Assembly (NCBI GenBank): GCA_017883285.1
Contig: JADGNV010000098.1
Location: 244-64,243, forward strand
DNA from: Candidatus Aminicenantes bacterium
Lineage (GTDB): Bacteria > Acidobacteriota > Aminicenantia > Aminicenantales > UBA4085
Direction of reading: 5' to 3'
Length of the DNA stretch: 64,000 nucleotides
In this document: one piece after another, positions 1 to 64,000 of the stretch
How positions within the stretch are numbered: the stretch's first letter is position 1
Layout: every line of letters starts with the position of its first letter
Position numbers and translations under genes: made by a program
Notes under the pieces: model-generated
The model's database searches: none
Seen by the model: only the letters and a program-made list of their open reading frames with translations
Told to the model about the DNA's origin: nothing

Positions 1-984
1 GGCGTTGTTGTCGATGTTCCACGTGTCGGCGAAGTAGATCGTGACGTCGCAGCCCGGATTGATCTTGAACTGGGTGTTGTTGCTCAGAGTGAAGGCGCCC
101 GTGATGTAGAGCGTCACGCTGGACGTGATGGTCACGACGGCGTTGTTCGCGAGGGAGAAATTCGTGTACTGCCCGCTTGTGGCGATCGTCCCGGTTCCAT
201 CCAACGCGTAGTCGCCCCGGAAGGTCAGTCCCGCGGGCGGCGGGACGGATGGCAGGACCTTGGACTCGGCAAGGGCCGATTTCGTCCCCGTGACGACGGC
301 GTTGTTCCGCTGGGTGATGACCTCGTCGGGGTTGGACCCGAATCCGGTGGCGACGCTCCCGTCGACATAGGCGTTGTTGTAGAGCGTCACGCCGAGGTCG
401 ATCTTGCCCCAGGTGCTGGAGTTGGTCCCGATGTTGCCGCTGTGGCGGGGGGCGGCCGGATCGTAGGGCCCCGACCGGGAATCATAACTGTCGATCCAGG
501 CGTTCTGGTAGAGCGTCACGCCCGTGTCGCCGAAAACCCCGAAATTGAAGATCGGCGGCGCCCCGTCCTCCAGGAGGATGACACGGAGGCATTTCGATAT
601 GCTTGACGTCCCGACATGGGCCACCGTCCCCGTCGCTTCGATCGCAGGACGGAGGCCCGCCGGATCGTAGACGGTGACCGCGATGTTCCCGACGACCGTC
701 CCGTTGGCCGACGTCATGCCGGTAAGCGATAGGCTCCGCTGGATGGACGACCCGCTCCAGCCCGAGATGGACCCGTGGTTCAGCTCCCAGATGGCCCGTT
801 CGACGCCGGCCTCGGCCAGGTTCAGCGCCGCGAGCGAGCGGAAGGATTTCTCGGTGGTCCGCTGGGAGGTGCTGAGCCTTGTCAGGACGGGCACGGCGAC
901 GAGGAGCAGGCAGACCGAAACGAGCAGCGTGACCGAAAGGGCCATGCCGCTCTGTCGCCGCGATCGAAGGGCCGGTTTGCACAT
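1..984 (-). CDS. PilX-like minor pseudopilin / large pilus-associated protein; C-terminus cut by the window start
   Basis: Absent from the ORF track because it has no stop inside the window. My minus-strand translation from the ATG at 982-984 is open for all 328 codons to position 1: MCKPALRSRRQSGMALSVTLLVSVCLLLVAVPVLTRLSTSQRTTEKSFRSLAALNLAEAGVERAIWELN... It has a basic N-terminus, a hydrophobic helix and an AEAG-type PilX_N-like segment, then repetitive VTLY.NA.V.G segments. It is the last gene of a three-gene pseudopilin operon. Track ORFs 482..982(-) and 674..1135(+) are Arg/Pro-rich alternative frames. Confidence 0.6.
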   Translation of the reverse strand, partial: MCKPALRSRRQSGMALSVTLLVSVCLLLVAVPVLTRLSTSQRTTEKSFRSLAALNLAEAGVERAIWELNHGSISGWSGSSIQRSLSLTGMTSANGTVVGNIAVTVYDPAGLRPAIEATGTVAHVGTSSISKCLRVILLEDGAPPIFNFGVFGDTGVTLYQNAWIDSYDSRSGPYDPAAPRHSGNIGTNSSTWGKIDLGVTLYNNAYVDGSVATGFGSNPDEVITQRNNAVVTGTKSALAESKVLPSVPPPAGLTFRGDYALDGTGTIATSGQYTNFSLANNAVVTITSSVTLYITGAFTLSNNTQFKINPGCDVTIYFADTWNIDNNA

Positions 985-1115
985 TAGTCTACAGTTTAAG
1001 CCCTCCGGATCGAAAAAACCATCATCCCGCGGGGGTGAATATGAGAGGGTTTTTTCACCCTCCGGCCTGACCCCCGAAGGGCAAGGGGGGCTAGCCCCTG
1101 AAACGGGGGCCGGGA

Positions 1116-1724
1116 CTACCTGTTTCTCAACTTGAACGTGGAGTTGAGGGACTGGGCTAAGAGCGTCTGCGCCCCGCGAACGTTCGTCGCGACATCGGCT
1201 TTCACTCTGGCCGCAACCGAAAATCCAGAGGTCAGCACGGCGTCGGAGGAGTCGAAATAGGTGAAGGAGAGGGCGACGACGTTATCGGACAGAAATCGAC
1301 GGCCGCTCGTCCGGGCGCTCGGCGGGACGGCGATGAGGATGCGCTCCGCCATCCGGCCGCTCCGTCGGTAGACGATATAATCGAAATCGTTGTCGACATC
1401 GATGATGAGGCCGCCGGAATCGATCGCCGGGACCTGGAGGACGAGGACGTCGGCGGAGGTGGCGTAACCCGAATACGCGGCCGCCACCCGGACGGCCGAT
1501 TTCACGTCCCGGGCGATCCAGACCAAGGGGAAACTGCTGTCCTCGAGGATGTCGGCCGCGGCCGTCTGGTTCATGAAGTATTTGTGCCCCATGGTGTAGA
1601 GCGACAGGACCGCCAGGACGAGGATGGACGTGATGACGAGGGAGATCAGCACCTCGATCAGGGTCAGGCCCGGCCGCCCGGCCCGAGGCCGCGTCTTCGC
1701 CTTCTTCTTCGATCGCGCGCCCAT
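1116..1724 (-). CDS. Prepilin-type N-terminal cleavage/methylation domain protein (PilW/GspJ-like pseudopilin)
   Basis: 202 aa. The N-terminus MGARSKKKAKTRPRAGRPG|LTLIEVLISLVITSILVLAV has a basic leader, the G/LTLIE prepilin peptidase motif with Glu at +5, and a hydrophobic helix. It lies 6 nt downstream of the previous pseudopilin gene. Confidence 0.8.
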   Translation of the reverse strand: MGARSKKKAKTRPRAGRPGLTLIEVLISLVITSILVLAVLSLYTMGHKYFMNQTAAADILEDSSFPLVWIARDVKSAVRVAAAYSGYATSADVLVLQVPAIDSGGLIIDVDNDFDYIVYRRSGRMAERILIAVPPSARTSGRRFLSDNVVALSFTYFDSSDAVLTSGFSVAARVKADVATNVRGAQTLLAQSLNSTFKLRNR

Positions 1725-1730
1725 GTCCGC

Positions 1731-2168
1731 CTATTTCCTGTCCACGCCCATCCGGGTGATGAGCGTCACGATGTCTTTCCGCCGGGTTTGGCCCCGATAC
1801 GACCAGGACACGCTGACCGTCAGCTTCTTGATGTCGGGGCCGCTGCTCGTTTCGACCACCTGGAGGCCCTGCCCGGCCGACAGCCGGGCGAGCTTGTCGC
1901 TCGAAAATGTCGGCCCGAGCGCCAGGATAGCGTCGAAGGGCATGTTCCGGACGGCCTCCACTCGCTCCTGGCAGATCTGGGCGGCCAGGGCGACTTGGCG
2001 GGTCCGGGCCACGCTTCCAAAACCGTAAGTCAACACGGAGAGCAGGGATATGACCATCATTCCGAGGACGGCGATCGCGACCAGGGTTTCGATCAGCGAG
2101 AAACCCCGGGTTCGGCGAGAAGATCGGCGCATGTTTCGCTCTTTGGGGCGGAGAGAATCCACCTTCAT
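1731..2168 (-). CDS. Prepilin-type N-terminal cleavage/methylation domain protein (PilV/GspI-like pseudopilin)
   Basis: 145 aa with ...MRRSSRRTRG|FSLIETLVAIAVLGMMVISLL. The true start is probably the second Met (top coordinate 2132), which gives a typical 10-residue leader. Confidence 0.8.
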   Translation of the reverse strand: MKVDSLRPKERNMRRSSRRTRGFSLIETLVAIAVLGMMVISLLSVLTYGFGSVARTRQVALAAQICQERVEAVRNMPFDAILALGPTFSSDKLARLSAGQGLQVVETSSGPDIKKLTVSVSWSYRGQTRRKDIVTLITRMGVDRK

Positions 2169-2342
2169 ATATTATAGGGCGAAACCGGCGGGCGATCCAT
2201 GCCCCCCGCAGGCGAATACAGGGGGGAGATTGAGGCCGGAGGCGGCTAGCCTCCCGCGTCGGATCGGGACGCGCAACCCGGTCGACTCGGTAATTCATTT
2301 TCTTGGGCATTTAGGGATTGAGTTGTCTGTCACCGAAATTTA

Positions 2343-2507
2343 TTAATTTAAGAGACGGCCCTGTTCGCGGTAGATGCCGATCCATTTTTCCACGGCCCGG
2401 GTCAGCTCGTTGCGCAGGGATTCCCCGCTGCCGTGGATCGGCCGCAGCTCCTCGGCGAGCTCGGGGTAGGTTTTGCAATCCAGGCTCCCGTCGCCGGCGC
2501 TCCGGAA
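2343..2507 (-). pseudogene. High-GC C-terminal remnant of a paralog of the receiver-domain gene at 12349..13794
   Basis: The minus frame is open from 2564 down to the TAA at 2343-2345 and contains no Met. It reads ...SLDCKTYPELAEELRPIHGSGESLRNELTRAVEKWIGIYREQGRLLN*. This aligns by eye with the C-terminus of the 12349 protein (WLDRKGYSKLAEELRPIHGSGSKLSDTLISIFAKWQKTYARSDRSL), including the identical 12-residue run LAEELRPIHGSG. The upstream end of the frame is overwritten by the gdhA terminator hairpin. Confidence 0.6.
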
Positions 2508-2521
2508 GAGCGTCGGAAAAG

Positions 2522-2555
2522 TGAATGCGGAAGGGCCGAAGGCCCTTCCGCATTC
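2522..2555 (-). terminator. Intrinsic terminator hairpin downstream of gdhA
   Basis: Perfect inverted repeat GAATGCGGAAGGGCC-gaa-GGCCCTTCCGCATTC about 40 nt after the gdhA stop. On the minus strand it is followed by ACTTTTCC. Confidence 0.6.
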
Positions 2556-2592
2556 TAGCGTAGGTTAAGAAGAGATTAAAAGGCCTTATCTC

Positions 2593-4053
<1,461 letters not shown>

Positions 4054-4199
4054 TTATTTTGATTTTAATAAAAAAGTCCGGCCCTGATTAGGCTGCGGGC
4101 GAAAGCATTCCAGATTTCTGGAAGCCGATGAAGATGCGCTGGATTCGACGCGTCAACGATCCGAGGGTGAAGACCTCAGAGTCCGCTGCAAAAGCTTTC

Positions 4200-4228
4200 T
4201 TGACATTAAAAATGTCAGAGGGTATTTT
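4200..4228 (+). promoter_or_regulatory. Sigma70-like promoter with an overlapping palindrome upstream of the GDH-like operon
   Basis: TTGACA (4200-4205), 17-nt spacer, TATTTT (4223-4228). The inverted repeat TGACAT-taaaa-ATGTCA (4201-4217) overlaps the -35 box and could be an operator. Recognised by eye only. Confidence 0.4.
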
Positions 4229-4302
4229 TATTAAAAGAAGGAAGTTCAAAACTCGGATTCCGTCCATAAGATGGAGATATTTACGGAGAAAGGAAAAGCG
4301 TA

Positions 4303-5589
4303 ATGAGCCAAAAGCCTTTTAACTCATTCGACATGGCTCAGTCCCAGTTTGACAGGATCGCCGACCTGCTCGGGTTGGACGGCCCCACCAGAGATTTTTT
4401 GCGGTGGCCGATGCGAGAATATCAATTTCTGATCCCTATCCGCATGGATGACGGCCGGGCCGGAATTTTTCGGGGATTTCGTGTTCTTCATAATGATGCC
4501 CGGGGCCCTGGGAAGGGCGGCCTTCGCTTTCACCCCCAGGAAACGATCGATACGATCCGTGCGCTGGCGATGTGGATGACCTGGAAATGCGCCCTCATGG
4601 ATATTCCTCTGGGGGGGAGCAACGGCGGCGTTGTTTGCGATCCTCACAACCTCAGCTTGAGAGAACAGGAACGGCTCTGCCGGGGCTGGGTGAGGCAATT
4701 GTCCAGAGATTTAGGGCCTCAAATCGACGTGCCCGCTCCGGAGATCATGACGAATGCTCAGCATATGTTGTGGATGCTGGATGAATTCGAAGCGATCCGC
4801 GAGCAGAAGCTGCCGGGGTTTATCACCGGCAAACCGGTTGTCTTAGGCGGCTCTCTCGGCCGCCTCGAAGCGGCGGGTTTCGGACTGGCCTTTACGCTGC
4901 GGGAAGCGCTTAAAGAGCTGGGCATGCGGCCGGAGGACACGACGGCCGGCGTTCAGGGATTCGGCAACCTCGGCCAGCATGCGATTCGGCTTTATCAACA
5001 GATGGGAGGCCGGGTGATCTGCGTCGCGTGTTGGGATCAAAAAGACGGAACGTCCTATACCTATAAAAAAGATTCAGGAATTGATTTCAACAGCCTTCTG
5101 AGCGTGACCGATCGCTTTGGAGGAATAGAAAAAAAAGGAGCTCAAGATCTGGGTTACGATGTGCTTCCGGGAAACGCGTGGCTCGAGCAGGACGTCGATA
5201 TCCTGATACCGGCGGCATTGGAAAACCAAATCACGATCGACCATGTGAAAAAAATACGTCCCCGCGTGAAAATCATTGCCGAGGGCGCGAACGGCCCGAT
5301 GACAGCCGAGGCGGATAAAGCGATCGCAAGCCGGGATATATTCCTTATTCCGGATATTCTGGCGAATGCGGGCGGCGTAACCTGCAGCTATTTCGAGCAG
5401 GTTCAGAGCCATATGAATTATTACTGGGAAAAAGACGAGGTCCTGGGCAAGTTGGACGTGAAAATGAATTCGGCATTCCATGCGGTTCTCGAATTGGCGA
5501 AAGAAAAGAGTCTTTCGATGCGGGATGCAGCTTTTTCCATCGCTATCGCCCGCGTGGCTCAAGCCTGTAAAGACCGGGGCTGGGTGTGA
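4303..5589 (+). CDS. Glu/Leu/Phe/Val dehydrogenase-family protein with non-canonical active site (probable pseudo-enzyme or sensor)
   Basis: 428 aa. It keeps [11 protein letters not shown] and MTWKCAL, and has a Rossmann-type GFGNLG. The catalytic GG[GSA]KGG Lys is Asn (PLGGSNGG, codon AAC 4621-4623). The catalytic Asp of DVPAPD is Glu (DVPAPE, GAG 4741-4743). Confidence 0.85.
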   Translation: MSQKPFNSFDMAQSQFDRIADLLGLDGPTRDFLRWPMREYQFLIPIRMDDGRAGIFRGFRVLHNDARGPGKGGLRFHPQETIDTIRALAMWMTWKCALMDIPLGGSNGGVVCDPHNLSLREQERLCRGWVRQLSRDLGPQIDVPAPEIMTNAQHMLWMLDEFEAIREQKLPGFITGKPVVLGGSLGRLEAAGFGLAFTLREALKELGMRPEDTTAGVQGFGNLGQHAIRLYQQMGGRVICVACWDQKDGTSYTYKKDSGIDFNSLLSVTDRFGGIEKKGAQDLGYDVLPGNAWLEQDVDILIPAALENQITIDHVKKIRPRVKIIAEGANGPMTAEADKAIASRDIFLIPDILANAGGVTCSYFEQVQSHMNYYWEKDEVLGKLDVKMNSAFHAVLELAKEKSLSMRDAAFSIAIARVAQACKDRGWV

Positions 5590-5644
5590 TGCCGGCGACG
5601 GGCCGTTTCCGGAATGCGTGAAGCGCTTCAAACGCGGGATTTGA

Positions 5645-7402
5645 ATGTTAAAAAATAGAGGTCAGTCTTTTATGATGAACCCGGCGCCCTTCGATCGCCA
5701 TTTTTTTACGGGCAAGGAAAAATTCACCCTCATCGGCCGGGGCGCGTTGGGCGGGAAGGCTCACGGCCTGGCCGTCATGAAGGAAATTCTTGAAATACAA
5801 ATCACCCCCCGGTTCTTACCTGAGATCCATGTCGGGATCCCGACCTTGACGGTGATCGCGACCGATGTCTTTGACCTTTTCATGAAAGAAAACAGGTTAT
5901 CCGACGTCGCCTTGTCCGACCTGCGCGACGATCTGATCGCCCAAGCTTTTCAAAAAGCAGAATTTCCGGTCCAGCTTGTCGGCGATTTGAGAGCCCTCAT
6001 TTCTCAAGTCCACACACCCCTGGCGATCCGGTCCTCGAGCCTGCTCGAGGATGCCATGTTTGAGCCGTTTGCCAGCGTCTATGCGACGAAGATGATCCCC
6101 AATAATCAATGGGATACGGATACGCGTTTCCGTAAACTTGTGGAGGCCATAAAATATGTCTATGCGTCGACTTTTTTTAGGGACGCTAAAAACTATATGC
6201 GGGCCACAAAACATACGACGGCCGATGAAAAAATGGCGGTCATTATTCAAGAGGTGGTCGGAAACCGCCTAGGCGATCGTTTTTATCCCCATATATCCGG
6301 GGTCGCCCGCTCCCACAATTATTATCCGCTCGGCCATGCCAAACCCGGCGACGGCGTGATCGACCTGGCGCTCGGATTGGGCAAAAGCATCGTCGACGAT
6401 GGAGTCGGCTGGTCATTTTCGCCGGCCTATCCTCAGGCGAATCCCCCCTACGTGTCCATCAACGCGCTTTTAGAGCAATCTCAGACCGAATTCTGGGCCA
6501 TTAACATGGGACAACCGGGAGAATATAATCCCATCAAGGAAACCGAATACCTGCTGAAATTCAACTTGGAAGACGCGGAAGGAGACGGGACTTTGCGCTT
6601 CATCGCTTCCACGTATCGGCCGCAAGACGACAAAATCGTCTTCGGGATCGTCGAAAAAGGACCGAGGATTGTCGATTTCTCCCCGATCTTGAAATTAGAT
6701 CTCATCCCTCTCAACAACCTACTCCGGACTCTCCTAAAAATAGCCGAAGACACGCTGGAAAGAATGGTGGAGATTGAGTTCGCCTTGACGCTCGACGAAA
6801 CCCGGGGCACGCCCGCGCGCTTCGGCTTTCTCCAAGTCAGGCCGATGGTGGTTTCCGAAGCGAAAGTCGATGTCTCCCTGCGCGAACTTACGGGAGAAAA
6901 CGTCCTTGTGGCATCCGAATCCGTTCTGGGCAATGGAATTCTTGAGGACATTCAGGATATCGTCTACGTCAAACCCGAAAAATTCGACATTCATCAAACG
7001 CAAAATATCGCCGCTCAATTGGAGGTCTTGAACCAGCAATTGACGGCCTCCGGGAAGGCCTTCCTTCTCGTGGGCTTCGGCCGCTGGGGCTCTTCCGATC
7101 CTCAAGGGGGCATCCCCGTCAACTTCGGACAAATCTCCGGGGCGAAAGCGATTGTCGAGTCGACATTGCCGGAGATGAATTTCATGTTCAGCCAAGGGTC
7201 TCATTTTTTCCATAACATCACGAGCTTTCGAGTCCTTTATTTTTCCGTGCCCCATTGGGAGAAGTATACGATTGATTGGAACTGGCTGAAACGGCAAAAC
7301 GCCGTTGCCGAAACGGAATCTGTCCGCCATGTCAAACTTCTTTCTCCCTTGAAAATCAAAGTGGATGGCAGGACGAGCCGAGGAGTCATTTGTCATGCCT
7401 GA
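5645..7402 (+). CDS. PEP/pyruvate-binding (PPDK_N ATP-grasp) domain protein, paralog 1; no swivel-His or PEP-utilizer barrel
   Basis: 585 aa. It carries GRGALGGKAHGL, IRSSSLLED and MAVIIQEVVG...ISGVARSHN, matching PpsA/PPDK N-domain signatures. The C-terminal domain has GFGRWGS...SQGSHFFHN. An alternative start is the ATG near 5672, which has AGAGG upstream. Confidence 0.85.
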   Translation: MLKNRGQSFMMNPAPFDRHFFTGKEKFTLIGRGALGGKAHGLAVMKEILEIQITPRFLPEIHVGIPTLTVIATDVFDLFMKENRLSDVALSDLRDDLIAQAFQKAEFPVQLVGDLRALISQVHTPLAIRSSSLLEDAMFEPFASVYATKMIPNNQWDTDTRFRKLVEAIKYVYASTFFRDAKNYMRATKHTTADEKMAVIIQEVVGNRLGDRFYPHISGVARSHNYYPLGHAKPGDGVIDLALGLGKSIVDDGVGWSFSPAYPQANPPYVSINALLEQSQTEFWAINMGQPGEYNPIKETEYLLKFNLEDAEGDGTLRFIASTYRPQDDKIVFGIVEKGPRIVDFSPILKLDLIPLNNLLRTLLKIAEDTLERMVEIEFALTLDETRGTPARFGFLQVRPMVVSEAKVDVSLRELTGENVLVASESVLGNGILEDIQDIVYVKPEKFDIHQTQNIAAQLEVLNQQLTASGKAFLLVGFGRWGSSDPQGGIPVNFGQISGAKAIVESTLPEMNFMFSQGSHFFHNITSFRVLYFSVPHWEKYTIDWNWLKRQNAVAETESVRHVKLLSPLKIKVDGRTSRGVICHA

Positions 7403-10400
7403 TCAGCCCAAGAATAGCGACAATTTGATTTGGTTTCTCTCCGAAAGGGCTAAGGAGCTGAACTGTCTGTATAAAATCGAGGAGCTTCTCAATAGGCCGG
7501 ACGCGAGTCTAGACGATATTTGTTACGGCATCATCGAGGCCATCCCGCCGGGCTGGCAATATCCGGATATTTGCGTCGCTCAGATTGCCCTTGAGGGCCA
7601 CACCTGCCAATCTCTAAACTTTAAAGAAACGCCCTGGGTGCAGTTTGCCGACATCAAAGTCCAGGAGCAGCAGATCGGCCGGCTTAGCATTCATTACACG
7701 GCCGAAATGCCCCATATGGATGACGGCCCTTTTCTTAAAGAAGAAACGAAACTGTTGGGTACGATCGTCGAACGCCTGGGGCATTACATCCAATATGCGA
7801 GGATGAAACAAGTTTATCAAGAATACCAGGCCGCCAGAGGCAATCGGACCGAACGCACGGCCGAAGAGTGGCGTTTCGCTTTGAATTTTTTACGGGAGAC
7901 GAACAAAAATCTCTTTCTGGATATTTCCCGCCGCATGCTGAATTTTTTATGCTGGAGCGGAATCAGCGACGCCGAGGTTCTCCTCCAGAAAGCGGGCGGG
8001 GGGCTCCGATCGAGAGACGACGGCGCGCCGACCGGTGAAAACCGTCCCGACCCCAAAAGCTCGGCCTCTTTTAGCGCTCAACTCCTCGACGAAACGTTCA
8101 AGCTTGCGGCGAAACATCTCACGAATGAACAAATTCTGGCCAATATCCAAAAGTGGATCCAGGAAGACCGGCTCAGCTTTTTAGTCCAGATTACAAATCG
8201 AAATCTGCCGCTGGCCAAGGTCGTCGATGCCATCCGGCGCTATCACCATATTGCCGCGGAAGGCATCGAGCTGCCCCCGCCGAGCCAACGAGGGGTCCAA
8301 GTCTCTCTGATCCAGCGTTTTCTCTCGGCCAGACAGGAGTTCGTCAACACGGCCGTGGAGTATATCGACATCGACGATTTTTATGAAGTGTTAGCTCATA
8401 TCGTCTTTTCTCCGGAAAGCCAAGGGAGACTGGGCGGGAAAAGCACCGGATTGTTCCTGGCGAAACACATCATCCGGAAATGCGGTTCTTCGTCCGATCT
8501 TCTAAGAGACATCAAGGTCCCCAAAACATGGTATATCACTTCGGACGGATTGTTGAGTTTTCTCAACTATAACAACCTCAACGAGGCTGTTGAACAAAAA
8601 TATAAAGATATCAATCAGGTGCGGCTCGAATATCCTCATCTCGTCCAAACTTTCAAGAATTCCGTCTTCCCGACGGACATCATCCAAGGTCTCTCGGTGG
8701 TCCTGGATGATTTCAAGGACCAGCCTCTGATCGTCCGAAGCTCAAGCCTGCTTGAAGATCGCATGGGATCGTCGTTTTCGGGAAAATACAAGAGTCTTTT
8801 TCTGGCGAACCAGGGCAGCAAGCAGGAGCGCTTGGAAGCTCTCACCGATGCCATCGCCGAAGTTTATGCCTCCACCTTCGGTCCCGATCCAATCGGATAT
8901 CGGGCCGAACGGGGCCGGCTTGATTTCGCTGAAGAAATGGGAATCATGATTCAAGAAGTCGTCGGGACGAAAGTCGGCGACTATTTCCTGCCGGCTTATG
9001 CGGGGGTCGCCTTCAGCCGGAATGAATTCCGCTGGTCACCTCGCATCCGACGCGAGGACGGCTTGCTCCGGCTTGTCCCCGGGTTGGGAACCCGCGCCGT
9101 CGATCGGATCGGCGATGATTATCCCGTCTTGATGGCCCCCGGCCAGATCGGCCTTCGGGTGAACGTCTCTCCCGACGAGATCGTTCGCTATGCTCCGAAG
9201 AATGTTGACGCGATAAATCTCAAGAAGAATACGTTTGAAACCGTAGAAATCAAGGACCTCCTAAAAAAATTCGGCCATGAAATCCCCGCCGTGGAGAGGA
9301 TGGTCTCCATTCATGACGGCCCGCGGATTCGTCAGCCCGTAGGAAAAAATATCGACTTCACAAAGGATGATTTAATCGTCACGTTCGAGGGCCTGATCAT
9401 GGACACACGTTTCATCCCTCGCCTCAAATCCCTGCTTCAACTGTTGGAGGAAAAACTCAAAACTCCCGTGGATATCGAATTTGCCTCCGACGGCAAGGAT
9501 TTCTACCTCGTCCAATGCCGGCCTCAAAGCTATTTCGAAGGATGCGAGCCCTCTCCGGTTCCTCAAGACACTCCGAAAGAAAAAATCCTATTCTTCAGCA
9601 GCCGTTTCGTTTCCAACGGCAGGGTCCCCGATATTACACATATCGTCTACGTGAATCCGGAACGATATGACGCGCTGAACGATGAGCCAGCTCTGCTCGC
9701 CGTCGGACGGGCCGTCGGGAAACTCAATAAGCTCCTGCCTCGGCGGCGGTTCATCCTCATGGGCCCGGGACGCTGGGGAAGCCGGGGTGATATCAAACTG
9801 GGCGTGAAGGTCACGTACTCCGATATCTCGAATACGGCCGTCCTTGTGGAAATCGCCCGAAAAAAAGGCGATTATTCGCCCGACCTTTCCTTCGGGACGC
9901 ATTTCTTCCAGGATTTAGTGGAAGCCGAAATCCGCTATCTGCCGCTTTATCCGGGTGAAAAGGGCACGAAGTTCAACGAAGATTTTTTCCTGAAATCTCC
10001 GAATATCCTTCCCCAAATTTTGCCCGAGTTCGCCTTCCTCGCCGATATTGTCAGGGTCATTGATATTCCGAAGAGCACGGACGGCCTTGTCCTGAAAGTC
10101 CTGATGAACGCCGACCGGGACGAGGCCGCGGGAATCCTGGACAGCCCATCCCTAGGCGCGTCGGTTCCCATCGTTTCCCGGGAGCCGGCTGAAAAACGCT
10201 CGGAAAATTTTTGGGCCTGGCGGCTGCGGATGGCCGAGCGCCTCACATCCCGGCTCGACGCTATTCGCTTCGGCGTCAAAGGCTTATATGTCTTCGGCAG
10301 CACAAAAAATGCCACGGCCGGCCCTCAAAGCGATATCGATCTATTGGTTCATTTTCAGGGGACAAAGGAACAGCGCCAAGAGCTTCTGGTCTGGCTGGAG

Positions 10401-10586
10401 GGGTGGAGTTTAGCGTTAGACGAGATCAATTATCAAAAAACCGGCCTCCGAACGGGCGGTCTCCTCGATATCCATATCGTTACGGATGAAGATATCGCCA
10501 GACGGGAGAGCTACGCGGTGAAAATCGACGCGGTCACCGACGCGGCAAGACCCCTGACTCTGAAGAAGCCCGAGCCGATAAGCTAA
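7395..10586 (+). CDS. Multidomain protein: N-terminal sensor-like domain + PPDK_N ATP-grasp + GRWGS/GTHFF domain + C-terminal Pol-beta-type nucleotidyltransferase
   Basis: I place the start at the ATG at 7395, which overlaps the upstream stop (ATGCCTGA) and has GAGGAG about 9 nt upstream. N-terminus: ERAKELNCLYKIEELL...GPFLKEETKLLGTIVERL. ATP-grasp: GRLGGKSTGL, VRSSSLLED, MGIMIQEVVG. Then GPGRWGS...SFGTHFFQD. C-terminus about 10251-10583: VFGSTKNATAGPQSDIDLLV...LLDIHIV, which fits the GS-x10-DxD NTase motif. Confidence 0.85.
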   Translation: MPDQPKNSDNLIWFLSERAKELNCLYKIEELLNRPDASLDDICYGIIEAIPPGWQYPDICVAQIALEGHTCQSLNFKETPWVQFADIKVQEQQIGRLSIHYTAEMPHMDDGPFLKEETKLLGTIVERLGHYIQYARMKQVYQEYQAARGNRTERTAEEWRFALNFLRETNKNLFLDISRRMLNFLCWSGISDAEVLLQKAGGGLRSRDDGAPTGENRPDPKSSASFSAQLLDETFKLAAKHLTNEQILANIQKWIQEDRLSFLVQITNRNLPLAKVVDAIRRYHHIAAEGIELPPPSQRGVQVSLIQRFLSARQEFVNTAVEYIDIDDFYEVLAHIVFSPESQGRLGGKSTGLFLAKHIIRKCGSSSDLLRDIKVPKTWYITSDGLLSFLNYNNLNEAVEQKYKDINQVRLEYPHLVQTFKNSVFPTDIIQGLSVVLDDFKDQPLIVRSSSLLEDRMGSSFSGKYKSLFLANQGSKQERLEALTDAIAEVYASTFGPDPIGYRAERGRLDFAEEMGIMIQEVVGTKVGDYFLPAYAGVAFSRNEFRWSPRIRREDGLLRLVPGLGTRAVDRIGDDYPVLMAPGQIGLRVNVSPDEIVRYAPKNVDAINLKKNTFETVEIKDLLKKFGHEIPAVERMVSIHDGPRIRQPVGKNIDFTKDDLIVTFEGLIMDTRFIPRLKSLLQLLEEKLKTPVDIEFASDGKDFYLVQCRPQSYFEGCEPSPVPQDTPKEKILFFSSRFVSNGRVPDITHIVYVNPERYDALNDEPALLAVGRAVGKLNKLLPRRRFILMGPGRWGSRGDIKLGVKVTYSDISNTAVLVEIARKKGDYSPDLSFGTHFFQDLVEAEIRYLPLYPGEKGTKFNEDFFLKSPNILPQILPEFAFLADIVRVIDIPKSTDGLVLKVLMNADRDEAAGILDSPSLGASVPIVSREPAEKRSENFWAWRLRMAERLTSRLDAIRFGVKGLYVFGSTKNATAGPQSDIDLLVHFQGTKEQRQELLVWLEGWSLALDEINYQKTGLRTGGLLDIHIVTDEDIARRESYAVKIDAVTDAARPLTLKKPEPIS

Positions 10587-11446
10587 ATATGCTGTCGGGC
10601 GGCCGCCGCCAGATCGTCGGGATCAAATCTAACGAGGGCCAGCTCCGGACCATCGTGAGCAGCGGAAAAACAATGGGTGCGCCCAATCAGGTCTCTCCAA
10701 GACCACGAGAGTTTGGCGGATTCATGGACATGTCCGTGCAGGGTGAGCAGAGGCTGGCGGCTTTCAATAAAGCGCCGGACGGCAATGCTGCCCACATGCG
10801 GATCGAGCGGGACGTGATCAATCATCTTGCCTTCCAGCCCGGCCAGATCGAGCGCAGTTTTATAAGGGGGGGAATGGAAAAGAAAGATAGCTTTGTCCAT
10901 ACTATCATCACCTGTCAAGCGGGCGAGATCATCTTGAATAGTGGCGTAACGTTTTTCTTGGTCCGAGACCGGGAAGGAACGGATTCCCTCTTCGGGGGAA
11001 ATGCTGCCCAGATCGACAAAGCGAGAAACATCATATCGTTCCCAATCTTTTAGACGATAGGGAGTCGGCGGAACATAGGTATAACCATAGATCTGATAAT
11101 CACGAAAACCAGTTTTCCGATTATGGATATACTCCCATATCCCCTGAGAGGCGACGTCTCGGACCGCGGCTTCTTCAAAACGGGGGTCATCGTTGCCCAT
11201 GATGAGAAAAACCCGGGGATAAGCGTTCTTGAGGTCCTGGCGCAAGCGGATCAACTGTTTCAGAAGATATTTATAGATAAAATCTCTTGGGGAGATATGA
11301 ACGGACGTCGGTGGGTAATATGGCGCCGGTAGAAAATCTCCCCCGATGAAAACCGATTCAGGCCGCTCAGCCCCTATGGCTTGGAAGAGTTTTTGGTACC
11401 GCGCGGGATTTCCATGCAAATCTGTGACAAAAAAACAATTCGCCAT
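10583..11446 (-). CDS. Metallophosphoesterase (calcineurin-like)
   Basis: 287 aa with the ordered motifs DLHG, GGDF, GNDD, FHSPP and HGHVHE. Its stop overlaps the stop of the convergent 7395..10586 gene by 4 nt. Confidence 0.85.
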   Translation of the reverse strand: MANCFFVTDLHGNPARYQKLFQAIGAERPESVFIGGDFLPAPYYPPTSVHISPRDFIYKYLLKQLIRLRQDLKNAYPRVFLIMGNDDPRFEEAAVRDVASQGIWEYIHNRKTGFRDYQIYGYTYVPPTPYRLKDWERYDVSRFVDLGSISPEEGIRSFPVSDQEKRYATIQDDLARLTGDDSMDKAIFLFHSPPYKTALDLAGLEGKMIDHVPLDPHVGSIAVRRFIESRQPLLTLHGHVHESAKLSWSWRDLIGRTHCFSAAHDGPELALVRFDPDDLAAAARQHI

Positions 11447-11472
11447 TTTTCTTTTTAAAATCTTTACAATAT

Positions 11473-12183
11473 CTAAGGCTTGGATTCCGCTTCGAATTTA
11501 TATCCCACGCCGTGAACCGTGTGAATATATTTTCTGGCTCTGCCGAGTTTTTTCCGGATGCCCGTAATCTGGTAATCCACGACCCTCTCGGTGATGGAGT
11601 AGTTGTCTTCGCGGACGTGATCCAAGATCCGAGACCGGGTAAAGACTTGATTCGGATTTCCGGCCAACAACGAGAGGATGTCGAATTCCGTTTTCGTGAG
11701 GTCGATTTTTTCTCCGTCGGCATGGACTTCGTAGGCGTCGAGGTTGATCGCCAACTCGTCGAATTCTAGGATGTGCCGGTCGCTGTTTTCCGATTTGTTT
11801 TTTCTGCGGAGCAGGGCGTGGATGCGGGCGATCAAGATTTGTGGCTCGAAGGGTTTGATGACATAATCATCCGCGTATTCTTTCAAGCCGAGGACGACGT
11901 CCTCGATCTTTCTTTTCCCGGTGAGCAGAATGATGAAGATATTGGCGGTTTGCACATCCTTCTTGAGAATCTGGCAGACTTTGTACCCGTCGATTCCGGG
12001 AAGGACGAGGTCCAAGAGAATCAGGTCGGGCTTTTCTTTACGGGTGATGATGACCGCTTCTTCCCCGGTTTGCGTGGATAATACTTTAAAGCCTTCTTTC
12101 TCGAGGATAAAGGCAAGGCTCTTTTGAAGACAGACATCATCTTCGACCAAAAGGATTTTGACTTTAGCCTGAGTTTCAGTCAT
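11473..12183 (-). CDS. OmpR/PhoB-family response regulator
   Basis: 236 aa. The receiver has LLVEDD, LILLDLVLPGIDG, ILLTGK and VIKPF. The winged-helix output has LTKTEFDILSLL and VHGVGYKF. Confidence 0.95.
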   Translation of the reverse strand: MTETQAKVKILLVEDDVCLQKSLAFILEKEGFKVLSTQTGEEAVIITRKEKPDLILLDLVLPGIDGYKVCQILKKDVQTANIFIILLTGKRKIEDVVLGLKEYADDYVIKPFEPQILIARIHALLRRKNKSENSDRHILEFDELAINLDAYEVHADGEKIDLTKTEFDILSLLAGNPNQVFTRSRILDHVREDNYSITERVVDYQITGIRKKLGRARKYIHTVHGVGYKFEAESKP

Positions 12184-12348
12184 AGATTGTCGCTCTTCTT
12201 GATTAGGCCGGGCTCATCTAATTTTTGATAGGCTTGGGTCGCCTGCCTCCCCTATTTTAATATGGCCCCAACAAAAATCAAACAAAATCCCAATAATTTC
12301 TAAAAAAGAACGGAGTTTCTCCGAAGCCTTGCTTCACGCCAACCCGAG

Positions 12349-13794
12349 TCACAGGCTACGATCGCTTCGAGCGTAAGTTTTTTGCCATTTCGCAAAAATC
12401 GAAATCAAGGTATCGCTCAATTTTGAGCCGCTTCCGTGGATCGGACGAAGCTCTTCGGCGAGCTTCGAATAGCCTTTTCTGTCCAACCAGGAGGAAATGA
12501 CATCGTTGTCGGAGAGCGGCTGGATGGCTTCGGACGGAACCGTCTGCAGCGCATGCAGGAGATCATCGAGGGTGAACGCTTTGAGGCCGTCGATGGTCAG
12601 GGGCGTGGCGTCGAGCTGGTGAATTTCTTTTTCCAGATGTCTTTTCAACAATGCGATCAGCCTCCGGCCCTGGCTGCGCTTGGGCCGCAGGACATCTCCG
12701 AGCTCTTGGTAGCTGTGCATATAAAGCCAGGTGGAGAATTTATCTTTTTGCCCGTAACTTTCCATGATTTTTCTCAGCTCCCGCGCAGGCTTGGTATTTT
12801 TTTCCGCGGCCCGTAGAATCCGGACCAGGCCTTGGATGTTTTTGATCCGATGCAGCTCCCGGCCGCTTTTGTCGAAAATCAAGAAGTCTCCCATCCCGGA
12901 ATGATCATGAATATGATCCTTGAGTTTATGAAGGCTCCCCGGATCTCCCTTGGGCAGAAGGAAGGCCGCGCCTTTTAACTCCTCGGCCTCCTTGGCTTTC
13001 GAAGCGATGATGATGGGAATCCGGGGGTAAAAGTGGGTGATCAAGCGGACGAGATCACGGCCGGCATCGTTGTCGGGCCGATGGGCTTTCGGAAAAAAAA
13101 CATCGGTGATCAAGCAAACGACATCGTCTCCATGGCCGCGCGATCGATAATCGCGGCCGTCGATTCGGGATTCGTCCTCCACGCCGAAGAGAAAGCGCAT
13201 GGTTTCTTCGTATGTTCGGGTGATCATCACGTCCGCGCGCTGCCCGATGATGCCGTAAAGAGTCGGCAGGAATTCCGAGAACCAGCGCGGTTCGTCGTCC
13301 ACGACTAGAAAGATAAACCGCCGGACTTTTGACGATTTCCGGATATTGATCAAATCTTCGGCGGCCCTGACGACCGAAGTGATGATCAGGGGAGGAACGA
13401 GGCTCGTCGTGCTGTAGGCAAAAACAAGATCGGCCTTGGCCGTGAAGGGATATTTGACTTGGGCCGGCTGGGGGGGCGAACAGTGAATAAAGGGATTTGC
13501 CGAAAACAGAACGAGCACGGAATCGGGATTATCTCTCCGGATTTTTCCGGCATCGACAAGCGGCAGGCTCGTATCGTCAAAGAGGAAAACCGTTGCCTGA
13601 TCGGATTTATATTGGGCCACGGACTGCGGGCTGCAGAGAATTTCGGTCTTGAGCCAGGGCATGTTTTCATCGAGGATCTGGGCGGATTCCCGGATCCGGG
13701 CTTCCGCGCAAAAGAAGACGGCCGAGGCGATCTTGACCGGATTGATGATTCGGGGGATGAAGGGAAATTCCCGGATCGGCTTTCTATCTGCCAT
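12349..13794 (-). CDS. Receiver-domain protein with uncharacterised N- and C-terminal domains
   Basis: The central receiver has FLVVDDEP (acidic pair), CLITDVFFP (phospho-acceptor Asp), IIIASKA and LLPKG. The start is set at MADRKPI (13794), which overlaps the upstream PPDK_N gene stop by 11 nt; the track start 13836 is possible. The C-terminus is homologous to the remnant at 2343..2507. Confidence 0.75.
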   Translation of the reverse strand: MADRKPIREFPFIPRIINPVKIASAVFFCAEARIRESAQILDENMPWLKTEILCSPQSVAQYKSDQATVFLFDDTSLPLVDAGKIRRDNPDSVLVLFSANPFIHCSPPQPAQVKYPFTAKADLVFAYSTTSLVPPLIITSVVRAAEDLINIRKSSKVRRFIFLVVDDEPRWFSEFLPTLYGIIGQRADVMITRTYEETMRFLFGVEDESRIDGRDYRSRGHGDDVVCLITDVFFPKAHRPDNDAGRDLVRLITHFYPRIPIIIASKAKEAEELKGAAFLLPKGDPGSLHKLKDHIHDHSGMGDFLIFDKSGRELHRIKNIQGLVRILRAAEKNTKPARELRKIMESYGQKDKFSTWLYMHSYQELGDVLRPKRSQGRRLIALLKRHLEKEIHQLDATPLTIDGLKAFTLDDLLHALQTVPSEAIQPLSDNDVISSWLDRKGYSKLAEELRPIHGSGSKLSDTLISIFAKWQKTYARSDRSL

Positions 13795-15454
13795 TTTCGA
13801 GGATGACCTTGCAGCGTTGCCGGATCGAGTCCGCATAAAGCGTCGCTGGACGAGGAAACGTCAAAAGGGACAGGGGCTCATCGGGCTGGGGCGAGGAAAA
13901 AAGCCACGGATCCAATTTGTCCCGACCGGGCATAATATAGCCGTAAATGATGTTGTTGCCCATCAGGTTTGTTAAGAAATGCGTTCCCTGCGTCCCATAC
14001 ATCCGGGTTTGAAGCCTTTTTTGGTCTTCGTCAAAGCCGCCTTGAATCATATAAAGAAAATGACTGCCATAGATCCCGCCGGTCAAGTAGCCTTCTTCCA
14101 GGAGAGGCTCCGCCCGACCGGCGATATCCACGCCGTATTCAAAAATGGCCGCCGCCCGGTCGACGTCCTTGTAATCCACGGAGAGCCCCCAATCCCGATT
14201 TTTGCTGCCCAACCGGCCGGGAACGATCAGGATGTAGCGCTCCCGGGCCTCCAGCATTTGACGGTTGATGGCGGCGATTTTGCCGCAGACCGGATCATGC
14301 AGGTCCTTCGTATAAGTGAAGGGAGAAACAACGACCGCATATTTAATCCCCCTGACGATGCCGTGTCCTTGAGAATTCGTGATCGCCAGAAACGTATGGC
14401 GGGGCTTTTGGGGAATTTGAAAAGACTCGAGTTTGAGCTCCGGCAGCGGCGTGAGCTGAACGATGGAAAACGTCCCGTCTTCTTTGTCCTTCTTGGCGAA
14501 GTTGATGTTGAAAACGAATTCGATCTGAAAATAGGGCGTGATGTGGGAGGCGATCGTTTCCATAATCTCGGCGAGGCTGGTTTTGAAACGGAAATGATCG
14601 TTTTGAATGAGCTCTTCGATGGTGATGAAGTTGTTGTGGAGCCCCAGCAATTTGATTTTATGGAAATTGGCGAACCGGATGTGCAATTTTTTCATGGTTT
14701 CCATTTCCTCTCCCTTCAAATCTCTATTCTTGGTCATGTCCAGAGCATAGAAATATTGCTGACCGTTCCCGATCTGGAGCAATTTGAGAGGAAGGGGGTT
14801 TTTGATGGTCGCCATGGAAATGACGGGAAAGTCATCCAGGACGGTGGCATACCCATGGCCGAAGGCGATCCGGGCGAAGCCTTCTGCCGGATCCTGCGTT
14901 TTCAGGGCATGGGGAAAATAGGAATTTGCGACTCCGGAGATATAGGGATAATAACAGGGCCCGGCCAGCGTATCATCGAAAATGCCGGGGATAGGGTTCA
15001 AAATGATCGCCATTTTTTCCCGGCTTGAAGGAGGCTGCTTCCGCTTAAAATCATGATAGATGTGGGAGATCGCCTGGTGGACTTGTTGAACGCGCATATG
15101 ATAATCCGGGTGATTGTTGGGCAGCATGTGGGATGTGTATTCTCCGGCATGAATGAGGGCCGCACCTCGGGCGGACGTCGCGGCTTCATTCGTCGCCGAG
15201 GAGCGAACGCCGATGGGGGCATCCCCCAATTCGGCTATAATCGAAGCCACGATATCCGATTCTTTTTTGTCGAATTTTCCGCCGCGGTCCATAAAACGGT
15301 CGTAGAATATAGTCGTGAGAATGCGCGTTTTGAGCTTATGGGCCTTCGGGATCGGACATTCATTGATTTTGGCCAGGCCGAGCCCTTTCCCGCCCGGAGA
15401 CCCCTCGCCGTAGATTTTCACGTCCCCGATTTTTTCAACGATTTTTAGACTCAT
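13784..15454 (-). CDS. PEP/pyruvate-binding (PPDK_N ATP-grasp) domain protein, paralog 3
   Basis: 556 aa with GEGSPGGKGLGL, VRSSATNEA and MAIILNPIPG...ISGVANSY. The C-terminal domain has VPGRLGS...IYGSHFLYM and TQGTHFLTN. No GG.T.HAA-type swivel motif is present. Confidence 0.85.
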   Translation of the reverse strand: MSLKIVEKIGDVKIYGEGSPGGKGLGLAKINECPIPKAHKLKTRILTTIFYDRFMDRGGKFDKKESDIVASIIAELGDAPIGVRSSATNEAATSARGAALIHAGEYTSHMLPNNHPDYHMRVQQVHQAISHIYHDFKRKQPPSSREKMAIILNPIPGIFDDTLAGPCYYPYISGVANSYFPHALKTQDPAEGFARIAFGHGYATVLDDFPVISMATIKNPLPLKLLQIGNGQQYFYALDMTKNRDLKGEEMETMKKLHIRFANFHKIKLLGLHNNFITIEELIQNDHFRFKTSLAEIMETIASHITPYFQIEFVFNINFAKKDKEDGTFSIVQLTPLPELKLESFQIPQKPRHTFLAITNSQGHGIVRGIKYAVVVSPFTYTKDLHDPVCGKIAAINRQMLEARERYILIVPGRLGSKNRDWGLSVDYKDVDRAAAIFEYGVDIAGRAEPLLEEGYLTGGIYGSHFLYMIQGGFDEDQKRLQTRMYGTQGTHFLTNLMGNNIIYGYIMPGRDKLDPWLFSSPQPDEPLSLLTFPRPATLYADSIRQRCKVILENGR

Positions 15455-15756
15455 CGTCCTACGAGAATCTTAGGTGAAAACCCGCATTTAGTAAAGCATC
15501 GGCCATTACCCGTCGACCCATGGAAAGATTTTTGCTTGGCAAGATACAATGCCTCGCGTTTCCGGCCGCTTGGCGCTGATGATCCACCAGGCGAACATTT
15601 TTTTCTGGGAGATTGTAACGCGCCCGAGGTTCGCCTTCGCCCGGGCGGCGCTCTGCAAAGAGTTCTTAGGCGCCGCGGCTGAGCGCTGGGTCCTATTTCG
15701 GGAATCCCGGGAGGGGGCTATAATAGGGGGGCGGTGCCGCGGGGAGGCCGCGAGGG

Positions 15757-16485
15757 ATGACGATCATGAAACCGCGCATTCTGATTCTCGGTCCGCCGAA
15801 AAAGGCCGCCTATTTCGCACCCTACCTCGAAGCCGTCCGGGGCGTGGGCGGCGATCCCGAGCTCGCCTGGCCGGGGGCCGGATTTCGCGGAGAGGAGAAG
15901 GCGCTGCGGGCCTTCCTCGGAAAATACCGCGGCGTTCTTTTTCCCGGCGGGGCCGATGTCGAGCCGCGCCGCTATGGCGAAGAGGCCTACGAAAATCCGG
16001 GACCGACCGACCCTGAATTGGATGAAGGCCAATTCGCGGTCATGAAGCTCGTTTTGAGCGGCGCGCTCCCGGCGCTTGCCATCTGCCGAGGTCTCCAGGT
16101 CCTGGGCGTCGCCGCCGGCGGCGCCCTCTATCAGGACATCCCGAGCCGGCGGCCGTCCGATGTGCGCCATAGCGTCCCCCACCCGAAGGACTTTCCGGCC
16201 CACGCCGTTCGCCTCCGGGAAGGGAGCGTCCTCGCGCGCCTGTCCGGCGCGCTCGAGTTCGAAGTCAACAGCCGCCATCACCAGGCCGTGAGGGAGGGTG
16301 GGGCCGCGGACCGCATCGGGCCGCTCGAGATCGTCGCCCGGGCAGCGGACGGCCTCATCGAGGGACTGGAGCACCCCGCCCATCCCTTTCTTGTGGCCGT
16401 CCAGTGGCACCCGGAAAACCTGGCCGCGGGCCATGCCCCGTCCAAGGGACTCTTTGAGGGCTTCGTCGCGGCCTGCCGGGAATAG
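15757..16485 (+). CDS. Class I glutamine amidotransferase / gamma-glutamyl-GABA hydrolase-like (peptidase C26)
   Basis: 242 aa with LAICRGLQVL (nucleophile Cys) and VAVQWHPE (His-Glu). Confidence 0.85.
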   Translation: MTIMKPRILILGPPKKAAYFAPYLEAVRGVGGDPELAWPGAGFRGEEKALRAFLGKYRGVLFPGGADVEPRRYGEEAYENPGPTDPELDEGQFAVMKLVLSGALPALAICRGLQVLGVAAGGALYQDIPSRRPSDVRHSVPHPKDFPAHAVRLREGSVLARLSGALEFEVNSRHHQAVREGGAADRIGPLEIVARAADGLIEGLEHPAHPFLVAVQWHPENLAAGHAPSKGLFEGFVAACRE

Positions 16486-16488
16486 CCC

Positions 16489-16857
16489 GTGGCCATCCTG
16501 TGTCCGAACTGCGGCCGCGAATACGATGTCACCCTGTTCCAATTCGGGGCGAGCGTCGCTTGCGATTGCGGAACGGCGGTGGACCCCTTCGGCGCGGAGC
16601 CCGTGGAGATGCCCATCGACGGCGTTTTGGACCTCCACACGTTCCAGCCTCAGGACGTCAAAGACCTCGTTCCGGAATATCTCGAGGCTTGCCGCGCCGC
16701 GGGGATCCTGCGGGTCAGGATCGTCCACGGCAAGGGGACCGGGGCCCTGCTCCAGACCGTCCATGCGATCCTGGTCCGGATACCGGACGTCGAATCCTTC
16801 GCCCTGGCGGACCCAACCGAAGGGGGCTGGGGAGCGACGATCGTCAAACTAAAATAA
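16489..16857 (+). CDS. Smr domain protein with N-terminal zinc-ribbon
   Basis: 122 aa. It has CPNCG...CDCG followed by LDLHTF...VRIVHGKGTGAL, the Smr signature. GTG start. Confidence 0.75.
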   Translation: MAILCPNCGREYDVTLFQFGASVACDCGTAVDPFGAEPVEMPIDGVLDLHTFQPQDVKDLVPEYLEACRAAGILRVRIVHGKGTGALLQTVHAILVRIPDVESFALADPTEGGWGATIVKLK

Positions 16858-16862
16858 AAAGG

Positions 16863-16919
16863 GGACTGTTCCATTTATTGGAGATTCTTGGCAATTACCG
16901 ACAATAAATAGAACTGTCC
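16863..16919 (+). terminator. Long AT-rich hairpin after the Smr gene
   Basis: GGACTGTTCCATTTATTG, a 21-nt loop, then CAATAAATAGAACTGTCC. This is an 18-bp stem with 2 mismatches, followed by GCTTTTCTTCTCTTT. Confidence 0.45.
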
Positions 16920-16949
16920 GCTTTTCTTCTCTTTGGCAACTCACGTCGG

Positions 16950-17095
16950 CCGGAGGATGCGCTCGGTCGGGCTCGGGGGGCGGCCCCAAGGCCCGCATAG
17001 CGGAGGGGAGTCCCATCGCGATAGCGATGGGGGGAACCGACGGGACTGGTTCCCCAGCGGGCCGGGGGCCGCCCCCCGAGCCCGACAGAACGTAC
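16950..17095. repeat. GC-rich nested-hairpin intergenic element, copy A
   Basis: Long outer inverted repeat: gctcggtcgggctcggggggcggcccc ... gggggccgccccccgagcccgacagaac. It encloses cggccccaaggcccgcatagcggagggg, the hairpin cccatcgc-gat-agcgatggg, and ggggggaaccgacgggactggttcccc. The two inner blocks recur in reverse complement at 32575..32705. Confidence 0.7.
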
Positions 17096-17144
17096 ATCCA
17101 GTTTTCTTGCCTTATCGTATATAATATTCGGATGCGTTCGGATT

Positions 17145-18506
17145 TTGAGTTCTCAGAGAAAAAAACCGAATGAAACGAAAGGATGCATCGCTTTGAGGAT
17201 TATCGTGAATCGTAAATCGCTCGTCATCGTCATGTTCGCGTTTGCCTTGCTCGTCGGCCCGGCCGCCGCGCCTGGCGCTCCCGCCGCCCGGCAGACCGCC
17301 GGCCAAATTGCCGCGCCTGCGGCCGCGCAGTCTGCGACGTCTGCGACGTCTGCGACGACCAGGTCGTCCTTGACGACCGAGTCGACCAGGTCGTCTTTGA
17401 CGACCGAGTCGGCCCAGCCCGCCCCGGCCGATCCGACGCTCGACGAAATCGCCGCCCTCCTCGCGGGCCTGCCCGGGGACGCGCCCTCCCTGAAGGCGCT
17501 CCGCGAGACGCCCGCCTGGGCCAAGTTCGCCGAGTCGATGGACAAGAGCTGGGCCGACCTCGAAGCGAAGCGGCTCGCGCCCATGCGGGCCTGGGCCGAG
17601 AAGGAGCTCTTCGACGCCCGGGCCTGGGGGAAGTTCATCTTCTATCCCTTCGGCGGACCCGACTTCATGACGGCCTTCGAACTCTTCCCCGAAGCGGAGA
17701 CCTACGTCCTGCTCGGCCTCGAATTCTGCGGCCGGCTGCCCCGGCCGGACGCCTGGAAAGCCCACCAGGCGGACGTCTATTGGAACAATCTTGCCAAGTC
17801 ACTTTCCGACTTCTTCGACAAGAGCTATTTCATCACCAAGCACATGGATGAAACCCTCTACGGCCAGGTCGAAGGCGTCCTGCCGATCGTCGCCTTTTTC
17901 CTGAAACGGACGGGGAACACCATCCTCGAGATCCGGCGGCTCGAGTTCGACGCCCAGGGCGAAGCCGTGGAATCATCCTACGACACGGCCAAGAAGTCGT
18001 TCCGGCCTTACGGGATCAAGATCAAATTCGCGGCCGTGGGGTCGGAGCAGGCGAAGACCATTTTCTATGTCTCGTGCGACCTGGAAAACAAGGCCTTCCG
18101 CAAGGACGCGCCGTTTACCTTGTACCTCGACAAGCTCGTGGCGCCGCCCGTGACGACGTATCTCAAATCGGCGTCCTACCTGTTGCACTATGCCGAATTT
18201 TCGAACATCCGGGAGATGATCATGGCCAAGAGCAAGTTCGTCGTCCAGGACGACACGGGTATTCCCTACAAGGCCTTCAAACCGGCGATGTGGCAGGTCC
18301 GGCTCTACGGCGAGTACGCCAAGCCGATCAAGGATTTCTCGGGCGTTGACCAGCCCGACCTCCAGAAGGCGTACGTGGAAGGAAAAGAGGTCATCCCGAA
18401 GCTGCCCTTCCACCTGGGCTATCACTGGCGGGACAGTCGGGACGCCCTGCTCCTCGTCGAAAAGAGGGACGTTCCGCTGCCGGAGCCCGCGCCGAAAAAG
18501 CGCTGA
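17145..18506 (+). CDS. Secreted protein of unknown function (signal peptide, repeat-containing N-terminal linker)
   Basis: 453 aa. A hydrophobic signal-like segment LVIVMFAFALLVGPAAAPGAPA is followed by a low-complexity repeat linker and then a non-repetitive domain (FYPFGGPDF..., LLHYAEFSNIR...). The start is uncertain. I recognise no family. Confidence 0.65.
   Translation: MSSQRKKPNETKGCIALRIIVNRKSLVIVMFAFALLVGPAAAPGAPAARQTAGQIAAPAAAQSATSATSATTRSSLTTESTRSSLTTESAQPAPADPTLDEIAALLAGLPGDAPSLKALRETPAWAKFAESMDKSWADLEAKRLAPMRAWAEKELFDARAWGKFIFYPFGGPDFMTAFELFPEAETYVLLGLEFCGRLPRPDAWKAHQADVYWNNLAKSLSDFFDKSYFITKHMDETLYGQVEGVLPIVAFFLKRTGNTILEIRRLEFDAQGEAVESSYDTAKKSFRPYGIKIKFAAVGSEQAKTIFYVSCDLENKAFRKDAPFTLYLDKLVAPPVTTYLKSASYLLHYAEFSNIREMIMAKSKFVVQDDTGIPYKAFKPAMWQVRLYGEYAKPIKDFSGVDQPDLQKAYVEGKEVIPKLPFHLGYHWRDSRDALLLVEKRDVPLPEPAPKKR
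17331..17411 (+). repeat. In-frame tandem repeats (3 x 9 bp, then 2 x 27 bp) with palindromic core
   Basis: tctgcgacg x3, then accaggtcgtc(c/t)ttgacgaccgagtcg x2. They encode SATSATSATTRSSLTTESTRSSLTTES. They contain the palindrome GACGACC-A-GGTCGTC. Confidence 0.85.
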
Positions 18507-18522
18507 AGATTTATATCTTATT

Positions 18523-19176
18523 TCAGGCGCGGGCCTTGTGCGGCGCGATCCGGACGGCGATGCGCCAGACGAAGAACGCCAACAGCGATCCCAAGCACCC
18601 CCCGGCGACGACGTCCGAGGGAAAATGCACCCCCACGTAGATTCGCGAATACCCGATCGCGGCCGCGATCAGGAACGTCCACCAATATTTCCGTCCGAAG
18701 AACAGGACCATGAGCACGGAGATGGCGCAGGCCGCCCATGTGTGGCCGGACGGGAAGGAGTGGTCGCGGTAGCGTGGGCCGATGTTGTGAACCGCGAAGG
18801 CCCGGGCGGCGGCGGCCGACCCGGTCGTCGCGGACAACCCGGTTGTCGCGGAAGGGGAGACGAAATAGATCGTCGGCCGGTTGCGATCGACATGCCTCTT
18901 GATCGTAGTGCTGAGGAGACCGCCGACGATCAGCGTCACGGCCGAAACGGCGATGATGAACCAGAGGCGGGTTTTCGGGGCCTTGAGGATAATGAAAAGG
19001 AGATAGGCGGGGATGATTCCCCAGCCGCTGCCGAACGTGCTGCAGCTCCAGAAGATGACGTCGAAGACCGCGGAATGATGCGAGTTGATGAACTTGAACA
19101 GCGCATCATCCCAGGCAATGAAGGGGACGGACCAAGAAAGAAGCAGCCTCTGCATGGCCCGTATATCGTACCACAT
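18523..19176 (-). CDS. PAP2-family phosphatase (membrane)
   Basis: It has KRHVDRNRP, PSGH and SRIYVGVHFPSDV, which are the KX6RP / PSGH / SRX5HX3D motifs, plus several TM segments. The track ORF (453 aa) has a junk N-terminal extension that overlaps the upstream gene. The start is at Met 19176 or 19155. Confidence 0.85.
   Translation of the reverse strand: MWYDIRAMQRLLLSWSVPFIAWDDALFKFINSHHSAVFDVIFWSCSTFGSGWGIIPAYLLFIILKAPKTRLWFIIAVSAVTLIVGGLLSTTIKRHVDRNRPTIYFVSPSATTGLSATTGSAAAARAFAVHNIGPRYRDHSFPSGHTWAACAISVLMVLFFGRKYWWTFLIAAAIGYSRIYVGVHFPSDVVAGGCLGSLLAFFVWRIAVRIAPHKARA
18818..18850. repeat. In-frame palindrome-cored repeat inside the PAP2 gene
   Basis: gacccggtcgtcgcg + gacaacccggttgtcgcg, with core GACAACC-C-GGTTGTC. 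It encodes the SATTGLSATTGS insert between the KX6RP and PSGH motifs. Confidence 0.8.
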
Positions 19177-19226
19177 CACCGGATAATGAACAGCCTGGCC
19201 GGCGACGATCGTCGCAAAACAGGAGC

Positions 19227-21080
19227 TCAGGGAGTCTTCTTGACCGGCGCTTTCGCCGCCTTTTCCTCGACTTTCACGGTCGCGTTTTCGACGATGACCG
19301 AATACGCATATCCCGAGCCGAAGTCCTTGTCGGCGGCGAGGGTGCCGGTGATCAATACGAGATCGCCTGCCGCGGCGATCTGGGCGGTGGTGATCGTCAG
19401 GTCGTTCGTGCCCTTGCCGGCCGAGCCAACCGGGTTGTCCGCGACAACCGGGTTGGCCGCGACAACCGGGTTGGCCGTGCCGTCCTGGATGTGGAGCCAA
19501 TTCTTGCCCATGATTTCGGCCATGAACTTGACGACCCGGCCTCGCACCTTGACGGACTTGCCGTTCAGGGTCTTCTTTTGGGCGTAGCATTCCGCCACCG
19601 TGAATCCGCCGTCGGCTTTTACGACGGACCCGGCCTTGATCGCCACGGCTTTCGCCGGGATGTCCTTGATCGGGATCTGGACATGGCCTTCGGGCAGTGC
19701 GCCGCCGACTCCGCCCCTCGCCGCGTCCGCGGCCAACCCGGTTGTCGCGGAGGACGGCGCGGCCCCCCCGAGGAAGAGCGCGGCGGCCACGATCATCGCG
19801 GCCGCGGATTTCTTCTTCCCCCATTTGAGCTTCATCGTCAGGACGCGGTCGGTGGAGAAGATCCGGGCCGCGACGACCACGCAAACGGCGAAAAAGACGG
19901 CCATGTATGCGATCCCGAACAGGATGCCCTGCGAGTTCCCGAGGATGATGTTCTGCGTCGCCAGGAACGGATGGGAGAAGGGGATGGCCCAGACCAGAAT
20001 CTTGATAGGGAGGCTCAGCGTCCTGAAGTCGGCGAAGAGCGAGATGAAGTATGGGATCATGACTAGGAAAACGAGGGGCATGATCAGCATCTGGGCGCTC
20101 CGGAAGTCCTCGGCCAAGACGCCGAGGATCATGGCCAGGGCCAGGGCGCAGAGGATGGCGAAGAAGAGCGAGATGCCGAGGACAACGTACCCGCCCGTGG
20201 TGAGCGACAGGCCGAGCTGCTGGATGACGCTCTGAACCCCGCCCCCCGCGGTCAGGCCGCCCATCATCCCGCCCATGTATGACTTGAAGCCGAACATGTA
20301 GATGAAAGCCGAGGCCAGGCCGACGATGCCCGCGGCGAGCATCTTGGTCGCGACGATGGACGTCCGCCGGATGGGGACGGTCAGCAGCGTTTCGAGGGTC
20401 TTGTTCTGCTTCTCCATGGCGATGGCCGAAATGACCAGCTGCGAAGACGAGATGATGATCATCATCAGGATGACCGGGACGAAGAACGACTGGCTGGAGA
20501 CGAAGCCGTAGACGGCCGCCGCGGAGCCCTCGGCCATGCGGTCCTTGACCACGATGAAGTCCTTGGTCTTGATCGGGCTCTTGACGTTCTCGGGATCGAG
20601 GTCCGGGATCCGGGTTTTGAGGAAATTGTTCGACAGATATTGGTTGATCGCCCCGACGACGACCTTAAGGATGGACGAGTTCCGGGCGCCGCCGATCGAA
20701 AAGCCCCGCAGGAACGAGTAGGACTCGATCTCCTTCGTCTCGAATTTCGCGACCGATGCGCCGAACCCGGCCGGAATGACCAGCAGGAGGCTCGTGTCAC
20801 CGGCCTTGGCCGTCCGAATCGCGGCCTCCTTGTCGGTTCCGGAGAATTTGTCGACCGCGAAGTTCATGGTCTTCATGTTGGCCAGGAGGCCGTCCGACAT
20901 CTCCGAGCGGTCGAGGTCGAGGACCGCGATCTTCTGCGACGCGGCGGCCTTCTTGACCTCGCTCTTGGCCATGTTTCCGATGAAATAGAAGAGGGCCATG
21001 GTCATCACGAGCGAAATGACGAGCTGCTTCGTGACCAGCTCCCGGATTTCCTTCATCAGCAGGTTCTGGAATTTTTTCAT
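19227..21080 (-). CDS. ABC-2/NatB-like permease fused in frame to a signal-peptide-bearing OB-fold-like module
   Basis: 617 aa. Residues 1-415 form a multi-TM ABC-2 permease ending ...ARIFSTDRVLT. MKLKWGKKKSAAAMIVAAALFLG follows directly with no stop (internal Met codon top at 19835). That segment is signal-peptide-like and precedes ...KSVKVRGRVVKFMAEIMGKNWLHIQDG...DFGSGYAYSVIVENA. Confidence 0.8.
   Translation of the reverse strand: MKKFQNLLMKEIRELVTKQLVISLVMTMALFYFIGNMAKSEVKKAAASQKIAVLDLDRSEMSDGLLANMKTMNFAVDKFSGTDKEAAIRTAKAGDTSLLLVIPAGFGASVAKFETKEIESYSFLRGFSIGGARNSSILKVVVGAINQYLSNNFLKTRIPDLDPENVKSPIKTKDFIVVKDRMAEGSAAAVYGFVSSQSFFVPVILMMIIISSSQLVISAIAMEKQNKTLETLLTVPIRRTSIVATKMLAAGIVGLASAFIYMFGFKSYMGGMMGGLTAGGGVQSVIQQLGLSLTTGGYVVLGISLFFAILCALALAMILGVLAEDFRSAQMLIMPLVFLVMIPYFISLFADFRTLSLPIKILVWAIPFSHPFLATQNIILGNSQGILFGIAYMAVFFAVCVVVAARIFSTDRVLTMKLKWGKKKSAAAMIVAAALFLGGAAPSSATTGLAADAARGGVGGALPEGHVQIPIKDIPAKAVAIKAGSVVKADGGFTVAECYAQKKTLNGKSVKVRGRVVKFMAEIMGKNWLHIQDGTANPVVAANPVVADNPVGSAGKGTNDLTITTAQIAAAGDLVLITGTLAADKDFGSGYAYSVIVENATVKVEEKAAKAPVKKTP
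19426..19479. repeat. 3 x 18-bp in-frame tandem repeat, palindrome-cored
   Basis: ccaaccgggttgtccgcg / acaaccgggttggccgcg / acaaccgggttggccgtg. They encode ANPVVAANPVVADNPVG in the OB-like module. They are the reverse-complement orientation of the units at 18818 and 19732. Confidence 0.85.
19732..19750. repeat. Single copy of the same palindrome-cored unit
   Basis: gccaacccggttgtcgcgg encodes SATTGLA just after the internal signal-like peptide. Confidence 0.7.
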
Positions 21081-21799
21081 CGGAGGGCGCTCCTGAACAC
21101 GACTTCGAGGTTGCCGGCCTTGTATTTCTCCTTCAGGGACTGGGCCGTGCCGGCGTCGAGGATGAGGCCTTTGTCGATGAGGGCCACGCGGTCGGAGAGG
21201 AATTCGATCTCGAGCATGTTGTGGGAGGAGAGGAGCACCGAGATCCCCTCGCGGGCGTAGCGCTTGATGATCTCCCGGACTTCCAGGGAGTTGATGACGT
21301 CCAGGCCCGAGGTCGGCTCGTCGAGGATGGCCAGGTGGGGCTTGGTCATGAGGGCCCGGGCCAGGAGGAGCTTGCGGACCATGCCTTTGCTGTAGGTCCC
21401 GACCTTGACCTCAAGACGGTCGCCGAGGTCGGCGATGCCCCGGGCCCGGGTCACGATCTCCTCGAGCCGAGCGGGCGTTTCCGCGTAGAACCGGGCCATG
21501 AAGCGGAGGTAATCGATGCCTTTCAGGTTCTTGTAGGCCCCCGCTTCCTCGGGGAGATAGCTGATCCGCTCCCGGAATTTCTCCGGATGCTTTTTCAGGT
21601 CGTAGCCGGCCATCGTCACCTCGCCGCCCGAAGGCGCGAGGAGCGTGGCGATGACCCGAAGCGTCGTCGTCTTGCCGGCGCCGTTCGGGCCGATCAGGGC
21701 GAAGATCTCGCCTTCCTCGACCTGGAAGCTGATCCCCTTGACGGCCTCGTATCTCCCGTAGGTCTTCTTCAGATTATCGACGTGAAGCGCGGTGCCCAT
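21077..21799 (-). CDS. ABC transporter ATP-binding protein (NatA-like)
   Basis: 240 aa with GPNGAGKTT, a YSKGMVRKLLLA signature-like segment and ILDEPTSGLD. It overlaps the permease start by 4 nt. Confidence 0.95.
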   Translation of the reverse strand: MGTALHVDNLKKTYGRYEAVKGISFQVEEGEIFALIGPNGAGKTTTLRVIATLLAPSGGEVTMAGYDLKKHPEKFRERISYLPEEAGAYKNLKGIDYLRFMARFYAETPARLEEIVTRARGIADLGDRLEVKVGTYSKGMVRKLLLARALMTKPHLAILDEPTSGLDVINSLEVREIIKRYAREGISVLLSSHNMLEIEFLSDRVALIDKGLILDAGTAQSLKEKYKAGNLEVVFRSALR

Positions 21800-21831
21800 G
21801 AAACCTCCTTGTTATGCGTCCGCCCGGCCCC

Positions 21832-22206
21832 TTATTTCTTGATGGGGGTGGGATGCCAGTCCTTGTCCACGGCGACGTAGACCACCTCGGCCTCGGTGAC
21901 CTTCACGGTCTCCTGATCGTCGGCCCGCGTCGCCTCGACGGTAACCTTGGTCGTCACCGACGTCCGCCCGATGCGCAGCGTTTCGGTGTATAAGCTCACG
22001 ATGTCGCCCACGAACACAGGCTTGTGGAACACGACCTTGTCCATGGCCACGGTGACGTAGGTGAGGGGGCCGCACGAACGGCGGGCTTCGATCGCCCCCG
22101 CCAGGTCGATGTGGCTCATGATGACGCCGCCGAAGATCATCCCGTGCTTGTTCGTGTCACGGGGCATCAGGGTCACCCGCAGGGTCGCATCGGTTGTCCG
22201 GTCCAT
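21832..22206 (-). CDS. Acyl-CoA thioesterase (hotdog fold, YciA-like)
   Basis: 124 aa with [23 protein letters not shown]... Confidence 0.85.
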
Positions 22207-22361
22207 CGCTCTCTCCTTCGGCCGTTCTACGGCCCTATCTTACCATGGATTTAGGTGATGGTGAACTCCATCCCAGAAACACAGGTTTCGAAACAAAATC
22301 GGTGCTCCTGGCGTCTTGGAGAAGGAGAGATATTGATCCTGGCGCGGCCGGCGCGGCCGAG

Positions 22362-22390
22362 TTGACAGCGTTCTCCGCCCGTCTTAAGAT
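22362..22390 (+). promoter_or_regulatory. Sigma70-like promoter placed so that the downstream gene would be leaderless or nearly so
   Basis: TTGACA (22362-22367), 17-nt spacer, TAAGAT (22385-22390). The ATG of the next gene is at 22400 and no SD can fit in between. Confidence 0.35.
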
Positions 22391-22399
22391 AATCGCATC

Positions 22400-23083
22400 A
22401 TGCCCATTCCGGCCGAGAATACCGCGAGCCTGAAGAAATTCTGCCTCGATCTCGGATTTTCGCTCTTCGGCGCGGCCGACATCACGTCCATCCGGGACGG
22501 ATTTCTCCTCGCCGACCGGCTCAAAGCGAGGTTCCCGCGCGCCGTCTCTCTCGGGAAGCGGCTGGTCGACGACATCCTCGACGACATCGAGGACAAGCCG
22601 ACGCCGCTCTATTTCCATCACTACCGCCAGATCAACTTCTTCCTCGACCGCGAGGCGCTCGTCGTCGCTGCGCACATCCAGGACTTTGGCTTCGGCGCGC
22701 TTCCGATCGCGGCCTCGCAGATCGTCGACTGGCAGAAGCAGCTGGCCCATGTCTCCCACAAGCATATCGGCCTGCGGGCCGGGCTCGGCTGGATCGGGCG
22801 CGACAACCTTCTCGTGAACGGCGATTTCGGGTCGCGGTTCCGGCTGGTGACCGTCCTGACGGACATGCCGCTCGAAACGGGCGCGCCGCTGCTGCCGTTC
22901 GGATGCGGACCTTGCCGCGCCTGCATCGCGCCCTGTCCGGCCGCCGCGATCAAGGAGCGGCCCGAGGACTTCGATCACCGGGCCTGTTTCGAGAAGCTCG
23001 ACGAATTCCGGAGAAAGCACGTCGTCAGCCAGCACATCTGCGGCGTGTGCGTGCGCGCCTGCAAGGGGCCGAAAGGCGATTGA
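22400..23083 (+). CDS. 4Fe-4S cluster protein, epoxyqueuosine-reductase (QueG)-related
   Basis: 227 aa with GLGWIGRDNLLVN and CGPCRACIAPCPAAAI...CGVCVRAC. Confidence 0.65.
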   Translation: MPIPAENTASLKKFCLDLGFSLFGAADITSIRDGFLLADRLKARFPRAVSLGKRLVDDILDDIEDKPTPLYFHHYRQINFFLDREALVVAAHIQDFGFGALPIAASQIVDWQKQLAHVSHKHIGLRAGLGWIGRDNLLVNGDFGSRFRLVTVLTDMPLETGAPLLPFGCGPCRACIAPCPAAAIKERPEDFDHRACFEKLDEFRRKHVVSQHICGVCVRACKGPKGD

Positions 23084-23147
23084 AACTGTACGCGAAAGCG
23101 ACCTCGATGGAATCGCGGCCGCGGGTTTCAGGTTCGTCCGCGACGAT

Positions 23148-24029
23148 TCAGGTTTCCCGCAACAACCAGCGCAGGGCGTTTTTCTGAAGCTTGATGTACT
23201 CCGGGTTCCAGAAGCTGGGAATGGTGTGCCCTGGCGCCATGAAGCAGACCCGCCCCTTGCCGTAATCGTAGGCCCAGCAGGCCTCGCAGGTCGCTCCTTG
23301 GTTGCCGAACTTGGGCGTGGAGTATTCGAGCCCAGCCTCGTTCACGCTCCGGACGAGGACCGTCGTGGGGTCCTTGTCATAGATCAGGAAGTGCTGTTCC
23401 TCGCTCACCACAAAATCCTCAACCCCCCGGGTGATGGGGTGGTCGTGGTTCATGATTTTCATCTTATAGGGGCGGAAGACGGTGTGCCCGGTGAACAGCG
23501 CGCCTTGGACATGACGGAAATCCGCGTTCCCACCGGATATATAGCTGGTGTTGTGAAAAAACCAGGCTGACCCGCCTTTCTCCACGTACTCGCGGATGGC
23601 CTTGCCCTGCTCCGGCGTGAGCCAGTTTACGGCGCTTTCGTCCAATGCGGGCAGGGCCGGCTCGCTGACGATTTTCATTTTTTCCGGATCATAGAAGGGG
23701 GTGGGCGTCGTGTATCCCCCGGGAAACGATAGGCCGTCGCAGAGCATGATGAGCAGCTTGTGCCCGGCCAGGGTATCCCGGGTGAGGAGGGTGGTGTCCG
23801 GGGTGAACGTGACGGAAGCGCCCGCTTCCTTGACCAGAGTCCGGGTCAGCGCCGTCCGGACGTAATCGAAGTTGTGCCAGCGATCCCCGATCAAAGCGAA
23901 GACATCGGTCTTGCGCGGACCGGCGAAAGGCCGGGCCTGGGGAATGGCCGCTCCCAAGGCGGAGGCCGCCCCGCCCAAGCCGAGCGCGCGGAGCGCGAAA
24001 CGCCGGGATACGGATTTGAGGTTGTTCAT
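23148..24029 (-). CDS. ThuA-domain protein with Tat-type signal
   Basis: 293 aa. It has SRRFALRALGLGGAASALGA, and later HPITRGV and FMAPGH typical of ThuA-like proteins. Confidence 0.8.
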   Translation of the reverse strand: MNNLKSVSRRFALRALGLGGAASALGAAIPQARPFAGPRKTDVFALIGDRWHNFDYVRTALTRTLVKEAGASVTFTPDTTLLTRDTLAGHKLLIMLCDGLSFPGGYTTPTPFYDPEKMKIVSEPALPALDESAVNWLTPEQGKAIREYVEKGGSAWFFHNTSYISGGNADFRHVQGALFTGHTVFRPYKMKIMNHDHPITRGVEDFVVSEEQHFLIYDKDPTTVLVRSVNEAGLEYSTPKFGNQGATCEACWAYDYGKGRVCFMAPGHTIPSFWNPEYIKLQKNALRWLLRET

Positions 24030-25219
24030 GGTTCACTCTCCGATCGTAGGGATGGGGCTTGGGCGACCGGACGCCGCCGCCACCAGCCGGCCAGCAGCGA
24101 GCCAGAAACGTTCATCCATGGGCCGAAGATGGCCGGGGCGAGCGCCGCGCTCGTGCTCTTGAGCACGTCGATGGCGATGCCGGAAGCCATGCCCCCGTTC
24201 TGCATTCCGACTTCCATGGCCACGGCGCGGCAGGCGCTCTCGTCCAGCCGGGCCAACCGCGCCCCCCAATAGCCGAGGCCGTACCCGGTGCCGTTGTGAA
24301 GGACGGCCGCCAGGACCAGCAACGGGCCGACGGACAGGAGCTGGTTCCTGGACTGGGCGGTGATGATCGCGATGATGAGGCAGATGCCGGCCATGGACAC
24401 CACGGGCAGCGTCTTGTCCATCCAATGCTCCGGCCCCTTGAGCAGGATGCCGATGACGAGCTTGGCCAGGGATGTCACGCCGAGGAGGATGAAGCCGAGG
24501 GCCAGGCCGCTCTTGAGGACCGCCAGCGCGCCTCCCCAGCGGACCGGCATCATCAGGACGGCCGCGGCGAGCGCGAGGAGCGCGGCGCCGCCCAACGCCA
24601 GGACCGCCGCATTTTTCGTCCACTTCTTTTGGCCGTAGAGGATTCGGTTGGCGGCGAGCCCGGCGAAGATGGGGATGATGATCATATTGAAGATCGCCAT
24701 CATCATGGCCACGAAATCGACCGGGATGAGCCGCCCGGCCAGCGTCTTCATCCAGAAGGGCGTGACGAACGGCGAGATCAATGTCGTGCAGGCCGTGATC
24801 GTCACCGAAAGCGGTACGTTGCCGCCGGCCAGATAGGTCATGACGTTGGACGCCACCCCGCTCGAGACCGATCCGATCAGGATGATGCCCGCGGCCACTT
24901 CGGGCGGGAACCCGAAGGTCATGGCGATCGTATAGCCGACGAGAGGCATGATCGTGAATTGGAGGACGATGCCGAGCAGGACGGGCCCGGGCATGGCCAG
25001 CACGTTCTTGAAGTCCTTGACGCTGAGCGTGGTGCCCATGCCGAAGGTGATGACCTGGATGAGGGGGACGATCAGGACCTTCAGGTCCGCGCCGAACCAG
25101 GCGCGGAACGCCGCCGGTCGGGCCATCGCGGCGGCGACGAAGACAAGGACCCAGAAGGTGAAGGCGTACTTCTTATACAGCCGCCGGAGACGGCCCGGGC
25201 CGGGTTCACCGGATCTCAT
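24026..25219 (-). CDS. Bile acid:sodium symporter (BASS) family transporter
   Basis: The real start is MRSGEPG... at 25219, an ATGA overlap with the upstream stop. It is a multi-TM protein with GSVSSGVASNVMTYLAGG and MEVGMQNGGMA. Confidence 0.9.
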   Translation of the reverse strand: MRSGEPGPGRLRRLYKKYAFTFWVLVFVAAAMARPAAFRAWFGADLKVLIVPLIQVITFGMGTTLSVKDFKNVLAMPGPVLLGIVLQFTIMPLVGYTIAMTFGFPPEVAAGIILIGSVSSGVASNVMTYLAGGNVPLSVTITACTTLISPFVTPFWMKTLAGRLIPVDFVAMMMAIFNMIIIPIFAGLAANRILYGQKKWTKNAAVLALGGAALLALAAAVLMMPVRWGGALAVLKSGLALGFILLGVTSLAKLVIGILLKGPEHWMDKTLPVVSMAGICLIIAIITAQSRNQLLSVGPLLVLAAVLHNGTGYGLGYWGARLARLDESACRAVAMEVGMQNGGMASGIAIDVLKSTSAALAPAIFGPWMNVSGSLLAGWWRRRPVAQAPSLRSESEP

Positions 25220-26286
25220 AGCTTGTACAGTTCCGCCATCCGTGCGTTGGGCTTGTATTTCGTGATGCATTGCTCGAGCGGCGTGCCCAACAATTGGATC
25301 TTGTCGGTGTCGCCCTGCCCCATGCCGGCCTCGGCCATCGCGTTCAGGTAATTGACGATCCGGGGGTCGAAGCCCATGACCCTCGTGGCCGTAATGTCCG
25401 CCGCCACGGCGTCCCGGCTGGCCAGCGCCACGTGGGACGCGATGGGCGCGCCCCACGCCGGTCCGTTGCCCTCGATGCCGATGAATCCGTCGATGACGGC
25501 CAGGTCGGGAAAGACCTCCTGGCCGATGTGGAACATGTTGTAATGCAGGAGGTCGTGGCGAGCCGGCCCGGCCTGATGCATCAAACCTTTGTCGCTCTTC
25601 TTGTAGTCGTTGAGCGGCGAGGCCATGATCACGTTCTTGATCGACAGGGTGACGAAGACGTAATTGTGCGTCTTCATCCGGGCGACGGAGACGACATAGA
25701 AGTCCGGGTCGAGGAAGGTGTTGATGATCCGGATCCGCGACGGCTTGTTGTCCAGGCCGAGGACATAGCGGTATTGGAACTTGTCCAGGTTGAGGTCCAT
25801 GAGCTTGGCGTTGTATTCCTTCTCCAGCCGCAGGTAGCCGTTGTACTTGAAGCCCTCCGTCGTATTGTGGACGCTCGACTCGCCGATGAGGATCTGGCTC
25901 TTGACGTGGGGCGAGAGGAAGTCCAGGACGGCCCGCATGGCGTCCACGTGCGTCACGCAGGCGGCGCAGTCGGCCAGGACGATGTTGGGCTTGATCAGGA
26001 TCCTTTTGTCGCCGATCGAGCCGAGGATCTCGTCTTCGATCAGCTTGAGCGAGCGGAAGACGATATCGTAACGGTCAGGGCCTTTGACCAGCGCCACGCG
26101 CGCGGGAGGGGCGGCTTGGCCGAGCTTCGCGAGCGGGAAATGGATCTGCCCGTAAGGATTATCCGGGCGCGAAGCGGCCGACGCGCTCCGCGGGAAAAGG
26201 CGTCCGCCGGCCAGGGCCGAAGTGCCCGCGGCGATTCCGATCCGCTTCAGGAATTCCCGCCGATGGATACCGTGAGGGTCCGCCAT
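25216..26286 (-). CDS. DUF362-domain protein with Tat-type signal
   Basis: 356 aa with HRREFLKRIGIAAGTSALAG, then ILIKPN...ARMKTH...DGFIGIEGNGP. Confidence 0.8.
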   Translation of the reverse strand: MADPHGIHRREFLKRIGIAAGTSALAGGRLFPRSASAASRPDNPYGQIHFPLAKLGQAAPPARVALVKGPDRYDIVFRSLKLIEDEILGSIGDKRILIKPNIVLADCAACVTHVDAMRAVLDFLSPHVKSQILIGESSVHNTTEGFKYNGYLRLEKEYNAKLMDLNLDKFQYRYVLGLDNKPSRIRIINTFLDPDFYVVSVARMKTHNYVFVTLSIKNVIMASPLNDYKKSDKGLMHQAGPARHDLLHYNMFHIGQEVFPDLAVIDGFIGIEGNGPAWGAPIASHVALASRDAVAADITATRVMGFDPRIVNYLNAMAEAGMGQGDTDKIQLLGTPLEQCITKYKPNARMAELYKL

Positions 26287-26310
26287 GTTCGACTCCTCGC
26301 TCTCCGCGGC

Positions 26311-28227
26311 TCACTTCGGGCCGTATTTCAGCCCTTTGACATTCGTCTTGATCCTGTAGATCTTATCGTAGCTGACCATGAACAGCGTCTTCATATCGTC
26401 GCCGCCGAAGCAGCAGCTCACCGGGTAGGTGGGCGTGTTGATGATCCCCAAAAATTCTCCCTTGGAGTTGAACACCTGGACGCCCATGTAGGTCGCCACG
26501 TAGAGGCCGCCGTTCTCGTCGATCGCCATCCCGTCGGCGCCGCTCGACCGGCCCTTTCGGTCCGCCACTTCCGGCGTGAGGACGAGCCGGGCGAATTGCC
26601 GTCCGTTCCGGACGGTCCCGTCGTCGTTGACGTCGTAGGCCCAGACCCCATTGTCCTTATCGCTGTTCACGTTCCAGAACGACTCGTTGTCGTAGGTGTT
26701 GTTGATGAAGAGCGTTGTCCCGTCGGGGCTGAGGAAGAGGCCGTTGGGCATGGCGAAATCGTCGGGCGGGATGATGCGGATGAGCTTCCCCCGGGGGGAG
26801 AGGTAATAGACCGATCGGCCCGGCTGAAACTTCTTGGCCTCGGGCGTGAACTGCGGATCGGTGAAATAGATCCCGCCCTTGGCGTCCGTGACCAAGTCGT
26901 TGGGGCCGTCGATGGGCTTGCCCTCGAAGGAGGCGGCCAGGGTCTTCACGATCCGGCCCTTGGTCGTCATCTCGATGACTCGATGCCCGAACATGTCGCA
27001 GACGGCCAGGTTGCCGTTCCCGAGCGGCATCAGCCCGTTGGTCTGCAGACCCGTGGCGATATAGCGATAGGTCCCGTCCGGGTCGACCTCGACCGTCGCG
27101 CTTTTTTTCGGATCGCCGTTCCATTTCTGGTCGAAGAACATGCTCGAAAGATAGAGCTTCCCGTTGAGCCACTTCGGCCCCTCGGTGAAGGTCAGGCCCG
27201 GCCCTTTTTTGGCGCCGTCTACGAACACCTCGACTTTGGCTTCGGCCGGGATGACGGCCTGAAAGGCGGCCTCTCGGTCGAGCTTCTTGGCCATGTAGTC
27301 CGGCCTGGGAGGGAAGAACACATCCAAAACGTCGCACCCCCTGTCGCCGACCTTGCCGCCGTGGACCATGGGGGCGGGCAGGTAGAGGAGATCGCCCATC
27401 TTCATGGGGGCCGAGCCGTCGAGGATGAGCTCGGCCATCGAGCCGCGCAGGACGCACATCAGCTGTTCCTCGGGATGGAGGTGGGCGGCGAACTCCATGC
27501 CCGGGTCCATCCGCAGAAAGCTCAACTGGGCGCCGTGGCCGCCGATCAGGCGGGAGTTGGCGCCGGGTTGGAGCTCGGTGAATTGAACGTCGTTGAGGTC
27601 ATAGACGATTCCCGGCGCAACGGTCGGGGCGATCGGGAATTTCGGGACGGGAATATCCGCCGGAACTTTTTGAGCTCCCGCTTTGGCCAGATAATCGGCC
27701 CTCGGCGGCCAATAGACTTCGACGATCTCCGCGCCCCCCGCGCCGGCCTGGATACCGTTCTCCGCACCCTTTTCGAGCAGGACGAATTCGTTTTTCGGCA
27801 TCCGGCCGTGAAGGCCGTCGGGTTCGTCCCGGGGAACGGCCCGCATCGTCACATATTTCCCCTCGAGCCGCTGCCCGATCGCCCCTTTCATGACGACCAT
27901 GATGCGCTCGGCGGGGAGCGTTTCAAGGGGGATCGCCGCCCCCGGGGCGAGCGTCAGCCAGGCGGCGAGGTTGCCCGGGCCCCAGTACATCCGCGCTTTG
28001 ACGCCCGGCGCCAGCTCGGTCTCGGGAAGCGACGAGACCGGCGTCACCTTGCCGTCGGCAAGGTTGGATTTCAGCTTGCTCGCGGGAATGTCGTTGCGCG
28101 TTCGGACGGTCAGATTCTGATCGGCGATGAGTTTTGCATTTTTGGACGCCCATTCCGGCTTTTGGGCGCATGCGGTGAGCAAAGAAAGGGCGCCGATCGC
28201 GATGAGGATCCTGCGTGAAGAGATCAT
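26311..28227 (-). CDS. Lipoprotein: cupin repeats + SMP-30/gluconolactonase/LRE-like beta-propeller
   Basis: 638 aa. It has the lipobox LLTAC, the cupin motif HLHPEEQL...GDLLYLP, and C-terminal PNDLVTDAKGGIYFTDP...PNGLFLSPDG...GADGMAIDENG. Confidence 0.8.
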   Translation of the reverse strand: MISSRRILIAIGALSLLTACAQKPEWASKNAKLIADQNLTVRTRNDIPASKLKSNLADGKVTPVSSLPETELAPGVKARMYWGPGNLAAWLTLAPGAAIPLETLPAERIMVVMKGAIGQRLEGKYVTMRAVPRDEPDGLHGRMPKNEFVLLEKGAENGIQAGAGGAEIVEVYWPPRADYLAKAGAQKVPADIPVPKFPIAPTVAPGIVYDLNDVQFTELQPGANSRLIGGHGAQLSFLRMDPGMEFAAHLHPEEQLMCVLRGSMAELILDGSAPMKMGDLLYLPAPMVHGGKVGDRGCDVLDVFFPPRPDYMAKKLDREAAFQAVIPAEAKVEVFVDGAKKGPGLTFTEGPKWLNGKLYLSSMFFDQKWNGDPKKSATVEVDPDGTYRYIATGLQTNGLMPLGNGNLAVCDMFGHRVIEMTTKGRIVKTLAASFEGKPIDGPNDLVTDAKGGIYFTDPQFTPEAKKFQPGRSVYYLSPRGKLIRIIPPDDFAMPNGLFLSPDGTTLFINNTYDNESFWNVNSDKDNGVWAYDVNDDGTVRNGRQFARLVLTPEVADRKGRSSGADGMAIDENGGLYVATYMGVQVFNSKGEFLGIINTPTYPVSCCFGGDDMKTLFMVSYDKIYRIKTNVKGLKYGPK

Positions 28228-28237
28228 GGCTCCCCCT

Positions 28238-29146
28238 TTATTTCGTCCCGGCGTGGTCGTGGCGATTGCCCATGTACAGCCAGAGCAAGGGTTCGTCCGT
28301 GGCGTTGATCGAGCTGTGCGGAACCTTGTTGTTCGGCGGGACGAGAAACGCCTCGCCCGGCTCCTGCCGCAGCAGCCGGTTGCCGAACAGCAGCAGGCTG
28401 CTGCCCTTGAGCTGGCACCAGATCTCCTCGCAGCCGGGACCGTGGACGTGCGGCTGGGCGATGTCGAAATTGTCGATCGAGACGATGGCGAAGCCCATCG
28501 GATTGGCGAATTTGGGCGGCGTATCCCAGGCGAACCCGCGCCCGATGTGGGCCCAGTGCATCCCGACGCTAGGGATGGAATCGTGATAATCGCCGACGGA
28601 CATCCGCCGGTTCGGGACGAAGCCGGGGGGGGCCGTTTCGACGACCATGATCGTCTCCAGATGACTCCCGCCGGAGTTGAAGAAGCGGAACTCGAACCCG
28701 GCCGGGATAAAGACGGCCCAGCCGTCCTCGATTCGAACCGACTGTCCGCCCCCCTCGACCCGCCCGGCTCCTCCGCAGACCAGGACGAAGACCTGCTCGG
28801 CGTCGCTTTTGAATGCTTTCGTGCTGGAGTGCGGCTCGAGTGCGGCCCGCTTGTAGGCCTTGATATATTTCAGCACGGCCCCCTTCTTCGGCGGATGGAG
28901 CGGATCGCCGGGCGTCAGGATATCGCGCTCGATAAACCCGCCGTGCCCCTCATAGGGAATCGAGTTCCGCCAGTGGTTGATGTAGAGGAAGACGTCAGTG
29001 TCGACGTCCGGATGGCGGCGGTTGGAGGCGGCGTCCTCGGCGAAGGACGGGTCGGGCTCCACGGTGATCTTAGTTTGGACCTGATCGAAGGCGAGCGCCA
29101 GCACGGCCAGGGCCGCCCCCGCCAGAATCGGAATGATCTTTTTCAT
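28238..29146 (-). CDS. Secreted cupin-domain protein
   Basis: 302 aa with a signal peptide (MKKIIPILAGAALAVLALA) and the cupin-like segment HVHGPGCEEIW...GEAFLVPP. Confidence 0.7.
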   Translation of the reverse strand: MKKIIPILAGAALAVLALAFDQVQTKITVEPDPSFAEDAASNRRHPDVDTDVFLYINHWRNSIPYEGHGGFIERDILTPGDPLHPPKKGAVLKYIKAYKRAALEPHSSTKAFKSDAEQVFVLVCGGAGRVEGGGQSVRIEDGWAVFIPAGFEFRFFNSGGSHLETIMVVETAPPGFVPNRRMSVGDYHDSIPSVGMHWAHIGRGFAWDTPPKFANPMGFAIVSIDNFDIAQPHVHGPGCEEIWCQLKGSSLLLFGNRLLRQEPGEAFLVPPNNKVPHSSINATDEPLLWLYMGNRHDHAGTK

Positions 29147-29421
29147 GACGACTCCTCGGGGACGTAGGCATCCGCCCGGTGCACCCTATCGAATTTAGCG
29201 TTTTTCCGTCGCGTAGCGAGCGGTCGCTCCGGGCGTTGATGCCCTCATCCCAATCATGCCGGGATGATATCCCGAGGGCACGGTGGTGTCAATCGAGGTC
29301 CTCAGCGCCTGCATCGTGTCCTTTTCGGCCGCCGCGATCCGGGAGCGACCCGGGGGCTTCGATCACCGGCGCCGGGCAAGGACAATCTGATCCGCTCCGT
29401 CATCGGCCCCCCACAATTTCC

Positions 29422-29450
29422 TTGACTTCCCGGACGATGAGTGCTATTTT
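29422..29450 (+). promoter_or_regulatory. Sigma70-like promoter of the metK leader
   Basis: TTGACT (29422-29427), 17-nt spacer, TATTTT (29445-29450). Confidence 0.45.
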
Positions 29451-29560
29451 TTATGCTTCCGGGGCGCCCTTGACCCAGGGAAAAGTTCTTTGGACAATCG
29501 AACGCGGGACTGATTTGAGGTCGATTGCAGCCGCGAAAAACAAGGTGCTAAAAAACCGGT

Positions 29561-29597
29561 AGCCTGAGCTAGAAAGGATTTAGCCCAGGCTTTTTTT
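29561..29597 (+). terminator. Leader terminator hairpin 1
   Basis: AGCCTGAGCTA-gaaaggatt-TAGCCCAGGCT (1 mismatch), followed by TTTTTTT. Confidence 0.55.
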
Positions 29598-29623
29598 GTC
29601 TCCTCAAGACAAGGAAATTTCTA

Positions 29624-29656
29624 AGCCCGGCCCTATATAGCGCCGGGCTTTTTTTT
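29624..29656 (+). terminator. Leader terminator hairpin 2, immediately upstream of the metK RBS
   Basis: AGCCCGGC-cctatatagc-GCCGGGCT, followed by TTTTTTTT. Confidence 0.6.
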
Positions 29657-29690
29657 GAGTTCGATCCGAAACGAAAGGAGGTTTCGAGAG

Positions 29691-30854
29691 ATGGAAAAAG
29701 ATTTTCTGTTCACTTCGGAGTCCGTGTCCGAAGGCCATCCCGACAAGATGGCCGATCAGGTGTCGGATGCGGTCCTGGACGCGATCTTCAAGCAGGACCC
29801 TTATGGCCGGGTGGCGTGCGAGACGCTGCTCACGGAGAATAAAGCCATCGTGGCGGGGGAGATCGGCACACGCAGCGACGTCAAAATCCCGGTCGAAGAG
29901 ATCGTCCGCGAGACAGCCAAGCAGATCGGCTACTGCGACGCGGCCTGTGGATTCGACTACAAGACGTGCGAGATCGAGAACCTGCTCCACAAGCAGTCGG
30001 CCAACATCGCCGACGCCGTCGTCAAGAAAGACGGCGAGATCGGCGCGGGCGACCAGGGCCTGATGTTCGGCTACGCCTGCAACGAGACGCCCGAGCTCAT
30101 GCCCCTCCCGATCATGCTCGCCCACCGTCTGCTCGAGAAGCTGGCCGAAGTCCGGAAGGCCGGCCAAATCCCCTGGCTCCTGCCCGACGCCAAGTCCCAG
30201 GTCTCCATCCGCTACGTCGGCCACCGGCCCGTGGCCGTGGAGCGCGTCGTGCTCTCCACGCAGCACTCCAAGGGCATCGCCCATGACGAGATCGAGGACC
30301 TGGTCAAGCGCTACGTCATTGACCCCGTTCTCCCGTTGAACCTGATCGCCAAGAACATCGCTTACCTCATCAACCCCTCGGGCAATTTCTACATCGGCGG
30401 CCCGCTCGGCGATACCGGCCTCACCGGCCGCAAGATCATCGTCGACACCTACGGCGGCAGCTGCCCCCACGGCGGCGGCGCCTTCTCCGGGAAAGACCCC
30501 ACGAAGGTCGACCGCTCGGCCGCCTATGCGGCCCGCTACATCGCCAAGAACATCGTGGCCGCCGGACTGGCCGAACGCTGTACCGTCCAGCTCTCCTACG
30601 CCATCGGCGTCGTCGAACCCACGTCCTTGATGATTAATCTCCATGGCGACCGCAAGGTAGAGGAGCATGCGGCGGAGAACGCGGTGCGCGAGATCTTCAA
30701 GGTCACGCCCAAGGGCATGATCGACATGCTCGATCTGCGCCGCCCGATCTACCAGAAGACGGCTTCCTACGGCCACTTCGGCCGCGAGCTCCCCGAGTTC
30801 ACCTGGGAACGGACGGACAAGGCCGCCGAGCTGAAGAAATACTTCGGGCTGTAA
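29691..30854 (+). CDS. metK: S-adenosylmethionine synthetase
   Basis: It has [34 protein letters not shown] and [16 protein letters not shown]. The start is the ATG with AAAGGAGG 9 nt upstream; the track start 29655 is a TTG inside terminator 2. Confidence 0.97.
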
Positions 30855-30946
30855 ACGGCCTGGCGGGGAGGGCGACCGGGGTCGCCCCGCTCCGCTTGTT
30901 TTTCCCCCGACTTTCCGATACATTCCTTTTCAAGGAGAACCCCCCC

Positions 30947-31333
30947 ATGGAAAAATTCGAATATACCGTCGAGACGGAAAAGACTTTCGACGAAGCCGTG
31001 GCTTCGGTCGAGACCGCATCCAAAGACAGGGGCTTCGGCGTCCTCCATATCCACGACGTGAAGGCGACGCTGGCCGCCAAGGGCTTCGAGCGCAACCCGC
31101 TGAAGATCATCGAGATCTGCAGCGCCCGCTTCGCCCACGACGCCCTGGCCAAGGACATCCGCGTCGGCCTGATGCTGCCCTGCCGCATCACGGTCTACAC
31201 CCACGGGAGCAAGTGCTTCATCAGCGCCTTCCGGCCGGTCGTGATCAAGGACCTCCTCCCGGAGGCGGGGCTCGAACGCCTGGCGGACGAGGTGGACGGG
31301 ATCATCTGCGGCATCGTCGACAAGGCGAAGTAA
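30947..31333 (+). CDS. DUF302-domain protein
   Basis: The start is at MEKFEYTV with AAGGAG upstream. It has FGVLHIHDVKATLAAKGF...LPCRITVY. Confidence 0.75.
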   Translation: MEKFEYTVETEKTFDEAVASVETASKDRGFGVLHIHDVKATLAAKGFERNPLKIIEICSARFAHDALAKDIRVGLMLPCRITVYTHGSKCFISAFRPVVIKDLLPEAGLERLADEVDGIICGIVDKAK

Positions 31334-31350
31334 AGATCCTCGACCCGACG

Positions 31351-32562
31351 ATGACGGACCTCAAGCCTACCTATTTCGCCGCCGAGCTCGACAGCCTCGC
31401 GGCCGAGGCGAATAAAAAAATCGGGGGGCTGCGGTCGCGGGTTTTGCGCAAGGCCCACGGCGCGCTCCCGTACGATTACATCGTCCCGAACGGCGTGTAC
31501 GAAGAGCAGTGGGACTGGGACGCGTTCTTCGTCGGCCTGCATCTCATATCGGTCGATCGGGCCGACGGGATCTATCTCCGGAACTGGTGCCTCAACTTTC
31601 TGCACCACACCGAGCCCGACGGCCAGACGCCGGGCGGGATCCGGCCCTGGGCCGGCCGCGACGCACGCCTCTATCACATCAAGCCGCTCATGGGCCAGGC
31701 CGCGTTCTACGCCTCGCTCGCCCTCGGCGATTTCGGCTGGATCGCCCCGGTCTGGGACAAGATGGCGTCCTGCGTCACGTATCGCGAGCGGAAGATGAGC
31801 GACCCCGCCACCGGTCTGGTCAAGTGGTGGGACGGCCTGGAATCGGGCGCCGACAACAACGCGGCCCTCGTCCGGCGGTATCACAACAGCATGGCCGCCG
31901 CGGACGTCAACGCCTTCATGGTGCTGGATTACCGGGCGATGGTGGAAGTCGCGGAGCGGCTGGGGAAGGGGAGCGAGGCGGACGAGTTTCGGGAACGAGC
32001 GCGGCGCCTTGCCCTGGCGATCGACGCCCACCTCTGGGACGCCGCGGCCGAAGCCTATTCGGACTACGATGCCGTCGAGAAAACACTCGCCCGCCTCATC
32101 ACTTACAGCGATCTCGTTCCGCTCTGGGCGGGCCTGGCCTCGCCCGCGCGGGCCAAGGCGATGATCGAACGCCACGTCCTCGAGCCCCGAGAGCTCTGGG
32201 CGCCGCACGGCATCCGCTCGCTCGCGGCCGACGATCCTGCCTACAACAACGAAAACGTCCTGAAGCCGTATTCGAATTGGCAGGGGCCCATCTGGCCGCA
32301 CACCAATTGGATGTTCATGCACGCCCTCCTGCGTTACGGCTATCGCGAAGCGGCGCTGGACGTGGCCGTGCGGGTCACGCGCGTTTGCCTGGACGATCTA
32401 GCCCGGAACGGAATGATGCACGAGAATTACCATGCCGAGACGGGTGCGCCGCTCGCCGCGCCGGACTTCATCAGCTGGAACCTGCTCGTCGCCCAGATGA
32501 TCGACGAGGCGCGGACCGGGGCGTTCCTGCCGGATCCGGCGCGGACGCTGTGGAAGACATAG
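31351..32562 (+). CDS. (alpha/alpha)6-barrel glycoside hydrolase, trehalase/GH63-like
   Basis: 403 aa from MTDLKPTY. It has WDWDAFF, GLESGADN, NWQGPIWP..NWM and HENYHAETG. Confidence 0.7.
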   Translation: MTDLKPTYFAAELDSLAAEANKKIGGLRSRVLRKAHGALPYDYIVPNGVYEEQWDWDAFFVGLHLISVDRADGIYLRNWCLNFLHHTEPDGQTPGGIRPWAGRDARLYHIKPLMGQAAFYASLALGDFGWIAPVWDKMASCVTYRERKMSDPATGLVKWWDGLESGADNNAALVRRYHNSMAAADVNAFMVLDYRAMVEVAERLGKGSEADEFRERARRLALAIDAHLWDAAAEAYSDYDAVEKTLARLITYSDLVPLWAGLASPARAKAMIERHVLEPRELWAPHGIRSLAADDPAYNNENVLKPYSNWQGPIWPHTNWMFMHALLRYGYREAALDVAVRVTRVCLDDLARNGMMHENYHAETGAPLAAPDFISWNLLVAQMIDEARTGAFLPDPARTLWKT

Positions 32563-32574
32563 AGGAGACGCTCA

Positions 32575-32705
32575 GTCCGGCACTGAGGTCGGCCCCGGCC
32601 CTCTGGGGAACCAGTCCCGTCGGTTCCCCCCGCCCTAAGCCTTTTAGGTTTAGGGCGGGGCCCCCCTCCGCTATGAGGGCCTTGGGCCGACCCCAGTGCC
32701 GGACG
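32575..32705. repeat. GC-rich nested-hairpin intergenic element, copy B (inverted relative to copy A)
   Basis: The outer stem is GTCCGGCACTGAGGTCGGCCC ... GGGCCGACCCCAGTGCCGGAC. The inner block ggggaaccagtcccgtcggttcccccc is the exact reverse complement (27/27) of copy A 17030-17056. The block cccctccgctatgagggccttgggccg matches copy A 16981-17008 with 1 substitution and 1 indel. The central hairpin gccctaagcc-tttt-aggtttagggc differs in sequence from copy A but is still a hairpin. Confidence 0.7.
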
Positions 32706-32857
32706 CGCGCCGGTCGGAACGGCTCATCACTTCCGAAATATCGGTCACCGATATTCAGGTTTGCGCTTGACACCGGTCTACGGCCGCGAATAACATCATT
32801 TCGCGTCATGAGACATCCATCCCCATTTTCCCGAACACAAATCCAAGGAGGACCGAC

Positions 32858-34228
32858 ATGAGTTCAACGAATTGGAGCCGGCGGGCGTTTCTGCGCGCGG
32901 GCGGCGGCGCCCTCGGAGCGGCCGCGTTCGCGTTCAAGGCCGACGCCCTCGAAAGGGTTATGGCCGCGTCCCAGACGGTCGCGAACCGGACCCCGGAAGA
33001 GGTCGCGAAGGACGAGTTCTACTGGCGGGAGATCCAGCTGGCTTTCAAGTTGGACCGGACGCTGATTAACCTCAACAACGGCTTCACCTCGCCGTGCGCC
33101 CGGGTCGTGCTCGAGTCGGAATTCCGCTACATGGACATGATCAACATGCTGCCCGTCCATTACCAGGGCATGGTCGCCTCGAACGCCGCGTCGCTCCGCA
33201 TGAAGATGGCGGCCGAGTTCGGCTGCGACCCCGAGGAAATCGCCTTGACGCGAGGCGCGAGCGAAGCCCTGCAGATCGCCCAGAACGGGATCGATCTCAA
33301 GCCCGGCGACGAGGTCGTCACCACCGAGCAGGATTACCCGCGCATGCTGACGACCTGGGACCAGCGCCTGCGGCGCGAAGGCATCAAGGTGACGCGCTTC
33401 CAGTTCCCCGTTCCGACGACGGGGGAGGACCTCTACCGGCGGTTCGAAAAGGCCATCAGCCCGAAGACGAAGGTTTTCCATTTCTGCCATACGACCAATC
33501 TGACGGCCCAGCTGTTCCCGGTGCAGAGGCTGTCGCGCCTGGCCCGCTCGAAGGGGATCGTGACGATCGTCGACGGCGCGCACGCGCTGGGGCAGTTCCC
33601 GTTCAAGTTGCGGGACCTCGAATGCGACGCCTACGGTGTCAGCCTGCACAAGTGGCTGATGGCCCCGATCGGCAACGGCCTCCTGTACATCCGCAAGGAG
33701 ATGATCCCAAAGTTCTGGCCGCTGCAGGCCGCGCCCGAGCAGCAGGACAACGACATCCGCAAATTCGAAGCGATCGGGACGCATCCGTGGGCCATTCGGG
33801 CCGCGCTCGGCGAGGCGCTGGCCTTCCATCAGGCCATCGGAGCCGAGCGCAAGGCGGCGCGGTTCCGCTACCTAACCCTCCGCTGGGCGAACGCGCTCAA
33901 GGTCCATCCGCGGATCAAGATCCTGTCGAACATCGGCGAGCCCGCGGAAGTCTGGGCGGTCGCGGCAGTCGCGATCGAGGGGATCGACGTCCGGTCGCTC
34001 CAAAAGTTCCTGATGGACAAATACCGGATCGTGTCGGTGTCGCTCGTCGGGGGCGCCCCGCCGAACTCGGTCTTCGATTATCAGGCCCTCCGAATTTCGC
34101 CGAACATCTACACGACGCTCGAGGAAATCGATACGTTCGTCACGGCCATGGAAGACGCGATGAAGAGCGGCGTCCCGACCGCCCCGGAGCCGACCCCCAG
34201 CGAAAGCATGCAGGAGGGCCAGGATTAG
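32858..34228 (+). CDS. Class V aminotransferase-fold PLP enzyme with Tat-type signal
   Basis: 456 aa with SRRAFLRAGGGALGAAAFA and the PLP-lysine context YGVSLHKWLMAP. Confidence 0.85.
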   Translation: MSSTNWSRRAFLRAGGGALGAAAFAFKADALERVMAASQTVANRTPEEVAKDEFYWREIQLAFKLDRTLINLNNGFTSPCARVVLESEFRYMDMINMLPVHYQGMVASNAASLRMKMAAEFGCDPEEIALTRGASEALQIAQNGIDLKPGDEVVTTEQDYPRMLTTWDQRLRREGIKVTRFQFPVPTTGEDLYRRFEKAISPKTKVFHFCHTTNLTAQLFPVQRLSRLARSKGIVTIVDGAHALGQFPFKLRDLECDAYGVSLHKWLMAPIGNGLLYIRKEMIPKFWPLQAAPEQQDNDIRKFEAIGTHPWAIRAALGEALAFHQAIGAERKAARFRYLTLRWANALKVHPRIKILSNIGEPAEVWAVAAVAIEGIDVRSLQKFLMDKYRIVSVSLVGGAPPNSVFDYQALRISPNIYTTLEEIDTFVTAMEDAMKSGVPTAPEPTPSESMQEGQD

Positions 34229-34258
34229 GCGGCGCGCACGGGACAAGGGAGGATCGAC

Positions 34259-34684
34259 ATGAAACGCTTGGCTTTGATCGTTACGGCGGCATTGGCCTTC
34301 GGACTCGTCGCGGGCGGGTCGGCGCTTTATGCCCAGGGCACGTTCAAGATCCCGTTCAAATTCGAAGCGGGGGGCAAGAAGCTCCCGGCGGGCGATTATG
34401 CGGTGGCCCTCAAAGGGGACGGACAGCTCGCCCTGAAGCAGGCGTCGACCGGCAACGAAGTCCTGATCCCGTTCACCCAGAGGCTGGACCCGCCGAACCC
34501 GGCCATCGAGGAGCCCCGCCTCGTCTTCGACATGGTGGGCAACTTCGAGCCGTCGTATACCGAATACGTGACGGACTATGTGCTGGCCGAATTCTGGCTG
34601 CCCGGGCAGAATGGATTCTTGATCCACTCCCTCAAGGGCGCGCACCAGAACCAGGTCGTCAAGGGCGAGATCGCGAAGAAATAA
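34259..34684 (+). CDS. Small secreted protein, unknown function
   Basis: 141 aa with the signal peptide MKRLALIVTAALAFGLVAGGSALYAQG. Composition is coding-like. Confidence 0.6.
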   Translation: MKRLALIVTAALAFGLVAGGSALYAQGTFKIPFKFEAGGKKLPAGDYAVALKGDGQLALKQASTGNEVLIPFTQRLDPPNPAIEEPRLVFDMVGNFEPSYTEYVTDYVLAEFWLPGQNGFLIHSLKGAHQNQVVKGEIAKK

Positions 34685-34685
34685 T

Positions 34686-36047
34686 TTATTTAGCGCCGCT
34701 GAGGACGGTCTCCATCTCCTCTTCGCTCATCCCCAGGGCCTCCGCGGCCCTCGCCCGATCGCCGTCGAAATAGGCGAGCATCTTCGCCACGTGTTCGCAC
34801 TCGATTTCGACGAGCTTGCGCGGGCGAAACCCTTCCGCCTTTTCGTCGAGCGAACGGGTCAGCATTTCCCTTATATGGGGCGGGAGCGAGTCCGCGGTCA
34901 GGACATCGCCGGGCTCTTCCGACGCCGCCCGCTCGACGATGTTTTTGAGCTCACGGACGTTGTCCGGAAAGTCGTACTGCTCGAGAAGCCCGAGGAACTC
35001 GGGCGAGAAGCCCGTGATCTTCTTGCCCAGGGCAACCGCCTCGGCCTTGAGGAAGTATTCGGCCAGGAGCGGGATGTCGCCCGTGCGCTCTTGGAGGGCG
35101 GGGATGCGGAGGGAGTTCAGCATGAGGTGATAGAGAAGGTCGCGCGAGAACATCTTCTTATAGTATTCCTGCGTCAGGTCGTGATGGGAGGCGACGATGA
35201 ACCGAACGTCCGCCTTCAGGACGGTCGTCGAGTTCTCCCGATAGAACTCTCCCGCCTGGATGAGCCGGCGGAGCCGGACCTGCACAGAGATGGAGAGGAG
35301 GTCGATCTCGTCCAGAAAAAGAGTTCCCCCGGCGGCCTTCTCCACCAGGCCCGGGGCCTCGCCGCGCGCGCCGCTCCAGTCCCGCCCTTGTCCGAAGAAT
35401 TCCGCGGGGAACCGGGCCGGCTCGCGGGCCGCCACATCCACCGATACGAACGGGCCGTTCCGCCTCGGGCTGGCGCTGTGGATGGCCCGGGCGAGCATCT
35501 CCTTGTAGGTGCCGCGCTCGCCCCAGATGAAGATGCAGTCGTTTCCGGCCGCCATCCGCTCGGCCTCGTGGAACACGCGGATCAGGGCCGGGTCCTGCGT
35601 GGGGAGATGGGCGAAGGCCTCGCCGTGGGCCAGGCCGGCCTTGCTCAGGTCCGCCGGGAGGCGGCTGATCGACCGCTTGATGGTCGTGTGCTCGACGGCG
35701 TCGTCGAGGACCTTGAGAAGCGTATCCTCGTCCACGGGCTTGGTCAGATAGTCGTAGGCCCCGAGCTTCATCGCCCGGACCGCGAGATCCACGTCGCCCA
35801 CGCCGGTGAGCGTGATGACGGCGATACCGAGCTTCCGGTCATGGACGGCTTGGAGGATGTCGAGCCCGCTGACGTACGGCATGTCCATGTCGAGCAGGAC
35901 CGCGTCGAACGAGCCTTGGACGAGAAGATCGAGCGCTTTCCGCGAGTCGTTGACCACGGTGCTGTCGTAGCGCTCGGTCTGCATCAGGAAGACTTCTAGG
36001 TGGTTCGTGACGCCGATGTCGTCGTCGACGATGAGGACTTTGTTCAT
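34686..36047 (-). CDS. NtrC-family response regulator (REC + AAA+ + Fis-type HTH) with degenerate Walker A and GAFTGA
   Basis: 453 aa from MNKVLIVDDD, with GGGAGG upstream. REC: LLDMDMP, TKP. AAA+: GERGTYKE in place of GESGTGKE, and RDWSGAR in place of GAFTGA; GGTLFLDEID is retained. The C-terminal HTH is AAEALGMS. Confidence 0.9.
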   Translation of the reverse strand: MNKVLIVDDDIGVTNHLEVFLMQTERYDSTVVNDSRKALDLLVQGSFDAVLLDMDMPYVSGLDILQAVHDRKLGIAVITLTGVGDVDLAVRAMKLGAYDYLTKPVDEDTLLKVLDDAVEHTTIKRSISRLPADLSKAGLAHGEAFAHLPTQDPALIRVFHEAERMAAGNDCIFIWGERGTYKEMLARAIHSASPRRNGPFVSVDVAAREPARFPAEFFGQGRDWSGARGEAPGLVEKAAGGTLFLDEIDLLSISVQVRLRRLIQAGEFYRENSTTVLKADVRFIVASHHDLTQEYYKKMFSRDLLYHLMLNSLRIPALQERTGDIPLLAEYFLKAEAVALGKKITGFSPEFLGLLEQYDFPDNVRELKNIVERAASEEPGDVLTADSLPPHIREMLTRSLDEKAEGFRPRKLVEIECEHVAKMLAYFDGDRARAAEALGMSEEEMETVLSGAK

Positions 36048-36082
36048 CTCTGTGCCTCCCGAGGATAGCCGGACGCCCAAAA

Positions 36083-37351
36083 TTACGCGGGCTGGCCGGA
36101 CGCCGCGGGGCCGCCCCCCGCCGGCTTCATCGGCAGCGAAATCTTGAACGTCGTGCCGACGTCGAGCTTGCTCGCCACCGCGATGCTCCCGCCGTGCTCC
36201 TCGACGATCCGGTAGGCGATGGCCAAGCCGAGGCCCGTTCCGCCCCCCGCCCGGCGGGTGGTGAAGAACGGCTCGAAGATGCGCTTGATCGTCTGCTCGC
36301 TCATCCCCTTGCCGTTGTCCTGGACCTCGATGACGACGTTCGCCCCCTCCGCCCGGGTCGACGCCCGGATGCGGCCGCGCCGCCCTTCGGGCATCGCCTG
36401 CCCCGCGTTGATGAGGAGGTTCACGATGACCTGCTCGATCTTCTGGGCGTTGCCGGTGATGATGGGCAGGTCGGCGGCCAGGTCGAGCTCGATGTCCGCG
36501 AATTTGTTCACCTCATTGTGCACCAGGCGCCGGGCCGCGTCGAGGATCGTGTTCGCGTCCACGGCGTCGATCAGGAGCCCCTCGTCGCGCCGGGCGAAGC
36601 GCTTGAGGCCTTCGACGATCTCCTTGATCCGCTCGGAGCCGTGGGCCATGTCGTTGACGAGCACCAGGATGTGCTCGCGGAAGAACTCGTACTTGAGGCG
36701 GGCGATCTTCAGGTCGGGATGCTGGGCGTAGTATTCGTCGAGGATGGGCAGGATCCCCTCGAACGCCTGCTGGATGATCTTGACGTTGCCTCGGATGAAC
36801 TGGTTCGGGTTGTTGATTTCGTGGCCGATGCCGCTCACGAGCTGGCCGAGGGAGGCGAGCTTGTCCGCCTGCTGGAGCTGCCGCTCGTAGGTCTTTTCCA
36901 GGGTGATGTCCCGGTAGAACTCGATGATCCCCTCGACCTCGTGCTCCGGGTTGAAGATCGGCAGGGCGTTCGCCTCGTAGTAGATGTCCCCGTGCTTGAC
37001 CTCGAGCGTGATCGGCGTCTTCACCTTCAGGATGCGGGACAGGCGGCAATCCTTGCAGGGGACGTCCCGGTTGAAGAAAGTGCGGTAGCATTTGTTTCCG
37101 GCGGCCACGTTTTTGCGGTTCGTCATCACTACGGTGTGCTGCCGGTCGATGAGGGCCACGTTATCGGGGATGGCCTGGAAGATCGTTTCCAGGCGGTGCT
37201 TCGACTCTTCCCATTCGCGGTTGGTGCGGTCCATGGAGGCGTTGATGGTGCTGAGCTTTTGGCGCTGCTCCTCGACTTCGCGCGTCCGGGATTCGATCTC
37301 GCGTTCGAGCTCCCGCAGCCGTTCCGCGAGGGTTTCGGGGGAGCTTGGCAT
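36083..37351 (-). CDS. Cytoplasmic sensor histidine kinase (coiled coil + Cys-rich PAS-like + HisKA + HATPase_c)
   Basis: 422 aa with GIGHEINNP (H-box), NLLINAGQA (N-box), DNGKGM and GTGLGLAI. No TM segment. The sensor part has CYRTFFNRDVPCKDC. Confidence 0.9.
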   Translation of the reverse strand: MPSSPETLAERLRELEREIESRTREVEEQRQKLSTINASMDRTNREWEESKHRLETIFQAIPDNVALIDRQHTVVMTNRKNVAAGNKCYRTFFNRDVPCKDCRLSRILKVKTPITLEVKHGDIYYEANALPIFNPEHEVEGIIEFYRDITLEKTYERQLQQADKLASLGQLVSGIGHEINNPNQFIRGNVKIIQQAFEGILPILDEYYAQHPDLKIARLKYEFFREHILVLVNDMAHGSERIKEIVEGLKRFARRDEGLLIDAVDANTILDAARRLVHNEVNKFADIELDLAADLPIITGNAQKIEQVIVNLLINAGQAMPEGRRGRIRASTRAEGANVVIEVQDNGKGMSEQTIKRIFEPFFTTRRAGGGTGLGLAIAYRIVEEHGGSIAVASKLDVGTTFKISLPMKPAGGGPAASGQPA

Positions 37352-37360
37352 CGGATCTCC

Positions 37361-40300
37361 TTAGGACCTCTGGTCCTGGACGCGGTAGTGCTCGACGCCG
37401 ACCTCGCGGACCTGCCGTTTGTACCGTTCGGCGACCGTGAGCGCGGGCGCGATCGGACTCGGCTTCGTCCGGACGTCGGCGATGTTCAACCGGGCGAAGC
37501 CGTTCCCGTCGCGCGCCTCGCCGGTGTTCCAATAGAACCGCACCCGGTCGCCGAGCCCGGCGCGCACCTGGCGGTCGATTTCCGACGAGATCTCGGCGAA
37601 CGTCGCGCCGATGCCCTCGATGCCGAACGCCTTCGCCAACCCCGCCAGGATCTCCCATGGGGGGGCGCCGAAGGGCGGCTTGACGGCCTGTGTGTAGCGC
37701 GTGAGTCGGCCTTCGAAATTGATGCGCGTTCCGTCGCTCTCCAGGAACGTGGAGCCGGGCAGGACGACGTCGGCGAACCGCGTGGTCTCGGTGGGGCACC
37801 AGTCCAGGGCGGCCAGGAATTCGGCGTTGCCGAAATACGAACCGATCTTGTCGTCCCGCATCGGGTCCTCGCCGATGATGAGCGCCGCCCGGATCCGCCC
37901 GTCCTTGAGCATCGCCCGGAGCTCGGCGCGGGATTTGGCGCCGGGCCGCCCGCCGGACGGCCGCCGTCCGGCTAGGAAACCCGGATCCGCCCCGACGACC
38001 TCCACGGCCGCCCCGTTCGCGCCGGCGAACGGCAGAATCAAATCGGCGCGGATGCTCTTGGCCCGGAGGAGGAGGACGAGATTCGCCAGCGCGACGGCGT
38101 CTCCGGGAGACTGGTCCTGCGTCCGGTCCGGACCGTGGATGAAGGCGACCTTCCCGGCGGCGGCGAGCCGGTCCGCGGCGGCGATGATCTTCTCCGCTTC
38201 GACCCCCGTCAATTCGGAGATCGCCTGCGGACTATAGTCGAAGAGATCGTTCAGGAATTCTTTGCCGCCCGGCAGCATCCGGACCGCGTCCCGGCCGAAG
38301 AAGCCGCGGTCGAGGAGGACCTGCATGACGCCGTTCCAGAGGAGCGCCGCCCGCCCGCGCATCGGGTCGAGGGAAAGCGCCGCCAGGCTGGCCAGCGGGC
38401 CGGCGGCCGAGCCGGCGGCGATGAGGATCGCGCCCTTGCGGACCGCGGCGATGATCTCGACGCCCAGGATCAGGTGGTCGTTTTGCGGATCGACGTTGTT
38501 GCAGACGATCAGGTCGGCCGATGTCACGGCCGAGCGGTCGGCCGTGGACGCGGTGAAGCCGAGCGACGCGTCGAGGGCCCCGGCTTCGGCGCCCGAGGCG
38601 AGGAGGGCGAGCGAACCGATGTTGTTGGTTCCGATCCCGTCGCGCGCGATCCGGGAGGCCAGGAACATCTCCTCGTTGGAGAGCTCCGGAGAGACGAACA
38701 CGCCGACCGCCTCCGGGCCGTGCTTTTCGGCCGCGCCCTTGAGCGCCGCGGCGGTCTTGGCCAGCGCGTCCGCGAGCGGGACGGCCTTGGGCTTGCCTCT
38801 CTCCCGGACCGTGGGTTGTTCGATCCGGCGCTGGGCGATGAATAGCTCGCTTCCGAATCGGCCGTAGCGGCACAGGTCGCTGCCCGGACGGCCAACCGAC
38901 GAGGTATAGTAGCGGTCCGCGTCGATCTTTTTGACGGCGAGCGGGCACCCGATCGAACAGAACGCGCAATGCGTTTCCACGTCCTCGGTCGGCAGGCACG
39001 CCCGGCCGGGGAACGGGAACTTCACGGTCAAGGCCCCGGTGGGACAGGCGTCCACGCAGTTGCCGCAGCTGATGCAGTTCGTTTCGACGAGCGGGTCGTT
39101 CATCGCCGGCCGCATCTCGGTCTTGAAGCCGCGGCCGACGAGCCCCAGGGCCGAGATCGGCAGCACGCGGGCGCAGGTCCGGATGCACCGGGCGCAGAGG
39201 ATGCACTTGTTCGGGTCGTAGACCACGTACGGATGGCGGTCGTCGACTTTGTGCTTGCGAATGGCGCCGGCGTAGCGGGCGAGATCGACGCCGTATTCCT
39301 CGGCGTAGCGGCGGAGATTGCAGCGGTCGTAGACCACGCAGCCGCAGGCGAGGCAGCGGGCGGACTCGTATTTCACGTCCTCGTCTTCGTAGCCCGTCGC
39401 GACCTCGGCGAAGCTTCCGCGCCGGGCTTCGACGTCGATTTCGGGAACCTCGTGCCGCGGGGATTCCTTCACGTCGCCGAGCTCGGCAGCGCCGGGCTTC
39501 GCCCAGAAGCTCTTCCGGACGACGAACGGCCGTTCCCGGACCTTCTCGCCGCTGAGCTGCTCGTGGATCGCGAGCGCGGCCCGCCGGCCGTCGCGCACCG
39601 CGTCGACCACGACCGTCGGCCCGTCGTCGGCGACGTCGCCCCCGGCATAGAGGCCGGGGACGTTGGTCTTCATCGTGGCCGGGTCGGCGACGATTGTGTT
39701 CCAGCGCGACGTCTTCGGCCCGTCGGCGCCGTCCGCGAGGCCGTCGAGCACCGGCTCCTGGCCGATGGCCGGGACCGCGAGGTCGCAGGGCAGCACGAAC
39801 TCGGACCCCTCCTGGGGGATCGGCCGGCGCCGTCCGGAGGAATCCGGCTCGCCGAGCTTCATCCGGATGCAGCGGAGCGCCTTCAGCCTGCCGTTTTCGG
39901 TGACGAGGCCGACGGGCGCCGCGAGCTCCATGATCTCGATCCCTTCCTTCAGGCCGTCCTCGATCTCCAGCTTGTCGGCCGGCATCTCGGCCTTCGTCCG
40001 CCGGTAGAGGAGGATGACCCGGTCCGCGCCGAGGCGCCACGCCGTCCGGGCCGCGTCCATCGCCGTGTTCCCCCCGCCGACCACGACCACGATCCCTTTC
40101 ACGGGATCGCGGCGTTCCGCCTTGGACATCAGAAAATCGACGCCCTTGACGATGCCTGCTGTGGTCCCCTCGCCTTCGACGCCCATGTCCTTGCTGCCCA
40201 TGGCGCCGGCGGCGATGAAGACGGCGGCGTGTTTCTCCATGAGCTCAGTCAGGGAGACGTCCGCGCCGACGCGCACCCCCGTCCTGATCTCGGCCCCGGA

Positions 40301-41062
40301 GCGGCGGATGTAATCGATCTCGCGGTCGAGCACGTCGTTCGGCAGCCGGTATTCCGGGATGCCGTAGCGGAGCATCCCGCCCGGCTTGGGCAGGGCTTCG
40401 TAGATGACGGGATCATATCCGTAGAGGCCGAGATACCAGGCGGCCGTGAGCCCGGCGGGGCCCGAGCCCACGATGCCGACGGTCAGGCCGCGGGAAGGCA
40501 ACCGCTCGGGCGCTTCGTCGTAGGCGCCGGGGCGGTCGGTGACGAACCGCTTGATGGCGTTGATCCCGACCGGCTCGTCGATGTCGGCCCTCCGGCACTC
40601 GATTTCGCACTTGCGCACGCAGATCCGGCCGCACACCGCCGGGAGCGGGTTCATCTCCCGGATGAGTTGCACCGCGCGCCCGTATTGCCCCATCGCGGCC
40701 AGGGCCACATAGCCCTGGCAGTCCACGCCGGCGGGGCAGGCCAGGGCGCACGGCGAGACGCAGTCGGCGTAATGGTTCGAGAGGAGGAGTTCGAGCGCGG
40801 TCCGCCGCGACGCGACGATCCGCTCGTTGCGGGTCGTGATCTTCATCCCCTCGGCCACGCGGGTCGCGCAGGCGGGGACGAGGTTCGGCCGCCCGGCGAC
40901 TTCCACCACGCACAGGAAGCAGGAGCCGTAAGGCTCGAGCTCCGGCGAATGGCAGAGGGTGGGGATGGAGTCGAGCGCGTTCTCGGCGACGACCTCCAGG
41001 ATCGTCTTGGCGGAGTCCGCCGCGATCTTTCGCTCGTTGATCTCGACCGTGACGGCTGCCAT
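37361..41062 (-). CDS. Fusion oxidoreductase subunit: NuoG-type 2Fe-2S + GltD/NfnB-like FAD/NAD(P)H module + 4Fe-4S clusters + molybdopterin-oxidoreductase-like domain lacking catalytic residues
   Basis: The true start is MAAVTVEINERK (1233 aa, counted), with GAGGA upstream. The track ORF (1785 aa) carries a 552-codon junk extension across the NuoF-like gene. Motifs in order: CHSPELEPYGSCFLCVV; CVSPC..CP...GRICVRKCEIEC; GIVGSGPAGL; VVGGGNTAMDAART; CILCARCIRTC; CISCGNCVDACP; HCAFCSIGCP. Confidence 0.85.
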   Translation of the reverse strand: MAAVTVEINERKIAADSAKTILEVVAENALDSIPTLCHSPELEPYGSCFLCVVEVAGRPNLVPACATRVAEGMKITTRNERIVASRRTALELLLSNHYADCVSPCALACPAGVDCQGYVALAAMGQYGRAVQLIREMNPLPAVCGRICVRKCEIECRRADIDEPVGINAIKRFVTDRPGAYDEAPERLPSRGLTVGIVGSGPAGLTAAWYLGLYGYDPVIYEALPKPGGMLRYGIPEYRLPNDVLDREIDYIRRSGAEIRTGVRVGADVSLTELMEKHAAVFIAAGAMGSKDMGVEGEGTTAGIVKGVDFLMSKAERRDPVKGIVVVVGGGNTAMDAARTAWRLGADRVILLYRRTKAEMPADKLEIEDGLKEGIEIMELAAPVGLVTENGRLKALRCIRMKLGEPDSSGRRRPIPQEGSEFVLPCDLAVPAIGQEPVLDGLADGADGPKTSRWNTIVADPATMKTNVPGLYAGGDVADDGPTVVVDAVRDGRRAALAIHEQLSGEKVRERPFVVRKSFWAKPGAAELGDVKESPRHEVPEIDVEARRGSFAEVATGYEDEDVKYESARCLACGCVVYDRCNLRRYAEEYGVDLARYAGAIRKHKVDDRHPYVVYDPNKCILCARCIRTCARVLPISALGLVGRGFKTEMRPAMNDPLVETNCISCGNCVDACPTGALTVKFPFPGRACLPTEDVETHCAFCSIGCPLAVKKIDADRYYTSSVGRPGSDLCRYGRFGSELFIAQRRIEQPTVRERGKPKAVPLADALAKTAAALKGAAEKHGPEAVGVFVSPELSNEEMFLASRIARDGIGTNNIGSLALLASGAEAGALDASLGFTASTADRSAVTSADLIVCNNVDPQNDHLILGVEIIAAVRKGAILIAAGSAAGPLASLAALSLDPMRGRAALLWNGVMQVLLDRGFFGRDAVRMLPGGKEFLNDLFDYSPQAISELTGVEAEKIIAAADRLAAAGKVAFIHGPDRTQDQSPGDAVALANLVLLLRAKSIRADLILPFAGANGAAVEVVGADPGFLAGRRPSGGRPGAKSRAELRAMLKDGRIRAALIIGEDPMRDDKIGSYFGNAEFLAALDWCPTETTRFADVVLPGSTFLESDGTRINFEGRLTRYTQAVKPPFGAPPWEILAGLAKAFGIEGIGATFAEISSEIDRQVRAGLGDRVRFYWNTGEARDGNGFARLNIADVRTKPSPIAPALTVAERYKRQVREVGVEHYRVQDQRS

Positions 41063-41070
41063 ATTCGTCC

Positions 41071-42861
41071 TCAATCCTTGTAGACCGCGCCGAACGTGCA
41101 GCTCGTGATGCACTTGCCGCACTTGATGCAGAGCGCGTTGTCGATGACGTGCAATTCTTTCAGCGTACCGCGGATCGCGTTGGAGGCGCACGCCTTGGCG
41201 CAGAGCGTGCAGCCTGTGCACTTGGCGGGGTCGATGTGGTAATCGACGAGCATCCCGCAGCTCTTGGCCGGGCATTTCTTGTCGTTGATGTGGGCCAGGC
41301 ATTCGTCCATGAAATAGCGGAGGGTGGTGAGGACGGGGTTCGGCGCGGTCTGGCCCAGGCCGCAGAGGCTCGCCTCCTTGATCTGGAGAGAGAGGCGCCG
41401 GAGTTTGTCGACGTCGTCGAGCGCGCCTTCGCCGCGCGTGATGCGCTCCAGGATCTCCAGCATGCGCAGGGTGCCGATCCGGCAGAACGTGCATTTTCCG
41501 CAGGACTCGTCCTGGGTGAAGTGGAGAAAAAAGCGGGCGATGTCCACCATGCAGGTGGACTCGTCCATCACGATCATCCCGCCGGAACCCATGATCGCGC
41601 CGGTCTTCGGAATGTTTTCGAAGTCCACCGGCGTCTCGCCGAGGGTGTGCGGGATGCAGCCGCCCGACGGGCCGCCCATCTGCACCGCCTTGAATTTTCC
41701 GCCGCCCTTGATGCCGCCGCCGATGCCGAACACGAGCTGGTTGATCGTCGTCCCCATCGGCACTTCGGCCAGGCCGCCCCGCGCGACCGCGCCCGCCAGG
41801 GCGAAGACCTTGGTGCCCCGGCTCTTCTCGGTGCCGATCGCGGCGTAAGCCGCCGCCCCTTGGACGAGGATCCAGGGGATGTTGGCGTAGGTCTCGACGT
41901 TGTTGTTGTTGGTCGGTTTTTGCCACAACCCTTTTTCGGCCGGGAACGGCGGGCGGATGCGGGGCATCCCGCGCTCGCCCTCGATGGACGCGAACAGGGC
42001 CGTCTCCTCGCCGCAGACGAACGCGCCCGCGCCCTGCTTGATCTTGATGTCGAAATCGTGGCCGGAGCCCAGGATGTCCTTGCCCAGATAGCCTTGCCGC
42101 CGCGCCTGCTCGATGGCTCCCGCCAGGCGCTGTATGGCCAGGGGATACTCGGCCCGGCAATAGATATAGCCGAAGCTCGAGCCGATGGCCCGTCCGCAGA
42201 TGATCATCCCCTCGAGGACGGCGTGGGGGTCGCTTTCGAGGACGCTCCGGTCCATGAACGCGCCGGGATCGCCCTCGTCGGCGTTGCAGACGACGAATTT
42301 CGTATCGCTCCGGGTCGCGGCCGCGAACGACCACTTGAGTCCCGTGGGGAACCCCGCGCCGCCCCTTCCGCGCAGCCCGGACTGGTTGACCTCTTCGATG
42401 ATGGCCGCCGGCGCCATTTCGAAGAGCGCTTTGCGGAGGGCCCGGTAGCCCCCCGCGGCCTCGTAGTCCTCGATCGATTCCGGATTGATGAGGCCGCAAT
42501 GGCGGAGGACGATGCGCTTCTGGAGCGCGAGGAATTCCTTTTCGGCGCCGCCGATGAGGCCGGTGGAGGCGTCTTCGCTGTACACAATGCCGTCCGCCAA
42601 AGGCCTGCCGCCGGCGAGGTGGTTTTCGACGATCTCCCGGGCGCGGCCGGGCTTCACGTCGCCATAGATGGTCCGGCGGCCGTTCTCGCGCACTTCGACC
42701 AGCGGTTCCCGGTAGCACATCCCGATGCAGCCGGTGATCGAGAGCCGGGCGTCGCCGAGCCCGCGCGATTTGTCCTCGAGCAGCCCCCGGAGGGTTTCAT
42801 AGGTTTCCCGGGCGCCCGCCGAGAGGCCGCAGGTTCCCATGCCGACAATGACCTGGCGCAT
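41071..42861 (-). CDS. NuoF/HydB-like NADH-binding FMN Fe-S subunit (N-terminal thioredoxin-like 2Fe-2S domain, C-terminal 2x[4Fe-4S])
   Basis: 596 aa with GRGGAGFPTGLKW, ESCGKCTFCRIG, and CTGCTLCAKAC...CIKCGKCITSC. Confidence 0.92.
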   Translation of the reverse strand: MRQVIVGMGTCGLSAGARETYETLRGLLEDKSRGLGDARLSITGCIGMCYREPLVEVRENGRRTIYGDVKPGRAREIVENHLAGGRPLADGIVYSEDASTGLIGGAEKEFLALQKRIVLRHCGLINPESIEDYEAAGGYRALRKALFEMAPAAIIEEVNQSGLRGRGGAGFPTGLKWSFAAATRSDTKFVVCNADEGDPGAFMDRSVLESDPHAVLEGMIICGRAIGSSFGYIYCRAEYPLAIQRLAGAIEQARRQGYLGKDILGSGHDFDIKIKQGAGAFVCGEETALFASIEGERGMPRIRPPFPAEKGLWQKPTNNNNVETYANIPWILVQGAAAYAAIGTEKSRGTKVFALAGAVARGGLAEVPMGTTINQLVFGIGGGIKGGGKFKAVQMGGPSGGCIPHTLGETPVDFENIPKTGAIMGSGGMIVMDESTCMVDIARFFLHFTQDESCGKCTFCRIGTLRMLEILERITRGEGALDDVDKLRRLSLQIKEASLCGLGQTAPNPVLTTLRYFMDECLAHINDKKCPAKSCGMLVDYHIDPAKCTGCTLCAKACASNAIRGTLKELHVIDNALCIKCGKCITSCTFGAVYKD

Positions 42862-42869
42862 TCCGGCCT

Positions 42870-43391
42870 CTAGCTCCCGGCTCCCGTCGCGCCGGCTTGC
42901 GCGTCCCGCGTTTTCGGCTTTTCCCGGCGGCGGATCCCGCGCAGGATTTTGCGCACCGCCGCGGGCGTGAGCCGGCCGTGCGTCTCGTCGTCGATCATCA
43001 TCACCGGGGCGAGCGAGCAGCAGCCGAGACAGGCGACCGTGAACAGCGTGAAGAGGCCGTCCTCGGTCGTCCCCCCAACTTCGATCCCGAGCTCATCCTG
43101 GACCGTATCGACGATGAGCTTCGCGCCCGAGACGTGACAGGCCGTCCCCACGCAAGTCTTGATCATGTGCTCGCCCATCGGCTGGAGCCGGAACTGGTTG
43201 TAGAACGTGATGACCCCGTAGACGGTGGATTCGGGAATGTTCGTCGCCGAGGAGATGTACTTGATCGCCCGGCGGGGAATGTAGCCGAAGTGGTCCTGGG
43301 CGGATTGGAGCAGGGGAATGAGCTCGCCCGGGGCGCCGTCGTAGCGCCACAGGCGGTATGTGAAATCTGGTTCCTGGTTCTTGTCGGCCAT
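42870..43391 (-). CDS. NuoE/HydC-like 2Fe-2S subunit
   Basis: 173 aa with CVGTACHVSGA...CLGCCSLAPV. Confidence 0.92.
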   Translation of the reverse strand: MADKNQEPDFTYRLWRYDGAPGELIPLLQSAQDHFGYIPRRAIKYISSATNIPESTVYGVITFYNQFRLQPMGEHMIKTCVGTACHVSGAKLIVDTVQDELGIEVGGTTEDGLFTLFTVACLGCCSLAPVMMIDDETHGRLTPAAVRKILRGIRRREKPKTRDAQAGATGAGS

Positions 43392-43471
43392 CGCCCTCGT
43401 ATCCTTATCGGTGCGGACCTCTCGAGCCCTCCGCTCCGGCCGCCTCGACGTTTTCCGCGCGGGGCGCAGCC

Positions 43472-44455
43472 TCAGGCGTCGATCATCTTGATGATTTTCG
43501 CTTCGCGGACGCGCAGGACCCCGTCGATTTTGCCGAGCTTCTCGATGACTTTCGGCGTCTTGCCGGTCGCCTGACCGCCGGTGACCATGCCCACGAGCTT
43601 GGTGCCGTTGTCGATCACGTCCAGGAAGATCAGCTCGTCGACGAAGAACACGGTGGTGAAGATCTGCTGGAGGGCGTGCTTGTCGATGTCGACGATGATG
43701 TAGCTCGTCGTGCCCTTGCGGCGATTGTCCCGCGTATGCCGGACGGATTTTTTGTAAATCTCGATGAATTCCTTGACGTCCCGGTCGAGCTTCGGCCGCT
43801 CGACCGGCGACATCGAGGCGACCTCGACGCCGTCGACGGCCTTGATGCGGTCGAGCAGGCCCTTGATCTTCTCCTCGGACGAGGCCTGGGCGAGGACGAT
43901 GATGTCCACGTCGCCGCGCACGGCGTCGCAGGAGGCCACGCCTTCCATGTCGTTGATATCGCTGAAGATCTCCATGCTGCGGGCGGGGTCGGTGATGTGG
44001 ATGGTCATGTAAGCGCTGACGGATTCCTTGAGGAACCCGGGCTCCTTCGCGGAGGGCTCGACCGCGGCGCGCTGGGCCCGTCCCGGCGTGAGCGCTTCGA
44101 GCGCTTCGACAAGCTGGGGGATCTCGAACGGCTTGTCCAGATAGCCGGTGTTCGGCTCCGACAGGGCCATGGCCTTGAGGGATTCGTCGCCGAACCCGGT
44201 GATCACGAGCACGGGCAAGGCCGGGAACTCGTTCTTGATCACCGTCAGGATCTTCAGCCCGTCGATGTCCGGCATGAAGATGTCGGTGATGAGGTAGTCG
44301 TAACTCTCGCCCTTGTCGAGGGCGGCGCTCAGCTCGTGGATCGCCGAGATCCCGTCGGGGCAGGCCGTGCAGGTGTAGCCCTCCTGGGTAAGCCCGAACA
44401 TGAGGTTCCTACGGATGGCCGGCTCGTCGTCGATGATCAGCACGCGTTTTTCCAT
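43472..44455 (-). CDS. Response-regulator receiver fused to two Lrp/AsnC-type RAM-like domains, no DNA-binding domain
   Basis: The start is at MEKRVLIIDDE with AGGAG upstream. REC: LITDIFMPDIDG, VITGF, DKPF. Two ~75-aa beta-alpha-beta-beta-alpha-beta-like segments follow (AYMTIHI...VEVASMSPV and SYIIVDI...VLRVREAKII). Confidence 0.75.
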   Translation of the reverse strand: MEKRVLIIDDEPAIRRNLMFGLTQEGYTCTACPDGISAIHELSAALDKGESYDYLITDIFMPDIDGLKILTVIKNEFPALPVLVITGFGDESLKAMALSEPNTGYLDKPFEIPQLVEALEALTPGRAQRAAVEPSAKEPGFLKESVSAYMTIHITDPARSMEIFSDINDMEGVASCDAVRGDVDIIVLAQASSEEKIKGLLDRIKAVDGVEVASMSPVERPKLDRDVKEFIEIYKKSVRHTRDNRRKGTTSYIIVDIDKHALQQIFTTVFFVDELIFLDVIDNGTKLVGMVTGGQATGKTPKVIEKLGKIDGVLRVREAKIIKMIDA

Positions 44456-44474
44456 GGAGTCTCCTGATCGCGTA

Positions 44475-44516
44475 TTCCCGGACGAATCCCCCGAAAATGA
44501 GGGGGACGAATGGGAA
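44475..44516 (-). promoter_or_regulatory. 5'-UTR stem-loop of the REC-RAM/NuoEF operon
   Basis: On the minus strand it reads TTCCC-attcgt-CCCCC-tcattttc-GGGGG-attcgtcc-GGGAA. It lies between the predicted -10 box and the RBS. Confidence 0.4.
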
Positions 44517-44545
44517 ATTATACGCCGCGCCCGGCGGGTGGTCAA
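44517..44545 (-). promoter_or_regulatory. Consensus sigma70 promoter of the REC-RAM/NuoEF operon
   Basis: On the minus strand it reads TTGACC (44545-44540), 17-nt spacer, TATAAT (44522-44517). Confidence 0.55.
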
Positions 44546-44634
44546 TGACCGCTCCAGGGAATAAATTGACAGCGCCGTTCGGCTGCCTGTATCCTTTTGC
44601 CGGCGCGGCGAGTTATGACTGACAGGGAGGCGCC

Positions 44635-46353
44635 ATGAAGAGATTTCCGTCCGTTTTGTTGGTGATCATCGGTCTGGTCGGACTGAACCCTGCGGCGGCG
44701 CAGGCGCCGGCCGCCCCCTCCGGCGATGCGGAGCTCGCCCGTTCCATCGAGCGCTATATGCAGAAGGCCGTGGCCAACGGCTTCGCCGGCTCGGTGCTGG
44801 CCGCCCGGGGAGACGCGGTCATCCTGGCCAAGGGCTATGGCTTCGCCGATCGTGAAAACAAGATCGCGGAGACGGCCGATACGGTTTTTTCCGTCGGATC
44901 GATCACCAAGCAGTTCACCGGGGCCGCCATTCTCAAGCTGGAGATGGCGGGCAAGCTAAACGTCGAGGACACGCTGGCCAAATATATCGAAGGCGTCCCC
45001 GACGACAAGAAAAGCATCACGCTCCATCACCTGCTGACCCACACCGCGGGGTTCATCGACGCCTTGGGCGACGATTATGAGCCCATCGGCCGGGACGAGT
45101 TCATCAAGAGGGCCATGGGGTCGAAGCTCCAATTTCCGCCGGGCGCGAGGTACTCCTATTCCAATGTCGGCTTCAGCCTGTTGGGGATCGTCGTCGAGCT
45201 CGTCTCCGGGAAGAATTATGAGGACTATCTGGCCGAGGCGCTTTTCCGTCCGGCGGGCATGACCCGGACCGGCTATCTCCGCCCCGGCTTCGCCAAAGGC
45301 GACCTGGCCGTCGGCTACCGGGACGGCGAGCGGTGGGGGACGGCGATGGATCGCCCCTGGATGTCCGATGGGCCGGGGTGGCATCTGCGGGCCAACGGCG
45401 GCATCCTTTCCACGCTCGGGGACATGCGCCGCTGGGTCCGGGCTCTGCAGACGGACACCGTGCTGAACGAAGCGGCCCGCAAGGAGTATTTCGCTCCGCA
45501 CGTTCGGGAATACCCGGAGGGGAATACGTATTACGGCTACGGCTGGGTGACGGAAAAAACCCCGCGCGGCACGACCCTCGTCTGGCACAACGGCGGCAAC
45601 GGGATTTATAACGCCTATGCGGGCTTCGAGCCCGAAAACGGCGTCGTCGTCATCGTTTCGAGCAACATCGCCGGCAAGATTTCCGATACCTACGCGGAGA
45701 GGATCCGCAGGATCATCTTTGGCGAATACAAAGCGCTCGACGAAGGGCGGCTCGCGGGCTATACGGGGACCTATCGGCTTGCAACCGGCGCCGAGATCGA
45801 GGTGAGCTTCGACGAAAACGACATGCTGACGGCGGTCTACAAGGCGGCGGAACTCGTCGGTCCATTGGCCGCGTCCGGCCGGGAAAACCGGGCCGAAACC
45901 GAACGATTCGACCGCAAAACCAAGGACATGGTGAGCGGCGCGCTGGCCGGCGATTTCAAAGCCCTGGCGGCAGCCTGGGACGAGCCGTTCGAGCAAGTCC
46001 AAGCCCGAGCGTCCGTCTACTGGGGCGGGAAAATTACGAGGTTCGGCGAGGTCACGGCCATCGGGATTCTCGGGACGGTCGACCGGCCGCGAAATTTCCT
46101 GACCTACGCCCGGATCGATTTCGCCCGGAAGACGCAGTTTCTGACCTGCGTTTGGGAAAAAGACGGCGGCCGCCTCACGGACCTGCGGGAATCGGACGGC
46201 CTGGAGCGCCAATTCGAGCCCCGGTCCGACGAGGAGTTTGTCTCTCCTCCGATCGGAGCTTCGATCGTTTTCCGCAAGGAGCCGACCGGCCCGGTAGTCA
46301 TGATCATCAAAAAGGGCGAAAAAGAATTGCGAGCCGTGAAAGCGGGAAAATAG
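44635..46353 (+). CDS. Beta-lactamase-family serine hydrolase (class C/PBP-like), secreted
   Basis: 572 aa with a signal peptide, the S-x-x-K motif SVGSITKQ and YSNVGF. Confidence 0.85.
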   Translation: MKRFPSVLLVIIGLVGLNPAAAQAPAAPSGDAELARSIERYMQKAVANGFAGSVLAARGDAVILAKGYGFADRENKIAETADTVFSVGSITKQFTGAAILKLEMAGKLNVEDTLAKYIEGVPDDKKSITLHHLLTHTAGFIDALGDDYEPIGRDEFIKRAMGSKLQFPPGARYSYSNVGFSLLGIVVELVSGKNYEDYLAEALFRPAGMTRTGYLRPGFAKGDLAVGYRDGERWGTAMDRPWMSDGPGWHLRANGGILSTLGDMRRWVRALQTDTVLNEAARKEYFAPHVREYPEGNTYYGYGWVTEKTPRGTTLVWHNGGNGIYNAYAGFEPENGVVVIVSSNIAGKISDTYAERIRRIIFGEYKALDEGRLAGYTGTYRLATGAEIEVSFDENDMLTAVYKAAELVGPLAASGRENRAETERFDRKTKDMVSGALAGDFKALAAAWDEPFEQVQARASVYWGGKITRFGEVTAIGILGTVDRPRNFLTYARIDFARKTQFLTCVWEKDGGRLTDLRESDGLERQFEPRSDEEFVSPPIGASIVFRKEPTGPVVMIIKKGEKELRAVKAGK

Positions 46354-46505
46354 GGAATCGGGCGCCGGTCGGCGTCCGGAGGCGGAGTCGGAAACGCCGT
46401 TCAATTATACGGTGAGGTTGAAGGGGGCTTGAGTCGAGCGTTTTATTGTGGTATCTCCATCCTCAGACTTATTATTTCATCGGATTCCGATAGAGGAGGG
46501 GAGAA

Positions 46506-47021
46506 ATGAAAAGTAAAACGCTCATCGGTTTGGTGTTTGCGGCGTTTGTTCTGGCCGGCCTGTTTGCCGCCTGCGGGAAGGGCGGGGACGGAGGCGCGAA
46601 AGCGGCCGCCACGACGCCCATCGACGACTTGATCAAAGCCGGCAAGCCGCCGGTCGTCGTGGGCAATCTTTTCCGGGGGATAAGCCCCATCGCCCCGACG
46701 TTCACCATCTCGGTGACGAACGTGTGCGACAGCCCCATTTCCCTGATCCAGGGTGTCGTCATGTTTTTCGGCGAGAACGGGGCGTTCCTGCCCGACTCCA
46801 AAAAAGACATGGGCTACGGCGAGCTCTCGCCCATCAAGCCCGGCGAGAAGATCGAGCTCTCGACGATGACCCAAGACGAGAAAGCGATCAGCGGCAAGTG
46901 GATCATCAAAGAGGTTGTCTATGAAAAGCCGAGCCCCCTCAAGAACATGGGCTCGATCATGATGAAGTGGATGAACCCCAACTTCGACGCGGAGGTCGCG
47001 GCCGCGGAGGCGAAGAAGTAA
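46506..47021 (+). CDS. Lipoprotein, unknown function
   Basis: 171 aa with the lipobox LFAAC and the RBS GAGGAGGGG. Confidence 0.7.
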   Translation: MKSKTLIGLVFAAFVLAGLFAACGKGGDGGAKAAATTPIDDLIKAGKPPVVVGNLFRGISPIAPTFTISVTNVCDSPISLIQGVVMFFGENGAFLPDSKKDMGYGELSPIKPGEKIELSTMTQDEKAISGKWIIKEVVYEKPSPLKNMGSIMMKWMNPNFDAEVAAAEAKK

Positions 47022-47207
47022 TGCCGGAATCGATCTCGCCGGTACGTCGCCTCGGTCGTCTGCCTGCCCACGAGCCTTTACGCCGCGATCTCCGAATAGC
47101 GGACATAACTAGGCCCGCCGATCCGCCCGGGCTCCGGGCCTTACCCGGCCTCTCGATTGACTTGGTTATTTATCCTGGACTAAGCTTACCCGTAAAGGGG
47201 AGAGACT

Positions 47208-47342
47208 ATGACGTTAAAAAACATCTTTGTTCTTTTCGCTCTCATGTTCATATTTTTACTGGTGGGGGGCCGTCAATGGCTTTACGTTACGCTTGAGAAG
47301 CTATGGGGCGATCCAAAAGATTTAGGAAAGATCCTCCCCTGA
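47208..47342 (+). CDS. Small hydrophobic ORF (44 aa)
   Basis: My translation: MTLKNIFVLFALMFIFLLVGGRQWLYVTLEKLWGDPKDLGKILP*. GGGGAGAG lies upstream. It is below the ORF-track size cutoff and sits in the AT-rich islet. Confidence 0.35.
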   Translation: MTLKNIFVLFALMFIFLLVGGRQWLYVTLEKLWGDPKDLGKILP

Positions 47343-47343
47343 A

Positions 47344-47520
47344 TTATATCTTCTCAACAGTGATTTTTACTTTGTCGCCCTTTTTCAGGTCTTCTAAGGG
47401 CTTGAATGTGATTTCCTTCATCTTTTCTGCATAACTGACTTTTAGTGAAACCTTCATGTCCTCTGTCTTCTTGGCATCACCAGTCATTTCAGATGTGCCT
47501 TCACCAATTTTTACTGTCAT
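47344..47520 (-). CDS. Small Lys/Glu-rich ORF (58 aa), unknown function
   Basis: My translation: MTVKIGEGTSEMTGDAKKTEDMKVSLKVSYAEKMKEITFKPLEDLKKGDKVKITVEKI*. AAGGAG lies 9 nt upstream and a consensus promoter lies further upstream. G+C looks well under 45%. Confidence 0.5.
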   Translation of the reverse strand: MTVKIGEGTSEMTGDAKKTEDMKVSLKVSYAEKMKEITFKPLEDLKKGDKVKITVEKI

Positions 47521-47569
47521 TTTAGAGGTCTCCTTTTCTTGTTAGTCAATCGAGCCCCTCACCTAGCTT

Positions 47570-47597
47570 ATTATATTCCTTTGGTAGGTAAGGTCAA
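47570..47597 (-). promoter_or_regulatory. Consensus sigma70 promoter for the 58-aa ORF
   Basis: On the minus strand it reads TTGACC (47597-47592), 16-nt spacer, TATAAT (47575-47570). Confidence 0.5.
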
Positions 47598-47663
47598 GGG
47601 ATCCTTCCGAGGAAGAAGAACGGCTCCAACGAACAATGAAACGAGAATCGGGCGGCGAAGAAC

Positions 47664-47867
47664 ATGTTTCTCTTTAGCATCGTGATCGGCGGCGTGTTTT
47701 CGACGCTGGCGGCGCTCTGCGCCTTCGTGATCACGTATGGAGAATACCTGAAGCACTACCCGGACAAGCGGAGGCCTTTCATCATGGCCGCGAAGATCTC
47801 GCTGGCCGCCTTCGCCTTCTTCATGGTCGTGTCGGTGCTGCTGATATCCGTGGTCATGAAGTTCTAG
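47664..47867 (+). CDS. Small two-TM membrane protein
   Basis: 67 aa with two hydrophobic helices separated by YGEYLKHYPDKRRP. Confidence 0.5.
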   Translation: MFLFSIVIGGVFSTLAALCAFVITYGEYLKHYPDKRRPFIMAAKISLAAFAFFMVVSVLLISVVMKF

Positions 47868-47873
47868 AGGCGA

Positions 47874-48511
47874 ATGCCTGTTGGCATCGAATTCAAATTA
47901 ATAGGGGCGGCCGGCCCGAAGGAGACGGCCAGCTCCTCCGCCGGCCTCGCCATGTCCGTAAACAGCGAATACTGGATCGGGGACGTGTTCGGCGCCGCCG
48001 GATTCCTCATCCTTCTCGGTTTCATTTTCGGAGGCATGTACTTTTTCGTCGTCCAACGCGAGAAGGCCTATGTCCTTTTGGGTCTCGAAAAGGAAAAGAC
48101 CGAGGCGCTCCTCCGGAGGATCGAGAAGGACCTGAGCCAGGCGGCGACTATTACGATTTCATCCCCATCGACGCCGACCGGCTGGGCGTGGTCCGGAGAT
48201 CCGGCGAGCTTAAGGCCCTCGGCACGTCGGGCTTCATCCTGGGCATGTTCCCCGGCGTGGCTTTCGAACCCGGGACTGTCCGCCTCGAGGCGGGCGACAC
48301 CGCCGTCCTGTTCACGGACGGAATTCCGGAGGCGAGGAACGGGGACGGGTAGGATTATACCGAAGAAAGATTTCGCGATCTGGTCACAAGCGGTCGAAAC
48401 CTTCCGGCCGCCGGTCTCTGCCGGAAGATCCTCGAGGATGTCCATTCCTTCGCCGCGTCCGGGCAGCCATGCGACGAGATCACCGTCGTGGTCGTGAAAA
48501 AGGAGGTTTAG
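47874..48511 (+). pseudogene. Decayed PP2C/SpoIIE-family (RsbU-like) phosphatase gene
   Basis: Frame 1 gives a TM segment plus a linker (...LEKEKTEALLRRIEKDLSQAA). The recognisable phosphatase parts are in another frame: PGGDYYDFIPIDADRLGVV, then directly ...LGTSGFILGMFPG...LEAGDTAVLFTDGIPEARNGDG*DYTEERF...CDEITVVVVKKEV*. So the gene has a frameshift and an in-frame TAG at 48350-48352. About 150 residues expected between GGDYYD and the TDG motif are missing. Confidence 0.65.
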
Positions 48512-48590
48512 CACGGAAGGCGCCGAAGTATTGTGTCCCTCCGACAATTATGGTATTTCCATTCTCGAGGAATTCTTTCCAAGGGACCCC

Positions 48591-49460
48591 ATGAAAACCA
48601 TGAGAATCGCAATGATCGCGGCGATCGTCTTCACCGGCGCGGCCGCTCTCTCCTGCGCCCAATTCCCGGCCGCCCATTTCGACGGGAAGCGGGCGCTGGC
48701 CGACGTCAAGGCCCAGATGGACATGGGCCCGCGCACCATGGACAGCCCGGCCCACGTCAAGATCGTGGACTGGATACAGGCCAGTCTAAAGAGCGCCGGC
48801 TGGACCGCGGAAATCCAGGAAGCGTCGAAGGGCGCGATCAAGATCCGGAACATCGTCGGCCGCCGGGGCCAGGGCCGCCCCTGGGTGATCCTGGGCGCGC
48901 ACTACGATTCGCGGTTCCTGTCCGACCAGGACCCCGACCCGGCGAAGCGGGCCCTCCCGGTGCCCGGGGCGAACGACGGGGCCTCCGGCGTCGCGGTGCT
49001 CCTCGAGCTCGCCCGCGTCCTGCCCAAGGACCTGAACAAGCAGGTCGAACTGCTGTTCATCGACGCCGAGGACAACGGGAACATTCCGGGCTGGGACTGG
49101 TGCCTCGGCTCGAAGGCCTTCGCCGCGGAGATCAAGGAGAAGCCCGATTCCGTGGTCATCGTGGACATGATCGGGGACGCGGACCTGAACATCTACCGCG
49201 AGGGGTTCTCCGACCAGAAGCTCACGAGCGAGATCTGGAAGACCGCCGCCCGCCTGAAATTCCCCCAATTCATCAACGAGCCCAAGTACCAGATGGACGA
49301 CGACCATCTGCCCTTCATCGAACGGGGGATCACGGCCATCGACATAATCGATTTCGATTACCCCTACTGGCACACGACCGGGGACACGCTGGACAAGGTC
49401 TCGGCCGAGAGCTTAAGGGCGGTGGGGGAGACGCTGCTGGCGTGGTTGACAGGGAGATAA
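48591..49460 (+). CDS. M28-family metallopeptidase / glutaminyl-cyclase-like, secreted
   Basis: The start is at MKTMRIAMIAAIVF. It has LGAHYDS, GANDGASGVA, FIDAEDNG and DDHLPF. Confidence 0.85.
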   Translation: MKTMRIAMIAAIVFTGAAALSCAQFPAAHFDGKRALADVKAQMDMGPRTMDSPAHVKIVDWIQASLKSAGWTAEIQEASKGAIKIRNIVGRRGQGRPWVILGAHYDSRFLSDQDPDPAKRALPVPGANDGASGVAVLLELARVLPKDLNKQVELLFIDAEDNGNIPGWDWCLGSKAFAAEIKEKPDSVVIVDMIGDADLNIYREGFSDQKLTSEIWKTAARLKFPQFINEPKYQMDDDHLPFIERGITAIDIIDFDYPYWHTTGDTLDKVSAESLRAVGETLLAWLTGR

Positions 49461-49520
49461 TCTAGCGGAGTTCAGGGCATGCCCGTTCATCGGCTTTCTT
49501 AAATTTCCGGGATAGGAAGC

Positions 49521-50246
49521 TTACTTTTTGAGCTTGAAGGCCGCCAACCTTGATTCCATCTTTGTATCCATCCTCAAGGTGCCTATAACCATCCAGTAAT
49601 ACAATTTATCATTTTCCAGGGAATCGAAAATTTCTTTCGGTATCGCAACCCGGCTTTTCGTCAGCAACGAACTCTGCCAAATCTGGCGGAGCGAATCGTC
49701 GTAGATTTCGATGATGTAGCTATCGAAGGACTCTCCCGATTTCCATTTGAATTCGAGACTCTGCTTTCTTTTCGATTCGTCAAGAGGATTTTGAAGTTCG
49801 ATTTCAACCGGCTGGTTCCCCCGGGTCACATCCGGGATCGAAGGGGCCTTTGGGTGTCTCATCAAGAGCATAGCGAGAACCAGGGATAAAACTGCGACCC
49901 CGGAAAAGACCAGGCCATATTTCCATTTGAATTGGAGACGCCGAAATGGGCTTGGGCGGATGGCCGTGGATTTCGGCGGCTCTGGTTCGGCACCTATGAG
50001 ATTGCCGATATCGGCAATGAGCGCGTTTTTAGATCTTTCTGTTTCCAAGAACAGCTCGAATTCCTGGGCGCACGCGATGCAATGCGTCATGTGGTCAATC
50101 AGCTTGCCTTTGGATGAGTGAGACAGCCGGCCTCCGAAGAAGTCTTTCCATCTCTTCTCAATGATGCAATGATCTGAAGAAGAGGGCATCTGCTCTCGGA
50201 CATAATCGCGATAGAGCGTCTTCAGATCACTTTGCGTTATTTTCAT
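49521..50246 (-). CDS. Anti-sigma factor (zf-HC2-like, single TM)
   Basis: 241 aa with HMTHCIACAQEF and the TM segment YGLVFSGVAVLSLVLAMLL. It overlaps the sigma gene end by 20 nt. Confidence 0.7.
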   Translation of the reverse strand: MKITQSDLKTLYRDYVREQMPSSSDHCIIEKRWKDFFGGRLSHSSKGKLIDHMTHCIACAQEFELFLETERSKNALIADIGNLIGAEPEPPKSTAIRPSPFRRLQFKWKYGLVFSGVAVLSLVLAMLLMRHPKAPSIPDVTRGNQPVEIELQNPLDESKRKQSLEFKWKSGESFDSYIIEIYDDSLRQIWQSSLLTKSRVAIPKEIFDSLENDKLYYWMVIGTLRMDTKMESRLAAFKLKK

Positions 50247-50778
50247 AATCGATGTTCTTTTCTTTGAGGATTTTCTTCAGATCGTTCAATCCTCGGTAGA
50301 GCAGATTACGGGTCTTGTCCTTGCTCCAGTGGAAATACAGGGATATCTCTTCGATGCTCATGTTCAGGAGATAGAGTTTCACGACTCTTCGGCGGGATTC
50401 GATCAGGCCGTCTACGGCCTTGCCCACCAGGTCTTTGATATCCATCTCGTCATAGAGCGCCTCCTTAGAGTGGCTTTGATGGCTTTCCGAGATTTTCCTG
50501 TTCTTTTCGAATAAATAGATGCCCTCCTCTCTCTTGAGCTTGCGAAATTGATCGATGACCGAGGAATCCACGATTTTCTTAATATAAGACGAGTAATTCT
50601 CTATTTTTTTCTCATGATGGAGGATTTTCCAGATTTTTATTTTCACGTCCTGGATTACGTCGTCGATTTCGATTCCGAATTTGGTGGGATTGTATTTTTG
50701 GATGCCGGCCTTGATGTAGCTCGAGAAGCGATCAATGATATCGGCCAGTTCTTTGTCCTTCTTCTCGTCCCATGTCAT
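50227..50778 (-). CDS. ECF-type sigma-70 family factor
   Basis: 183 aa. Region 2-like: DDVIQDVKIKIWK. Region 4-like: MSIEEISLYFHWSKDKTRNLLYRGL. G+C is roughly 40%. Confidence 0.88.
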   Translation of the reverse strand: MTWDEKKDKELADIIDRFSSYIKAGIQKYNPTKFGIEIDDVIQDVKIKIWKILHHEKKIENYSSYIKKIVDSSVIDQFRKLKREEGIYLFEKNRKISESHQSHSKEALYDEMDIKDLVGKAVDGLIESRRRVVKLYLLNMSIEEISLYFHWSKDKTRNLLYRGLNDLKKILKEKNIDYENNAK

Positions 50779-50914
50779 CGGATCGACCTAAATGAGTGAA
50801 AGAACATCCTATTGGAAGTCCCATTGAGATAGATGGTGGTTTTCCAAATTATTCTCAGTCAGGACCTATTTATTTTCTTTATGTAATCCAGAAGTGGACC
50901 TAAAGGTGAAAAAG

Positions 50915-53860
50915 TCAATTTATTAATGCCTTTTTCCCCGCCTCTCCTGAGACAACCATCCCCGCCCAATAATACGGATGCTCGGCCTCCTTGCCCCCGA
51001 TCATCTCCAGCTTCGCCTTCCGCAGCGCATCCGCGATGGGCGTCCCCTGCCGTAGGAACCCGTAAAACCGCTCCATGAACTGGGCGCCGGCGCGGTCGTC
51101 CACCTCCCAAAGGCTCATCATCACCGCCGAGGCGCCTGAATAAAAGAAGGCCCGGCTCAGGCCCTCGAGGCCCTCGCCCCGGACGAGTTGCCCCCGGCCC
51201 GAACTGCAGGCCGAGAGGACGACGAGGTCGGCCCGCATCCGGAGGTTGTAGATTTCCCGCATCTGGAGGAAGCCGTCGTCCGGGGAGTCGGGGTCCTGGG
51301 CGAGGATGACGGCCGAGCGCATCGGGTTCTGGTCGTTGATCAGGCCGTGGGCCGCGATGTGGATGATGCGGAAGTCGTCGAGGTTCAGGCGCTTGAGCGT
51401 CCGCTCGGAGGCCTGCTCCCGGACGAAGACGTCGGCGCGTTCCGCGGGGAAGAGGGCGGCGATCCTTTGGACCTCGGTCCCGCTGAATTTCAGGCGGGGG
51501 AAGACGAAGCTGGAGGGAAAGTAGTCCGGGGAGGGCGCGGCGGCGGCCGCGGATTCGTTTTTCCCGTAGTAGGGGTCGCCGAGCGCCAGGAGTTCTTTGG
51601 GGGGAGGGGTGGTGCGGAGCGCCGCGCGCTGGCGGATCTCGCGGAGGGACGAGAGCGAGGGGGCGTAGGACACGGCGCAGCGCTCGATCAGCCATTTCCC
51701 GTCGGCGGTCCGGAGGGCGTCGAAGGGGAGATAGGCGAGGGCGTCGTCGGGGACGATGATGAGGCTGCGGATGGAGGACGGGAGCGCGGCCGGGGCGACG
51801 AGCTCGGCGTAGAGGTCGCGGCCGGCCGAGAAATCGCGGCCGTCCTTATCGGAGATCGCGCGGAGATAGGCGGCGACCTTGGGCAGGAGGTCCTTGCGGG
51901 GGGCGAGGGGAAAGACGCGGAGGGCGCCTTTCGTGAGGGCGAAGCCGAAGGAGCTGTCCTTGCCGACGGCATAAGCCAGGACGGCGGTCGAGTCGTCGAG
52001 AGACGCGCGGGCTTCGGCCGCGGTGATGATCTCGGGATACTTGAGGTCGGCGTAGGCGGGGTCGGCCGCGCGGACCGTCCGCTTGAATTTCTCGTATTCG
52101 ACCTCGGATCGGCCGAGGCGGTCGGCGATGTCCTTCTTCTGGGCGGGCGAGAGATCGGGCGTGAGGAGCTTCTTGTAGAGGGCCGCGATCTCGCCGTTGA
52201 TCCGGTTCTCCTCGTTCGTGAGGCGGGCGTCGATGCCGCGGGAGACCGCGATCTGCGCGACCTCGAAGCTGTCGAGGAACGCCCGGGCCTTGGCCTTCTC
52301 GAGGACGGCGAAGGCCTCGGCGTCGCGGCCGGCGGCGGGGGAGGATTGGTTAAGGCGGACGAGGAGGTCGATCAGCCCGTAGTAGGCCTCGATCCGCTTG
52401 TTCGTCCCGAAGAAGCTCGCCTTGAGCTCCTCCAGGCCGAGGGAGGAGCGGACGTTCTCGATCACGGCGATCGAGCTCCGGTAGTTCGACAGGGCCTCGT
52501 CGGTCCGGCCGAGCTTCTTGGTGGAGTTGGCCAGGTCGAGGAACGCCTCCCACAGGATGCGGCCGGAATCCACCTTGAGCCCCAGGTCCACGGCCTTCTG
52601 GAAATACTTGGTCGAGGTCTCATAGTCGGCGAGGGCGTAATAGACGATCCCTACGTTGTTGAGGATGAAGCCGAGCGTTTCCGAATCGGAGATCTGCTCG
52701 GCGAGCTTCAGGCTGAGGTTGAATTTCGCCAGGGCCTCGGGGTATTTGCCGAGGTCGGTGTTGACCGTGCCGAGGTTGTTGAGGACGCGGATCCGCGTTT
52801 TAACATCCTTGGAATTCTCGACGAGGGCGTAAGCTTTCTCGAAATACTCGAGCGCGCGGGCGAAGTCTGGGCGGCTGCCGGAGAGCAGGCCCCGCTTCCG
52901 GTGGTTCGCGCCGATGTTGTTGAGGTCGATGGCGGCATAGGCGGGGCCGAACGCCTTCTCGTCGAGGGCCAGGGCCTTTTCGAAATATTCGAGCGCTTTG
53001 TCGTAATTGCCGAGGGCGTTGTAGATGATGCCGAAGTTGGTCAGGACTTCGTTCTGGCCCTGGGCGTAGCCGACCTGGACGGCCGTCTCGTAGGCTTGAT
53101 CGCAGAAGGCCAGGGCCTTTGCGTAATTCTCGGTTTTCAGGTAGTAAACGCCCAGGTTGTTCAGGCAGATGCTCTCGTCCTTGCGGAGCTTGATGGCCCG
53201 GGCGATGGCCAGCGCCTCCTCGTTCAGGCGCTTGTATTCGACGAGGTCGTTTTGGCCGAGAAGGCAGACGCTGAGTTGGCGGAGGCATTTCAGCTCGAAG
53301 TCGGGGCTCTTGAGGGCGCGGGCGAGGTCGATGGCGCTCCGGAAGGCCGCGCTCGATTTTGGGCAGTCGCCGTCGTCGTCGCGGTGCGCCCGGGCCTCGT
53401 TGTAGAGGCGGAGGATGGAGAGGGCGGTCCGGCAGTCGGCCTCGGGCTTCGAGAGGCGGGCGGCGGAGGCGCGGACGAGCGCTTTTTCGTAGGCGGCCTG
53501 CGACTCCGGGAGGAGGCCGAGGTTCCAGAGGACAAGGCCGAGCTTCATCGAGGCTTCGACGTAGTCGGGGACGAGGGCGGGGGAATGGATGGGAGTGGGC
53601 TGGGCGGCAGCGGCGAGCGCGCTTTGCAGGATATCCGCGGCCTTCTCGAAATCGCCCGCCTTGCGGAGCGATTCGGCGAGGTCGATTTGTGCGCGAAGGG
53701 AATCGGCCTTGGGCGACGGGGCAGCTTTAGTTTGGGGCGGGGATACGTTCGGCTCTGGAAGGAGAGAAAAAGCAGCCGGGCCGGGGGCCGCACACCAAAT
53801 AATCGCGAGGCAGATCAGGAGAGGATGGAATCCGAATCGATCGCCCGCCCTGAGTCTCAA
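50915..53860 (-). CDS. Secreted TPR-repeat + CHAT (caspase-like) domain protein
   Basis: 981 aa with a signal-like N-terminus and many TPR units (NNLG.VY...G.Y..AL..). The C-terminal CHAT domain has IIHIAAHG and LVVLSACSSGRG, the His/Cys dyad context. Confidence 0.9.
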   Translation of the reverse strand: MRLRAGDRFGFHPLLICLAIIWCAAPGPAAFSLLPEPNVSPPQTKAAPSPKADSLRAQIDLAESLRKAGDFEKAADILQSALAAAAQPTPIHSPALVPDYVEASMKLGLVLWNLGLLPESQAAYEKALVRASAARLSKPEADCRTALSILRLYNEARAHRDDDGDCPKSSAAFRSAIDLARALKSPDFELKCLRQLSVCLLGQNDLVEYKRLNEEALAIARAIKLRKDESICLNNLGVYYLKTENYAKALAFCDQAYETAVQVGYAQGQNEVLTNFGIIYNALGNYDKALEYFEKALALDEKAFGPAYAAIDLNNIGANHRKRGLLSGSRPDFARALEYFEKAYALVENSKDVKTRIRVLNNLGTVNTDLGKYPEALAKFNLSLKLAEQISDSETLGFILNNVGIVYYALADYETSTKYFQKAVDLGLKVDSGRILWEAFLDLANSTKKLGRTDEALSNYRSSIAVIENVRSSLGLEELKASFFGTNKRIEAYYGLIDLLVRLNQSSPAAGRDAEAFAVLEKAKARAFLDSFEVAQIAVSRGIDARLTNEENRINGEIAALYKKLLTPDLSPAQKKDIADRLGRSEVEYEKFKRTVRAADPAYADLKYPEIITAAEARASLDDSTAVLAYAVGKDSSFGFALTKGALRVFPLAPRKDLLPKVAAYLRAISDKDGRDFSAGRDLYAELVAPAALPSSIRSLIIVPDDALAYLPFDALRTADGKWLIERCAVSYAPSLSSLREIRQRAALRTTPPPKELLALGDPYYGKNESAAAAAPSPDYFPSSFVFPRLKFSGTEVQRIAALFPAERADVFVREQASERTLKRLNLDDFRIIHIAAHGLINDQNPMRSAVILAQDPDSPDDGFLQMREIYNLRMRADLVVLSACSSGRGQLVRGEGLEGLSRAFFYSGASAVMMSLWEVDDRAGAQFMERFYGFLRQGTPIADALRKAKLEMIGGKEAEHPYYWAGMVVSGEAGKKALIN

Positions 53861-54106
53861 GCTTCTTCCGCCATGGCAATTTCCGCGTGGGAAAACGCAT
53901 TGTCATTCCCTGGCGGCGACAATGATAGCGAAATCCGCTGGAAAAAGGAAATAGAGGCGCGGCGGGCGTGGAGCCATAGAACCGCGGACTCGCGGCGCGC
54001 GAGGCGCCTAACTATAGATCTTCGCGGTCCCGCGTGCGCGGCGGAATGCGGGATGCTCCCTGCGGAGGAAGCCGAATACGGCGCTACGGAGTGCTTTGGA
54101 TTCCGA

Positions 54107-54388
54107 TCAGTTCCCCGTTCCCGGTTTCGGGATCTCGATGACGTCGGTCGGCCGGACCTTGCCGCCGTTCGGGCCTTTGGCCGGCGTCGCGGAAACGGTT
54201 CCGAGGTCGACGATCGAGCCCAGGTACGGGAAGGCGGACGAGATCAGCAGCGAGGGCAGCTTGACGAGCTGGATGATGCTGACTTTGGGGGCTTTCCTCT
54301 CGGCGGAGTTCATCGTGGGGACGGCCACCAGAATGAACCCGAGGCAGAGAAGCGCGGCGACGGATTTTCTCAAGAAGCTTTTGTTCAT
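54107..54388 (-). CDS. Small secreted protein upstream of the CHAT gene
   Basis: 93 aa with the signal peptide MNKSFLRKSVAALLCLGFILVAVP and AAGGAG upstream. Confidence 0.55.
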   Translation of the reverse strand: MNKSFLRKSVAALLCLGFILVAVPTMNSAERKAPKVSIIQLVKLPSLLISSAFPYLGSIVDLGTVSATPAKGPNGGKVRPTDVIEIPKPGTGN

Positions 54389-54621
54389 GGGTCTTTCTCC
54401 TTACAGTACATTAGTCGGGCCTCAGGGCGGGACTGGGAATGCGTCGGACAGAGGAAAAGACGCCCTCCGCATCCCTTTTTCTCACCTTGGGTGCAACTTT
54501 AATCTAGAAAGAGAAGACCGGGAAGTCAAGGGGGAGATTTTCTTAGCCCTTTATTACAAAAGGGTTAGCCGCGATGGGCCGCGGCGCGCGTCCACTCGGC
54601 GCTGCTTGGGAGCGGAAAATC

Positions 54622-55026
54622 TCAGCCTTTGAAGAAGTAGTTGAGCTCCCATTCGGCCGTTTCGGGCGCATCGGAGCCGTGGGTGGCGTTGCTCTCGATC
54701 GAGAAGCCGTAGAGGCGCCGGATCGTGCCGGGCTCGGCTTTGGCCGGGTCGGTCGCGCCCATGACCTTGCGCCAGTGGCCGATCGCGTTCTCGCGCTCGA
54801 GGCGCATGAGCATGACCGGGCCGGACGACATGTAGTCGGTCAGGGGGATGTAAAAGGATTTGTCCTTGTGGACGATGTAGAAGCCCTTGGCTTCGTCCTT
54901 GGTGAGCTTCGCGAGCCGCATGGCCGTGATCTTGAACCCCTCGTCCTCGATCCGGCTGATGATCTTGCCGATGACGTTCTTCTTGACCGCGTCGGGTTTG
55001 ATGATGGCCAGCGTTTTCTCTATCAT
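54622..55026 (-). CDS. ndk: Nucleoside diphosphate kinase
   Basis: It has EKTLAIIKPDAV, GPVMLM and NATHGSD (active-site His). The start is at MIEKTL with AGGAG 7 nt upstream. Confidence 0.95.
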   Translation of the reverse strand: MIEKTLAIIKPDAVKKNVIGKIISRIEDEGFKITAMRLAKLTKDEAKGFYIVHKDKSFYIPLTDYMSSGPVMLMRLERENAIGHWRKVMGATDPAKAEPGTIRRLYGFSIESNATHGSDAPETAEWELNYFFKG

Positions 55027-55186
55027 GACGGACTCCTGAACTTCGTTGTTGACCGCCATTTATAGCCTATTCGGGGGGATTCGTCAATAAAGGATAGGCC
55101 TAAATAGGGGCTTGGGATTGAATTGCGTCCCCATCCGGTGTATCGTTCGGGCGAAACAGCGCGAGAAAAAAGCGGAGGTTTATCAA

Positions 55187-55735
55187 ATGAGGATGGAAGC
55201 GTTCACCCGCCTGGTTCTGGTTCCCATGTTTTACATGAGCACCGCGATCGTTGCGGCCGCCCAGCTTCCGCCCGCGGCCCAGGTTTTGCCGGCCGGGTTC
55301 AAGGTCATCGCTGAGAGGAACCTCGGCGGCTCGAGCATGATCGAAGCAACCAAGCCCAACGAGAACTTTCCCAAACCCCATATGGACCAGGGTATCCGCC
55401 TCGGGGTCAGCTGGATCTCCAATCCCATGGCCGCCACGACTTTGGAAATGATGGCCAAGCAGCCCGAGGAACCCGCGGGGCAGACTATGGGGATGACCCG
55501 GGAGGAGCCCGCCGGTAAACAGCGCTACCGCGGCGGCGTCCTCACGTGGCGGAAGGTCATCACACCGTGGGTGGGCTCGGGGAATGGACCCGACCTGGTC
55601 ACCTGGAGCGGCTCATGGGTGGGGGCCGGCTCCGGCGGTCTCCTGGGCGTCAGTATCAGCAACTTCGTCGGATCTAAGGAGGCGGCACTCGGTTTGATCG
55701 ACGGCGTCCTCGACAAGATCAACGTGCCGCGTTGA
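55187..55735 (+). CDS. Secreted protein, unknown function
   Basis: The start is at MRMEAFTRLVLVPMF with GGAGG upstream, followed by a signal-like segment. Confidence 0.55.
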   Translation: MRMEAFTRLVLVPMFYMSTAIVAAAQLPPAAQVLPAGFKVIAERNLGGSSMIEATKPNENFPKPHMDQGIRLGVSWISNPMAATTLEMMAKQPEEPAGQTMGMTREEPAGKQRYRGGVLTWRKVITPWVGSGNGPDLVTWSGSWVGAGSGGLLGVSISNFVGSKEAALGLIDGVLDKINVPR

Positions 55736-55796
55736 GAACTAAGGCGGATTAACGATAGAAAAAAGCGGCGGCGCTCAGGCCGGCGCGAGTGTCCGG

Positions 55797-56192
55797 CTAT
55801 TCGCCTTCCCAAACCCGCAGACCGGCCACGGCCTGAAAATGGCCGTCATACGTCACGAGGACCGATCCCGTTTCGAGCGCGTGGGCGGCGATCCAGACAT
55901 CGTTCACGGGGATGGGCTTGCCCGCTTTCCGGAGCGAGTCTTTGACGATGCCGAAAATCTCGGCGGTCTCCCGCGTTGCCTCGAGGACGGCGACGCTCGG
56001 TTTTTCGAGAAAACTCTCAAGAATGCGCCTGTTCTCCCGTCCTTTTTTCCCGGCCCGGAAGCCGGCGTTCAACTTGCCCAGGACAAACACGGACATGTAA
56101 ACTCGATCGGCCCCGGCCAGACTCGCGAGGACCCTCTCATCTCCGGCGAGGAATCGGACATAGGCGTTGGTGTCGAGGAGGATCTGTCTCAT
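55797..56192 (-). CDS. vapC: PIN-domain toxin (VapC)
   Basis: 131 aa with ILLDTN near the N-terminus and later DVWIAAHA and TYDGHF. It has a 4-nt overlap with the upstream antitoxin gene. Confidence 0.88.
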   Translation of the reverse strand: MRQILLDTNAYVRFLAGDERVLASLAGADRVYMSVFVLGKLNAGFRAGKKGRENRRILESFLEKPSVAVLEATRETAEIFGIVKDSLRKAGKPIPVNDVWIAAHALETGSVLVTYDGHFQAVAGLRVWEGE

Positions 56193-56443
56193 CGCCAGTC
56201 GCTCTCGTCGATCCGCTCCAGGTCTCCGATGGCCTCGAGAAAGCTCTTCGCTTCCTCGGCGGTCCAGATGCCGCAGAAGTCCGCGAATTCCTGGCGATTG
56301 TCCTTTTTCCGAGGGTCGAGGCCAAGCGATCGGTCGATCAGTTCTTTCATCACTTTATTGACGCTCCGGCCTTCGCCTTTGGCTCGTTTTCGGATCAATT
56401 TCGCCGCCTCTTCGCTTACGCCGTGGACCGTGATCGATTTCAT
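56189..56443 (-). CDS. vapB: VapB-type antitoxin (RHH/Arc-like N-terminus)
   Basis: 84 aa starting MKSITVHGVSEEAAKLIRKRAKGEGRSVNKVMKELI. It is paired with vapC. Confidence 0.75.
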   Translation of the reverse strand: MKSITVHGVSEEAAKLIRKRAKGEGRSVNKVMKELIDRSLGLDPRKKDNRQEFADFCGIWTAEEAKSFLEAIGDLERIDESDWR

Positions 56444-56682
56444 GGTGCCTCACTGAATCATTAAATGATCTATAATGAACTGGATTATGCATCATTTCTT
56501 CGTGAAAGGGCAGGATATTAAGCCCGCTTCCGGGCGCGCCCAAGATTCCATTCCTCAAGGATTACCGCCCCTGGCTCGTTCTCGTGTTGGCGATGGCCGT
56601 CGCGCTCTACGTCATTTTCTCGATCGGGGTGATTTGACACCAATAATTATTCGGAGATAATCGGGGATACAATGGGGCCGAC

Positions 56683-57534
56683 ATGATTAAGAAGGACCGC
56701 CTGGACATGCTCCTCGTCGATCGCGGTTTGGCCGAAACGCTCCCAAAAGCCCAGGCGATGATCATGGCCGGACTCGTCTTTCACGGCCAGGAGCGTCTGG
56801 ACAAGGCGGGCCGAATGGTCCCCGTCGATTTGCCCCTGACCGTCGAGAAGCCTTTGCCTTTTGTCGGGCGCGGCGGGCTCAAGCTCGAGGAAGCGCTCGA
56901 GGTGTTCAAGATCGAGGTCGAGGGTCGAATCTGCACCGATATCGGATCTTCGACGGGCGGGTTCACGGACTGCCTTTTGAAGCGGGGAGCGGCAAAAGTA
57001 TTCGCCGTGGACGTCGACATCCGCCAGCTCGACGTGCGGCTGCGCGCCGACCCGCGCGTCGTGACGATCGAAAAGAACGCCCGCTACCTCGAACCCGGGG
57101 ACTTCGCCGAAACGCCGTCGCTCGTGGTTATGGACGTTTCGTTCATCTCGGTGCTGAAGGTGATACCGGCGCTGAAGAGGATTCTCGAAAAGGAAGAGGG
57201 GGTTGCTTCGTCGCCCCATATCGCAGGGCAATGCGGGGCTCCTCGCAATGACAGGGTGTTGTTGTCCCTAATCAAGCCCCAGTTCGAAGCGGAGAAAGGG
57301 CAGATCGGGGAAAAGGGGCTCGTCCGCGATCCGGCCGTCCATCGCGACGTATTGGCCCATATTGCCCGCGGCGCCGCGGACCTCGGATTCCGCCTTCACG
57401 GCCTCATGCTCTGTTCCACCCGCGGCCAGAAGGGCAATCAGGAATTCTTCGGATTATGGACGCCGGGCGGCGAGTCCCCCGCGGAGGAGACCGTGGCGAG
57501 TTGGATCGAGGCCGCCGTCCAAGACGCCCCGTAG
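56683..57534 (+). CDS. tlyA: TlyA-family rRNA 2'-O-methyltransferase (S4 + FtsJ-like), with an ~18-aa insert
   Basis: It has RLDMLLVDRGL, VGRGGLKLEEAL, DIGSSTGGFTD, DVSFIS and IKPQFE. The extra segment VASSPHIAGQCGAPRNDR lies between the last two motifs. Confidence 0.9.
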   Translation: MIKKDRLDMLLVDRGLAETLPKAQAMIMAGLVFHGQERLDKAGRMVPVDLPLTVEKPLPFVGRGGLKLEEALEVFKIEVEGRICTDIGSSTGGFTDCLLKRGAAKVFAVDVDIRQLDVRLRADPRVVTIEKNARYLEPGDFAETPSLVVMDVSFISVLKVIPALKRILEKEEGVASSPHIAGQCGAPRNDRVLLSLIKPQFEAEKGQIGEKGLVRDPAVHRDVLAHIARGAADLGFRLHGLMLCSTRGQKGNQEFFGLWTPGGESPAEETVASWIEAAVQDAP

Positions 57535-57569
57535 ACTTTCCGCCCTATTCTTCCTCGGGTTCTCTCTCC

Positions 57570-58847
57570 TCACCCGGCCAGCTTTTTTAGGGAGTCGAGG
57601 ATCTTGGTGACTTCCCCGTCGTGGTTGCAGATGTGGAACGAAACGCGGATGCAGTTGGCCCCGCCCTCGGTCACCGTCCGGACTTTTATCTTGTCCTTGG
57701 CCAGGTGCTCATTGACCTTCGTGTAGTCGATCGTCTTCATCTTGAAGCTGATCATCGACGTCCGGTAGACCTCCTCTTCTGGCGATACGATTTCGGCGCC
57801 GGGGATCTCCTTCAGGCCGGCGTAGAACCGCTCGGCCAAGGCATGGTTGTGCTTCCAGATGCGGTCGGTCCCGATGGTCGTCACGAAATCGATCGCCTTG
57901 CCGAGTCCGTAGAAGAGGGCGTCGTTCTGCGTGCCGAATTCGAAGCGCTGGACCGTGGGATGAAGGGTGAACTCCAACTTTCGAATGTCGTAGCTCTTGT
58001 TGGAGCCGGCGCCGACCGTCAGCGGCCGAAGGACGTCGAGCATCTCCTTCCGGACGTAGATGAATCCCGTCCGCTTAGGCCCCATGAGCCATTTGTGGGT
58101 GCTGCAGGTGTAGAAATCGACGCCGGTCTCGCCGATGTCGAACGGAACGCAGATCGGCGCCTGGGCGCCGTCCATGGCGAACCAGACGCCCTTCGAGCGG
58201 GCGAGCGCAGCGATGTCCTTGTCCGGAAAGCGCTGGCCCGTCGTGCAGGTGACGTGGCTGACGAAGATGAGGCGCGTCCGGGGATTGATGAGGGCCGCGA
58301 TGCGGTCGACGTTGGTCCGACCGGACGCTTTGTCGGGCTCGAAGACGCGGATGACGATGCCCTCGCGCTGCATGCGGTTGAGGAGCGCCGTGTGCAGGGC
58401 CACGTGCTCGTGGGTCGAGGTGATGACTTCGTCGCCTTTCTTGAGCGGCAGGCCGTTGACGATCATGTTGATGCCCGCCGAGGCGCAGTCGATCAGACCC
58501 AGGTCCTCCTTGCGGCACGTCTTGCCCAGGACCGCGGCCATCTTCTCCTTGACGCTCATCCACTCCTTCTCGTCGTGGCCGGCGCTCGGAGCGCGCTCTT
58601 CGCTCCGGCTCCACTCGTCGTAGCTCTTGAGGACGGGCAGCGGGCAGGAGCCGAGCCCGCCGAAATTCAGGTAGGTCCAATCCGGATCCAGGATGAACTG
58701 GTCGCGGACCAGCTTCCAGAAATACTCCTCATCGTCGCCCGCCGTGCGGAGAAGCCAACGGCCCAATTCGGCCGGCTTCAGATCCCGCGTGATTGCCAGG
58801 CTGCCGAGGATGGCCGCCGTCCCTTTGAAAAAGTCTTTTCGCTTCAT
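57570..58847 (-). CDS. Class V aminotransferase-fold PLP enzyme with export-like N-terminus
   Basis: 425 aa with MKRKDFFKGTAAILGSLAI and the PLP-lysine context YTCSTHKWLMGP. It is a paralog of 32858..34228. Confidence 0.85.
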   Translation of the reverse strand: MKRKDFFKGTAAILGSLAITRDLKPAELGRWLLRTAGDDEEYFWKLVRDQFILDPDWTYLNFGGLGSCPLPVLKSYDEWSRSEERAPSAGHDEKEWMSVKEKMAAVLGKTCRKEDLGLIDCASAGINMIVNGLPLKKGDEVITSTHEHVALHTALLNRMQREGIVIRVFEPDKASGRTNVDRIAALINPRTRLIFVSHVTCTTGQRFPDKDIAALARSKGVWFAMDGAQAPICVPFDIGETGVDFYTCSTHKWLMGPKRTGFIYVRKEMLDVLRPLTVGAGSNKSYDIRKLEFTLHPTVQRFEFGTQNDALFYGLGKAIDFVTTIGTDRIWKHNHALAERFYAGLKEIPGAEIVSPEEEVYRTSMISFKMKTIDYTKVNEHLAKDKIKVRTVTEGGANCIRVSFHICNHDGEVTKILDSLKKLAG

Positions 58848-58983
58848 GAAATATGATTCCTCCCGGATGGATGTTGGGTTACGCCCCTGCGCAAAATCTA
58901 CCGCCGCGAGAGGGGGAAGTCAAGTTCACCTATTTCCTTGTCCGGAAAATTCGGAAATAGGTATTGTGTCTCCGAATTCTTTG

Positions 58984-59505
58984 TTATTGCTTGGTGCCGC
59001 AGGTCGGGCAATAGGCGTGGGCGGGCGCGACCGGCTTTCCGCACTGCGGGCAGCCGGCCGGCTGCGGCGCCAGCGCGGGCGGGGCGGAGCGCGGCCCCGA
59101 TGCCAGGGGCGGCGTCGGGCCGGGTGCCGGCGAACCCGCGGTCCGGGCCGGATACGGATGGCTCGATCGGACCACGAGATAGATGATGAACCCGAGCACG
59201 TGGAGGAAGAACACGAGGATCGCCCACAGGGCCCCGTTCAGGCCGCGTTTTTCGGCATCGTTATGAACCCAAATCAGGATGGCGATCCCGAGCGCGAGCA
59301 GGGCCAGGCCGAAGACTCCGGCGAACCCGATCCAGGGCCAGGCCCCCATGTGGATCCCGCCGAAATGGGACGTCCACGTACCGTGGAAAATGCCGTTGAA
59401 GACGCCGACGGGCGCCAGGAATAGCAGCTTGAGCGGCCAGAGAAGCATCAGGCCGAGGAGGACGAGAAGGATGATTCCCAGGGTTTTTCCGGTTGAAGCG
59501 TTCAT
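58984..59505 (-). CDS. Membrane protein with C-terminal zinc-ribbon
   Basis: 173 aa with 4 TM segments, a Pro-rich linker and CPQCGKPV...CPTCG. Confidence 0.6.
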   Translation of the reverse strand: MNASTGKTLGIILLVLLGLMLLWPLKLLFLAPVGVFNGIFHGTWTSHFGGIHMGAWPWIGFAGVFGLALLALGIAILIWVHNDAEKRGLNGALWAILVFFLHVLGFIIYLVVRSSHPYPARTAGSPAPGPTPPLASGPRSAPPALAPQPAGCPQCGKPVAPAHAYCPTCGTKQ

Positions 59506-59728
59506 TTTGGCACCTCATCTCATTAAACGAAAAACGCCGGAAAAAGTTTCCGGCTGGTGGCCAGGTGCGGATCTGTCGGCCCGACGTCCGCAAGGACGAG
59601 ACCGCGCTCGCGGATATCAAGACGCAGCACGCCAAGGAAAAACAGGCGCTGACCGAGCGCCAGAAGAAGGACGAGGACTCCGTCCGGAGCCGCATTAGGA
59701 AATAGCGGATTGCGGCTGCGCTGAGCCT

Positions 59729-60625
59729 TTAGAAATAGTACGTCAGGGCCGCCACAAAGCGGTTGACGAACGTGTAGTTGATCCGGACGTCGGCCTCCAC
59801 GGGGATGGCGCCGTTGATGATTTCCTTCTTCGTCACCGAGCCCGTGGCGAACCTGTAGTCGATCCGCGCACTCAGCCGCTTCCCGAAGAACCACTCCAGT
59901 CCGCCGCCGAGCTCGAAGCCGATCTGACTGCGGCTCCAGGCGCCGTTGCCCTGATCGCTGCCGGGATCGGCGATCGAGAGGTCCTTGAGATACCCCTGCT
60001 TAAGGTAATCCAGGTTGTATCCCTGCGCCGCAACGTATGCGCTCGCCGGCGATTGGTAGGAAAACGTCAAATAGCCGACGCCGCCGGTGACGTAGATCGC
60101 GAGGCCGAGCTTGCGGAAAGGGAAGACGCCGAGGCGGGCCGAGGCGTCGAGGATCGAGATCTTCCGGGCGGATTGCGTAAAGTTGAGCGTCGTCGTATCG
60201 ACGCGGTCGGCCAGATGGAAAATCCCGGTGAAGGTCTCGGGCTGGTTCGCGAAGGACGCCTGGGAATACGAGATTTCGACGGTGCCGAAATAAATGTCTT
60301 CACCCGTCGCATAGCCGAAAGCGATGCCGGGCACGGTCTTGCCGGGGGCGAATTGGATGGAATCGAGGAGGACGACGGCGTACTGGAGATCGGTCGGCCA
60401 GTCGGTCTCGAGATAGTAGCCTCCGGGATAGGAGGCGTGCCAATAATAATTGGCCTGGGCCGAGAGATAGAACCCGTGCGGGATGCGGTCCCGATAAGGT
60501 TCGAGCCGCGGTGGGGCCGGCTCCGGTTTGCTGGGCGGGATCTGGGCCCGGAGCGTCGGGGCGATCAGGGCGGCCGCCGCGCAGACCAGGAGAGCGGCCC
60601 GAAGGCGATTTTTCGCGAACCTCAT
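59729..60625 (-). CDS. Outer-membrane beta-barrel protein
   Basis: 298 aa with a signal peptide, alternating beta-strand pattern and the C-terminus ...ALTYYF. Confidence 0.7.
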   Translation of the reverse strand: MRFAKNRLRAALLVCAAAALIAPTLRAQIPPSKPEPAPPRLEPYRDRIPHGFYLSAQANYYWHASYPGGYYLETDWPTDLQYAVVLLDSIQFAPGKTVPGIAFGYATGEDIYFGTVEISYSQASFANQPETFTGIFHLADRVDTTTLNFTQSARKISILDASARLGVFPFRKLGLAIYVTGGVGYLTFSYQSPASAYVAAQGYNLDYLKQGYLKDLSIADPGSDQGNGAWSRSQIGFELGGGLEWFFGKRLSARIDYRFATGSVTKKEIINGAIPVEADVRINYTFVNRFVAALTYYF

Positions 60626-60685
60626 GCAGTTCTCCTTACAAGAGAACCATTATAGCCCATTTCCGGAAAATTCGTGACTCGGCCG

Positions 60686-62362
60686 CTAGACTTCGATGTC
60701 CCGATAGCGCTTTTCGGCGAACGCCATCAGGAACCGGACGCAGGCTGTGGAGATCAGGACCAGCGCGGCCAGGATGACGAAGAAGAGCCCCGGGCCGCCG
60801 ACCCCCGCCATGGACAGGAAATAGGCGAACGTCCCGACGACCGCCAGGACGCCCAGGTCGGCGAAGAAGGCGAACAGGACGTTCAGGTTCTGTTTGATGG
60901 CCTTCTGGGGATTCGTCCAGTCGAGGAGCGGCCGGGCCAGGTCGATGATCATTCCGACCGCGGTCAGGGCCGCGCCCGCGACGAGCGCCAGCAGCCAGCC
61001 GCCGGCCAGGGGGCCGGCCTTCAGGCCGAGCCCGAGGACGAGCACGGCCGTTCCCGCGGCGAACCCCAGGAGCGCGACGGCGTAGGAATGGATGAACTTG
61101 GCGATCACCTGCTCGCGCGGGGCGATCGGCAGGACCTTGGACATCCAGAACTGGCTGCCTTCGCGAGAGAACGTCGAGGATGCCGTGCCGTTGAGGCAGC
61201 CGCTCACGAGCAGGAAGGCGGCCGATCCGAGGACGCCCGTGAGCCCGGCGCCCGCGGCGATCGCCCTGAGAAACGAGGTCGTGCCCCCGGTCCCCACCCG
61301 GGCCATGAGAAGGAAGGCCAGGGGGATGACGATCACGGTCAGGACGCCGTTGAGCAGGAAGATCGGCGTGCGGTTCATGATCCGCCATTCGCGCCCGAGG
61401 ACGGCCATCACCGGACGCCGGCCGTCCGCGACCCGCCGCGACATCTCGCTCCGCGAGAGGGCCTTTCGGCGGCCGGAGATCTCGCCGATCCCGATCAGGC
61501 CGCGGTAGAACAGCGTCCGGGCCGCGACGAGCATGCCGGCGAAGAGGAGGAGCGAGACGCCGATGGTGATCCCCAGACCGACTAGCCCTTCGCCGCTGAA
61601 GGCGCCGGCCAGGGCTTTCGTCGCCCAGACCGCCGGCGGGAAGCCCGCCCCGATCATCGTCAGGAGGCTGTTCGGCGAGGTGAAGAAGCCGGTCATGGCC
61701 CGGGTATCGACTTTCGCCGCCGCGGTCCGGTTGATGAAGAACTGGAGGCCCATGCCGGCGGTGATCAGGACGAGGCTTCCGACGAGGATCATCAGGTCCT
61801 TCTTCCGGCTGAAGTTGACGGCCCGCATCATCCCGACGACGAGGAGCGAGACCAGGGTCAGGGGGATGATGGGCAGGAGTAGATAGATGACGGAGGCCGA
61901 GATCCAGTAGGCCGGGCCGGCCTTGGACAGGATCCCGTAATAGATGAAGACCGGCAGGACGAAGGCGATCATGGTCAGGTATTCGTTGACCAGAATCACG
62001 GCGAACTTGGAGAGCATGACCTCGGACGGCTTGAAGGGCAGGGGGATGAGCATCTCGAGGTCGCGGGAGAAGTAGAACGCCGAGACCACGTAATAGAGCC
62101 CGAAGATGAGAACGAGAAACTGGCCGAGCAGGATGGCGAACGTCAGCAGGGTCCGCTCCTGGCCGAGCGGCTGGAGCAGCTCGTAGACGAACCGGATGAA
62201 GCGGAGATAGCCATAGAGGGCGGGCAGCAGGCCGAGGACGCCCAGGGCGATCAGGGGGAGATACCAGCGGTCCTTCTTCTCCCGAAAGAACCGGTGGGCG
62301 AGGACCGACAGCCCGAAATTGGACTTGAGGCTGACGCGGAGGAGGGACCGGAAGCGGCTCAT
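60686..62362 (-). CDS. Multi-TM permease of a putative ABC exporter
   Basis: 558 aa with about 12 hydrophobic segments. It has a 4-nt overlap with the ATPase gene. Confidence 0.75.
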   Translation of the reverse strand: MSRFRSLLRVSLKSNFGLSVLAHRFFREKKDRWYLPLIALGVLGLLPALYGYLRFIRFVYELLQPLGQERTLLTFAILLGQFLVLIFGLYYVVSAFYFSRDLEMLIPLPFKPSEVMLSKFAVILVNEYLTMIAFVLPVFIYYGILSKAGPAYWISASVIYLLLPIIPLTLVSLLVVGMMRAVNFSRKKDLMILVGSLVLITAGMGLQFFINRTAAAKVDTRAMTGFFTSPNSLLTMIGAGFPPAVWATKALAGAFSGEGLVGLGITIGVSLLLFAGMLVAARTLFYRGLIGIGEISGRRKALSRSEMSRRVADGRRPVMAVLGREWRIMNRTPIFLLNGVLTVIVIPLAFLLMARVGTGGTTSFLRAIAAGAGLTGVLGSAAFLLVSGCLNGTASSTFSREGSQFWMSKVLPIAPREQVIAKFIHSYAVALLGFAAGTAVLVLGLGLKAGPLAGGWLLALVAGAALTAVGMIIDLARPLLDWTNPQKAIKQNLNVLFAFFADLGVLAVVGTFAYFLSMAGVGGPGLFFVILAALVLISTACVRFLMAFAEKRYRDIEV

Positions 62363-63087
62363 TTGTCCGTGAGCTCCAGGAAGATGTTCTCAAGCGTCGG
62401 GCCCGCGCCCCGGTCGAGCGCCTTCAGATCGTCCATCGTCCCGCAGGCGATGAGTTTCCCCTTGGCGATGATGCCGATCCGGTCGCAGAGCTTCTCGGCC
62501 ACCTCCATGATGTGCGTCGAGAAGAAGAGCGTCCGCCCCTGGTCGCAGTGCTCGCGCATGAGCTCCTTGAGGTGGTGGGCGGAGCGCGGGTCGAGGCCGA
62601 CCATCGGCTCGTCGAGGACCATCACCCGGGGGGCCGGCAGGAGGGCGGCCATGAGGACGATCTTCTGCTTCATGCCGTGGGAGTAGCTCTGGATGGGGCT
62701 GCCCACGGCCGCCGTGAGCTCGAAGATCTCGAGCCATTTCTCCATCCGCTCCAGGCGGGCGGCCTTCGGGACGCCGTAGGCGTCGCCGATGAAGTTGAGG
62801 TATTCGAGGCCCGTCAGCCTCTCGTAGACGGCGGGGTAATCGGGCACGTAGGTCGTCATGGACTTGCAGGCCAGGCTGTCGGCCTGCGTGTCGAGGCCGT
62901 TGATCCGTATCGTCCCGGCGTCCGGCTTGAGGAGGCCGACGATCATCTTGAGCGTCGTCGTCTTGCCCGCGCCGTTCGGGCCGAGGAAGCCGAAGATCTC
63001 GCCGGGCCGGACCGTCAGGTCGAGGTTGTCGACGGCCTTGACCTTGCCCTTGTTGTAGCTCTTGGAGACATGGAGGATTTCGATCAC
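62359..63087 (-). CDS. ABC transporter ATP-binding protein
   Basis: GTG start (VIEILHVSKSY) with AAGGAG 6 nt upstream. It has GPNGAGKTT, YSHGMKQKIVL and VLDEPMVGLD. The track start 63273 would overlap the divergent GntR gene. Confidence 0.9.
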   Translation of the reverse strand: MIEILHVSKSYNKGKVKAVDNLDLTVRPGEIFGFLGPNGAGKTTTLKMIVGLLKPDAGTIRINGLDTQADSLACKSMTTYVPDYPAVYERLTGLEYLNFIGDAYGVPKAARLERMEKWLEIFELTAAVGSPIQSYSHGMKQKIVLMAALLPAPRVMVLDEPMVGLDPRSAHHLKELMREHCDQGRTLFFSTHIMEVAEKLCDRIGIIAKGKLIACGTMDDLKALDRGAGPTLENIFLELTDK

Positions 63088-63235
63088 GGGCCGCTCCTTG
63101 GGGAAATCCCTATAACAATAGACGGAGACGCGCGCGGAAATCAAGCTTTTTCCGAGCGGAGCGCCAATCCGGGTTGACTTTGCCATCCGATATTTCATAT
63201 CCTTACGAGCGGCAGCGTCGGAGAAAGGGTTCGGG

Positions 63236-63922
63236 ATGGACAGAAAACCGTTGTTGAACGTGAAATCCCTCAAAGAGCAGGTCTACGAGTACCTCCGCGA
63301 GCAGCTGAGGACCGGGGTGATCAAGCCCGGCTCGGTGATCGACATGGAGACGACGTCGAAGATGCTGGGCGTCAGCAAGACGCCGCTCCGCGACGCGCTC
63401 CTCCAGCTCGAATTCGAGGGCTTCGTCACGATCCTGCCCCGGCGCAAGATCGTGGTCAACACCCTCAGCCTCCAGGACATCCGGAACTACTACGAAATCA
63501 TCGGCGCCCTCGAGAGCGCAGCCATCCTGGTGGCGATGGACAACTTCAAGGAGGCCGACTTCAAGACCCTCGAGAGGCTGAACGCGGAGATGAAAGAGGC
63601 CCTCGAGACGGACGATTTCGATCTCTATTACGAAAAAAACCTGAAGTTCCACAATACCTACCTTGGGCTGAGCGGGAACGCGAACCTAGTCCGGATCGTC
63701 AACACCATGAAAAAGCGCCTCTACGATTTTCCCCGCCAGTCGGGGTTCGTCCGCGAATGGGAAGAGGCCTCGATCGGCGAGCACCTCGAGCTCATCCGCC
63801 TCTTCCGGCAGAGGAGCAAGAAGGAGGCCTCGGCCTTCATCCGCGACGTCCACTGGTCCTTCAAGGTCCAGGAAAAATACATCGCCAAATATTACACGAA
63901 GGCCGCCGCGGCGGCCGACTGA
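63236..63922 (+). CDS. GntR-family regulator (FadR/FCD-type C-terminal domain)
   Basis: 228 aa with the wHTH ETTSKMLGVSKTPLRDALLQLEFEGFV. It is divergent from the ABC exporter genes. Confidence 0.9.
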   Translation: MDRKPLLNVKSLKEQVYEYLREQLRTGVIKPGSVIDMETTSKMLGVSKTPLRDALLQLEFEGFVTILPRRKIVVNTLSLQDIRNYYEIIGALESAAILVAMDNFKEADFKTLERLNAEMKEALETDDFDLYYEKNLKFHNTYLGLSGNANLVRIVNTMKKRLYDFPRQSGFVREWEEASIGEHLELIRLFRQRSKKEASAFIRDVHWSFKVQEKYIAKYYTKAAAAAD

Positions 63923-63966
63923 CCGGCCGCGCCGCCGGCCTCCGTCCGGAGAAAGAGAACGCTGCG

Positions 63967-64000
63967 ATGCCGAAAACCCGCGCTCTGGCCGCGGCGGCCT
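63967..64000 (+). CDS. Possible start of a further gene, truncated by the window end
   Basis: The ATG at 63967 is preceded by GGAGAAAGAG. Only 11 codons are visible (MPKTRALAAAA). Confidence 0.2.
   Translation, partial: MPKTRALAAAA

Follow-up and report, generated by a model that had tools for sequence, protein, structure and literature searches.

The window (the whole stretch of DNA that was analysed, 64,000 nucleotides) carries a gene for a glutamate dehydrogenase (GDH)-like protein, here called GDHL, at the head of a cassette of PPDK_N genes and next to a canonical gdhA. The relevant features are as follows, with coordinates counted from the first letter of the window.

2593..3954, minus strand: canonical gdhA, 453 aa, divergent from GDHL; E. 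coli/Clostridium-type NADP-GDH family
4027..4076, no strand assigned: AT-rich block of ~50 bp in the intergenic region shared by gdhA and GDHL; kept in 5/6 related loci
4200..4228, plus strand: sigma-70-type promoter-like site TTGACA-17-TATTTT upstream of GDHL; conserved in related loci
4303..5589, plus strand: GDHL, GDH-like protein, 428 aa, with both ELFV domains; Asn107 replaces the catalytic Lys and Glu147 the catalytic Asp
4621..4623, plus strand: Asn107 codon AAC, catalytic Lys column (K125 of the Clostridium symbiosum enzyme)
4741..4743, plus strand: Glu147 codon GAG, catalytic Asp column (D165 of the C. symbiosum enzyme)
5645..7402, plus strand: PPDK1, 585 aa; PPDK_N (ATP-grasp) domain and, after it, a conserved ~170-aa C-terminal domain
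7395..10586, plus strand: PPDK2NT, 1063 aa; N-terminal GAF-like domain, PPDK_N ATP-grasp domain, C-terminal MNT-type nucleotidyltransferase domain
10583..11446, minus strand: metallophosphoesterase, 287 aa, convergent with PPDK2NT; a conserved cassette member in many phyla
11473..12183, minus strand: OmpR/PhoB-type response regulator; in 6/10 sampled loci that lack the catalytic Lys, including the window
12349..13836, minus strand: unassigned protein, ~490 aa; Lys-less loci, L031 and L075 have it alongside the PPDK1-like paralogue
13784..15454, minus strand: PPDK1-like paralogue, 556 aa, with a weak PPDK_N match

The likely start of gdhA is at 3954, giving the 453-aa product, rather than at the GTG at 4026. 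The product scores 756 bits against PRK09414 (cut-off 536); it is 31% identical to GDHL, and the two belong to separate GDH subfamilies. In the region between the two genes, the AT-rich block contrasts with the 61% G+C of the genome and may serve as a regulatory site. A palindrome over the -35 hexamer (TGACATTAAAAATGTCA) was rejected as a conserved element, being absent from related loci. An Rfam scan of the whole window gave no match, and so no riboswitch or leader is indicated upstream of GDHL.

The cassette runs from the GDH-like gene through the PPDK_N protein to the GAF/PPDK_N/nucleotidyltransferase protein, with the metallophosphoesterase convergent. The GDHL stop and the PPDK1 start are 55 nt apart, with no terminator-like site found in the gap, and there is an 8-nt overlap (ATGCCTGA) between the PPDK1 stop and the PPDK2NT start. 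RNA evidence is essentially absent (two 151-nt low-depth contigs from one run of uncertain type), and so it is from gene spacing that we infer co-transcription of GDHL with the PPDK genes. The nucleotidyltransferase motif G-S...S-D-I-D of PPDK2NT is invariant, which suggests that this domain is an active enzyme. No family could be assigned to the C-terminal domain of PPDK1, and a relaxed Pfam scan of PPDK1, PPDK2NT, PPDK3 and the 495-aa protein detected no PEP-utilizers or other extra domain. The PPDK_N match in the PPDK1-like paralogue (Pfam E = 1.2e-5, 25.2 bits) falls below the family cut-off of 27. Searching PDB sequences gave nothing for PPDK2NT or the metallophosphoesterase, and for PPDK1 a single marginal and irrelevant match (2ynk, E = 0.018). 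PADLOC returned only generic nucleotidyltransferase and phosphoesterase domain matches, which rules out a known defence system as the identity of the cassette. Among long proteins that include a related GDH domain, none revealed an informative fusion partner.

GDHL itself belongs to the Glu/Leu/Phe/Val dehydrogenase superfamily. Both Pfam domains are full length and above their gathering scores: PF02812 with 164.5 bits (model positions 1-128 of 129) and PF00208 with 219.8 bits (model positions 1-241 of 241), the E-values of the two being 1e-48 and 6e-65. Of the NCBIfam GDH equivalog models, GdhA_Arch fits best, with a score of 432.6 bits that falls below its cut-off of 750. Along the protein, a substrate-lysine motif of 11 residues (68-78) is followed by MTWKCAL (92-98), PLGGSNGG (102-109), DVPAPE (142-147) and GFGNLG (219-224). 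A competent GDH (EC 1.4.1.2-4) has its catalytic Lys in GG[GSA]KGG and its catalytic Asp in D[VI]PA[PG]D; GDHL has Asn107 and Glu147 instead, the latter being, by its sequence, a conservative replacement.

The first-pass annotation had placed this Asn and Glu in the two catalytic columns, and codons and motifs are exactly where it put them. In phmmer alignments with the Pyrococcus/Thermococcus enzymes (1gtm and 1euz, E about 1e-113) both motifs are gap-free, N107 pairing with the Lys of GGgKGG and E147 with the Asp of PAPD. A BLASTP alignment with the neighbouring gdhA product, also gap-free in this region, sets PLGGSNGG opposite PMGGGKGG and DVPAPEI opposite DVPAGDI. Thus, no register shift restores Lys or Asp, and the normal GGGKGG and AGD motifs attributed to the neighbour are indeed there. 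The glutamate-binding residues (equivalents of K89, K113, R205 and S380) and the GxGxxG dinucleotide motif are all present in the GDHL sequence. In the family alignment, K71, K95, R187, N330, S362 and G219-F-G-N222 are invariant; the retention of the substrate-binding lysines and of the dinucleotide-fold GFGNLG in GDHL, also claimed earlier, is confirmed.

The GDHL gene is also present, with its AAC and GAG codons unaltered, on contigs from four independent runs (peat, soil and permafrost), which rules out a sequencing or assembly error at these codons; taken with the conserved Lys and Asp of relatives, it means that N107 and E147 are not products of chance either. Relocation of the catalytic Lys can also be dismissed: Lys has been gained only at variable positions (247, 255, 278 and 402), and comparison across the clade shows no Lys, Arg or His that has appeared as a substitute close to the active-site motifs.

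To place GDHL among its relatives, we define a cassette-linked GDH-like family as proteins of ~428 aa, at least 67% identical, that are followed by PPDK1 and PPDK2NT on the same strand. GDHL is a member. The family is tight (67-100% identity) and heads the same cassette in more than 10 phyla, and the majority of its members retain Lys and Asp. Among Lys-type loci with at least 5.5 kb of downstream sequence, 53 of 56, from more than 10 phyla, have the cassette. All 117 Lys-type family members sampled have Lys in column 107, and 148 of the 150 nearest 50%-identity GDH cluster representatives span both catalytic columns, 136 of these 148 with K and D.

At the variable Lys column, the 120 closest homologues (72-100% identity) show K 39 times, H 25, N 22, S 19, Y 11 and T 4, while the flanking P102-L-G-G and G108-G are invariant. 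In the 83 close relatives without Lys, column 107 is N, H, S, T or Y, never D or I, inside a constant PLGGSxGG; Asn is found in 23 of them. A neighbour-joining (NJ) tree calculated with both columns masked puts these 83 sequences in one derived, mostly Aminicenantes group inside the K/D family, and GDHL of the window belongs to this group. The tree is NJ only, with the basal Lys-less loci L068 and L075 unstable in placement; in 71 of 100 bootstrap replicates, the Lys-less group held two or fewer Lys-type sequences. Parsimony on this tree requires at least 11 changes at column 107, and N and H alternate repeatedly between near-identical sequences. Sister sequences of H/E type, with His at the Lys column, exist in the clade, and locus L031 pairs K in column 107 with E in column 147. 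V195L is the sole fixed difference that separates all Lys-less from Lys-type sequences, and in the E147 subclade eight positions that are conserved elsewhere carry fixed changes, among them T188L and A224G, which lie in active-site motifs. Another Lys-less representative, P0412, is from a different and more degenerate GDH-like lineage.

Constraint on the Lys-less clade is not generally relaxed, and purifying selection is strong. With dS near saturation, dN/dS is 0.06-0.09 (about 0.08) for GDHL, and values for the adjacent gdhA (0.04-0.09) and the partner genes (about 0.08-0.12) are read under the same near-saturation of dS. Column entropy averages 0.712 in the Lys-less and 0.710 in the Lys-type set. 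Local relaxation has occurred step by step at Q62, T191, T333, K107 and D147, residues whose conservation otherwise extends as far as the distant gdhA. T191 (C. symbiosum T209), with a proposed role in positioning the nicotinamide ring, is present in 116 of 116 K/D-type sequences as well as in the distant gdhA and is missing in many clade members. Loss of catalytic residues with purifying selection kept is an operational definition of a pseudo-enzyme, and GDHL shows both.

What accompanies loss of the Lys is a canonical gdhA adjoining the cassette. The 453-aa gdhA lies divergently and directly upstream in 8 of 10 sampled Lys-less loci; in L075 it is beside the metallophosphoesterase instead, and in L068 there is none within the 3.4 kb available upstream. 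Only one of 78 Lys-type loci (L046) has a gdhA nearby. Fisher's test on the loci available at the time gives p = 2e-7 for the association of Lys loss with an adjacent gdhA. Position at the head of the PPDK_N operon had also been singled out in the first-pass annotation, as a sign that the altered protein supplies a metabolic input. GDHL is indeed the first gene, but this is not specific to the form without catalytic residues: K/D orthologues head the same operon in many phyla, and thus the operon link predates the loss of catalysis.

Together, these observations suggest the following history. The ancestral cassette GDH would have had two functions, the GDH reaction itself and a ligand-binding or scaffolding role as partner to the PPDK_N proteins. 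Within the lineage of the window, a canonical NADP-type gdhA would have arrived beside the cassette with a divergent promoter and assumed catalysis. The catalytic Lys would then have been lost, with column 107 since drifting among small polar residues, and other residues of the chemical step would have eroded while the binding residues and the remainder of GDHL stayed tightly constrained. In present-day GDHL, the GDH fold and the binding sites for glutamate/2-oxoglutarate and NAD(P) would be kept for a non-catalytic role in a conserved module.

Because the Lys is lost while the pockets are kept, and because the gene heads the module beside a normal gdhA, GDHL is most likely a non-catalytic partner or sensor and not an enzyme. 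The fuller statement, that it is a catalytically disabled GDH paralogue with a non-catalytic role in the cassette, catalysis having passed to the adjacent GdhA, we consider reasonably probable. The first-pass annotation had already read GDHL as a pseudo-enzyme, and the variable column 107, the lack of a compensating Lys, the stepwise erosion, the selection and the kept binding residues strengthen that reading. Its elements are drawn from sequence: GDHL appears to have lost GDH activity, probably still binds its ligands, and may be coupled physically or by regulation to the PPDK_N proteins, to which it could feed glutamate, 2-oxoglutarate or NAD(P)H as input. A sensor role is plausible, though PPDK2NT has its own GAF sensor domain and a separate sensor protein is not obviously needed. 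More tentatively, the cassette as a whole may be an undescribed, widespread signalling or modifying system for C/N status, in which a hexameric GDH gauges glutamate, 2-oxoglutarate and NAD(P)H on behalf of enzymes that put on and take off a modification; the Aminicenantes clade would then record a stepwise conversion of enzyme to pure sensor or scaffold once catalysis had passed to a second GDH.

Other explanations have to be set against the same evidence. GDHL might instead bind 2-oxoglutarate and NAD(P)H and catalyse a reaction that needs no Lys/Asp pair (e.g. 2-hydroxyglutarate formation), or a weak GDH reaction via another base. Its substrate and cofactor sites are fully conserved under strong selection, and the eight fixed differences of the E147 subclade, T188L and A224G included, could mean retuning and not decay. 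The Lys column is limited to the polar, hydrogen-bonding N, H, S, T and Y, a restriction that suggests a functional requirement, which could be catalytic; several of these residues serve as general acids in other dehydrogenases. McPherson is said to have found in 1988 that a K128H mutant of E. coli GDH leaves residual activity, and so some clade members, those with His at the Lys column, may keep weak activity. The conservative nature of the Glu-for-Asp change, and the pairing of K with E in locus L031, also weigh against the pseudo-enzyme reading. However, one would expect a new reaction to come with a fixed catalytic residue, and here no single residue is fixed, with N and H swapping repeatedly and Asn incapable of acting as acid or base. 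Nothing fixed apart from V195L distinguishes Lys-less from Lys-type proteins, and the T191 universal in K/D-type sequences has often been lost. The unfixed Lys column in particular makes changed chemistry less likely, and we consider it unlikely overall. Outright decay of a gene with no function left has the two replaced catalytic residues in its favor but is refuted by a dN/dS of about 0.08 and by column entropy equal to that of Lys-type orthologues; dozens of lineages have an unbroken frame of the same 428-aa length and the promoter is conserved, and we give this explanation next to no credence.

The neighbors of GDHL suggest two further roles. If it forms mixed oligomers with the adjacent GdhA as a regulatory subunit, the PPDK_N genes being mere neighbors, there is a precedent in Thermus thermophilus GdhA/GdhB, and the divergent gdhA is tightly linked across the Lys-less clade with a conserved intergenic region in common. 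We nevertheless think this improbable: identity of only 31% between members of different subfamilies makes a shared hexamer interface less likely, linkage to the PPDK_N genes is far older and wider than linkage to gdhA, and L068 has no gdhA in the upstream sequence available. Alternatively, the cassette enzymes could act on GDHL as their substrate, the PPDK_N/nucleotidyltransferase proteins phosphorylating or nucleotidylylating it and the metallophosphoesterase undoing this, possibly with column 107 as the acceptor. The invariant nucleotidyltransferase motif, suggestive of an active enzyme, and the pairing of nucleotidyltransferase with phosphoesterase fit such an attach/remove scheme, and K, H, S, T and Y could each act as acceptor. 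Asn, present in the window and in over a quarter of the clade, can take neither a phosphoryl nor an adenylyl group, and so column 107 is ruled out as the covalent acceptor in the window protein. In GDH structures, moreover, this column lies deep within the active-site cleft, which disfavors it as an acceptor generally; a modified site elsewhere in GDHL is conceivable, but we regard the substrate explanation as quite doubtful.

A non-catalytic GDHL has practical consequences. All public names found for members of the Lys-less clade are glutamate dehydrogenase, and so metabolic reconstructions of Aminicenantes and related peat/soil bacteria probably include a non-working GDH. The clade also offers a clean natural series for pseudo-enzyme evolution, with essentially one Lys loss, a column switching among five residues and stepwise erosion, all unfolding with overall constraint unchanged and with the replacement enzyme encoded next door. 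The conserved cassette lacks a described function across its many phyla, and the partners can be related to solved or characterised proteins only through their domains; the link to GDH provides a concrete experimental entry point.

The closest solved relatives of GDHL are the Pyrococcus furiosus/Thermococcus GDHs (1gtm, 1euz, 1bvu) and Bacillus subtilis RocG/GudB (3k8z, 7mfm), matched over their full length with E about 1e-113 to 1e-110. These have in common with GDHL the two-domain fold, the GPxKGG and WK lysines, GGSxGR, GxGN and GGVxxSYFE; they differ in having the catalytic Lys and Asp where GDHL, linked to PPDK_N genes, has Asn and Glu. The Lys-type orthologues (L001-L080) of Zixibacteria, Ignavibacteria, Acidobacteriota, Gemmatimonadota, Planctomycetota, Myxococcales and others are closer (67-73% identity, ~428 aa, with the same gene order including the convergent metallophosphoesterase), but retain K107, D147, Q62, T191 and T333 and, except for L046, have no adjoining canonical gdhA. 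At the level of the ATP-grasp domain only, PPDK1 and PPDK2NT resemble rifampin phosphotransferase, PEP synthase, PPDK and HpeI (Foldseek E from 1e-5 to 7e-10, along with the Pfam PPDK_N match). Unlike those enzymes, they have no detectable PEP-utilizers (phosphohistidine) or PEP/pyruvate domain, and PPDK2NT adds the GAF-like and MNT-type nucleotidyltransferase domains.

A literature search on the cassette and on Lys-less GDH homologues returned only precedents from Thermus. According to Tomita 2010, 2011, as cited in bioRxiv 10.1101/2025.10.31.685773, T. thermophilus GdhA is the catalytically inactive regulatory subunit of a GdhA-GdhB hetero-hexamer (PDB 3aoe). As that citation describes it, Thermus GdhA is, as proposed for GDHL, an inactive GDH paralogue alongside an active GDH, with a regulatory role, but its partner is a close paralogue and the complex is leucine-responsive; for GDHL the sole candidate GDH partner is of another subfamily, and the conserved partners are PPDK_N proteins. 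Thermus GdhA (3aoe_E) is a detectable homologue of GDHL (E = 6e-64) that ranks 23rd among the PDB matches, after many active GDHs. The two are thus not closely related and, judging from these matches, GDHL is an independent lineage. In ADLP, an alanine-dehydrogenase-like pseudo-enzyme of T. thermophilus that senses NAD+ (bioRxiv 10.1101/2025.10.31.685773), the catalytic lysine of an amino-acid dehydrogenase has likewise been replaced with NAD(H) binding retained, and the protein regulates another enzyme; it comes from a different dehydrogenase family and its partner is a CoA transferase. The two Thermus proteins are precedents for a pseudo-enzyme of this sort; the cassette headed by GDHL is an undescribed and widespread module.

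The GDH-like protein GDHL, encoded by the ORF at 4303-5589 (+), has 428 residues, and Pfam places full-length matches to the two halves of the Glu/Leu/Phe/Val dehydrogenase fold on it. The catalytic pair of GDHs corresponds to K125 and D165 of the Clostridium symbiosum enzyme; this assignment is established enzymology, on which there are papers by Lilley and Engel (1992), McPherson (1988) and Paradisi (2005). The best matches of GDHL among solved structures (E about 1e-113) are hexameric GDHs from Pyrococcus and Thermococcus, along with RocG/GudB of Bacillus. In alignments to solved GDHs, residues 9-170 are free of gaps, and the Lys of GGgKGG falls on N107 and the Asp of PAPD on E147. BLASTP against the product of the neighboring canonical gdhA agrees on both columns (PLGGSNGG versus PMGGGKGG, DVPAPEI versus DVPAGDI). 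The first-pass annotation had described both replacements, opposite a gdhA with the normal GGGKGG and AGD; all of the GDHL motifs, residues and codons that it quoted are found in place, and the alignments bear out its choice of catalytic columns. The features discussed are as follows:

2593-4026, minus strand: longest gdhA ORF, with a GTG start at 4026 (477 aa)
4200-4228: promoter-like site of GDHL, TTGACA-17-TATTTT, kept in related loci
4621-4623, plus strand: AAC codon of N107, in the PLGGSNGG motif of GDHL
4741-4743, plus strand: GAG codon of E147, in the DVPAPE motif of GDHL
GDHL substrate-site motif (11 residues): contains K71
GDHL motif MTWKCAL: contains K95
GDHL residues 219-224: GFGNLG motif
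5645-7402, plus strand: PPDK1, a PPDK_N protein
7395-10586, plus strand: PPDK2NT, a GAF-like/PPDK_N/nucleotidyltransferase protein
12349-15454, minus strand: second gene pair beside the cassette, encoding a PPDK1-like paralogue (556 aa) and a protein of ~490 aa
37361-42718, minus strand: 1785-aa ORF joining a 2Fe-2S and a molybdopterin oxidoreductase domain with a GltD-like FAD/NAD(P) oxidoreductase and 4Fe-4S clusters; as a fusion of formate-dehydrogenase-like and glutamate-synthase small-subunit-like proteins it is unusually large

The window sequence is itself present in peat, soil and permafrost metagenomes. The GDHL gene was recovered in contigs of four independent runs from these environments, which differ from the window only at 5256, a silent position, and not at all at codons 107 and 147; the sequence with its two replacements is real.

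The best 120 database proteins to GDHL are 72-100% identical to it, and nearly all are 428 aa long. Among them, column 107 holds K in 39, H in 25, N in 22, S in 19, Y in 11 and T in 4, amid invariant P102, L103, G104, G105, G108 and G109; column 147 holds D in 79 and E in 41. Written as residues at 107/147, the states met with falling similarity to the window are N/E, H/E and T/E (at least 78% identity), then S/D, N/D and Y/D, and last K/D. A genome search with one genome per species gives 80 loci at 67-73% identity to GDHL, in Zixibacteria, Ignavibacteria, Acidobacteriota, Gemmatimonadota, Calditrichota, Krumholzibacteriota, Planctomycetota, Myxococcales, Spirochaetia and others. Lysine occupies column 107 in 78 of the 80, and 77 of those 78 have D at column 147.

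In a neighbor-joining (NJ) tree, the sole tree method used, with columns 107 and 147 masked, the 83 sequences lacking this Lys (Lys-less) share a single derived group, which has 84 leaves and is embedded in K/D sequences. By parsimony, column 107 must have changed at least 11 times and column 147 at least 8 times. When a 74-sequence subset was bootstrapped (100 replicates), the Lys-less group was recovered in 71, containing no more than two Lys-type sequences; in 28, a basal Lys-less sequence was placed elsewhere. The history is thus a single loss of Lys, or a small number of losses, after which column 107 switched repeatedly. At this column N is encoded by AAC, H by CAT, S by AGC or TCT, Y by TAT and T by ACC; all of these codons except TCT are a single step from AAC or the synonymous AAT, and Lys-less sequences are confined to these five residues, with no D, no I and no clear reversion to K.

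Mean column entropy is 0.712 for the Lys-less and 0.710 for the Lys-type set, which are about equally diverse (mean pairwise distance 0.297 and 0.286, respectively), and the site entropy profiles correlate (Spearman 0.76). Nei-Gojobori dN/dS was calculated over eight Lys-less loci, in pairwise comparisons involving the window; GDHL has 0.06-0.09, the adjacent gdhA 0.04-0.09, and PPDK1, PPDK2NT and the metallophosphoesterase about 0.08-0.12, ratios that are rough because dS is about 1 or higher (near saturation) and that are nonetheless all far below 1. With such ratios and equal entropy, the idea that GDHL is a dying gene is clearly ruled out.

The erosion of GDHL is stepwise. Few positions are invariant in Lys-type and variable in Lys-less sequences (Q62, I74, V85, V99, K107, I165, T191, T333), and Q62, T191 and T333 are kept even in the distant neighboring gdhA; T191 presumably equals T209 of the C. 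symbiosum enzyme, which helps to position the nicotinamide ring. Q62 and T191 are still present in N/D sequences, S/D and Y/D sequences have V62, and in the E147 subclade, to which the window belongs, residue 62 is L, 99 is M or I, 191 is often A and 333 is M or L. Fixed differences mark this subclade at eight positions that are conserved elsewhere (Q62L, V98L, D147E, T188L, V195L, A224G, F352I, Y411F). Invariant in both sets are K71, K95, R187, N330, S362 and G219-F-G-N222. Comparison of the alignments reveals no gained Lys, Arg or His near the active-site motifs of Lys-less sequences.

Of 56 Lys-type loci whose downstream sequence is long enough, 53 have PPDK1 and PPDK2NT orthologues after the GDH-like gene, often with the convergent metallophosphoesterase; the conserved unit (the cassette) therefore consists of a GDH-like protein, PPDK1 (585 aa), PPDK2NT (1063 aa) and an opposite-strand metallophosphoesterase. 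The first-pass annotation had suggested that GDHL, heading a PPDK_N operon, might be a ligand-sensing pseudo-enzyme or else an enzyme with changed chemistry; its interpretation finds partial support. The pseudo-enzyme reading gains from the lost Lys, the kept binding residues and the evidence of selection, but heading the operon is not specific to it, being shared by Lys-type loci. The nearest partner-protein homologues mostly bear the name Candidatus Aminicenantes.

GDHL ends 55 nt before PPDK1, with no terminator-like site found within this gap, and PPDK2NT, starting at 7395, overlaps the PPDK1 stop by 8 nt. Given the promoter-like site, short gap and overlap, the three genes are probably co-transcribed. 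X25, a run whose RNA type is uncertain, has two contigs of 151 nt (depth 2) within 5323-5668, one internal to GDHL and the other across the GDHL-PPDK1 gap with 8 mismatches; at most they hint that a close relative has read-through transcription.

PDB sequence searches find no solved relatives of the partner proteins, and none of these belongs to a known defense system. The AlphaFold model of PPDK2NT is of moderate confidence (mean pLDDT 64; 72-88 over the N-terminal 100 residues). Foldseek against the PDB matches it to the ATP-binding domain of rifampin phosphotransferase, PEP synthase and HpeI, its N-terminus to the GAF domains of NifA and Nlh1/2 (TM-score to target 0.5-0.6) and its C-terminus to MNT-type nucleotidyltransferases. 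The nucleotidyltransferase motif G-S...S-D-I-D is invariant. The PPDK1 model (pLDDT 68, moderate confidence) has the same ATP-grasp matches; for its C-terminal domain of ~170 aa, which is confidently modeled, Foldseek gives no clear structural match. Both proteins keep GGK, RSS, (D/E)xEF and QxRP, which we take to be the ATP-grasp catalytic motifs of PPDK, and share invariant GxGRWG and G[ST]HFF in a ~170-aa domain after the ATP-grasp. By position and G-S/T-H motif, this domain resembles the phosphohistidine domain of PEP-utilizing enzymes; neither C-terminal domain has a Pfam match to it.

Ten Lys-less loci were sampled: the window, seven contigs from exact-protein look-up (L081, L082, L083, L084, L086, L087, L088) and genome loci L068 and L075. 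A canonical 453-aa gdhA lies directly upstream and divergent in the window and all seven contigs (8/10), covering states H/E, S/D, Y/D, N/D, T/E and N/E. In L075 gdhA adjoins the metallophosphoesterase, and L068 has none within its 3.4 kb of upstream sequence. Just one of 78 Lys-type loci, L046, has gdhA nearby (Fisher test for gdhA and Lys loss, p = 1.8e-7, on the loci sampled at that stage). The positions of the ~490-aa protein and PPDK1-like paralogue are occupied in seven of the eight gdhA-upstream loci (the L088 contig ends earlier), with homology confirmed in 6/6 loci given tblastn. This second gene pair accompanies the cassette in Lys-less loci and also in L031 and L075. In the NJ tree, L046 (K/D with gdhA) and L031 (K/E with the extra pair) fall just outside the Lys-less group, a placement that fits an order in which the accessory genes and gdhA would have arrived first and Lys been lost afterwards.

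The gdhA orthologues start at the position of ATG 3954 (453 aa, MSNYVSDF...), so that the true gdhA/GDHL intergenic region is 348 bp. It contains a 50-bp AT-rich block, GTTATAAATTTATTTGGTTTTTATTTTGATTTTAATAAAAAAG, at 4027-4076 (the genome is 61% G+C), conserved in five of six related loci, which may be a shared regulatory site. An OmpR/PhoB-type response regulator is encoded in six of the eight gdhA-upstream Lys-less loci (exceptions L084 and L088) and perhaps acts at this candidate site; no histidine kinase is visible near the orphan regulator adjoining the second gene pair.

Judged from its residues, the window GDHL is almost certainly not a working GDH; we infer that it has lost activity, still binds ligand and contacts the PPDK_N proteins. 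The simplest account would be that catalysis was never the only role of the cassette GDH, which would also have acted as a ligand-dependent partner of the ATP-grasp/nucleotidyltransferase proteins or as a scaffold for them, and that the cassette depends on nearby GDH chemistry as well. Placement of a canonical gdhA beside the cassette would then have freed the chemistry residues of GDHL from selection. The alternative, an enzyme with changed chemistry, stays alive because of the restricted residue set at column 107, and we consider it improbable.

A wider survey took the nearest 50%-identity GDH cluster representatives (P0361-P0510), 148 of which cover both columns; the catalytic Lys or Asp is absent in 12 (about 8%), and 11 of these have M, Q, R, V, H, F or C at the Lys column. 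One, P0412, has also lost the K89-equivalent (substrate-binding) residue and the EGAN motif. GDH homologues that lack the Lys have thus arisen repeatedly in nature. Such pseudo-enzymes are already a known kind, with described precedents in the alanine-dehydrogenase-like pseudo-enzyme ADLP (bioRxiv 10.1101/2025.10.31.685773) and in the Thermus GdhA regulatory subunit, as cited in that preprint; new here are a well-populated lineage in which an amino-acid dehydrogenase would have turned pseudo-enzyme, and its setting in a conserved cassette, without described function, that is spread over many phyla.

Follow-up and report, generated by a model that had tools for sequence, protein, structure and literature searches.

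A six-gene operon in a Candidatus Aminicenantes bacterium probably encodes an Nfn-Bfu (NfnABC/StnABC) complex and carries conserved neighbouring signalling genes

The window analysed in this study is a 64,000-nucleotide stretch of DNA from a Candidatus Aminicenantes bacterium. Open reading frames and their translations place six genes on its minus strand in a unit running from 44545 to 34686, and these are the six that an earlier note on this DNA had listed. The span given there, 37361-44545, was too short, since 37361 is the stop of the large-subunit gene and the kinase and NtrC-like genes, also listed, extend to 34686. As the note had claimed, a sigma-70-type promoter-like site lies on the minus strand at 44517..44545 (TTGACC-17-TATAAT, 11/12 consensus positions); a consensus scan of the region found 4 such sites versus 1.0 expected. 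The site is followed by a leader of ~55 nt with a short G/C hairpin and an AGGAGA ribosome-binding site, and no sigma-54-type site was found within the operon. From the promoter-proximal gene onward, the intergenic gaps are 80, 8, 8, 9 and 35 nt.

The second and third genes, identified by Pfam and PDB matches, encode a NuoE-like [2Fe-2S] subunit, NfnC/StnA (BfuC) (42873..43391, minus strand; 173 aa), and a NuoF-like subunit (41074..42861, minus strand; 596 aa). The NuoE-like subunit matches Pfam 2Fe-2S_thioredx (E 3.7e-50), its best PDB matches are 9N5U_C, 9BOV_C and 8OH5_A (E 2e-50 to 5e-47), and its [2Fe-2S] cysteines C80, C85, C121 and C125 are invariant in 67/67 sequences. The NuoF-like subunit comprises Complex1_51K, NADH_4Fe-4S and two Fer4 domains, and scores 801-804 bits against 8OH5_B, 9N5U_B and 9BOV_B, compared to 604-711 against HydB chains and 379 against Nqo1. 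Its cluster and Zn-site Cys/His residues are invariant in 71-72 of 72 sequences; we propose that the Zn site is formed by the invariant H524, C530 and C535, plus possibly C437. Invariance extends to the [4Fe-4S] cluster beside FMN and to eight C-terminal cysteines. The N-terminal 2Fe-2S domain previously ascribed to this subunit is not established: the thioredoxin-like N-terminal domain has only three conserved cysteines (C11, C45, C49), the same site as in StnB and NfnB, and this site holds either [2Fe-2S] or Zn depending on the published structure (PMC11829005).

The fourth gene (37364..41062, minus strand) starts at the ATG at 41062, downstream of a GAGGA ribosome-binding site, and encodes the 1233-aa large subunit, NfnA/StnC (BfuA), identified by Pfam, NCBIfam and PDB matches. 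Domain parsing with Pfam (Fer2_4 3-79; Fer4_20 101-177; Pyr_redox_2 195-492; Fer4_Nqo3 611-679; Molybdopterin 746-1144; Molydop_binding not found) confirms that a GltD/NfnB-type module sits between the [2Fe-2S] and 4Fe-4S/molybdopterin-like parts. The order is a [2Fe-2S] N-domain, an inserted GltD/NfnL-type module with 2x[4Fe-4S], FAD and NADPH sites, a CxxCxC...C cluster, a 2x[4Fe-4S] ferredoxin domain, a MopB-type [4Fe-4S] site and a catalytically dead molybdopterin-like domain; residues 1-631 match NCBIfam PRK12814. The motifs GSGPAGL for FAD and GGGNTA, i.e. GxGxxA, for NADPH are present, as previously noted, along with HxxxCxxxCxxxCP and a YRRT NADPH motif. The best PDB match is 9BOV_A (E 4.6e-226), with 8OH5_C at E 7.4e-204. 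Searching for the same fusion elsewhere yielded at least 120 full-length proteins of 1219-1253 aa (59-97% identity) and 80 genomic loci, which argues against a missed stop or frameshift. In the family alignment, 27 cluster-region cysteines and Lys171 are invariant in 78/78 sequences, and the same holds for the A7 cluster ligands C109, C148, C152 and K171, equivalent to C108, C147, C151 and K170 of C. saccharolyticus (Csac) NfnA.

Public automatic annotation labels relatives of this protein 'formate dehydrogenase major subunit', and TIGR01591 (Fdh-alpha) matches it below threshold (197 bits; cut-off 666). That the large subunit works as an NAD(P)+-linked formate dehydrogenase, or as some other molybdo/tungsto-pterin enzyme, on a NuoEF module is nevertheless exceedingly improbable. 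When aligned with E. coli FdhF, it retains the MopB [4Fe-4S] cysteines, while Sec140 (U140) is replaced by Ala and His141 by Ser, Arg333 has no counterpart, and domain IV, the entire C-terminal pterin-binding domain, is missing. Formate oxidation by S. ovata Stn was assayed because StnC is annotated as a formate dehydrogenase, and none was found (Kremp 2020, PMC7483475); in addition, the structure revealed no pterin in the FdhF-like domain of StnC (PMC10482914).

All three subunits find their best solved-structure matches in 9BOV, 8OH5 and 9N5U (E 1e-226 for the large, 1e-241 for the NuoF-like and 1e-50 for the NuoE-like subunit), which are cryo-EM structures of NfnABC/StnABC, and cofactor ligands do not vary among 67-78 relatives, depending on the subunit. 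This bears out the 'Stn-like' reading of a NuoE/NuoF module joined to an NfnB/GltD-bearing large subunit. Enzyme activity has been published for the S. ovata, T. sibiricus and C. saccharolyticus homologues (PMC7483475, PMC9304861, PMC11829005). Judged by its sequence, the operon enzyme is an ordinary member of this known, structurally solved family, and it is highly probable that a cytoplasmic Nfn-Bfu complex with the mechanism proposed here is the product of the three central genes. From homology to the solved enzymes, NADP(H) would react at the FAD in the GltD/NfnL-like insert, single electrons would pass via the Lys-ligated [4Fe-4S] and then along the chain of NuoG-like clusters into the core formed by the NuoF-like and NuoE-like subunits, and the core FMN, with neighbouring [4Fe-4S] and [2Fe-2S] clusters, would divide electron pairs between NAD(H) and ferredoxin or recombine them. 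The molybdopterin-like domain would be a scaffold without cofactor. Members of the family balance NADH, NADPH and ferredoxin in anaerobes. Since this genome carries pyruvate:ferredoxin oxidoreductase (1766 bits) and other HydB-type loci, its role in a fermentative anaerobe would be to connect the pools of ferredoxin, NADH and NADPH.

The same scaffold could instead carry a non-bifurcating NAD(P)H-linked oxidoreductase, e.g. with a polysulfide or sulfur acceptor, or a plain NADH:NADP+ transhydrogenase without ferredoxin coupling. Tight coupling is beyond proof from sequence alone, and one cluster ligand of the large subunit may differ from Csac, as C144, invariant in the window clade, is Ile in Csac, whereas Csac has Cys at position C115, which is variable in the clade. 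Further, the T. litoralis Nso complex, 41% identical to StnC, was originally published as an NADPH-dependent sulfur oxidoreductase (as cited in PMC7483475), so that a side activity of an Nfn-Bfu complex is possible. However, the Nso homologue from T. sibiricus proved to be a genuine Nfn-Bfu (PMC9304861), and the bifurcating core is wholly invariant, namely the FMN site, the adjacent [4Fe-4S], the NuoE-like [2Fe-2S] and the NuoF-like C-terminal 2x[4Fe-4S]. In the archaeal structure, ferredoxin docks between the latter domain and the C-terminal domain of NfnC (PMC12018979). We therefore regard either alternative as unlikely.

The remaining three genes encode signalling proteins, identified by Pfam. 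The first gene of the operon (43475..44455, minus strand; 327 aa) specifies a response-regulator receiver joined to a pair of RAM (Lrp/AsnC ligand-binding-type) domains (Response_reg 5-119, AsnC_trans_reg 163-215), with no DNA-binding domain or helix-turn-helix; receiver residues D9, D10, D58, T86 and K108 are invariant. An AlphaFold2 model of residues 144-327 (pLDDT 84) contains two beta-alpha-beta-beta-alpha-beta units. With VIA-align, the modelled pair matched NirDL 4CZC_A at Z 13.7 over 153 residues spanning both units, 1RI7, 2ZBC and 2DJW at Z about 12 and E. coli AsnC at Z 11.4, the Lrp/AsnC RAM domains overall falling at Z 10-12. The C-terminal 184 aa are thus predicted to be two RAM units, like those of Lrp/AsnC proteins, stand-alone RAM proteins and the siroheme decarboxylase NirDL, but, unlike in these, the pair is joined to a receiver and lacks a helix-turn-helix.

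The histidine kinase (36086..37351, minus strand; 422 aa) consists of a coiled coil, a Cys-bearing PAS, HisKA and HATPase, with C88, C99 and C102 invariant in 51/51 sequences. It has no hydrophobic segment and was rightly called soluble, with the amendment that, relative to an orthologue of 666-670 aa, it has an in-frame N-terminal deletion: about 246 codons are lost, the first ~7 are kept, and the protein is 87% identical to residues 256-656 of one such orthologue (L001). The NtrC-family regulator (34689..36047, minus strand; 453 aa from ATG, with an alternative TTG start at 36080) has REC, AAA+ and HTH_8 domains. In a 44-sequence alignment, its family lacks the GAFTGA loop, the position reading R-D-W-S-G-x-R, and has a degenerate Walker B, mostly F-L-N-N-I-D/E; the Walker A glycine, Gly in 39 sequences, is Tyr here and in two others. 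Given this substitution and the missing N-terminal sensor part of the kinase, the regulator module may be partly disabled in this genome. NtrC-family regulators without a GAFTGA loop, such as Rhodobacter NtrC and HupR, act at sigma-70 promoters. The present protein resembles them in combining REC-AAA+-HTH_8 without the sigma-54 contact loop with a sigma-70-type promoter and no sigma-54-type site; set beside them, its family also has the degenerate Walker B. In our model, the kinase is probably a redox sensor, via a metal or Fe-S site, and would pass phosphate to both receivers; the sigma-70-type promoter would be under the transcriptional control of the NtrC-like protein, and the receiver-RAM protein would act by protein contacts or ligand binding, not on DNA.

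To what extent do these genes belong with the enzyme? Across 80 related loci from many phyla, with fractions taken over loci with enough flank (68 upstream, 54 downstream), the receiver-RAM gene lies upstream of the enzyme genes, first in the operon, in 67/68, the kinase downstream in 46/54 and the NtrC-like gene in 43/54. The synteny extends to a clade with 44-46% large-subunit identity, and receiver-RAM relatives at 29-35% identity hold the same position. The receiver-RAM gene is single-copy in six genomes and its product matches the catalytic large subunit in conservation (median identity 64% vs 60%). We infer that the receiver-RAM protein, the Cys-PAS kinase and the GAFTGA-less regulator form a co-inherited control module. 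Of the 'three dedicated regulators' proposed earlier, conserved neighbours is the part that stands; that they regulate the operon or enzyme is a suggestion from synteny. They could be ordinary neighbours controlling something else, or transcription only, with the receiver-RAM protein a phosphate sink or connector that has no direct effect on the enzyme. This is a less favoured but real possibility, as the link derives from gene neighbourhood, no receiver-RAM fusion to an enzyme subunit was found among proteins of 574-2000 aa, and no kinase was found in 8/54 loci with enough downstream flank, while in others it is 2-7 kb away or inverted. This signalling trio, which accompanies NfnABC across many phyla, is the only part of the system for which no description was found in the literature.

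The enzyme itself can be placed among known systems. NfnAB/NfnSL (5JCA, 4YLF) and the glutamate synthase small subunit GltD are homologous to the insert at 101-507 (E 6e-88 to 4YLF_B, 3.5e-82 to 5JCA_L). In NfnSL, bifurcation takes place at the FAD itself, with NfnS as partner; unlike NfnSL, the module here forms part of a NuoG-like chain and, from StnC homology, would only feed electrons to the NuoEF-like core (PMC10482914). T. sibiricus Nfn-Bfu (9N5U/9N5V; PMC9304861, PMC12018979) shares the flavobicluster core, and its B and C subunits score on par with bacterial ones (4e-240, 2.4e-50), but its NfnA, at 963 aa, is shorter and does not have the A4 cluster cysteines (PMC9304861), whereas the window protein retains every cluster motif of the long bacterial form. 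Csac NfnABC (9BOV/9BP5) shares the three subunits, their order C-B-A and, in its 1178-aa NfnA, the domain order, with no regulator genes reported, according to the searched sections of PMC11829005. Its Lys-ligated A7 cluster and NfnB Cys pattern, including the three-Cys N-terminal site, are also common to both (phmmer A 4.6e-226, B 6.4e-240, C 3.4e-47); the window large subunit is 55 aa longer, and phmmer leaves its scaffold residues 885-1046 unaligned to Csac NfnA. The earlier note treated StnC as hydrogenase-like and took a formate dehydrogenase/NuoG-like large subunit for an uncharacterised variant. That claim is not supported: in S. ovata, it is a GltD-like domain set into a NuoG-like protein (Kremp 2020, PMC7483475), with [2Fe-2S] at 1-101, GltD at 102-565 and a catalytically inactive FdhF-like part at 683-1172 of its 1172 aa (Kumar 2023, PMC10482914), and the window protein is collinear with it. 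S. ovata StnABC (8OH5/8OH9) shares the architecture, the HxxxCxxxCxxxCP and CxxCxC...C motifs and the GxGxxA NADPH motif (C 7.4e-204, B 6.3e-241, A 5.5e-47). Its genes sit between metVF and pabAB, adjoining Wood-Ljungdahl genes and without receiver-RAM, kinase or NtrC-like neighbours (PMC7483475), whereas the window enzyme belongs to a non-Firmicutes lineage and lies within a six-gene cassette.

As judged from its sequence, the enzyme encoded in the window belongs, as a further member, to a family that is already known and has solved structures, that of NfnABC/StnABC. When each of the three subunits was compared with all PDB chains by phmmer, the best matches were NfnABC/StnABC chains in every case. 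The large subunit matched Caldicellulosiruptor saccharolyticus (Csac) NfnABC (9BOV) at E 4.6e-226, Sporomusa ovata StnABC (8OH5) at E 7.4e-204 and T. sibiricus Nfn-Bfu (9N5U) at E 1e-164; for the same three structures, the NuoF-like subunit scored 801, 804 and 802 bits and the NuoE-like subunit gave E values of 3.4e-47, 5.5e-47 and 2.4e-50, respectively. To place the NuoF-like subunit, which aligns over residues 2-593 to 8OH5_B, 9N5U_B and 9BOV_B, we ranked PDB bit scores in lieu of a named tree; against bifurcating hydrogenases (HydB chains) it reached 604-711 bits, and against Thermus Nqo1 379 bits (phmmer). Three HydB-like paralogues in the host genome scored 585-658 bits against it, at 52-53% identity, but with another tool, so that comparison with the PDB scores is rough. 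The NuoE-like subunit, the HydB-type NuoF-like subunit and the NuoG-like large subunit are encoded together, the three-subunit set by which an Nfn-Bfu is recognized.

The earlier note, made from the sequence without database searches, was therefore right to call the operon Stn-like on the strength of these subunits. It went on to take the large subunit, formate dehydrogenase (FDH)/NuoG-like rather than hydrogenase-like, as the mark of an uncharacterised variant, and here it was mistaken, because the published architecture of StnC/NfnA is the same (PMC7483475, PMC10482914, PMC11829005); as far as the enzyme is concerned, the useful result is this correction from new variant to canonical StnC/NfnA. 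StnC has been described as a GltD-like part within a NuoG-like protein, annotated as a formate dehydrogenase but lacking formate activity (Kremp et al. 2020, PMC7483475). Its 1172 aa comprise a [2Fe-2S] domain (residues 1-101), a GltD domain (102-565) and an FdhF-like domain without catalytic activity (683-1172) (Kumar et al. 2023, PMC10482914). In Csac NfnA, the N-terminal domain is followed by NfnL-like and Fdh/NuoG-like domains (Li et al. 2025, PMC11829005). Such enzymes have been classed as Type 1 Nfn-Bfu (Schut et al. 2022, PMC9304861), and Nfn-Bfu activity has been published only for the homologues of S. ovata, T. sibiricus and C. saccharolyticus (PMC7483475, PMC9304861, PMC11829005).

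The enzyme genes are part of a unit of six minus-strand genes. From the ORF listing and translation, these encode, in order of transcription, a receiver-RAM-RAM protein (43475-44455; 327 aa), the NuoE-like subunit (42873-43391; 173 aa), the NuoF-like subunit (41074-42861; 596 aa), the large subunit (37364-41062; 1233 aa), a histidine kinase (36086-37351; 422 aa) and an NtrC-like regulator (34689-36047; 453 aa). The intergenic gaps are, 5' to 3', 80, 8, 8, 9 and 35 nt, the 8-nt gaps being those at which the enzyme genes adjoin each other, and none of the six proteins contains a membrane-like segment. The six genes reported previously are thus borne out; the end given for the operon, 37361, is merely the stop codon of the large subunit, and the true unit extends down to 34686. 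Upstream of all six genes lies a promoter-like TTGACC-17-TATAAT sequence (44545..44517, minus) that agrees with the consensus at 11 of 12 positions, and no sigma-54-type promoter (a TGGCAC-N5-TTGC-like site) was seen in the intergenic regions of the operon. The ~55-nt leader that separates the first gene from the promoter-like site (44456-44516, minus) contains a short G/C hairpin, CCCCC...GGGGG, directly before an AGGAGA ribosome-binding site. The flanks of the cassette are unrelated to it, with a divergent gene for a beta-lactamase-family protein on one side and a class-V aminotransferase on the other.

Domain parsing of the large subunit with Pfam gave the architecture described in the earlier note, with a GltD/NfnB-type module spliced into the protein. 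Fer2_4 (residues 3-79) is followed by Fer4_20 (101-177), Pyr_redox_2 (195-492), Fer4_Nqo3 (611-679) and Molybdopterin (746-1144), such that the GltD/NfnL-like FAD and NADPH module, with its two [4Fe-4S] clusters, sits after the N-terminal [2Fe-2S] domain; residues 3-885 are collinear with 9BOV_A. The fusion is not the product of a missed stop codon, because the best 120 of at least 3970 relatives found in a database search are all full length (1219-1253 aa, 59-97% identity), the closest being 97% and 87% identical. The same large subunit was also found in other genomes, being encoded in 80 genomic loci of species-representative genomes at 57-80% identity.

Alignments of 67-78 orthologues taken from these loci were used to follow the cofactor ligands. 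In the large subunit, 27 Cys of the cluster regions are invariant in 78/78 relatives (C37, C48, C51, C65; C101, C105, C109, C144, C148, C152, C156; C570, C573, C575, C581; C620, C623, C626, C630, C663, C666, C669, C673; C699, C702, C706, C731), as is Lys171 (78/78). Together, these ligands suffice for one [2Fe-2S] cluster and six of the [4Fe-4S] type, which is the complement that Csac NfnA is reported to have. The A7 [4Fe-4S] cluster of Csac is held by C108, C147, C151 and K170 (PMC11829005), which align with C109, C148, C152 and K171 of the window protein, all invariant (78/78). The two proteins differ nearby: C144 (40631-40633, minus) is invariant in the window's clade and Ile in Csac NfnA, whereas the position of C115 (40718-40720, minus) is Cys in Csac NfnA and variable in the window's clade (Cys in 6/78). 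This suggests that one ligand of the neighbouring [4Fe-4S] cluster, the second of the GltD domain, may be shifted relative to Csac. The GSGPAGL (FAD), GGGNTA (GxGxxA) and YRRT (NADPH-side Arg pair) motifs are conserved in the large subunit.

The two smaller subunits appear to carry the whole BfuBC core that defines the Bfu family, namely the FMN/NAD(H) site, B1, B2, B3/B4 and C1. In the NuoF-like subunit, C454, C457, C460 and C500, of the B1 cluster adjoining FMN, and the eight C-terminal Cys between C548 and C588 (B3/B4) are invariant in 71-72 of 72 sequences. So too are H524, C530 and C535, which we propose as the B2 Zn site, with C437 a candidate fourth ligand. The [2Fe-2S] ligands of the NuoE-like subunit, C80, C85, C121 and C125, are invariant in 67/67. 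The N-terminal thioredoxin-like domain of the NuoF-like subunit carries three Cys (C11, C45, C49) and in this agrees exactly with StnB and NfnB. Because published structures show either a [2Fe-2S] cluster or Zn at this three-Cys site (PMC11829005), the N-terminal 2Fe-2S domain previously assigned to this subunit cannot be told from a Zn site by sequence.

Given its C-terminal half, the large subunit could also be read as a formate dehydrogenase. E. coli FdhF, as annotated in the K-12 record, was compared by alignment with the last 546 residues of the window protein and of two relatives. The [4Fe-4S] ligands C8, C11, C15 and C42 of FdhF are kept, Sec140 and His141 are replaced by Ala and Ser, and Arg333 and the last ~130 residues of FdhF (domain IV, pterin-binding) have no counterpart in the alignment. 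Pfam likewise returned no match to Molydop_binding (PF01568) in the large subunit, and TIGR01591 reached 197 bits where its cut-off is 666. We reject an FdhF-type formate dehydrogenase because the catalytic residues are missing. Instead, the molybdopterin-like domain is predicted to be catalytically dead with its [4Fe-4S] cluster retained, and in this it agrees with the inactive domain published for StnC. Glutamate synthase, the other enzyme considered, was ruled out, the cassette having no GltB-like partner.

The first gene of the operon encodes a protein with a receiver domain (Pfam Response_reg, E 5e-23) whose phosphorylation residues are complete, D9, D10, D58, T86 and K108 being invariant in 20 aligned relatives. 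A model of residues 144-327, built with a 28-sequence alignment (pLDDT 84, pTM 0.79), contains two beta-alpha-beta-beta-alpha-beta units, from which the protein is predicted to hold two copies of the RAM (Lrp/AsnC-type) fold. By VIA-align, both units of the pair align with the siroheme decarboxylase NirDL, a tandem Lrp/AsnC-like protein (Z 13.7 over 153 residues), and the pair aligns at Z 10-12 (rmsd 1.5-2.4) with some fifteen structures, which are RAM domains of Lrp/AsnC proteins or RAM proteins that stand alone. In Pfam, AsnC_trans_reg (PF01037) matches the first unit only, where its 25.6 bits lie above the cut-off of 25, and the Z 10-12 matches to Lrp/AsnC structures also support this copy; the predicted second copy is supported by the topology of the model, the NirDL alignment and a weak profile-profile similarity to the first (hhalign, E 9e-4). 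A Foldseek search with the full-length model (pLDDT 64.5) returned receiver domains alone, and no DNA-binding domain was found in the protein. Foldseek matches of the RAM pair to chlorite dismutase and coproheme decarboxylase (E about 2e-4) are taken to reflect a shared dimeric alpha+beta-barrel fold rather than haem binding.

The kinase consists of a PAS domain with three Cys, followed by HisKA and HATPase domains. The three Cys, C88, C99 and C102 (C-x10-C-x2-C; about 37049-37093, minus), are invariant in 51/51 orthologues, whose PAS domain showed no further invariant Cys or His that could serve as a fourth ligand, and they may form a metal or Fe-S redox-sensing site. At 422 aa, the window kinase is shorter than its orthologues (666-670 aa): its first ~7 codons match the orthologue start and the next ~246 are missing in frame (junction near 37320-37351), removing an N-terminal PAS domain and a ~130-aa region that has no domain assignment. 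Kinase spacing of ~650-930 nt or larger, as the long form predicts, is found in 49 of 50 same-strand loci; the exception, L012, has a different, independent and larger truncation.

The NtrC-like protein departs from sigma-54 enhancer-binding proteins throughout the family. In 44 orthologues, the GAFTGA position reads R-D-W-S-G-x-R and Walker B is degenerate, mostly F-L-N-N-I-D/E; the Walker A glycine (about 35500-35523, minus) is Gly in 39/44 and Tyr in the window copy and two others. With GAFTGA absent, Walker B degenerate, Tyr in Walker A of the window copy and no -24/-12-type site, we do not regard it as a sigma-54 activator. GAFTGA-less relatives of NtrC are known to act at sigma-70-type promoters and, by likeness to these, action at the operon's own sigma-70-type promoter would be its likeliest mode. 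The kinase deletion, together with the Walker A Tyr, suggests that the signalling module may be partly decayed or rewired in the window's lineage.

We searched the 80 loci with the six window proteins by tblastn, counting only loci with enough flanking sequence. A receiver-RAM gene lies directly upstream of the enzyme genes in 67 of 68 loci, and in the remaining locus the same place is taken by one of 34% identity. The kinase is present in 46 of 54 loci (in 35 immediately downstream on the same strand) and the NtrC-like gene in 43 of 54. Median identity to the window protein is 73% for the NuoE-like subunit, 72% for the NuoF-like subunit, 64% for both the receiver-RAM protein and the kinase, 60% for the large subunit and 53% for the NtrC-like protein. 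The genomes named for these loci are metagenome assemblies of Aminicenantes, Elusimicrobia, Planctomycetota, Eisenbacteria, Krumholzibacteriota, Fermentibacteria, Verrucomicrobiota and Spirochaetales. The signalling cassette is therefore co-inherited with the enzyme genes.

This association extends to remote relatives. In a whole-library search, the full-length receiver-RAM family reaches down to about 23-35% identity. A metagenome search with one distant receiver-RAM protein, P0255, recovered a distant branch on four JGI contigs (L101, L102, L104, L105), whose receiver-RAM proteins are 29-35% identical and large subunits 44-46% identical to those of the window, and which keep the order receiver-RAM, NuoE-like, NuoF-like, large subunit; L104 continues with genes for a kinase and an NtrC-like protein. 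One cluster member of the distant receiver-RAM branch is named Deltaproteobacteria bacterium RBG_13_61_14. The receiver-RAM gene keeps its position ahead of the enzyme genes from 83% down to 29% identity. The tandem-RAM part occurs once in the window's genome, and when five other genomes were searched with a profile of distant members, each gave exactly one full-length receiver-RAM match, which in every case was the gene preceding those of the enzyme. No fusion of a receiver-RAM protein to an enzyme subunit was found among proteins of 574-2000 aa, a weak test.

The host genome (3.09 Mb in 227 contigs) encodes a pyruvate:ferredoxin oxidoreductase (C155:665-4162), one [FeFe]-hydrogenase catalytic domain and, at three more loci, a HydB-type NuoF-like gene together with a GltD-like module. 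This inventory is in keeping with a fermentative anaerobe that has several complexes linked to NAD(P)H and ferredoxin. In such a host, the window enzyme probably draws on reduced ferredoxin and on NADH from fermentation to supply NADPH. At one of the three loci (C196:37550-40822; L083:1291-4563), a single 1090-aa ORF fuses a NuoF-like module (Complex1_51K, NADH_4Fe-4S) to a GltD-like module (Fer4_20, Pyr_redox_2), another way of joining the same two parts as in the window enzyme. At the other two (C227:17742-26065 and C224:33563-39812), a GltD-like gene accompanies the HydB-type NuoF-like gene, and the C227 locus also carries an [FeFe]-hydrogenase H-cluster domain, suggesting an NADP-linked hydrogenase-type complex.

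The cassette is the only element here for which we found no description in the literature, the enzyme itself being already known. No paper was found that joins Nfn-Bfu/Stn with two-component systems and describes the receiver-RAM/kinase/NtrC-like cassette, the Bfu survey paper mentions neither 'kinase' nor 'response regulator', and nothing was found in the literature searched on how cells control a bifurcating transhydrogenase. From synteny alone, we infer that the cassette has a regulatory function. A tentative idea, which we hold to be rather unlikely, is that the receiver-RAM protein binds Nfn-Bfu and, under control by both phosphorylation and a metabolite, gates the direction or rate of NADPH/NADH/ferredoxin exchange, with the Cys-PAS kinase as redox sensor and the NtrC-like protein as the transcriptional arm. 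If true, such gating would give electron-bifurcating enzymes their first described case of a post-translational control system, and response regulators a new type of output.

Altogether, the enzyme adds little beyond extending a known transhydrogenase family to uncultured, non-Firmicutes lineages. The conserved signalling cassette is the part worth following, and the receiver-RAM protein is a concrete, testable candidate for controlling a bifurcating transhydrogenase. S. ovata stnABC, in contrast to the enzyme genes of the window, sits between metVF and pabAB (PMC7483475).
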